Part shown: positions 1 to 20,280 of the stretch, one piece after another
Position numbering within the stretch: position 1 is the stretch's first letter
Layout of the letters: every line of letters begins with the position of its first letter
Notes under the pieces: model-generated
Told to the model about the DNA's origin: nothing
The model's database searches: none
The model's input: only the letters and a program-made list of their open reading frames with translations
Made by a program: the position numbers and the translations under genes
Assembly (NCBI GenBank): GCA_016839745.1
Contig: JAEOTS010000055.1
Coordinates: 1 to 20,280, forward strand
DNA length: 20,280 nucleotides
Direction: 5' to 3'
DNA from: Promethearchaeota archaeon
GTDB taxonomy: Archaea; Asgardarchaeota; Lokiarchaeia; Sigyniarchaeales; SOKP01

Positions 1-199
1 CGAATAAATTTCCTAAAGTATTCTTAATGTCGCTTACTCGATTGGCGTCATTCACGGTTAATTTTTCCTTCTTTTCACCAGGACCGATGGTGGACATGAA
101 ATACAAGGTGGACTTTTTTCCTGAGGATGGCGTCTTTGAAGCTGGTGTTTTTGACTTAACGGGTTTAAATTCATCATCAAAATCTTCTTCAAAACTCAT
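1..199 (-). CDS. Putative ubiquitin-like (beta-grasp) protein with acidic/Lys-Ser-Pro-rich N-terminal extension; partial, runs off the left edge
   Basis: Not in the ORF track. Hand translation from ATG at 199: MSFEEDFDDEFKPVKSKTPASKTPSSGKKSTLYFMSTIGPGEKKEKLTVNDANRVSDIKNTLGNLF, open to the edge. LYFMST..GEKKEKLTV....VSDIK aligns by eye with ubiquitin beta1-beta2-helix (IFVKT..GKTITLEV....IENVK). AGTGAT lies just upstream and TTTTATAA at ~251-258. Confidence 0.6.
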   Translation of the reverse strand, partial: MSFEEDFDDEFKPVKSKTPASKTPSSGKKSTLYFMSTIGPGEKKEKLTVNDANRVSDIKNTLGNLF

Positions 200-306
200 T
201 TAAATCACTAATACTTTTTTTGAGATTAATACTCTCATGGTAATTAAGTATTATAAAACCGGTTGGAATGAATTTGAAGTATTTACTTTTTTAAATTCCC
301 TTAAAT

Positions 307-328
307 AAAAAAAAGAAGTTTTTTCTTT
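307..328 (-). terminator. T-rich terminator-like element with a short inverted repeat after the permease gene
   Basis: On the minus strand the stop codon is followed by AAAAGAA-AAAAC-TTCTTTT running into a T tract. Confidence 0.4.
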
Positions 329-1180
329 TTAGTGTTGTTTATCTGTAAGCCCATGCCTAATTTTTCCAAAAAGAAAGAATGAGAAAAGAGAGAAAATGAT
401 AAAGATCGGGGCACTAATCAAGATTATAAATGTCACCCCATTAATAACCCAGTTATCGGTGGAGCTCAATGCTTGAAGCAGAAGTTCACCTATTCCTCCA
501 AAATTAAACATTATTTCTATTTGTATAAAAAATGTATATATAATTCCATAACTAACTCCAACTACTAAGATGAAAAGGATATTCGAATGTTTTTTTGTTT
601 TGTCTTTTGATAAATTTTTGAGATATATGCGAACTAAAATAATAGTCAATGCCATATGTGAAATTGTTAAGACAATCCACAAAAATACTAAATTAGATAT
701 TGGAAAGAATTGGAACGATAAGGTCAGTAATATTATAGGGATAGCAAATCCTAGTAGTGAAAGAATTTGCACAACTCTTTCTCCTGTTCTGGTGTTAAAT
801 TTCATAGTATAATTTCCAAGAATAAAACCCAGGACAAACCCTAGAACTAAAGGTATAAGTAAAAAGTATAAAGTGGATGGCATTCGATCCATTATCAACT
901 CGTATACTGGAGCACCCCTTAAGATACTTATGGAATGCCCCCAATTACCCGAAAGCATATCTCCTAGATATAGAAAGAATCGTTCGATAATTGGTCTATC
1001 GAATCCTAACATATGGGACATGGCATCATATTGTTCCTGAGTAAAGTGACTGGGTAAATAAGCTAATACTGGATCACCGGGAAGCACTAAGAATATGAGG
1101 AAGGAAATAACACTGGCAATAAAAATAGATACTATCCCTAAAACTAAAGTAATTAATACTCGCTTGATGGTTTTTTTCAT
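329..1180 (-). CDS. DppB/OppB-type ABC transporter permease, divergent (EAA loop missing)
   Basis: N-terminal PGDP...LGFDRP...RFFLYLGDMLSGNWGHS...PVYELIMDRMPSTL and C-terminal IEIMFNFGGIGELLLQAL..D..VING are DppB hallmarks. The usual DYIRTARAKG segment is absent. GAGGT RBS upstream. Confidence 0.8.
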   Translation of the reverse strand: MKKTIKRVLITLVLGIVSIFIASVISFLIFLVLPGDPVLAYLPSHFTQEQYDAMSHMLGFDRPIIERFFLYLGDMLSGNWGHSISILRGAPVYELIMDRMPSTLYFLLIPLVLGFVLGFILGNYTMKFNTRTGERVVQILSLLGFAIPIILLTLSFQFFPISNLVFLWIVLTISHMALTIILVRIYLKNLSKDKTKKHSNILFILVVGVSYGIIYTFFIQIEIMFNFGGIGELLLQALSSTDNWVINGVTFIILISAPIFIIFSLFSFFLFGKIRHGLTDKQH

Positions 1181-1225
1181 AGATTTACAACCTCTGGATT
1201 GCGTATAATATATTTATTTTTATAT

Positions 1226-2755
1226 TTATTTTTTGTAATACTTACGACAAAACTCAATAAAAACTAGTAGCGCTAATATTGTAATGCTCCAGTACAAAAT
1301 AAAAGGAAAATCTCGAAGAGTAGTCAGTGTATCTGGTCGGATATTACGGGGAACTGATTTCACTGTAAAAATAGCTTGGCCAAATGAAGGTATGGTAAGA
1401 TTAAGATGATAAGTGCCAAAAGCGTTAAATTGGACAATATAACCTGACATTCCCAATTCCGTAATATATGACATATTTACATCATCTCCAGGTACAATTT
1501 TTAAGATATCCCCATACCAAGCATTCCAATCAACTAAATAAAATTTAGTGGATTTTTCAATTTCAATCGTAAAGTTTCCAATTTGCGATGTCATATAGAT
1601 CGGAACTTTAGTATTATCTGTCATAACTCTTGTAAACTCGCTATTTACTATGCCGTTAAAATAAAATCCCGCTTCGCAATTTTTAACATAAAGATTATCT
1701 CCAAATATTTTACCTCCTCTAATATACATTGCGAGTTTTTGGTTTTCACATATAATATTACTCAAAATATTTTTTTGGTCTGGAAAAGTTGAAGAATACA
1801 GTTGGATTCCAATACTACATGGCTCTGTTATATGAATATTATTAAGAGTAAGGTTACTGCAAGAAGCAAAAATTAATTGTCCATAAAGAGATGCGTTAGT
1901 AAAAACCCAATTATCTATTCCCCAGAAGATCCCTATTGGTTTACCATTGACCGTATTAGTAATATCATAGTCTGTAACAAACATATATATCCAATCTGGA
2001 ACAAATCCACAATTTATAAATTCATTATAACGATTTTCTTGAACTAATCCCGCCACCATTCCTATTGAGCAATCTTCAATACGGCAATTATTAATAATGC
2101 CTCCATCTGATCTAACCCAAATACCGACTCCTCCATAATCTAAATAGTTATTAAAATCAATTTTAGCCGCAATTGAAACCCAGTTGCAATCGTGAATATA
2201 GCAATTTGAGATATTTACATCAACATGAGTCCATCTACTATAAAGACCTATACTGCAATCACTTATCTCAACATTTGAAATTGGATAGCTCCCAGGTGGG
2301 ACGCTGACATACAATTGAATCCCAATTGAAGTATGGGAAATTTTGGAATTCCGTATAATGAATGAACCACCGGCATTAATATATATTCCTACATATGATG
2401 TATTGAGTAATGTGTCATTACCGGATATTATCGTTTTAATCCCATCACCAATTATTTCAACATTTTCTATAATGTATGGATTAGACGCAGAACCGTTGCC
2501 CGTAATAAATGGATACAGAGCCCAATCGCTCCCCGTTGTAATGTTAATTGGATCAACTACTTGATAACCATTGCTACTATAGATATCTTTTTTCTCGTTA
2601 ATTACAGCATTCGTTCTGTCTTGATTGGAGTAGAAAATTTGATTCCCGAAGAAATCAAAATTCATTGCGGGTAATGTAGATGTTAAAAAAAGACAGAACA
2701 GAAATACTTTTGTATATTTCTTCTTTAAAAGAGTAAATAGTTTAATTCTAAGCAC
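1226..2755 (-). CDS. NosD-like right-handed beta-helix cell-surface protein with signal peptide and C-terminal TM anchor
   Basis: Basic/hydrophobic N-terminus, GNGSASNPYIIENVEI and NTVNGKPI motifs shared with the other NosD proteins here, PbH1-like repeats, and a C-terminal hydrophobic helix followed by RKYYKK. GTG start. Confidence 0.75.
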   Translation of the reverse strand: MLRIKLFTLLKKKYTKVFLFCLFLTSTLPAMNFDFFGNQIFYSNQDRTNAVINEKKDIYSSNGYQVVDPINITTGSDWALYPFITGNGSASNPYIIENVEIIGDGIKTIISGNDTLLNTSYVGIYINAGGSFIIRNSKISHTSIGIQLYVSVPPGSYPISNVEISDCSIGLYSRWTHVDVNISNCYIHDCNWVSIAAKIDFNNYLDYGGVGIWVRSDGGIINNCRIEDCSIGMVAGLVQENRYNEFINCGFVPDWIYMFVTDYDITNTVNGKPIGIFWGIDNWVFTNASLYGQLIFASCSNLTLNNIHITEPCSIGIQLYSSTFPDQKNILSNIICENQKLAMYIRGGKIFGDNLYVKNCEAGFYFNGIVNSEFTRVMTDNTKVPIYMTSQIGNFTIEIEKSTKFYLVDWNAWYGDILKIVPGDDVNMSYITELGMSGYIVQFNAFGTYHLNLTIPSFGQAIFTVKSVPRNIRPDTLTTLRDFPFILYWSITILALLVFIEFCRKYYKK

Positions 2756-2782
2756 CAGTTTATTGTTTGATTTTTGTCAAAA
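2619..2782 (-). repeat. Copy A of a duplicated 5'-leader plus signal-peptide module (copy B at 6891-7042)
   Basis: 2759-2782 is identical to 7019-7042. Similarity continues through the GTG start and signal peptide to GNQIFYSNQ. Confidence 0.85.
2772..2782. promoter_or_regulatory. Palindrome TTTTG-T-CAAAA, candidate operator between the TATA-like box (2811-2818) and the start codon
   Basis: Seen directly. The same TTTGTCAAA core occurs at 7031-7043, 15013-15023 and 15968-15980. Confidence 0.45.
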
Positions 2783-2848
2783 TCGTTATTACTAAAGTAG
2801 GTCACGCTCGTATTTATACTTAATTTAAAAAAAGGAGAAAAAGTTGAG

Positions 2849-2932
2849 TTAGGATTTCAGTCGTTTTCTGATAAGAAGAGCAGATATTACGCTAAGCGCT
2901 CCTAAAAGGAGGTAAAGATCGTATCCAGGGAT
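2849..2932 (-). other. Loki-CTERM-like C-terminal sorting signal (IPGY, TM helix, basic tail)
   Basis: IPGY is encoded at 2921-2932, followed by a hydrophobic helix and RKRLKS. Confidence 0.75.
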
Positions 2933-5900
2933 TCCAGGAGGAATCGGTTCTGAACTTGTTCTTTTTGTAATGATTACTGAACTCTGACCGACATTTCCAG
3001 CCTCGTCTTTCGCATAAAATCTCAAAGTTATGTGTCCATCTGATAAACTATTCCAAGCACTTTGGCTTATTGCCCCAGTTAATTCTGGAATAGTATAATT
3101 GGTTTGACCATCATCTAAAGAATACCAATACGAATCCAAAGAGGTTTCAACTATAGTAATGCTATAGAGTGGAGCAATATCTACAAATACTTCTCCGAAT
3201 TCGGGCTCGTTGATTGTAATTAAGGGTGTGACTAAATCCTTATTCATACTCACTTCCACAAAAGCCTCGTTATCGCCTTTATCCCTTACGTAAAATCTAA
3301 TGACAACTGTACCATCGCCGAACTTATCCCATTCTATTTGATCGATAGTGCCTGTAAACTCTGTGAACGGTATCAAAGTGGCCCCATAATCTAAAGTATA
3401 CCACATCATATCGATATTTGGCTCTACTACGGTTATATTATATTGAGGGGGTCGGAATCCAAAAAATTCATCTATAAGGGGGGAATTAATGGTAATTATA
3501 GGAATACTTGTATCCTTACTTACGGTTACATCGGCATAGTCTTCGTTTCCTGATTCGTCACGGGCATAAAATCTGATAGTAACATCTTCGGTGCTTTTTT
3601 TATCCCATTCCGTTTGAGATATAGTTCCAGTAAGGCTGCTGAGAGTAATATTAGTTAAACCACCATCTAAAGTATACCACATTGTATCTAAATTCAATTC
3701 AATTAGTGAGATTTCAAAATCGGGAGCGTCAGCGCCAAATACTTCATTTTCATTAGGAGAAATGATGTTAACAATTGGATCAATAAGATCTTTTATGACT
3801 ATTACTTCGGTATAGTCGGTATTTCCCATGGTATCGTTTGCGTAAAACCTAATTGGCACAATTCCGCTTCCCTTGCTATCCCATACTGATTGATCAATAA
3901 ATCCCGTAGAGCTAAATACAAGTATATTAGTTGCACCATTATCCAACGTGTACCACATTGAATCTAGATTAGAATCAGTAATTGAAACATCATAACTAGG
4001 AGCATCATACCCAAATACCTCATCTTCAACTGGGACATTGACTTGAATAATGGGATCAGTTACATCCTTTTCTACTGTTATTTCAGCATATCCTTTATTG
4101 CCCCATGTGTCGTTTGCGTAAAATCTAATGGTTATCATACCACTCCCTTTTTTGTTCCACTCCGTTTGACTTATATCTCCTGTAAAACCAGCGGTTGTAA
4201 TATTGATTACCCCGTCATCGAGAGTGTACCACATTGATTCAAAATCAGGTTCAATTACTGTTACGCTGAAGGAAGGAGCTGTAAATCCAAAAAGATCGTT
4301 CTCTATTGGAGTATTTATTGTAACAATTGGGTCGCTAATGTCTTTCCTTACAATTACTTCTGCATATCCTTCGTTTCCTCCCTTATCTTTCGCGTAAAAT
4401 ACTATAATGACCGTGCCGTTTCCTTGTTTATTCCATTCCGTTTGATCTATCGTCCCAGTTAAACTACCAAATGTGACGTTAGTAGCACCAGAATCAAGAG
4501 TATACCACATTAAGTCGGGATTCGATTCAGTTATAGTTATATCAAAATTAGGTGGTGCTTTTCCGAAGAGCTCATAAGGATCGGGCGAGTTAATCGATAT
4601 AACTGGTGATGTAAGGTCTTTAACCACATTAACTTCGGAAAAATCTACATTTCCAAAGGAATCGTTCGCGTAAAATCTTATAGGGAAGGTCCCTCCTCCT
4701 TTTTTTGCCCATTCGGTTTGATCAATTGTTCCCGTTGAACCAGTGAACGATACATTAATGCTTCCGTAATCTAATGTGTACCAAGTTGAGTCGATCTCGT
4801 GCTCAAGTATGGTTAAGTCGAAAGTTGGAGCGTTCACTCCACACACTTGATTTTCGCTCGGGGAATTAATTGTAATTAAAGGAGCTAAAATATCTTTTCG
4901 AACCGTAACTTCGGCTTGCCCTACATTTCCCAAGGAATTATTTGCATAGAAAGAAATCATTACCGTACCATTACTTTGTTTGTCCCATTCACTCTGATCT
5001 ATCGTTCCCATTGTCTCGTTGGAGTAAATGTTAGTAGATCCTCCATCGAGCGAATACCATGTAAAATTGTAATCGGGATCATCAATGGAAATCTGGTAAT
5101 TTGGGGCAACTAAACCAAATACATTATCAGGTAAAGGAAACATTATTGTAATAACTGGAGCATATATTGGAAAATTATCTTGACTTCCCGCTGTACCTGG
5201 AACTAAATATGGAGTATCACCTATTCCGTCATTGTTTACATCAACACCATCGTAATCATCCCAATAATTTCCTATTGTTCCATTATCCCAATAGTTATAA
5301 CTTCCATTATCAATAGCATTTATTTTATTTGCTATGAAAAAATTTAAATATAGAAGATTACTCTCTGAATCACTATCTAAGCTAATTCCTTTATTAGAAT
5401 TACTTTGTATATCATTTCTAAAAATAGTATTATTATCACTTTGAAGAATTTCAAATCCATTCTCAACATTTGAATAAACTGTATTGTTATAAATAGTATG
5501 ATTATATCCTCTCAAATTAATTCCATTTCTTTGATTATTGCTAATTTTGTTTGATGATATTGTAAAATTGTTTCCTGAGAGATATATCGCATCCCAAATA
5601 TTGTATGAGATGTTATTTTTTTTTATATTATTATGTGAACCTCCCAGACTAGCTATGCCCCAAGAATTATATGCTATTTCATTAGAATCGATTGAAGTAT
5701 TGGAACAAATTTCTAAGTTAATCCCACCCTGTTGAAAGGGAAATGGAAAGGGCATTTCTGCTGTGTTATTTTTTACTACATTTCTTTGAATTATGTTATT
5801 ATCGCTTGAAGCGAGATAAATTCCTATACTTCCCATGTCATGCCAACCAATATTATCCGTTATGATATTCTCGGATATATTATTATATTCAGATGCATAA

Positions 5901-7015
5901 ATGTCTATACCATAAAAGTTGGTTGAAAAATTATTTTTCGTTATTTTATTATTATTAGAATGCCATAAAGTTACTCCTGAATGACCATTTGAAAAACTCA
6001 GATTCGATATTACTGAATTATTACAATTATATAGTAAAATTTGACCAGCATTCGTAAAATTATCCATTCCTAATCCATTTTCATTCTTATAGTAATAAAC
6101 TGGTTTCCCGTTCACATTATTAAGCGGATCAATACTTATTGATGCTAATTCTGATGTGCTACCATACAGTTCCAATCCATTACCAATCATAGTATTATTC
6201 GAAACATATGTATTCATGCCCCGAATATATAATCCTGTTTTCATACGAGGATTATGCAATAAGAGGTTATTTGTTATGTTTGCATTTTGACTATCCATAG
6301 TAACTACAATTCCATTCCCGGAATTAATTACTGTATTACCATCAACAACACAATTATTACTTTCTGAAACTAAAATTCCTCTATTTATTGTATCTATTAT
6401 TGTATTATTATAAATTCTATTATTGTTGCTTGATTCTGATATATGAATTCCGAAAATATTTGAACTCAATTTATTATTTTGAACGATATTATTTTCACTT
6501 CCAGTATATAATGTAATTCCTGAACCATCATTATTTAATATAGTATTGTTATGTAATATTCCATTATTTACATTTTCAAATCTAATTGCGCTATCCCACA
6601 TTCCACCTCCCCCATTAACAACGGTAGAATTTACTATTTTAAAATATACATTAGAATTCCTAATAAGAATCCCACTTCCAGAACCTCCTACATCTACATA
6701 TATATCATCAATAACATAAGGATTTCCCGAAGTACCTCCTCCAGAACACCATGGTTGTGAGACAGCCTGAGCCCATGTATAATCTCCACCCCCTGAATCA
6801 TCGATAACAAAAGGAGTTAATGGGGTTGTCGATGTTTTTATATTCTTTTCAATATCTTTTTGAACTTTATTAATTACATTAATCTTTTTTTCTTGATTGG
6901 AATAGAAAATTTGATTCCCGAGGATATTATAATTTAATACAATCAAAAAAAGACAACACAGAAATATTTTGGCATAATTCTTCTTCAGAAAACAAATTAG
7001 TTTAATTTTAAGCAC
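2849..7015 (-). CDS. Large surface protein: signal peptide, NosD/PbH1 beta-helix region, eight ~91-aa Ig-like repeats, Loki-CTERM-type sorting tail
   Basis: GNYWDDYDGVDVNNDGIGDTPY is the typical NosD C-terminal motif. Repeats contain WYTLD.G.TN, IDQTEW and IRFYAND..GN. Tail is IPGYDLYLLLGALSVISALLIRKRLKS. Start placed at GTG 7015 rather than TTG 7018 because the GTG is conserved in the paralogue at 2755. Confidence 0.85.
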   Translation of the reverse strand: MLKIKLICFLKKNYAKIFLCCLFLIVLNYNILGNQIFYSNQEKKINVINKVQKDIEKNIKTSTTPLTPFVIDDSGGGDYTWAQAVSQPWCSGGGTSGNPYVIDDIYVDVGGSGSGILIRNSNVYFKIVNSTVVNGGGGMWDSAIRFENVNNGILHNNTILNNDGSGITLYTGSENNIVQNNKLSSNIFGIHISESSNNNRIYNNTIIDTINRGILVSESNNCVVDGNTVINSGNGIVVTMDSQNANITNNLLLHNPRMKTGLYIRGMNTYVSNNTMIGNGLELYGSTSELASISIDPLNNVNGKPVYYYKNENGLGMDNFTNAGQILLYNCNNSVISNLSFSNGHSGVTLWHSNNNKITKNNFSTNFYGIDIYASEYNNISENIITDNIGWHDMGSIGIYLASSDNNIIQRNVVKNNTAEMPFPFPFQQGGINLEICSNTSIDSNEIAYNSWGIASLGGSHNNIKKNNISYNIWDAIYLSGNNFTISSNKISNNQRNGINLRGYNHTIYNNTVYSNVENGFEILQSDNNTIFRNDIQSNSNKGISLDSDSESNLLYLNFFIANKINAIDNGSYNYWDNGTIGNYWDDYDGVDVNNDGIGDTPYLVPGTAGSQDNFPIYAPVITIMFPLPDNVFGLVAPNYQISIDDPDYNFTWYSLDGGSTNIYSNETMGTIDQSEWDKQSNGTVMISFYANNSLGNVGQAEVTVRKDILAPLITINSPSENQVCGVNAPTFDLTILEHEIDSTWYTLDYGSINVSFTGSTGTIDQTEWAKKGGGTFPIRFYANDSFGNVDFSEVNVVKDLTSPVISINSPDPYELFGKAPPNFDITITESNPDLMWYTLDSGATNVTFGSLTGTIDQTEWNKQGNGTVIIVFYAKDKGGNEGYAEVIVRKDISDPIVTINTPIENDLFGFTAPSFSVTVIEPDFESMWYTLDDGVINITTAGFTGDISQTEWNKKGSGMITIRFYANDTWGNKGYAEITVEKDVTDPIIQVNVPVEDEVFGYDAPSYDVSITDSNLDSMWYTLDNGATNILVFSSTGFIDQSVWDSKGSGIVPIRFYANDTMGNTDYTEVIVIKDLIDPIVNIISPNENEVFGADAPDFEISLIELNLDTMWYTLDGGLTNITLSSLTGTISQTEWDKKSTEDVTIRFYARDESGNEDYADVTVSKDTSIPIITINSPLIDEFFGFRPPQYNITVVEPNIDMMWYTLDYGATLIPFTEFTGTIDQIEWDKFGDGTVVIRFYVRDKGDNEAFVEVSMNKDLVTPLITINEPEFGEVFVDIAPLYSITIVETSLDSYWYSLDDGQTNYTIPELTGAISQSAWNSLSDGHITLRFYAKDEAGNVGQSSVIITKRTSSEPIPPGIPGYDLYLLLGALSVISALLIRKRLKS
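2960..5161 (-). repeat. Eight tandem ~273-bp (~91-aa) Ig-like domain repeats within the surface protein
   Basis: Units begin APVITIMFP, APLITINSP, SPVISINSP, DPIVTINTP, DPIIQVNVP, DPIVNIISP, IPIITINSP and TPLITINEP; units 1-7 end in KD and unit 8 in KR. Confidence 0.85.
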
Positions 7016-7042
7016 CAATTTATTGTTTGATTTTTGTCAAAA
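6891..7042 (-). repeat. Copy B of the duplicated leader plus signal-peptide module
   Basis: See 2619-2782. Includes most of the 13-bp palindrome TTTTTG-T-CAAAAA at 7031-7043. Confidence 0.85.
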
Positions 7043-7068
7043 AATTATATGAAAATAAGATATTAATG

Positions 7069-7109
7069 TATATAAATGATGACTTTTACTCAAGTCTTCA
7101 ATTTATATA
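7069..7109. promoter_or_regulatory. Back-to-back archaeal TATA boxes (divergent promoters)
   Basis: TTTATATA on the minus strand at 7069-7076 (surface protein) and TTTATATA on the plus strand at 7102-7109, 22 nt before ATG 7132, consistent with a leaderless mRNA. Confidence 0.65.
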
Positions 7110-7131
7110 GGATGTATTCTAATAAGGACTT

Positions 7132-8052
7132 ATGAAAGCAGTTGTTTACACAAAATACGGACCTCCCGATGTTCTTCAGTTCAAAGAGGTAGAAAAACCT
7201 ACTCCCAAGGACAATGAAGTACTGATAAAAATACACGCAACAACAGTAACAGCAGGGGATGCGATAATGCGAAGGGGTAAACACCCTACTTCTAAATTTC
7301 AAACTCTCATGTTACATTTAGTGTTAGGTATCAGAAAACCAAAAAGACCTATACTCGGGATGGAGCTAGCCGGGGAAATTGAAGCGGTAGGCAAAGATGT
7401 CAAGCTGTTTAAAAAAGGCGACCAGGTTTTTGCATCTACCTTCTGGGTAAAGTTTGGTGGTTATGCCGAGTACAAATGTATGCCTGAAGATGGGATGTTA
7501 GCACTAAAACCAACCAATTTGACCCTTGGTGAAACTGCCGCAGGCTTTGCTTCTGGTGGACTTACAGCATTGCTTCTTCTTAGAAAAGGAAATATCCAGA
7601 GCGGACAAAAAGTTCTTATTAATGGCGCTTCTGGAAGTGTAGGGTCCTTTGCAGTACAGCTTGCCAAGCACTTTGGAGCGGAGGTTACTGGGGTATGCAG
7701 TACCTCGAATTTAGAATTAGTAAAATCTCTGGGCGCCGATAAGGTAATTGATTATACTAAAGAGGATTTTACCCAAAGCGGTGAGACTTATGATATCATT
7801 TTTGACGCTGTAGCTAAGACTTCGTCTTCACGATGTAAGAGAGCGCTAAAGGAGAAAGGAATCTTTCTTTCCGTTTTGAAATCCTCAGGAAAGGAAAATA
7901 CCGAAGATCTAATCTTCCTCAAAGAGCTTATTGAAGCGAGAAAGATAAAACCGGTCATAGATAAAACCTATCCTTTTGAACAAATTGTTGAAGCTCATAG
8001 TTATGTTGATACAGGGCGCAAAAAGGGAAATGTAGTCATAACTTTAGAATAA
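7132..8052 (+). CDS. NAD(P)-dependent MDR-family oxidoreductase (zinc-independent, Qor-like 'alcohol dehydrogenase'), copy 1
   Basis: [38 protein letters not shown] nucleotide-binding loop, GADKVIDY, C-terminal KKGNVVI. No GHE or 4-Cys zinc motifs. Confidence 0.9.
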
Positions 8053-8057
8053 TACTC

Positions 8058-9050
8058 ATGAAAGCGATTGTATGGACAAAATACGGGCCTCCGGATGTTC
8101 TTCAGCTTAAAGAGATAGAAAAGCCTACTCCTAAGGACAATGAAGTTCTGATAAAAATACATGCGACAACAGTAACATCAGGGGACTGTGAACAGCGAAG
8201 TCTCAAATTACCAATCTTGTACCGACTCCTCATGCGACTATATATTGGTCTTAGAAAACCAAAGAGAATAACTATACTAGGGATGGAGTTAGCCGGGGAA
8301 ATTGAATCAGTCGGTAAAGATGTAAAGCTATTTAAGGAAGGAGACCAAGTTTTTGCAGCTACCGGTTTTGTTGGTATGGGTACTTATGCTGAATACATAT
8401 GTCTGCCTGAAGAACCTAAAGAAGGGGTACTAGCACTAAAACCAACTAATATGACCTATGAGGAAGCAACCGCCGTTCCTGTTGGGGGAATTGAAGCATT
8501 GCATTTTATTAGAAAAGGAAATATCAAGAGCGGCCAAAAGGTTTTGATTAATGGTGCTTCTGGAACCATAGGCACTTTTGCGGTACAGCTTGCCAAGTAC
8601 TTTGGGGGTGAAGTGACTGGCGTGGCCGGCACGAGGAACTTGGACATGCTACGTTCCATTGGTGCAGACCAGGTCATTGATTACACTCAAGAAGATTTCA
8701 CCAAAAGAGGTGAGACCTATGATTTTATTCTTGACATTGTAAGCAAGAGTTCGTTTTCAGGTAGTATAAGATCGCTAAAACAAAACGGATTCTATCTTAT
8801 AGCTGACCCGGGGCTGTCACAGATGGTTCGAGGGCGATGGACTTCAATGACAAGCAACAAAAAAGTGATGTTTAGGGCAGCACACCCAAAGATTGAAGAT
8901 TTAATTTACCTCAAAGAGCTTATTGAGGCAGGGAAGCTAAAATCGGTCATAGATAGACGCTATCCGCTGGAACAGACTGCCGAGGCCCACAAGTATGTTG
9001 AAACAGGTAATAAAAAGGGACATGTGATAATAACTGTGGAACATAAGTAA
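8058..9050 (+). CDS. NAD(P)-dependent MDR-family oxidoreductase, copy 2
   Basis: Same motifs as copy 1 ([17 protein letters not shown]). Confidence 0.9.
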
Positions 9051-9070
9051 TAAAATAAAATGGTGAAAAA

Positions 9071-10078
9071 ATGGAAAATAAAATGAAAGCGATTGTATGT
9101 ACAAAATACGGGCCTCCGGATGTTCTTCAGCTCAAAGAGGTAGAAAAACCTACTCCTACGGACAATGAAGTACTGATAAAAATATATGCAACAACAGTAA
9201 CAAAAGGGGACTGTGAACTTCGAAGAGGCGAAATCCCTATCACCATCTTGTTATGGCTCCCCATGCGAATAGCAGTTGGTTTCAGAGGACCCAGAAAAAA
9301 AATACTAGGACAAGAGCTAGCCGGAAAAATTGAAGCAGTAGGCAAAGATGTAAAACTGTTTAGGAAAGATGACCAAGTTTTTGCAGCTACCGGTTTTGGT
9401 TTTGGTGCTTATGCAGAGTACATATGTCTGCCTGAAGAATCGAATGGAGGGAAGACGGGGATAGTAGCACTAAAACCGGCTAATACGACCTATGAGGAAG
9501 CAGCCGCCGTTCCTGTTGGAGGACTTGAAGCATTGCATTTTCTTAGAAAAGTAAATATTCAGAGCGGACACAAGGTTTTGATTAATGGTGCGAGTGGAAC
9601 TATTGGTACGTTTGCCGTGCAGATAGCCAAAATGTTTGGGGCTGAAGTGACTGGCGTAGCCAGCACGAAGAAATTGGACATGGTGCGCTCGATTGGTGCA
9701 GACCATGTCATTGATTACACTCAAGAAGATTTCACCAAAAACGGTGAGACCTATGATGTTATTTTTGATGTGGTAGGAAAGAGCTCGTTTTCAAGTTGTT
9801 TAAGATCGCTAAAGAATAAAGGATTCTATCTTATAGCTAACCCTAGGCTGTCATCTATTGTTCGAGGGAAATGGACTTCAAGGACAAGCAGCAAGAGTGT
9901 AATAAATTGGACAGCAAGCCAAAGGACCGAAGATTTAATTTTCCTCAAAGAGATTATTGAGGCGGGGAAGCTAAAATCGGTCATAGATAAATCATATCCG
10001 TTGGAACAAATGGTCGAGGCTCATACCTATGTTGATAAAGGACACAAAAAGGGAAATGTGGTAATAACTGTAGAATAG
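9071..10078 (+). CDS. NAD(P)-dependent MDR-family oxidoreductase, copy 3
   Basis: Same motifs; GGTGA RBS at 9062-9066. Confidence 0.9.
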
Positions 10079-10129
10079 ATAAACAAACTATAATTTCTCA
10101 ATTGTTAGAAAATATTCGTTATAATGCAT

Positions 10130-10248
10130 GTCATCACTTTATATGGAATGTATTCTAATAAGAATTTATGAAAGCAATTGTATATCAATCGATGTACAGA
10201 ATCAAATATAGCAAAGTAGAGGATGTGTTAGAATTATGGAAGATGTGA
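10130..10248 (+). pseudogene. Stub of a fifth MDR gene: promoter plus first codons (MKAIVY...), now a 26-aa mini-ORF 10168-10248 overlapping the next start
   Basis: gtcatcactttatatggaatgtattctaataagaatttATGaaagcaattgtata matches the copy-1 upstream sequence gtcttcaatttatataggatgtattctaataaggacttATGaaagcagttgttta, with the same 22-nt TATA-to-ATG spacing. Confidence 0.75.
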
Positions 10249-10604
10249 AGATAATACTTTCATTCATATGGGTTGCTACAATGTTAGTTTATTTGTTAGG
10301 TGATGTGATGCGAATTTTTGCAGGGGATTTTACACCAGGAGAAATAGAAGGTAAGCCAATGACACAGAAAATGGTGTTTGGAATGGCAATAATAATGCTG
10401 ATTCCGATTGTTATGGTTGTCCTGTCCCTGATATTGGATCATCCAGTAAATAGCGTAGTAAACATCATCGTAGCCATTTTCTGGATTGTGTTTAATCTCG
10501 CTGGAATAAAGGGGTATAAAGCCTATGATAAATTTCTGCTCATTGTAAGTATGGGGTTTAATGTACTTACAGTCTGGTATGCATGGACTCAATTTCTTGT
10601 TTGA
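10236..10604 (+). CDS. Small four-TM membrane protein, DUF6326-like
   Basis: KIILSFIWVATMLVYLLGDV...IPIVMVVLSLIL...VN..VNIIVA...VWYAW pattern recognised as DUF6326; four hydrophobic segments. Confidence 0.7.
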   Translation: MEDVKIILSFIWVATMLVYLLGDVMRIFAGDFTPGEIEGKPMTQKMVFGMAIIMLIPIVMVVLSLILDHPVNSVVNIIVAIFWIVFNLAGIKGYKAYDKFLLIVSMGFNVLTVWYAWTQFLV

Positions 10605-10657
10605 TATCAATTAGCATGGAATAATGGTATTTTTTTGAAAATAAAATGGTGAAAAAA

Positions 10658-11602
10658 ATGGAAAATAAAGAAAAAATGAAAGCTATGGTATATGAAAAAT
10701 ATGGCCCCCCGGAGGTTTTTCATCTCCAAGAGGTAGAAAAACCTGTTCCTAAAGACAATGAAATACTGGTAAAAGTATATGCGACAACAGTAAACGCTGC
10801 TGTAAAGTTAGTTCGAAGTGGTTATCACCCAGATAAAAAGATTTATACATTCGGGCTGCGAATGATGTATGGTATCAGCAAACCAAAAAGACCTATATTA
10901 GGGTATGAGCTTGCTGGGGAAATTGAAGCCGTCGGCAAAGATGTAACACTATTTAAGAAAGGTGACCAAGTTTTTGGAACTACCACCGGGTTGAAAAATG
11001 GTGCTTATGCTGAGTACGTATGCCTGCCAGAAGAATGGAAGGCTGGGATGGTGGCAATAAAACCAACCAACATGACCTATGAGGAAGCAGCCGCCGTTTC
11101 TACAGGGGCGAGCACAGCGTTACATTATCTTAAAACGGCAAACATCCAGAGCGGACAAAAAGTTCTTATCTATGGTGCTTCAGGATGTAACGGTACTTTT
11201 GCAGTACAACTTGCCAAGTACTTTGGAGCAGAAGTTACCGGAGTATGTAGTACCACGAATTTAGAATTGGTCAAATCTCTGGGAGCTGATAAGGTAATCG
11301 ATTATACTAAAGAGGATTTTACAGAAAGTGGAGAGCTTTATGATATTATCTTTGATGCTGTTGGAAAAGATTCATTCTCAAAAGGCGAGAAAGGACTAAC
11401 TCCAAACGGGACTTACGTGACAGTTTTAAAGGGGAGATATAGCGAAAAGAATGAAACTTTAATTTTCCTTAAAGAGATTATTGAGGCGGGGAAGCTAAAA
11501 TCGGCGATAGATAGAAGCTATCCCTTAGAAGAAATGGTCGAGGCTCATACATATGTCGATAAAGGGCATAAAAAGGGGAATGTCGTAATAACTGTGGTGT
11601 AA
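10658..11602 (+). CDS. NAD(P)-dependent MDR-family oxidoreductase, copy 4
   Basis: Same motifs (IYGASGCNG). Start moved from 10646 to ATG 10658 because GGTGA at 10648-10652 precedes it, as in copy 3. Confidence 0.9.
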
Positions 11603-11609
11603 TGACAGA

Positions 11610-11640
11610 ACCTAACAAATCGTTGCAAATGATGGCGGTG
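11610..11640 (+). other. Possible degenerate left arm of an integron attC site
   Basis: ACCTAAC (RYYYAAC, R'' box) followed by AAATCGTTGCAAATGATGGCGG, just after the last MDR stop. No matching GTTRRRY arm is seen before the toxin gene. Confidence 0.3.
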
Positions 11641-11695
11641 GATGTGCTGAATGTATCTGTCTTCATAAACTAATAATAACTTCACTCTATTTCAT

Positions 11696-11986
11696 TTAAA
11701 ACTTAGCGTCAATAATTCTCGAGCCGTGAAATAATCTTACTATTTGAATTTTTTTTTCTGAAATTCTATAAATAATACGGTAATTTTTTAAGATTAATTC
11801 GCGAATATCAGGTTCATCGAGTTCGGGTACAATTCTACCCATTTTCGGAAATTGTATTAAATTCTCAATTTTCTCCCGTACTTGTTCATAAAACGAAAGA
11901 GCATATTCAAGTGAATCTTGAGCAATATAATCTATAATTTCAAACAAATCATTTTCTGCTTTAAATGACCATTCTATTTCAGCCAT
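11696..11986 (-). CDS. Type II toxin, RelE/ParE family
   Basis: IEWSFKAENDLFEIIDYIAQDS...L.QFPKMGRIVPEL....IRELILKNYRIIYRI....IQIVRLFHGSR is a canonical RelE/ParE pattern. Confidence 0.9.
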   Translation of the reverse strand: MAEIEWSFKAENDLFEIIDYIAQDSLEYALSFYEQVREKIENLIQFPKMGRIVPELDEPDIRELILKNYRIIYRISEKKIQIVRLFHGSRIIDAKF

Positions 11987-12174
11987 TGTTCTAATCTCTT
12001 TTTAGCATTTTCCATGACTTGTTCGTGAGGGATTACTTTACCATACTCAATTTCCTCAATACCAGCTATGATCTTTTTTTTGACATAAAGATGATACATG
12101 ATATCATCAATCGTAGCATTTTCTGGCAATTTTTTTATCAGTTCTATAATCTCTTCCTTAAGATTAGAAGTCAT
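11974..12174 (-). CDS. Cognate antitoxin (addiction-module component)
   Basis: 66 aa, KEEIIELIKKLPENATIDDIMYHLYV..KI..GIEEIE.GKVIPHEQV; lies upstream of the toxin and overlaps it by 13 nt. Confidence 0.8.
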   Translation of the reverse strand: MTSNLKEEIIELIKKLPENATIDDIMYHLYVKKKIIAGIEEIEYGKVIPHEQVMENAKKRLEQWLK

Positions 12175-12241
12175 ACTATATCACTATCTAAATAATTATA
12201 TAGACTTTTATATTTTCTTATCTAAAGATAGAGAATTATTT

Positions 12242-12450
12242 TTATTCAGGTATAATAATTGTTGTATCTTCCTTGATTCTATCGAGAACAATTTGTGTTT
12301 TTACCTCTTCCACTCCCGAAGATTTCGTAATTTTTCAAATAGATTCATAGAATCTTCGTGATCCAAACATTTGGCCATTATAAAGAGAGGGTATTCACCC
12401 GTAATAATATAACCGTATTTGATTTTTTCCGTGTTTTCTATCTTTGTTTG
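12242..12450 (-). pseudogene. Displaced, frameshifted copy of the 3' end of the lrp/asnC gene (homologous to 16293-16502)
   Basis: Translates QTKIENTEKIKYGYIITGEYPLFIMAKCLDHEDSMNLFEKLRNL / GVEEVKTQIVLDRIKEDTTIIIPE* with a 1-nt deletion near 12318. About 35 differences in 210 nt by hand alignment, mostly third-codon positions. No start codon or HTH half. Confidence 0.92.
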
Positions 12451-12454
12451 ATAA

Positions 12455-13018
12455 TTAGGTAGGTTTTCGTTTCCAAATTTTCATCGATTCAAAAATGAAT
12501 ACACAAGTGCAATAAATTATAAAAAACAGAAAAAGTAGGCTCGCAGGATGGGTAATAAACACATCACCATATATTCTTGCTAGAAATATATATCCTATAA
12601 TCCCCAGCATATTAACAACTAAGTATAAAGAATATCGGGGAATCATTAAAGGTCCTAAGCGAAAATAAAATCCTAACACACCCTTTTTTACACCTTCCAA
12701 CACATAATATTTTCCATCTTCATCGTTTTTTGAAATAATTCCTGCCTTCATTAATTTATCCAATTGATAAGCTACCGTTCCAGAAGACACCATTTTTAAT
12801 GCCTTCTGAATTTCCCTTACTCCCGCGCGATGATGAGACAAAATATACCAATATACTTGGAGAGTCTTACCATGCAATACTTTTTCCCGATTATCCTTTT
12901 TTTTTTGTGCTTTTACATCAGGATCTGACATTGGGAGTAAGGTTTCATTTTTTGATTTCGATGATACAAATTTTATTGCAAGTCCTTCCTTTTTATACTT
13001 TCGTGCTTCTGGTGTCAT
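12455..13018 (-). CDS. Membrane-anchored winged-helix (ArsR-like) transcription regulator with two C-terminal TM helices
   Basis: LHGKTLQVYWYIL...AGVREIQKALKMVSSGTVAYQLDKLMKAGIISK...GKYYV wHTH followed by two hydrophobic helices. ATGA overlap with the upstream NosD gene; the true start could be the internal Met (MSDPD). Confidence 0.8.
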   Translation of the reverse strand: MTPEARKYKKEGLAIKFVSSKSKNETLLPMSDPDVKAQKKKDNREKVLHGKTLQVYWYILSHHRAGVREIQKALKMVSSGTVAYQLDKLMKAGIISKNDEDGKYYVLEGVKKGVLGFYFRLGPLMIPRYSLYLVVNMLGIIGYIFLARIYGDVFITHPASLLFLFFIIYCTCVFIFESMKIWKRKPT

Positions 13019-14931
13019 AAGAACTCCAAGTCCTGCTGGGGTTTTTTAAACCTTTTACGATTTTGATATATTATAAAAACAGAAACTCCAAGGATTGGGA
13101 TACTTATAATGAGAATAATTGGAAAGTAATTTAATGTTAGTTCAAGTGTACCACAATCATTATCTTGAATTACATTTCCTTCGCAATACAATTCTATGAT
13201 GCATCCCCCCTGATTTCCTATTAAAACATTTTCCGAAATGAAGTTGTTATTACTATATTCTAACATTATTCCAACAAAATCGTTGTAATTTGCGGTGTTT
13301 CCCGAAATGGTGTTGGTATTACTATAATCTAAATCTATCCCATGATAGTTGTAATTTGCGGTGTTTCCCGAAATGGCGTTATTATTGCTATATTCTAACA
13401 ATATCCCACGATAGTTGTAATTTGCGGTGTTTCCCGAAATGGTGTTGGTATTACAGTAGTATAATGAAAGTCCATTAGTAGTGTGAGAAATATTCAAGTT
13501 TGATATTAATGATCCATGACAATTGACCAATATAACTTGGCCTGTATTCGTAAAATTGCTTGGTCCTAAATTTATTTCATTAGCGTAATAATACAATGGT
13601 TTTCCATTCACTAGATTTGATGTATCAATATTATGGGAACTTAGGGTATCAAATGACCCATATATACGTAATCCACACCCATTCATTATGTTTCCCGAAA
13701 CGGTGATACTGTTACCATTTATGCATATACCATTATAATTGTTGTTGTTTGCGATGTTTCCCGAAACGGTGTTATTATCACTATAATGTAATTCTATCCC
13801 ATGGCTGTTGTTATTTACGGTGTTTCCCGAAACGGTGTTAATATCACTCCAATATAAATATATCCCGTAAAAATTGTTATTTGCGGTGTTTCCCGAAACG
13901 GTGTTATTATTACTACCCCTCAAATATATCCCACGATAGTTGTAATTTGCGGTGTTTCCCGAAACATTGTTATTATTGCTAGAGGATAAATATATCCCAT
14001 TATCGCTATGGTTATTTGCGGTGTTTCCCGAAATGGTGTTATTTTCACTATTAAGTAATTCTAGCCCATCGCACTTGTTGTTATTTGCGGTGTTTCCCGA
14101 AACGGTGTTATTATCACTAGAATGTAACACTAGCCCATTGCGCTTGTTGTTATTTAGGGTGTTTCCCTCTATTATGTTGTAATTACTATCATCATATAAA
14201 TATATTCCCCATTCATTGTTATTTAGGGTGTTTCCCGAAATCATGTTATGATTACTTTCATCGAAATATATCCCGCCTGAATATATCCCGCTTACGAAAT
14301 TATTACATGCGGTGTTCTCCGAAATGATGTTATTACTGCTCCACGCTAAGTATATCCCCCACCATAGATTGTTATTTATAGTGTTTCCCGAGATAGTGTT
14401 ATAATAACTATCAGCAAAATATATTCCACCCCCATTGTTATTTACGATATTTCCAGTTATTGTGTTGTTATAATTATTATAGAACAGATATATCGAACAA
14501 TAATTAGATGAAAAATTGTTACCAATTAATTGGGAATTATTAACGTTCGATAATCGGATTCCAGCCCCCCATTCCGACCCTGATTCCGTTCCGTATAAAG
14601 TACAATTTTCAATCTTAAAATACACATCAGAATTTTCAATAAAGATACAACTTCCCGAACCCCCAGCATCTATCACCAAATCTTCTATGACATATGGCTC
14701 TGAATAAGTGCCATTCCCTGTACAAATTCCCGCACTCCAGGCATCAGTCCAATTATTGTCAATATGGATTTTTCCCGTTGTTGCTGAAATTTTTAGATTT
14801 TCCATATCAAGATTAATGACATTGTTGTTGCTCGTAATCACACTTGGATTAATGGTAATCTTTAGTGCTAAAGCGAAAAGGATTCCTAAAGTGAATAAAA
14901 TTATTATTGTTAATTTTGCATTTGATTTCAT
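13015..14931 (-). CDS. NosD/PbH1 beta-helix surface protein with signal anchor, C-terminal TM helix and short cytoplasmic tail
   Basis: GNGTYSEPYVIEDLVIDAGGSGSCI, many N.(V/I)SGNTANN repeats, NLVNGKPLYYY, TM then NRKRFKKPQQDLEFL. GGTGA RBS. Confidence 0.85.
   Translation of the reverse strand: MKSNAKLTIIILFTLGILFALALKITINPSVITSNNNVINLDMENLKISATTGKIHIDNNWTDAWSAGICTGNGTYSEPYVIEDLVIDAGGSGSCIFIENSDVYFKIENCTLYGTESGSEWGAGIRLSNVNNSQLIGNNFSSNYCSIYLFYNNYNNTITGNIVNNNGGGIYFADSYYNTISGNTINNNLWWGIYLAWSSNNIISENTACNNFVSGIYSGGIYFDESNHNMISGNTLNNNEWGIYLYDDSNYNIIEGNTLNNNKRNGLVLHSSDNNTVSGNTANNNKCDGLELLNSENNTISGNTANNHSDNGIYLSSSNNNNVSGNTANYNYRGIYLRGSNNNTVSGNTANNNFYGIYLYWSDINTVSGNTVNNNSHGIELHYSDNNTVSGNIANNNNYNGICINGNSITVSGNIMNGCGLRIYGSFDTLSSHNIDTSNLVNGKPLYYYANEINLGPSNFTNTGQVILVNCHGSLISNLNISHTTNGLSLYYCNTNTISGNTANYNYRGILLEYSNNNAISGNTANYNYHGIDLDYSNTNTISGNTANYNDFVGIMLEYSNNNFISENVLIGNQGGCIIELYCEGNVIQDNDCGTLELTLNYFPIILIISIPILGVSVFIIYQNRKRFKKPQQDLEFL
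13282..14400 (-). repeat. In-frame 66/69-bp tandem repeats encoding beta-helix rungs
   Basis: Core GTTTCCCGA recurs at 13297, 13363, 13429, 13690, 13756, 13822, 13888, 13954, 14023, 14092, 14230 and 14383. Confidence 0.9.
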
Positions 14932-15006
14932 ATTGGTTTCACCATTATATTATTATATTATTTTTGGATGTGATTTCGTTTTAGTTTCTCCAAAATTTGA
15001 TTTGTG

Positions 15007-15146
15007 AGACTTATTTGTCAAATGATTAATTGTTTTAATACCTTAAAAAAGTATTTTCTGAACGCTATGTTCAGCGATTTGAACAGTTTAAAATTATCTT
15101 ATAATTTTTTTAAGAGGAGGTGTTTTTCAGCAGAGAAAGGTGATTT
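15007..15146. repeat. Copy 1 of a 140-bp direct repeat (putative promoter/operator module)
   Basis: 15041-15146 versus 15997-16102 shows 4 mismatches in 106 bp; weaker ungapped similarity extends to 15007/15963. Offset 956 bp. Confidence 0.92.
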
Positions 15147-15272
15147 TAATATCTTAATTATCCCTTCTTCAGTAATATTAGCTAATTTTGAGATTCTTTT
15201 AATAGTCATTTCTTTATTCTGAGCTCGTTCATACTCTTGAACTATATCTCCAAACATCCATTTTTTCGGCAT
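15099..15272 (-). CDS. Small HTH-like protein, 57 aa (not in ORF track; C-terminus reads into the repeat)
   Basis: Hand translation MPKKWMFGDIVQEYERAQNKEMTIKRISKLANITEEGIIKILKSPFSAEKHLLLKKL*. TIKRISKLANITEEGIIKIL fits a helix-turn-helix pattern. Confidence 0.45.
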   Translation of the reverse strand: MPKKWMFGDIVQEYERAQNKEMTIKRISKLANITEEGIIKILKSPFSAEKHLLLKKL

Positions 15273-15365
15273 TATGTTTCGAATTTATGATAAAAAAAAT
15301 TAGTTAAAAGCTATTGAAATTAATATAAATCCCTCCCGCTTTAGAGTTCGCATTAATTATAGCTT

Positions 15366-15439
15366 TCTTGTAAGGGTAAAACTATGCTGGATACTACTTG
15401 TTAGCTGGATGATGAGGATCTCTTGTAAGGGTAAAACTA
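15366..15439. repeat. Perfect 19-bp direct repeat TCTTGTAAGGGTAAAACTA (15366-15384 and 15421-15439) at the 3' end of the 174-aa gene
   Basis: Seen directly; 36 bp separate the copies. Confidence 0.9.
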
Positions 15440-15918
15440 ACAATTACTTCTAATGTTTCTGTTAATAAATCCCCACGTTTCCAGATCTCATAACATGGAA
15501 CATCAATAAAAGTTACAGTAAGAATCTTGGTTTTTTTGTCCTTATGGACCTCACCGCCTCTTATTTCAATAAAATATTCGTAAAAGTAATCGTCTCCTCC
15601 TTCTCCCCACCAAAATTGAACTAAATATATATCGCGCCCAATGCCGTTCATATATATATGACCAGTATATGTCCCAGGCTCAAATACTGTCTGAAATACT
15701 TCAGACAAGGTCATTGTATATATTGCATATGGATAATCGTTCGGACCACCGGCTACAACTTCCTGTGAACCTTCCAAGTCCCCGGTAAAAGTTACCCACT
15801 CGTACCTTGGATCTCGTTTGCTCCAACCAAAACTTACGAAAATCAAGGTAATTGAAAGAATTAAGACTATTGAAAGAATTAGTCTTGGAATTACTTTAGA
15901 TTTCATTATAGATTTCAT
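15394..15918 (-). CDS. Hypothetical secreted or N-terminally anchored protein, beta-rich
   Basis: 174 aa, N-terminal hydrophobic helix, strong AAGGAGGT RBS. Family not recognised. Confidence 0.7.
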   Translation of the reverse strand: MKSIMKSKVIPRLILSIVLILSITLIFVSFGWSKRDPRYEWVTFTGDLEGSQEVVAGGPNDYPYAIYTMTLSEVFQTVFEPGTYTGHIYMNGIGRDIYLVQFWWGEGGDDYFYEYFIEIRGGEVHKDKKTKILTVTFIDVPCYEIWKRGDLLTETLEVIVSFTLTRDPHHPANK

Positions 15919-15962
15919 CAGACCTCCTTAAATATTATTTTTAATTTTGTATTAATTTTATA

Positions 15963-16102
15963 AGACATATTTGTCAAATAATTATTTATTATACTTCCTT
16001 AAAAAAGTATTTTCTGAACGTTCTGTTCAGCGATTTGAACAGTTTAAATTTATCTTATAATTTTTTTAAGAGGGGGTGTTTTTCAGCAGAGAAAGGTGAT
16101 TT
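15963..16102. repeat. Copy 2 of the 140-bp direct repeat
   Basis: See 15007-15146. Contains TATTTG-T-CAAATA (15968-15980) and CTGAAC-N5-GTTCAG. Confidence 0.92.
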
Positions 16103-16292
16103 CCCTTTATTCCACTAAATCTATAATAAATATTTATGTACGATTTTTGTTTTAGGGTAATAACAGTGTAGAGAAGAGAAAAAATTTTATTCCAGCATGA
16201 ACCTCTCTAATTAATCGTACTGATGAATTTAAAGTTTTTAAATTGTAGAATGAGATCACTTAAGATGAGTGAGAATAATAAACCATCTATTT

Positions 16293-16793
16293 TTATTCAG
16301 GAATAATAATAGTCGTATCTTCCTTGATTCTATCGAGGACGATTTGGGTTTTTACTTCTTCCACACCTGGAAGATTTCGCAGTTTTTCAATGAGTTTCAT
16401 AGAATCCTCATGATCTAAGCATTTAGCCATGATAAAAAGAGGGTATTCACCTGTAACTACATATCCGTATTTGATTTTGTCTATTTTCTCTATTTTTGCT
16501 TTTACTTGTTCAATTGGTTCCTGTGAGTTAACTCTCAACGACGCCATAACCATTTCCCTGTATCCTAAATGACGACAATCAATTAAAGCTACGTACTTTT
16601 TGATTAATGTCTCTTCTAATTTTTGAACGCGAGCCCTAATTGCTGTAGCACTTTTTGGTTTATCTAATCCTAATCTATCAGAAACCTTTTCAGCAATCTT
16701 ATTAATTGTTATTTTTCCATCGTTTTGTAATAAATCTAATATTTCTCGATCAACTTCATCTATATCTATCGGTTTTGTATTATCAGTAGCCAT
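16293..16793 (-). CDS. Lrp/AsnC family transcription regulator
   Basis: IDEVDREILDLLQNDGK, HTH, YVALID...LG and a C-terminal RAM domain (YVVTGEY...LRNLPGVEEVKT). ATG 16793 preferred over TTG 16799 on GGAG spacing. Confidence 0.92.
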   Translation of the reverse strand: MATDNTKPIDIDEVDREILDLLQNDGKITINKIAEKVSDRLGLDKPKSATAIRARVQKLEETLIKKYVALIDCRHLGYREMVMASLRVNSQEPIEQVKAKIEKIDKIKYGYVVTGEYPLFIMAKCLDHEDSMKLIEKLRNLPGVEEVKTQIVLDRIKEDTTIIIPE

Positions 16794-16842
16794 CTTCAAT
16801 ACTCCAAATTTTTAATATTCAATTATAAAATAGTATATACTT

Positions 16843-16877
16843 ACTTATAACTTTTTTCACTACAATTGATGATCAAT
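16843..16877 (-). promoter_or_regulatory. BRE-TATA for lrp plus an adjacent 13-bp palindrome (candidate operator)
   Basis: Minus strand GAAAAAAG-TTATAAGT at 16843-16858; ATTGAT-G-ATCAAT at 16865-16877. Confidence 0.5.
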
Positions 16878-17034
16878 CTAGTTTTTTTCTCTAATTAAAG
16901 GTGATTCTTATAAACAAAAAAACTATGATTTAAATACTGGTCTGCATTTTAAATCTACAAGGAATATCAGATATAAACTTTATTTGGTATAAAACTAAAA
17001 AAAATAAAAAAAATATCTAAAAAAGTTGAAAAAA

Positions 17035-17259
17035 ATGGCAGATTTAACACTTAATGCGGTAGGAAAAAAATGCCCAATGCCTGTCCTCATGACTAAAAAG
17101 GAATTAAAGAAAATGAGTTCAGGTCAAACTCTAGAATTGATTGTCGACGACAAAGGAGCCTTAAAAGACGTACCTGCTCTTATTAAAAAGACCGGGGATG
17201 CAATAGTCGAGACTAATGAAGATAACGAACATATAACCTTTACAATTCAAAAAGCTTAA
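17035..17259 (+). CDS. tusA: TusA/SirA-family sulfur carrier
   Basis: LNAVGKKCPMPVLMTKKELKKM..GQTLELIVDD.GA..DVP, with the CPxP active-site motif. Confidence 0.93.
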   Translation: MADLTLNAVGKKCPMPVLMTKKELKKMSSGQTLELIVDDKGALKDVPALIKKTGDAIVETNEDNEHITFTIQKA

Positions 17260-17289
17260 ACCTTAGACTTACGAGAAAAGTGATTAGCG

Positions 17290-17658
17290 ATGACAACCTA
17301 TTCTTTTTTTATTAGTACTGAACCTTATAAATTTGAGGCGAGCGATTCGTTAATAGAAATGTGCAAATCTTTAATTAAAAAAGGGAACACGATTAAGGGA
17401 TTTTTTTTCTTTGGAACTGGCGTTTACAACATTAAGGGAGATATTAGTTGTGGCTCGTCCATAAGAGATATCCCTAAAAAATTAGAAAAATTTACTTTAG
17501 ACAATAATATTCCAGTGGCGGGGTGTTCTACCTGGGTAAGTTTAACAGGTTTAAATGAGTCAACTTTCATTGAGGGGGCGACCGAAGAAGGCTTAGGAGA
17601 TTTTTCTAATTGGGCTGTAGAATCAGACAAAATAATAGTATTTGGCACGGGGGGATAA
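17290..17658 (+). CDS. dsrE: DsrE/TusD-like sulfurtransferase subunit
   Basis: STEPY, FFFFGTGVYN, VAGCSTW (candidate persulfide Cys), GLGDF..WAVESDKIIVF; first of three DsrEFH-sized genes. Confidence 0.75.
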   Translation: MTTYSFFISTEPYKFEASDSLIEMCKSLIKKGNTIKGFFFFGTGVYNIKGDISCGSSIRDIPKKLEKFTLDNNIPVAGCSTWVSLTGLNESTFIEGATEEGLGDFSNWAVESDKIIVFGTGG

Positions 17659-17663
17659 TCATA

Positions 17664-18032
17664 ATGATAGAATCTGTAGTAATAATAACCGATCAATCAC
17701 CAATGGGCAAAAATTCCGCTTTAGAAGCAATTCGTATAGGGTCGGGATTCGTTGCGCTTGGAGAATATGTTAACTGTCAAATCGTATTTACGGGAGACGC
17801 GGTGTATTTACTCAACAAAAACGCTAAACCAGAGGCAATTGGGATGGACTCATTAGATGAAGTTATGGAGATCGCGGACTTATCAGACTTAGAACTTTAT
17901 GTTGTGGATCAGGCGTTAAAAGATGCAGGGATGAGTAATGATGACCTGGTTGAATACGAAAATTTGAAGATCATCACGATTGATGAAGTTGTTGAATTAA
18001 TTGAAAACGCAGATACAAGTTTTAGATTTTAA
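17664..18032 (+). CDS. dsrF: DsrF/TusC-like subunit
   Basis: VVIITDQSPMG...ALEAIR...VFTGDAVYLL...YVVDQAL..AGM. Start moved from 17610 to ATG 17664, just after the dsrE stop. Confidence 0.75.
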   Translation: MIESVVIITDQSPMGKNSALEAIRIGSGFVALGEYVNCQIVFTGDAVYLLNKNAKPEAIGMDSLDEVMEIADLSDLELYVVDQALKDAGMSNDDLVEYENLKIITIDEVVELIENADTSFRF

Positions 18033-18048
18033 TAGAGGAGAATAAAAA

Positions 18049-18390
18049 ATGTCCGAAAATAGAAATGTGTTGTATTTGTTTGGATATAGTGAAATGACGG
18101 GGATGCACTTAGAGAGGTTAATGCCGATTTTGAAAGCACAAATTAACAAGGGTTCACAGCTTGGATTAGTATTAATTCACGACGGAGTAATAGGAATTAA
18201 TAAGAAAGGTAAGATTCCGGTGAAAATGGAAGAACTACTCAACATGAATATCACTATTTATGCAATGATCCCTGATTTACAGGCTCGCGGTATAGCTCTA
18301 GAAAATATTCACGACAAGATTAAGCCTATTGGATATGACGATTTAATCGATATATTAGATTTAACACCAAAGATAATATCTTGGATGTAA
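18049..18390 (+). CDS. dsrH: DsrH/TusB-like subunit
   Basis: LVLIHDGVIG...IYAMIPDLQARGI...IGYDDLIDIL....KIISW. Confidence 0.8.
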   Translation: MSENRNVLYLFGYSEMTGMHLERLMPILKAQINKGSQLGLVLIHDGVIGINKKGKIPVKMEELLNMNITIYAMIPDLQARGIALENIHDKIKPIGYDDLIDILDLTPKIISWM

Positions 18391-18511
18391 TAAATCCAGG
18401 AAATCAAAATAGATTTTTTGAAAATAATGGTAATAAAATATTACAAAATTTTGGAATATAAATGAATTAAAAATTAAAAAACAAAAAATAAAAAAACAGA
18501 AGTGAAAAAAT

Positions 18512-18928
18512 ATGGGAGAAACAATAAACTATATAGTTAAGGACAAATCATTCGAGAAGTTCGCAATGATGATGCTCCTAGGTACCACAGCAGACGCTAT
18601 GGAAACAAAATCCAACTTTTTCTTCACCTTTTGGGGATTAAACTTATTAACCAAAAAGTTTAAACCAAAAGTTGCTGGAATGCCTACACCTATGAAAGGT
18701 ATGGGTGCCAAAATCTTTAAAAAAAGGATGGCTAAGTTTGGAATTGAAGATCCAATGGGTATGATTAAAGACGCTGTCGAAAATGGGAACATGAAATTAT
18801 TTCCATGCCAAATGACAATGGATTTAATGGGTATAAAACGAGAAGAAATGTTTGATTTCGTTGAAGATCCTGTTGGTGCTGCAACATTCTTAGAAATGAG
18901 TGAAGGCGGAAAGATAGTCTCACTATAA
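18512..18928 (+). CDS. DsrE2/YrkE-type (DsrE/DsrF/DsrH-like) sulfur carrier
   Basis: FFFTFWGLNLL and PCQMTMDLMG...VGAATFLE are typical of this family. Confidence 0.85.
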   Translation: MGETINYIVKDKSFEKFAMMMLLGTTADAMETKSNFFFTFWGLNLLTKKFKPKVAGMPTPMKGMGAKIFKKRMAKFGIEDPMGMIKDAVENGNMKLFPCQMTMDLMGIKREEMFDFVEDPVGAATFLEMSEGGKIVSL

Positions 18929-18947
18929 ATAAACTAAATTTACAAAA

Positions 18948-18959
18948 TTTTTTTTTTTT
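18948..18959 (+). terminator. T12 tract between dsrE2 and hdrC (possible terminator or attenuator)
   Basis: Twelve consecutive T starting 20 nt after the stop; oligo-T is the archaeal intrinsic termination signal. Confidence 0.4.
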
Positions 18960-18986
18960 ATTTAAGCTAATAAAATGGTGGAAAAA

Positions 18987-19553
18987 ATGGCAGAAACGAA
19001 AGAAGAACACCGGGAATATAAGACAGATGAAGATTTCGACAAAGCGTATTTCAAAGATATAGAAAGAAAGTCGAATATCTGGCAATGTATACAGTGTGGT
19101 TCTTGTACCGCGAGTTGTGAAAGTGGTAGATGGACTGCTTTAAAGACCCGTTCGATTATTCGAAAAGTAGTTCTTGGTGATTTATCTGTGCTTGAGGATC
19201 CTGATATTTGGTTGTGTACGACTTGTTACCAATGTTACGAGCGTTGTCCTCGTGATGTAAGGCCAACTGATGTAATAATGGAACTCAGAAATTACGCTAC
19301 TAAATTAGGAAACATATCACCTACTCATAGAGCGGTCGTTGGATACTTAAAGAATTTTGGACACGCCGTTCCGATAAATGACGAGGTTAGAAAACGAAGG
19401 GTCGAATTAGGGTTGGAAGAACTCCCTCCAACTGCGTTTAAATTTAAACAAGAGGGAGATGATGAAGATTTAAAGAAATTTGAAGAACATTTATTCGATT
19501 TACCTCCTCCAAAGGAGGAGAAAAAAAAGGATGAAAAAAAAGGGGAGAAGTAA
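18987..19553 (+). CDS. hdrC: Heterodisulfide reductase subunit C (2x[4Fe-4S])
   Basis: CIQCGSCTASC and IWLCTTCYQCYERCPR motifs, GHAVPIN...R..LGL.ELPPT. Start either 18975 or 18987 (GGTGG RBS favours 18987). Confidence 0.92.
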   Translation: MAETKEEHREYKTDEDFDKAYFKDIERKSNIWQCIQCGSCTASCESGRWTALKTRSIIRKVVLGDLSVLEDPDIWLCTTCYQCYERCPRDVRPTDVIMELRNYATKLGNISPTHRAVVGYLKNFGHAVPINDEVRKRRVELGLEELPPTAFKFKQEGDDEDLKKFEEHLFDLPPPKEEKKKDEKKGEK

Positions 19554-19556
19554 GAA

Positions 19557-20280
19557 ATGGTAAAAGAACAAACATTTTCGTTTTTTCTCGGATGTCTCAT
19601 GCCAAATCGATATCCTGCTATAGAAAAAGCTACAAAGTTTGTAATGGAAAAACTAGGGTATGAGATCTTAGACATGGAACGCGCCAGTTGTTGTCCAGCA
19701 CCAGGGGTCTTTCGATCCTTTAACAAGGTTGATTGGATGGTGGCGGGTGCCAGAAACCTATGTATAGCTGAAAAACTTGATGCTGACATTCTTACAGTTT
19801 GTAATGGGTGCTTTGGCACGCTTCAAGAGATTAACAAACATTTGAAAGAGAACGAGGAACACAGAGAATTAGTGAATGAAAAGCTAAAACTGCTCGGAGA
19901 TTACGAGTTTAAAGGCACGATTGATGTACGTCATGTAGCTGAAGTATTAGGATACGAAGTTGGTCCTTGGGGGATAGAGGATCTAATTACTAGAAAATTA
20001 AACGCTCGTGCGGCTGTACATTATGGTTGTCATTTTTTAAAACCAACAAGAATTCGAGAGATTGAAAGTTCAGAAGGACCGACGATTGTTGAAGAATTCA
20101 TTGAAGTATTAGGAGTGGAATCTGTTCGATTCAAAGAGCAATTAACATGTTGTGGTGCTGGTGGAGGCGTAAAAGCGTATTCGGGCGATACGAGTATGAC
20201 GATTTTCGGAGAAAAAATGAAAAATATTGAAGAGGTTAAACCAGACTTTATTTTAGATATTTGTCCGTTCTGTCATTTAC
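19557..20280 (+). CDS. hdrB: Heterodisulfide reductase subunit B; partial, runs off the right edge
   Basis: Not in the ORF track. Hand translation MVKEQTFSFFLGCLMPNRYPAIE...ASCCPAPGVFRS...TVCNGCFGTL...VHYGCHFLKP...TCCGAGGGV...DICPFCHL shows both CCG domains. Confidence 0.95.
   Translation, partial: MVKEQTFSFFLGCLMPNRYPAIEKATKFVMEKLGYEILDMERASCCPAPGVFRSFNKVDWMVAGARNLCIAEKLDADILTVCNGCFGTLQEINKHLKENEEHRELVNEKLKLLGDYEFKGTIDVRHVAEVLGYEVGPWGIEDLITRKLNARAAVHYGCHFLKPTRIREIESSEGPTIVEEFIEVLGVESVRFKEQLTCCGAGGGVKAYSGDTSMTIFGEKMKNIEEVKPDFILDICPFCHL

Follow-up and report, generated by a model that had tools for sequence, protein, structure and literature searches.

A conserved Asgard locus that places sulfur carriers beside a methanogen-type heterodisulfide reductase

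Introduction

The heterodisulfide reductase (Hdr) of hydrogenotrophic methanogens is known from the structures of the HdrABC-MvhAGD complex (PDB 5ODC/5ODR). In Methanothermobacter marburgensis, HdrABC is also found with ElpABC (PDB 8RVU), a hydrogenase-free donor arm built on a catalytically dead scaffold subunit (PMC12350162). Hdr-type enzymes likewise stand beside the carriers TusA, DsrE2 and DsrE3 in the sHdr systems (PMC11094781; PMC4175335). Most recently, a preprint on Nerearchaeum marumarumayae draws an Hdr reducing TusA- and DsrE-bound persulfides, with an assumed group 3c [NiFe] hydrogenase as donor and without gene-cluster or synteny evidence (bioRxiv 10.1101/2025.07.22.663070).

Here we analyse a locus of a Promethearchaeota archaeon in which three carrier systems precede hdrC and hdrB. 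The window, 20,280 nt, is an entire contig (C18), so the truncation of hdrB is due to the contig end and not to the window edge. An initial annotation of this DNA proposed that the Hdr may act on a protein-bound persulfide or disulfide; its reading of the locus is partly supported by the data presented here. The window locus makes up half of a conserved Asgard system of carriers and Hdr.

Results

The order tusA-dsrEFH-dsrE2-hdrCB, with a divergent lrp, was confirmed by profile scores: all eight genes lie at the coordinates first assigned to them and pass curated Pfam cut-offs (Table 1), and their products contain the expected CPMP, PCQMTM, SCCPAPG and CCGAGGGV motifs. Three starts are likelier at an internal ATG, that of lrp at 16793, that of tusA at 17035 rather than 17026, and that of dsrF at 17664 rather than 17610. 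DsrE scores under the NCBIfam equivalog cut-offs, DsrH reaches 45.7 bits against TIGR03011, slightly below the cut-off of 49.2, and DsrE2 matches the Sulfolobus solfataricus homotrimer 2QS7 (E = 1.3e-18) with its cysteine aligned. Together with a second TusA (TusA2) at the far end of the array, TusA, the DsrE/F/H-like trio and DsrE2B make up the carrier set. Its active-site cysteines are strongly conserved: TusA Cys16 is invariant in 54/54 loci, DsrE Cys79, which aligns with TusD Cys78 of 2D1P, in 47/47, and DsrE2 Cys99 in 58/58, while DsrF Cys56 is kept in 44 of 45 and the persulfide cysteine of TusA2 is likewise invariant across the loci compared. TusA and TusA2 match YedF models about as well as TusA models, as they might if the carriers handled selenium rather than sulfur and the Hdr reduced selenotrisulfides or perselenides. 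We regard this as extremely improbable: the family scores are all below cut-off and do not discriminate, selD, selA and a SECIS feature are absent in or beside the array, and no role in selenium metabolism is known for DsrEFH or DsrE2.

Table 1. Features of the locus in the window (C18) and of its continuation on contig C52
Feature	Position	Strand	Basis or remark
C18: lrp, Lrp/AsnC-family transcriptional regulator	16293..16799	-	PF01037 and PF13404 over cut-off; divergent from tusA
C18: lrp-tusA control region	16800..17034		alignment of 11 spacers, genus and family
C18: tusA, sulfur carrier, CPxP motif	17026..17259	+	PF01206, 82 bits
C18: dsrE/tusD-like subunit	17290..17658	+	PF02635
C18: dsrF/tusC-like subunit	17610..18032	+	PF02635
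C18: dsrH/tusB-like subunit	18049..18390	+	PF04077; without cysteine
C18: dsrE2, soluble DsrE2B type	18512..18928	+	PF13686, 79 bits
C18: dsrE2-hdrC spacer	18929..18974	+	T12 run, then TATA-like TTTATTTAA
C18: hdrC, heterodisulfide reductase subunit C	18975..19553	+	TIGR03290, 172.5 bits (cut-off 160)
C18: hdrB, first 241 codons, rest beyond contig end	19557..20280	+	PF02754 twice
C52: hdrB, full-length copy	30207-29293	-	TIGR03288, 366 bits (cut-off 345)
C52: hdrA	29289-27277		follows hdrB
C52: mvhD	27283-26828		follows hdrA
C52: Q6, orphan MvhG-like iron-sulfur protein	26835-25597		follows mvhD
C52: FrhB::GltD, NAD(P)H flavoprotein	25597-23135		follows Q6
C52: tusA2, second tusA	23092-22856		follows FrhB::GltD

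The remainder of the locus, from the rest of hdrB to tusA2, lies on C52 of the same genome. The two contigs overlap by 847 nt with 92% DNA and 96% protein identity; the genome contains no further close fragment of hdrC or hdrB, which supports the join, and the array is contiguous in a same-genus genome. Given the 8% difference in the overlap, C18 and C52 may derive from two co-binned strains. Reading past the right edge for hdrA and mvh, as had been proposed, thus yields hdrA and mvhD, but MvhA was not found anywhere in the genome, nor were [NiFe] (PF00374) or [FeFe] (PF02906) hydrogenases. This genome is 89% complete, so these and all absences below are provisional. The donor arm is hydrogenase-free, comprising an orphan MvhG-like protein, Q6 (413 aa, an MvhG fold with 12 invariant cysteines and an extra C-terminal domain), and an 821-aa FrhB::GltD protein in which the FrhB domain is split by an NfnB/GltD NAD(P)H module, an insertion usual in this FrhB flavoprotein.

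By homology, the enzyme is a canonical (methanogen-type) soluble, bifurcating HdrABC-MvhD and not an sHdr; for HdrB, the initial annotation had already noted motifs that look like the methanogen type. HdrA aligns over its full length to the bifurcating HdrA of 5ODC (E = 3e-194) and only in part to sHdrA 6TJR (E = 7.6e-39), and its best-scoring model is HdrA2. Full-length HdrB matches 5ODC_B (E = 2.6e-90); HdrB and HdrC both exceed the equivalog cut-offs of the CoB-CoM heterodisulfide reductase models, the truncated window copy of HdrB scoring 327 bits against TIGR03288. These assignments bear on whether the system might run oxidatively, with the carriers feeding sulfane sulfur to an Hdr that oxidises it to sulfite, as the choice of partners could suggest, since shdr clusters most often have TusA and DsrE2 as their partners (PMC11094781). 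We consider this very unlikely, because HdrA is of the long bifurcating type rather than the ~340-aa sHdrA, the array holds a single hdrC-hdrB pair with no hdrH-like gene, second HdrBC or LbpA gene, and MvhD is present with a reductive NAD(P)H/F420 donor arm. The organism also appears to be an anaerobic fermenter, presumably lacking an evident terminal oxidase.

The arrangement of carriers and hdr genes is not due to chance. Synteny holds among relatives: dsrE2 is followed by hdrC in 29/29 loci, with hdrB next in all 27 whose DNA is long enough, and in ~54 genomes DsrE2 and Q6 (a marker of the Hdr module) lie on one contig 4.1-6.4 kb apart, mostly ~4.4-5.3 kb. The full 12-gene array is found in the genus, family and order, among them two cultured strains, MK-D1 and Lokiarchaeum ossiferum. 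All 75 of the 75 named loci bearing the module belong to Promethearchaeota, in keeping with the initial call of a probable Asgard archaeon, and the system is apparently Asgard-specific. Its linkage outlasts changes in gene order between Lokiarchaeia and Thorarchaeota: the latter retain lrp, hdrCBA-mvhD-Q6-FrhB and tusA2-dsrEFH but arrange them differently. In a class-level relative, dsrE2, tusA and lrp are coupled to another Hdr paralogue, a second Hdr in MK-D1 likewise abuts tusA, and in all lineages compared the hdr unit has tusA2 at its 3' end. The association with Lrp also holds up, as lrp orthologues accompany the system in Lokiarchaeia (families f1 and f3), Thorarchaeota and a single distant Asgard genome.

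Alignment of the 11 genus and family lrp-tusA spacers revealed a conserved TTTAAATA box, which precedes the tusA ATG by ~95 nt. Towards lrp lies a CTTATAA box. The spacers also share an inverted repeat, TTTTCACTA..N17-20..TAGTT, a candidate operator; the functions of the boxes are likewise putative. Between dsrE2 and hdrC, all 35 distinct relative spacers (35/35) contain a run of 7-15 T residues, and in family f3 lrp is inserted exactly at this junction. The T12 run seen here is a candidate archaeal terminator or attenuator. The conserved T-run and TATA-like box suggest separate transcription units rather than a single operon, and the array is probably transcribed as more than one transcript.

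The residues of HdrB that contact CoM-S-S-CoB in 5ODR are nearly intact: R14, G46, G198 and F233 are unchanged, and Lys takes the place of R201, as it does in 42 of 45 HdrB orthologues. So little change in the pocket urges caution about an Hdr that acts on a protein-bound persulfide, and the pocket would be no less suited to a small-molecule heterodisulfide. Consider, then, an Hdr that reduces a low-molecular-weight, CoM-S-S-CoB-like heterodisulfide, while the carriers only supply sulfur or share regulation by sulfur status; carrier-bound sulfur would never arrive at the HdrB clusters, and the carriers might serve thiol synthesis or general needs. The conserved contacts and equivalog scores are what such an enzyme would show, methanogen Hdr accepts some non-native disulfides within narrow limits (PMC13261682), and a probable terminator and promoter separate dsrE2 from hdrC. 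We nevertheless judge it unlikely. McrA and ComA were not found in the 89%-complete genome, whose sole ComDE-like gene is below cut-off and in a sulfoquinovosidase context; these organisms have no known source of such a heterodisulfide; and the linkage to carriers, one of them a TusA within the hdr unit, has outlasted rearrangements in both Loki and Thor lineages.

In bacteria, TusA and TusBCD serve biosynthesis, which favours a reading of tusA-dsrEFH-dsrE2 as housekeeping sulfur trafficking (tRNA thiolation, molybdopterin, thiamine, Fe-S), near hdr for historical or regulatory reasons and with no hand-over. Moreover, many Asgard genomes without an adjacent Hdr have the carrier module, at times together with Lrp, both in distant lineages and in some Lokiarchaeia, and the module survives in two same-genus genomes from which the Hdr block is cleanly deleted; the carriers are therefore not dependent on this Hdr. 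Even so, we find the housekeeping reading quite unlikely. Other DsrEFH sets occur separately in the genome, one for uptake, with TusA-YeeE (C149), and one near a ThiF/ThiS/TusA module (C73), which marks the Hdr-linked DsrEFH as a dedicated paralogue, and the C73 set fits a biosynthetic role better. The window's lack of dsrC/tusE, dsrAB and mnmA extends to the 89%-complete genome, in which DsrC/TusE, a dsrAB-type sulfite reductase (NIR_SIR) and a true MnmA were not found, the sole 'MnmA' matches being weak PP-loop ones; TusE and MnmA would have been the acceptors. In addition, tusA2 is embedded in the hdr unit, and different Hdr paralogues have been recruited beside the same carriers in different lineages.

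Discussion

Overall, the linkage suggests that this Hdr may act on a protein-bound persulfide or disulfide, and we give about even chances to a model in which the Hdr, driven by NAD(P)H or F420H2, reduces sulfane sulfur that the carriers bring to it. From the gene content, subunit types, linkage, conserved cysteines and absences described above, we infer a substrate, a direction of reaction, an electron donor and a role for Lrp. Sulfane sulfur would enter the cell, for example as thiosulfate imported via the TusA-YeeE/TsuA-DsrEFH locus, and would be passed as cysteine persulfide along the carrier relay to the HdrBC active site; of the carriers, TusA2 has the tightest linkage to hdr. At the active site the sulfur would be converted to H2S by reduction, whether directly or in the form of a carrier-carrier di- or trisulfide. 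Electrons would come from NAD(P)H or F420H2, with the FrhB flavoprotein as donor site and the MvhG-like protein, with three iron-sulfur clusters, as the wire, and ferredoxin would be co-reduced. The outcome could be an electron sink, a sulfide route, or both, in an organism without sulfite reductase, presumably under the control of the Lrp-family regulator. Counting against this proposal, bifurcation leaves little thermodynamic margin at standard potentials when NAD(P)H has to reduce ferredoxin with a persulfide as the acceptor. The idea of TusA/DsrE-to-Hdr reduction is not new, and we count its independent proposal in a 2025 preprint (bioRxiv 10.1101/2025.07.22.663070) as support. In this context, a Loki-type archaeon without methane production keeps a methanogen-type, energy-splitting Hdr beside small sulfur carriers, and the presence of the array in two cultured strains, MK-D1 and L. 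ossiferum, makes the idea accessible to experiment.

The system combines features of several described complexes. HdrA, HdrB, HdrC and MvhD are close full-length homologues of their counterparts in HdrABC-MvhAGD, with both CCG motifs and four of the pocket residues kept; in contrast to that complex, MvhA is lacking, MvhG is replaced by Q6, the context lacks Mcr and CoM/CoB, R201 has become Lys, and sulfur-carrier genes flank hdr. Like the sHdr systems (PMC11094781; PMC4175335), the locus sets an Hdr-type enzyme beside TusA and a DsrE2B-type protein, with conserved active-site cysteines in the carriers; it differs from them in its long HdrA, one HdrBC pair, lack of HdrH/LbpA, and MvhD with a reductive donor arm, and a classical DsrEFH-like trio stands where sHdr has DsrE3. 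Whereas the N. marumarumayae preprint assumes a hydrogenase, the linked donor here is hydrogenase-free, in a genome without a PF00374 match. The HdrA2 score recalls HdrA2B2C2 of Methanosarcina, and in contrast to the HdrL-type HdrA::GltD fusion, GltD is here inserted in FrhB and an MvhG-like subunit is present. For the donor arm, ElpABC-HdrABC provides the precedent: both join a dead scaffold, an FrhB/FdhB-type flavoprotein and an MvhD-type connector, although the scaffold of Elp derives from FdhA and that of the Asgard system from the [NiFe] small subunit (MvhG), its FrhB usually carries the inserted NfnB/GltD module, and its acceptor is presumably one other than CoM-S-S-CoB.

Results

A relay-Hdr array across two contigs

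The window spans contig C18 from end to end. Every gene named in the initial annotation is present in it, as judged by ORF listing and Pfam/NCBIfam scans, and the remainder of the window is unrelated, with genes for NosD/beta-helix surface proteins and four zinc-ADH paralogues as well as a fragment of an ABC permease.

Relay and hdr genes at the right end of the window
Feature	Position	Strand	Basis and remarks
Lrp/AsnC	16293-16799	-	Pfam scan
TusA	17026-17259	+	Pfam scan
DsrE	17290-17658	+	Pfam scan
DsrF	17610-18032	+	Pfam scan; real start probably ATG 17664
DsrH	18049-18390	+	Pfam scan
DsrE2	18512-18928	+	Pfam scan
HdrC	18975-19553	+	TIGR03290, 172.5 bits vs cut-off 160
HdrB, cut by contig end	19557-20279	+	TIGR03288, 327 bits for 241 of ~305 residues

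Positions 19434-20280 overlap the end of C52, a second contig of the same genome, with 92% DNA identity; at the protein level the HdrB portion shows 96% identity, and the HdrC tail, 26 residues, is the same in both. C52 continues on the same strand with the remainder of hdrB, hdrA, mvhD, the gene for an orphan MvhG-like Oxidored_q6 protein (Q6), FrhB_N-GltD-FrhB_C (an FrhB flavoprotein with an inserted NfnB/GltD module, FrhB::GltD) and a second tusA (tusA2), so that the hdrA and mvh genes suspected past the right edge are found there as hdrA and mvhD. The full-length products are HdrB of 305 aa, HdrA of 671 aa, MvhD of 152 aa, Q6 of 413 aa and FrhB::GltD of 821 aa. The two contigs are two ends of one locus, because no second close hdrC or hdrB fragment occurs in the genome and because all twelve genes are contiguous in Promethearchaeia archaeon ABR11, a member of the same genus, whose proteins are 93-99% identical to those of the two contigs for most genes and 77% for FrhB::GltD. 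On the same two grounds we rejected C52 as a second, paralogous locus. The assembly (3.53 Mb, 192 contigs, 32% G+C, 89% completeness, 5.8% contamination) probably contains co-binned strains, which would account for the 8% divergence between the contigs. Contigs of several relatives also begin at hdrA or hdrB, so the assembly break is recurrent.

In the spacer between lrp and tusA we found a conserved TTTAAATA box and, nearer to lrp, a CTTATAA box, together with an inverted repeat, TTTTCACTA..TAGTT. Behind the dsrE2 stop come a T12 run and then, immediately ahead of hdrC, the sequence TTTATTTAA; each of the 35 distinct dsrE2-hdrC spacers of relatives likewise has a T-run, 7-15 nt long, and it is at this very junction that the sister family has lrp inserted. 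The conserved T-run and the position of the lrp insertion make it probable that the array is divided into two or three units reading in one direction, tusA-dsrEFH, (dsrE2) and hdrC...tusA2, with read-through possible.

Elsewhere in the window, a fragment resembling the C-terminal half of Lrp (12245-12474, minus strand; residues 92-168, in two pieces of 69% and 83% amino acid identity) lies about 4 kb from the intact lrp, probably as a pseudogene left by a duplication. A 146-bp direct repeat of 91% identity (15001-15146 and 15957-16102) flanks a 174-aa ORF (15394-15918, minus strand) that has a signal-peptide-like start and no Pfam match. The four zinc-type alcohol dehydrogenase/quinone oxidoreductase paralogues (7132-11602) lie on one strand with a DUF6326 gene between them, and one pair shares 82% DNA identity.

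A canonical Hdr core

The Hdr was typed by curated HMM cut-offs and PDB matches. HdrB carries PF02754 twice, as two CCG domains; the full-length C52 protein scores 366 bits against TIGR03288, above the equivalog cut-off of 345.15, and finds methanogen HdrB structures at E ~1e-90 (5ODC_B, E = 2.6e-90). HdrC likewise exceeds its equivalog cut-off. HdrA residues 19-661 align to residues 2-647 of the bifurcating HdrA 5ODC_A (E = 3e-194); the protein is of the long bifurcating type, with N-terminal, inserted and C-terminal ferredoxin domains, and is accompanied by MvhD, which matches PF02662. It scores 743 against the NCBIfam HdrA models, below their cut-off of 1100, because these models describe HdrA-MvhD fusions. 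The HdrB equivalog score and the end-to-end HdrA alignment place this Hdr in the canonical methanogen type and not in the sulfur-oxidising Hdr-like system (sHdr). Membership of sHdr was rejected on the 671-aa length of HdrA, its merely partial alignment to the short sHdrA 6TJR (E = 7.6e-39) and the single hdrC and single hdrB of the array. An sHdr-like oxidation, in which the complex would run in the sulfur-oxidising direction, is very improbable given the long bifurcating HdrA and the lone hdrC-hdrB pair.

Sulfur carriers with invariant cysteines

TusA (PF01206, 82 bits) has a CPMP motif, the CPxP signature of the family, with an invariant Cys16; TusA2 has CPVP within the motif CGLVCPVP, with an invariant Cys14, and of all the carriers it has the closest tie to the hdr unit. 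Both score below the cut-offs of the TusA and the YedF models, and these scores do not tell the two families apart. A role of these carriers in selenium handling is the least credible of the alternatives. DsrE, DsrF and DsrH match PF02635, PF02635 and PF04077 in three adjacent genes in the E-F-H order of DsrEFH/TusDCB, and all fall below the equivalog cut-offs of TIGR03010/03011/03012. DsrE is a divergent TusD/DsrE relative whose invariant Cys79 aligns with Cys78 of TusD, DsrF keeps Cys56 in 44 of 45 loci, and DsrH has no cysteine. DsrE2 belongs to the soluble DsrE2B type, since it combines the features by which we recognize that type: PF13686 (79 bits), a length of ~140 aa, homology to the 2QS7 trimer (E = 1.3e-18, cysteine aligned) and a conserved cysteine, here the invariant Cys99. 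Its score against the NCBIfam DsrE2 equivalog is 50, below the cut-off of 210.

A putative donor arm without hydrogenase

The N-terminal half of Q6 has a [NiFe] small-subunit fold, with MvhG of 5ODC/5ODI as its best match, and the protein has 12 invariant cysteines, enough for three clusters. Its C-terminal domain of ~150 residues is conserved and cysteine-free; we considered it as a large-subunit remnant and dropped the idea, Foldseek having matched the small-subunit part only (AlphaFold model, mean pLDDT 62, shallow alignment). Neither a [NiFe] large subunit (PF00374) nor an [FeFe] hydrogenase (PF02906) was detected in the genome (89% complete), so H2 was rejected as donor through Mvh, and an MvhA-type large-subunit gene is absent from the array in all relatives compared. 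The 821-aa protein is an FrhB flavoprotein interrupted by an NfnB/GltD-type NAD(P)H module, and F420 ligase genes were found in the genome. The array apparently defines an Asgard-specific, hydrogenase-free donor arm composed of an MvhG-like scaffold and FrhB::GltD. One same-genus relative lacks the insert, as do Harpocratesius and Thorarchaeota, and its presence varies even inside one genus, which implies variants of the complex with and without the NAD(P)H module (loci L042 of genome G260, L053 of G135, and L060-L062 and L072, Thorarchaeota). The Q6 orthologue of one family-level relative (G216:C128:1089-2321) has a single in-frame TGA, which could be a selenocysteine, a pseudogene or a sequencing error.

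Conservation and rearrangement among Asgard archaea

Of 400 Asgard genomes, 175 have a DsrE2 homologue and 79 have Q6; where both lie on one contig (~54 genomes) they are 4.1-6.4 kb apart, mostly ~4.4-5.3 kb. Within 1.5-kb flanks, dsrE2 is followed by hdrC in 29 of 29 close relatives, and hdrB is next in all 27 with enough DNA. The full order, Lrp, tusA-dsrEFH-dsrE2-hdrCBA-mvhD-Q6-FrhB::GltD-tusA2, is shared by members of the genus, further genera of the family and the sister family, in which lrp lies between dsrE2 and hdrC. The synteny of tus/dsr with hdr, on which the initial annotation had made its reading depend, thus holds across these Lokiarchaeia. When 185,579 species genomes were scanned with a Q6 alignment, the 75 loci recovered were all Asgard, including Promethearchaeum syntrophicum MK-D1, Ca. 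Lokiarchaeum ossiferum, Ca. Harpocratesius repetitus, Ca. Sigynarchaeum and Thorarchaeota. The thorarchaeotal order is lrp, hdrCBA-mvhD-Q6-FrhB, then tusA2-dsrEFH and tusA, without dsrE2. Taxonomic labelling of Q6-bearing MAGs looks inconsistent: Q6 proteins 69-73% identical to ours come from MAGs titled Hodarchaeota, Hermodarchaeota or Odinarchaeota (L085, L086, L094, L098, L110, L111, L117, L121), family-level relatives fall in the same range, and at least G260 (L121) and G073 (L117) share their records with genomes placed in the genus or among close kin.

The arrangement also varies. In a class-level relative (L056), dsrE2, tusA, lrp and dsrEF are joined to another Hdr paralogue, one whose HdrA is split, and in MK-D1 a second canonical Hdr abuts tusA. 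Some well-assembled Lokiarchaeia have tusA-dsrE2 or tusA-dsrEFH-dsrE2 alone, without Hdr, and more distant Asgard lineages have the carrier module without Hdr, one of them with lrp. Two same-genus genomes, L064 (G240:C156, 12812-13402) and L063 (G233:C6), have cleanly lost the ~8-kb hdrC...FrhB block; the remnant 3' tusA2 sits directly behind dsrE2 in G240 and ~5.5 kb downstream in G233. The Hdr module is therefore a presence/absence polymorphism inside the genus. Carriers without Hdr in several lineages indicate that the carrier module is the older and more widespread element, to which Hdr-type reductases have been recruited.

Partner pathways and other relay loci in the genome

Searches of the genome (89% complete) found no DsrC/TusE (PF04358), no NIR_SIR sulfite reductase and no true MnmA, PF03054 yielding weak PP-loop matches, so the initial annotation's finding that dsrC/tusE and mnmA are missing from the window extends to the genome, and the usual acceptors of DsrEFH/TusDCB (DsrC/TusE plus DsrAB or MnmA) were not found. 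Neither McrA nor ComA, the parts searched for among the Mcr and CoM/CoB synthesis genes expected for CoM-S-S-CoB as substrate, was found in the same 89%-complete genome. These absences fit the suggestion that the Hdr uses something other than CoM-S-S-CoB, and the only ComDE-like gene scores below cut-off. This gene is part of a cluster (C136:21728-25109, L154); its product, a fused sulfopyruvate/phosphonopyruvate-decarboxylase-like protein, stays under every cut-off, and its neighbours are an MFS transporter and a YihQ-type sulfoquinovosidase, the latter above its cut-off at 572 bits. We set the ComD-like match aside as a sign of CoM synthesis, organosulfonate catabolism being more likely; in this Asgard archaeon the cluster may serve the breakdown of sulfoquinovose or organosulfonates.

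Three further contigs carry relay loci. On C149 (15779-18130, L153), tusA-yeeE/tsuA-dsrE-dsrF-dsrH stand in one row, a thiosulfate-importer-type uptake system joined directly to the third DsrEFH-like trio of the genome. On C73 (1065-6807, L151), a second dsrEFH, ~45% identical to that of the window, lies near ThiF(E1-like)-TusA-like and ThiS/MoaD-like genes and is likely a biosynthetic thiolation route, and C17 has a dsrE-tusA pair. These loci mark the Hdr-linked carriers as a dedicated paralogous set. The alternative in which the array's carriers perform housekeeping sulfur trafficking, with no hand-over to Hdr, we consider distinctly unlikely. The dedicated set also answers in part the objection that a TusE/MnmA or CoM/CoB pathway elsewhere might account for the components.

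A second canonical hdrC-hdrB-hdrA-mvhD (C141:3671-10677, L005), whose HdrB keeps Arg201, is preceded by a PAS histidine kinase; behind it are encoded two ferredoxin-domain proteins and an FAD/NAD-binding protein of DHODB type, in our reading similar to AsrAB/HydBG. The MK-D1 paralogue of this type lies in divergent orientation next to the tusA of the carrier array.

The HdrB substrate pocket

In 5ODR, CoM-S-S-CoB is contacted by Arg14, Gly46, Gly198, Arg201, Phe233 and Arg240 (PMC13261682). The Loki HdrB keeps Arg14, Gly46, Gly198 and Phe233, with Lys at 201 and Thr at 240. Arg201 is invariant in five solved methanogen HdrBs and is Arg in the C141-type paralogue, whereas Lys201 is found in 42 of 45 carrier-linked orthologues; Arg240 was dropped as a discriminating residue, M. 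marburgensis HdrB having Val there. The predicted pocket is thus almost unchanged, and nothing else argues as strongly for a small heterodisulfide and against a bulky protein-persulfide as substrate. Such a small-molecule substrate is favoured by the retention of nearly all pocket residues, and we regard it as fairly unlikely overall. The pocket may also be compatible with a persulfide carried on a flexible loop of a carrier, or with polysulfide passed on by the carriers in free form.

Discussion

Many non-methanogenic anaerobes possess canonical HdrABC, whose substrate in them is a long-standing question. We believe the array described here provides strong comparative-genomic evidence for one answer, because the linkage has outlasted rearrangement in two Asgard classes, the cysteines of the carriers do not vary, and the usual substrate and acceptor pathways were not found. 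In the model we favour, to which we give roughly even chances, the relay would bring sulfane sulfur to a hydrogenase-free bifurcating Hdr, which would reduce it to H2S and yield reduced ferredoxin with NAD(P)H or F420H2 as donor, the system being controlled by the Lrp-family regulator. More tentatively, the array (HdrABC-MvhD, MvhG-like scaffold and FrhB::GltD) could represent an Asgard-specific, so far uncharacterised reductase of carrier-bound persulfide with this hydrogenase-free, NAD(P)H- or F420H2-driven bifurcating design.

If this more tentative reading is correct, the physiological substrate of canonical HdrABC in a non-methanogen would be identified, and the closest archaeal relatives of eukaryotes would possess a sulfur-based electron sink that yields reduced ferredoxin, with a bearing on hydrogen-sulfur syntrophy models of eukaryogenesis. 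Since the array occurs in two cultured strains, MK-D1 and Lokiarchaeum ossiferum, the hypothesis is testable at the bench.

The core Hdr-persulfide idea is already in print as a preprint on Nerearchaeum marumarumayae, the one publication we found linking Asgard Hdr with TusA/DsrE, where it appears in a figure legend and one sentence, with a group 3c hydrogenase assumed as donor (bioRxiv 10.1101/2025.07.22.663070); the sHdr papers we found make no mention of Asgard archaea. This priority, and the conserved HdrB pocket, which leaves a small-molecule substrate possible, temper the value of our proposal. Unlike the preprint, which offers no synteny evidence, the present analysis contributes the C52 continuation, the hydrogenase-free donor arm, the comparison of Loki- and Thorarchaeota, the deletion variants, the terminator-like dsrE2-hdrC junction, the pocket analysis and the inventory of three DsrEFH sets. 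The donor arm in particular alters the published assumption that this Hdr runs on hydrogen.

In comparison with known systems, the array lacks the features of sHdr, namely a short sHdrA, two HdrB/HdrC pairs (C1B1, C2B2 or B3) and the partners HdrH and LbpA, no LbpA gene being found within the array. It also differs from an Mvh-type (group 3c) [NiFe] hydrogenase, which has the large subunit MvhA, in having the MvhG-like small subunit alone. The arrangement resembles the recently discovered, hydrogenase-free ElpABC-Hdr of Methanothermobacter marburgensis, in which a truncated inactive FdhA, an FrhB/FdhB-type F420H2 oxidase and an MvhD homologue stand in the hydrogenase's place (PMC12350162).
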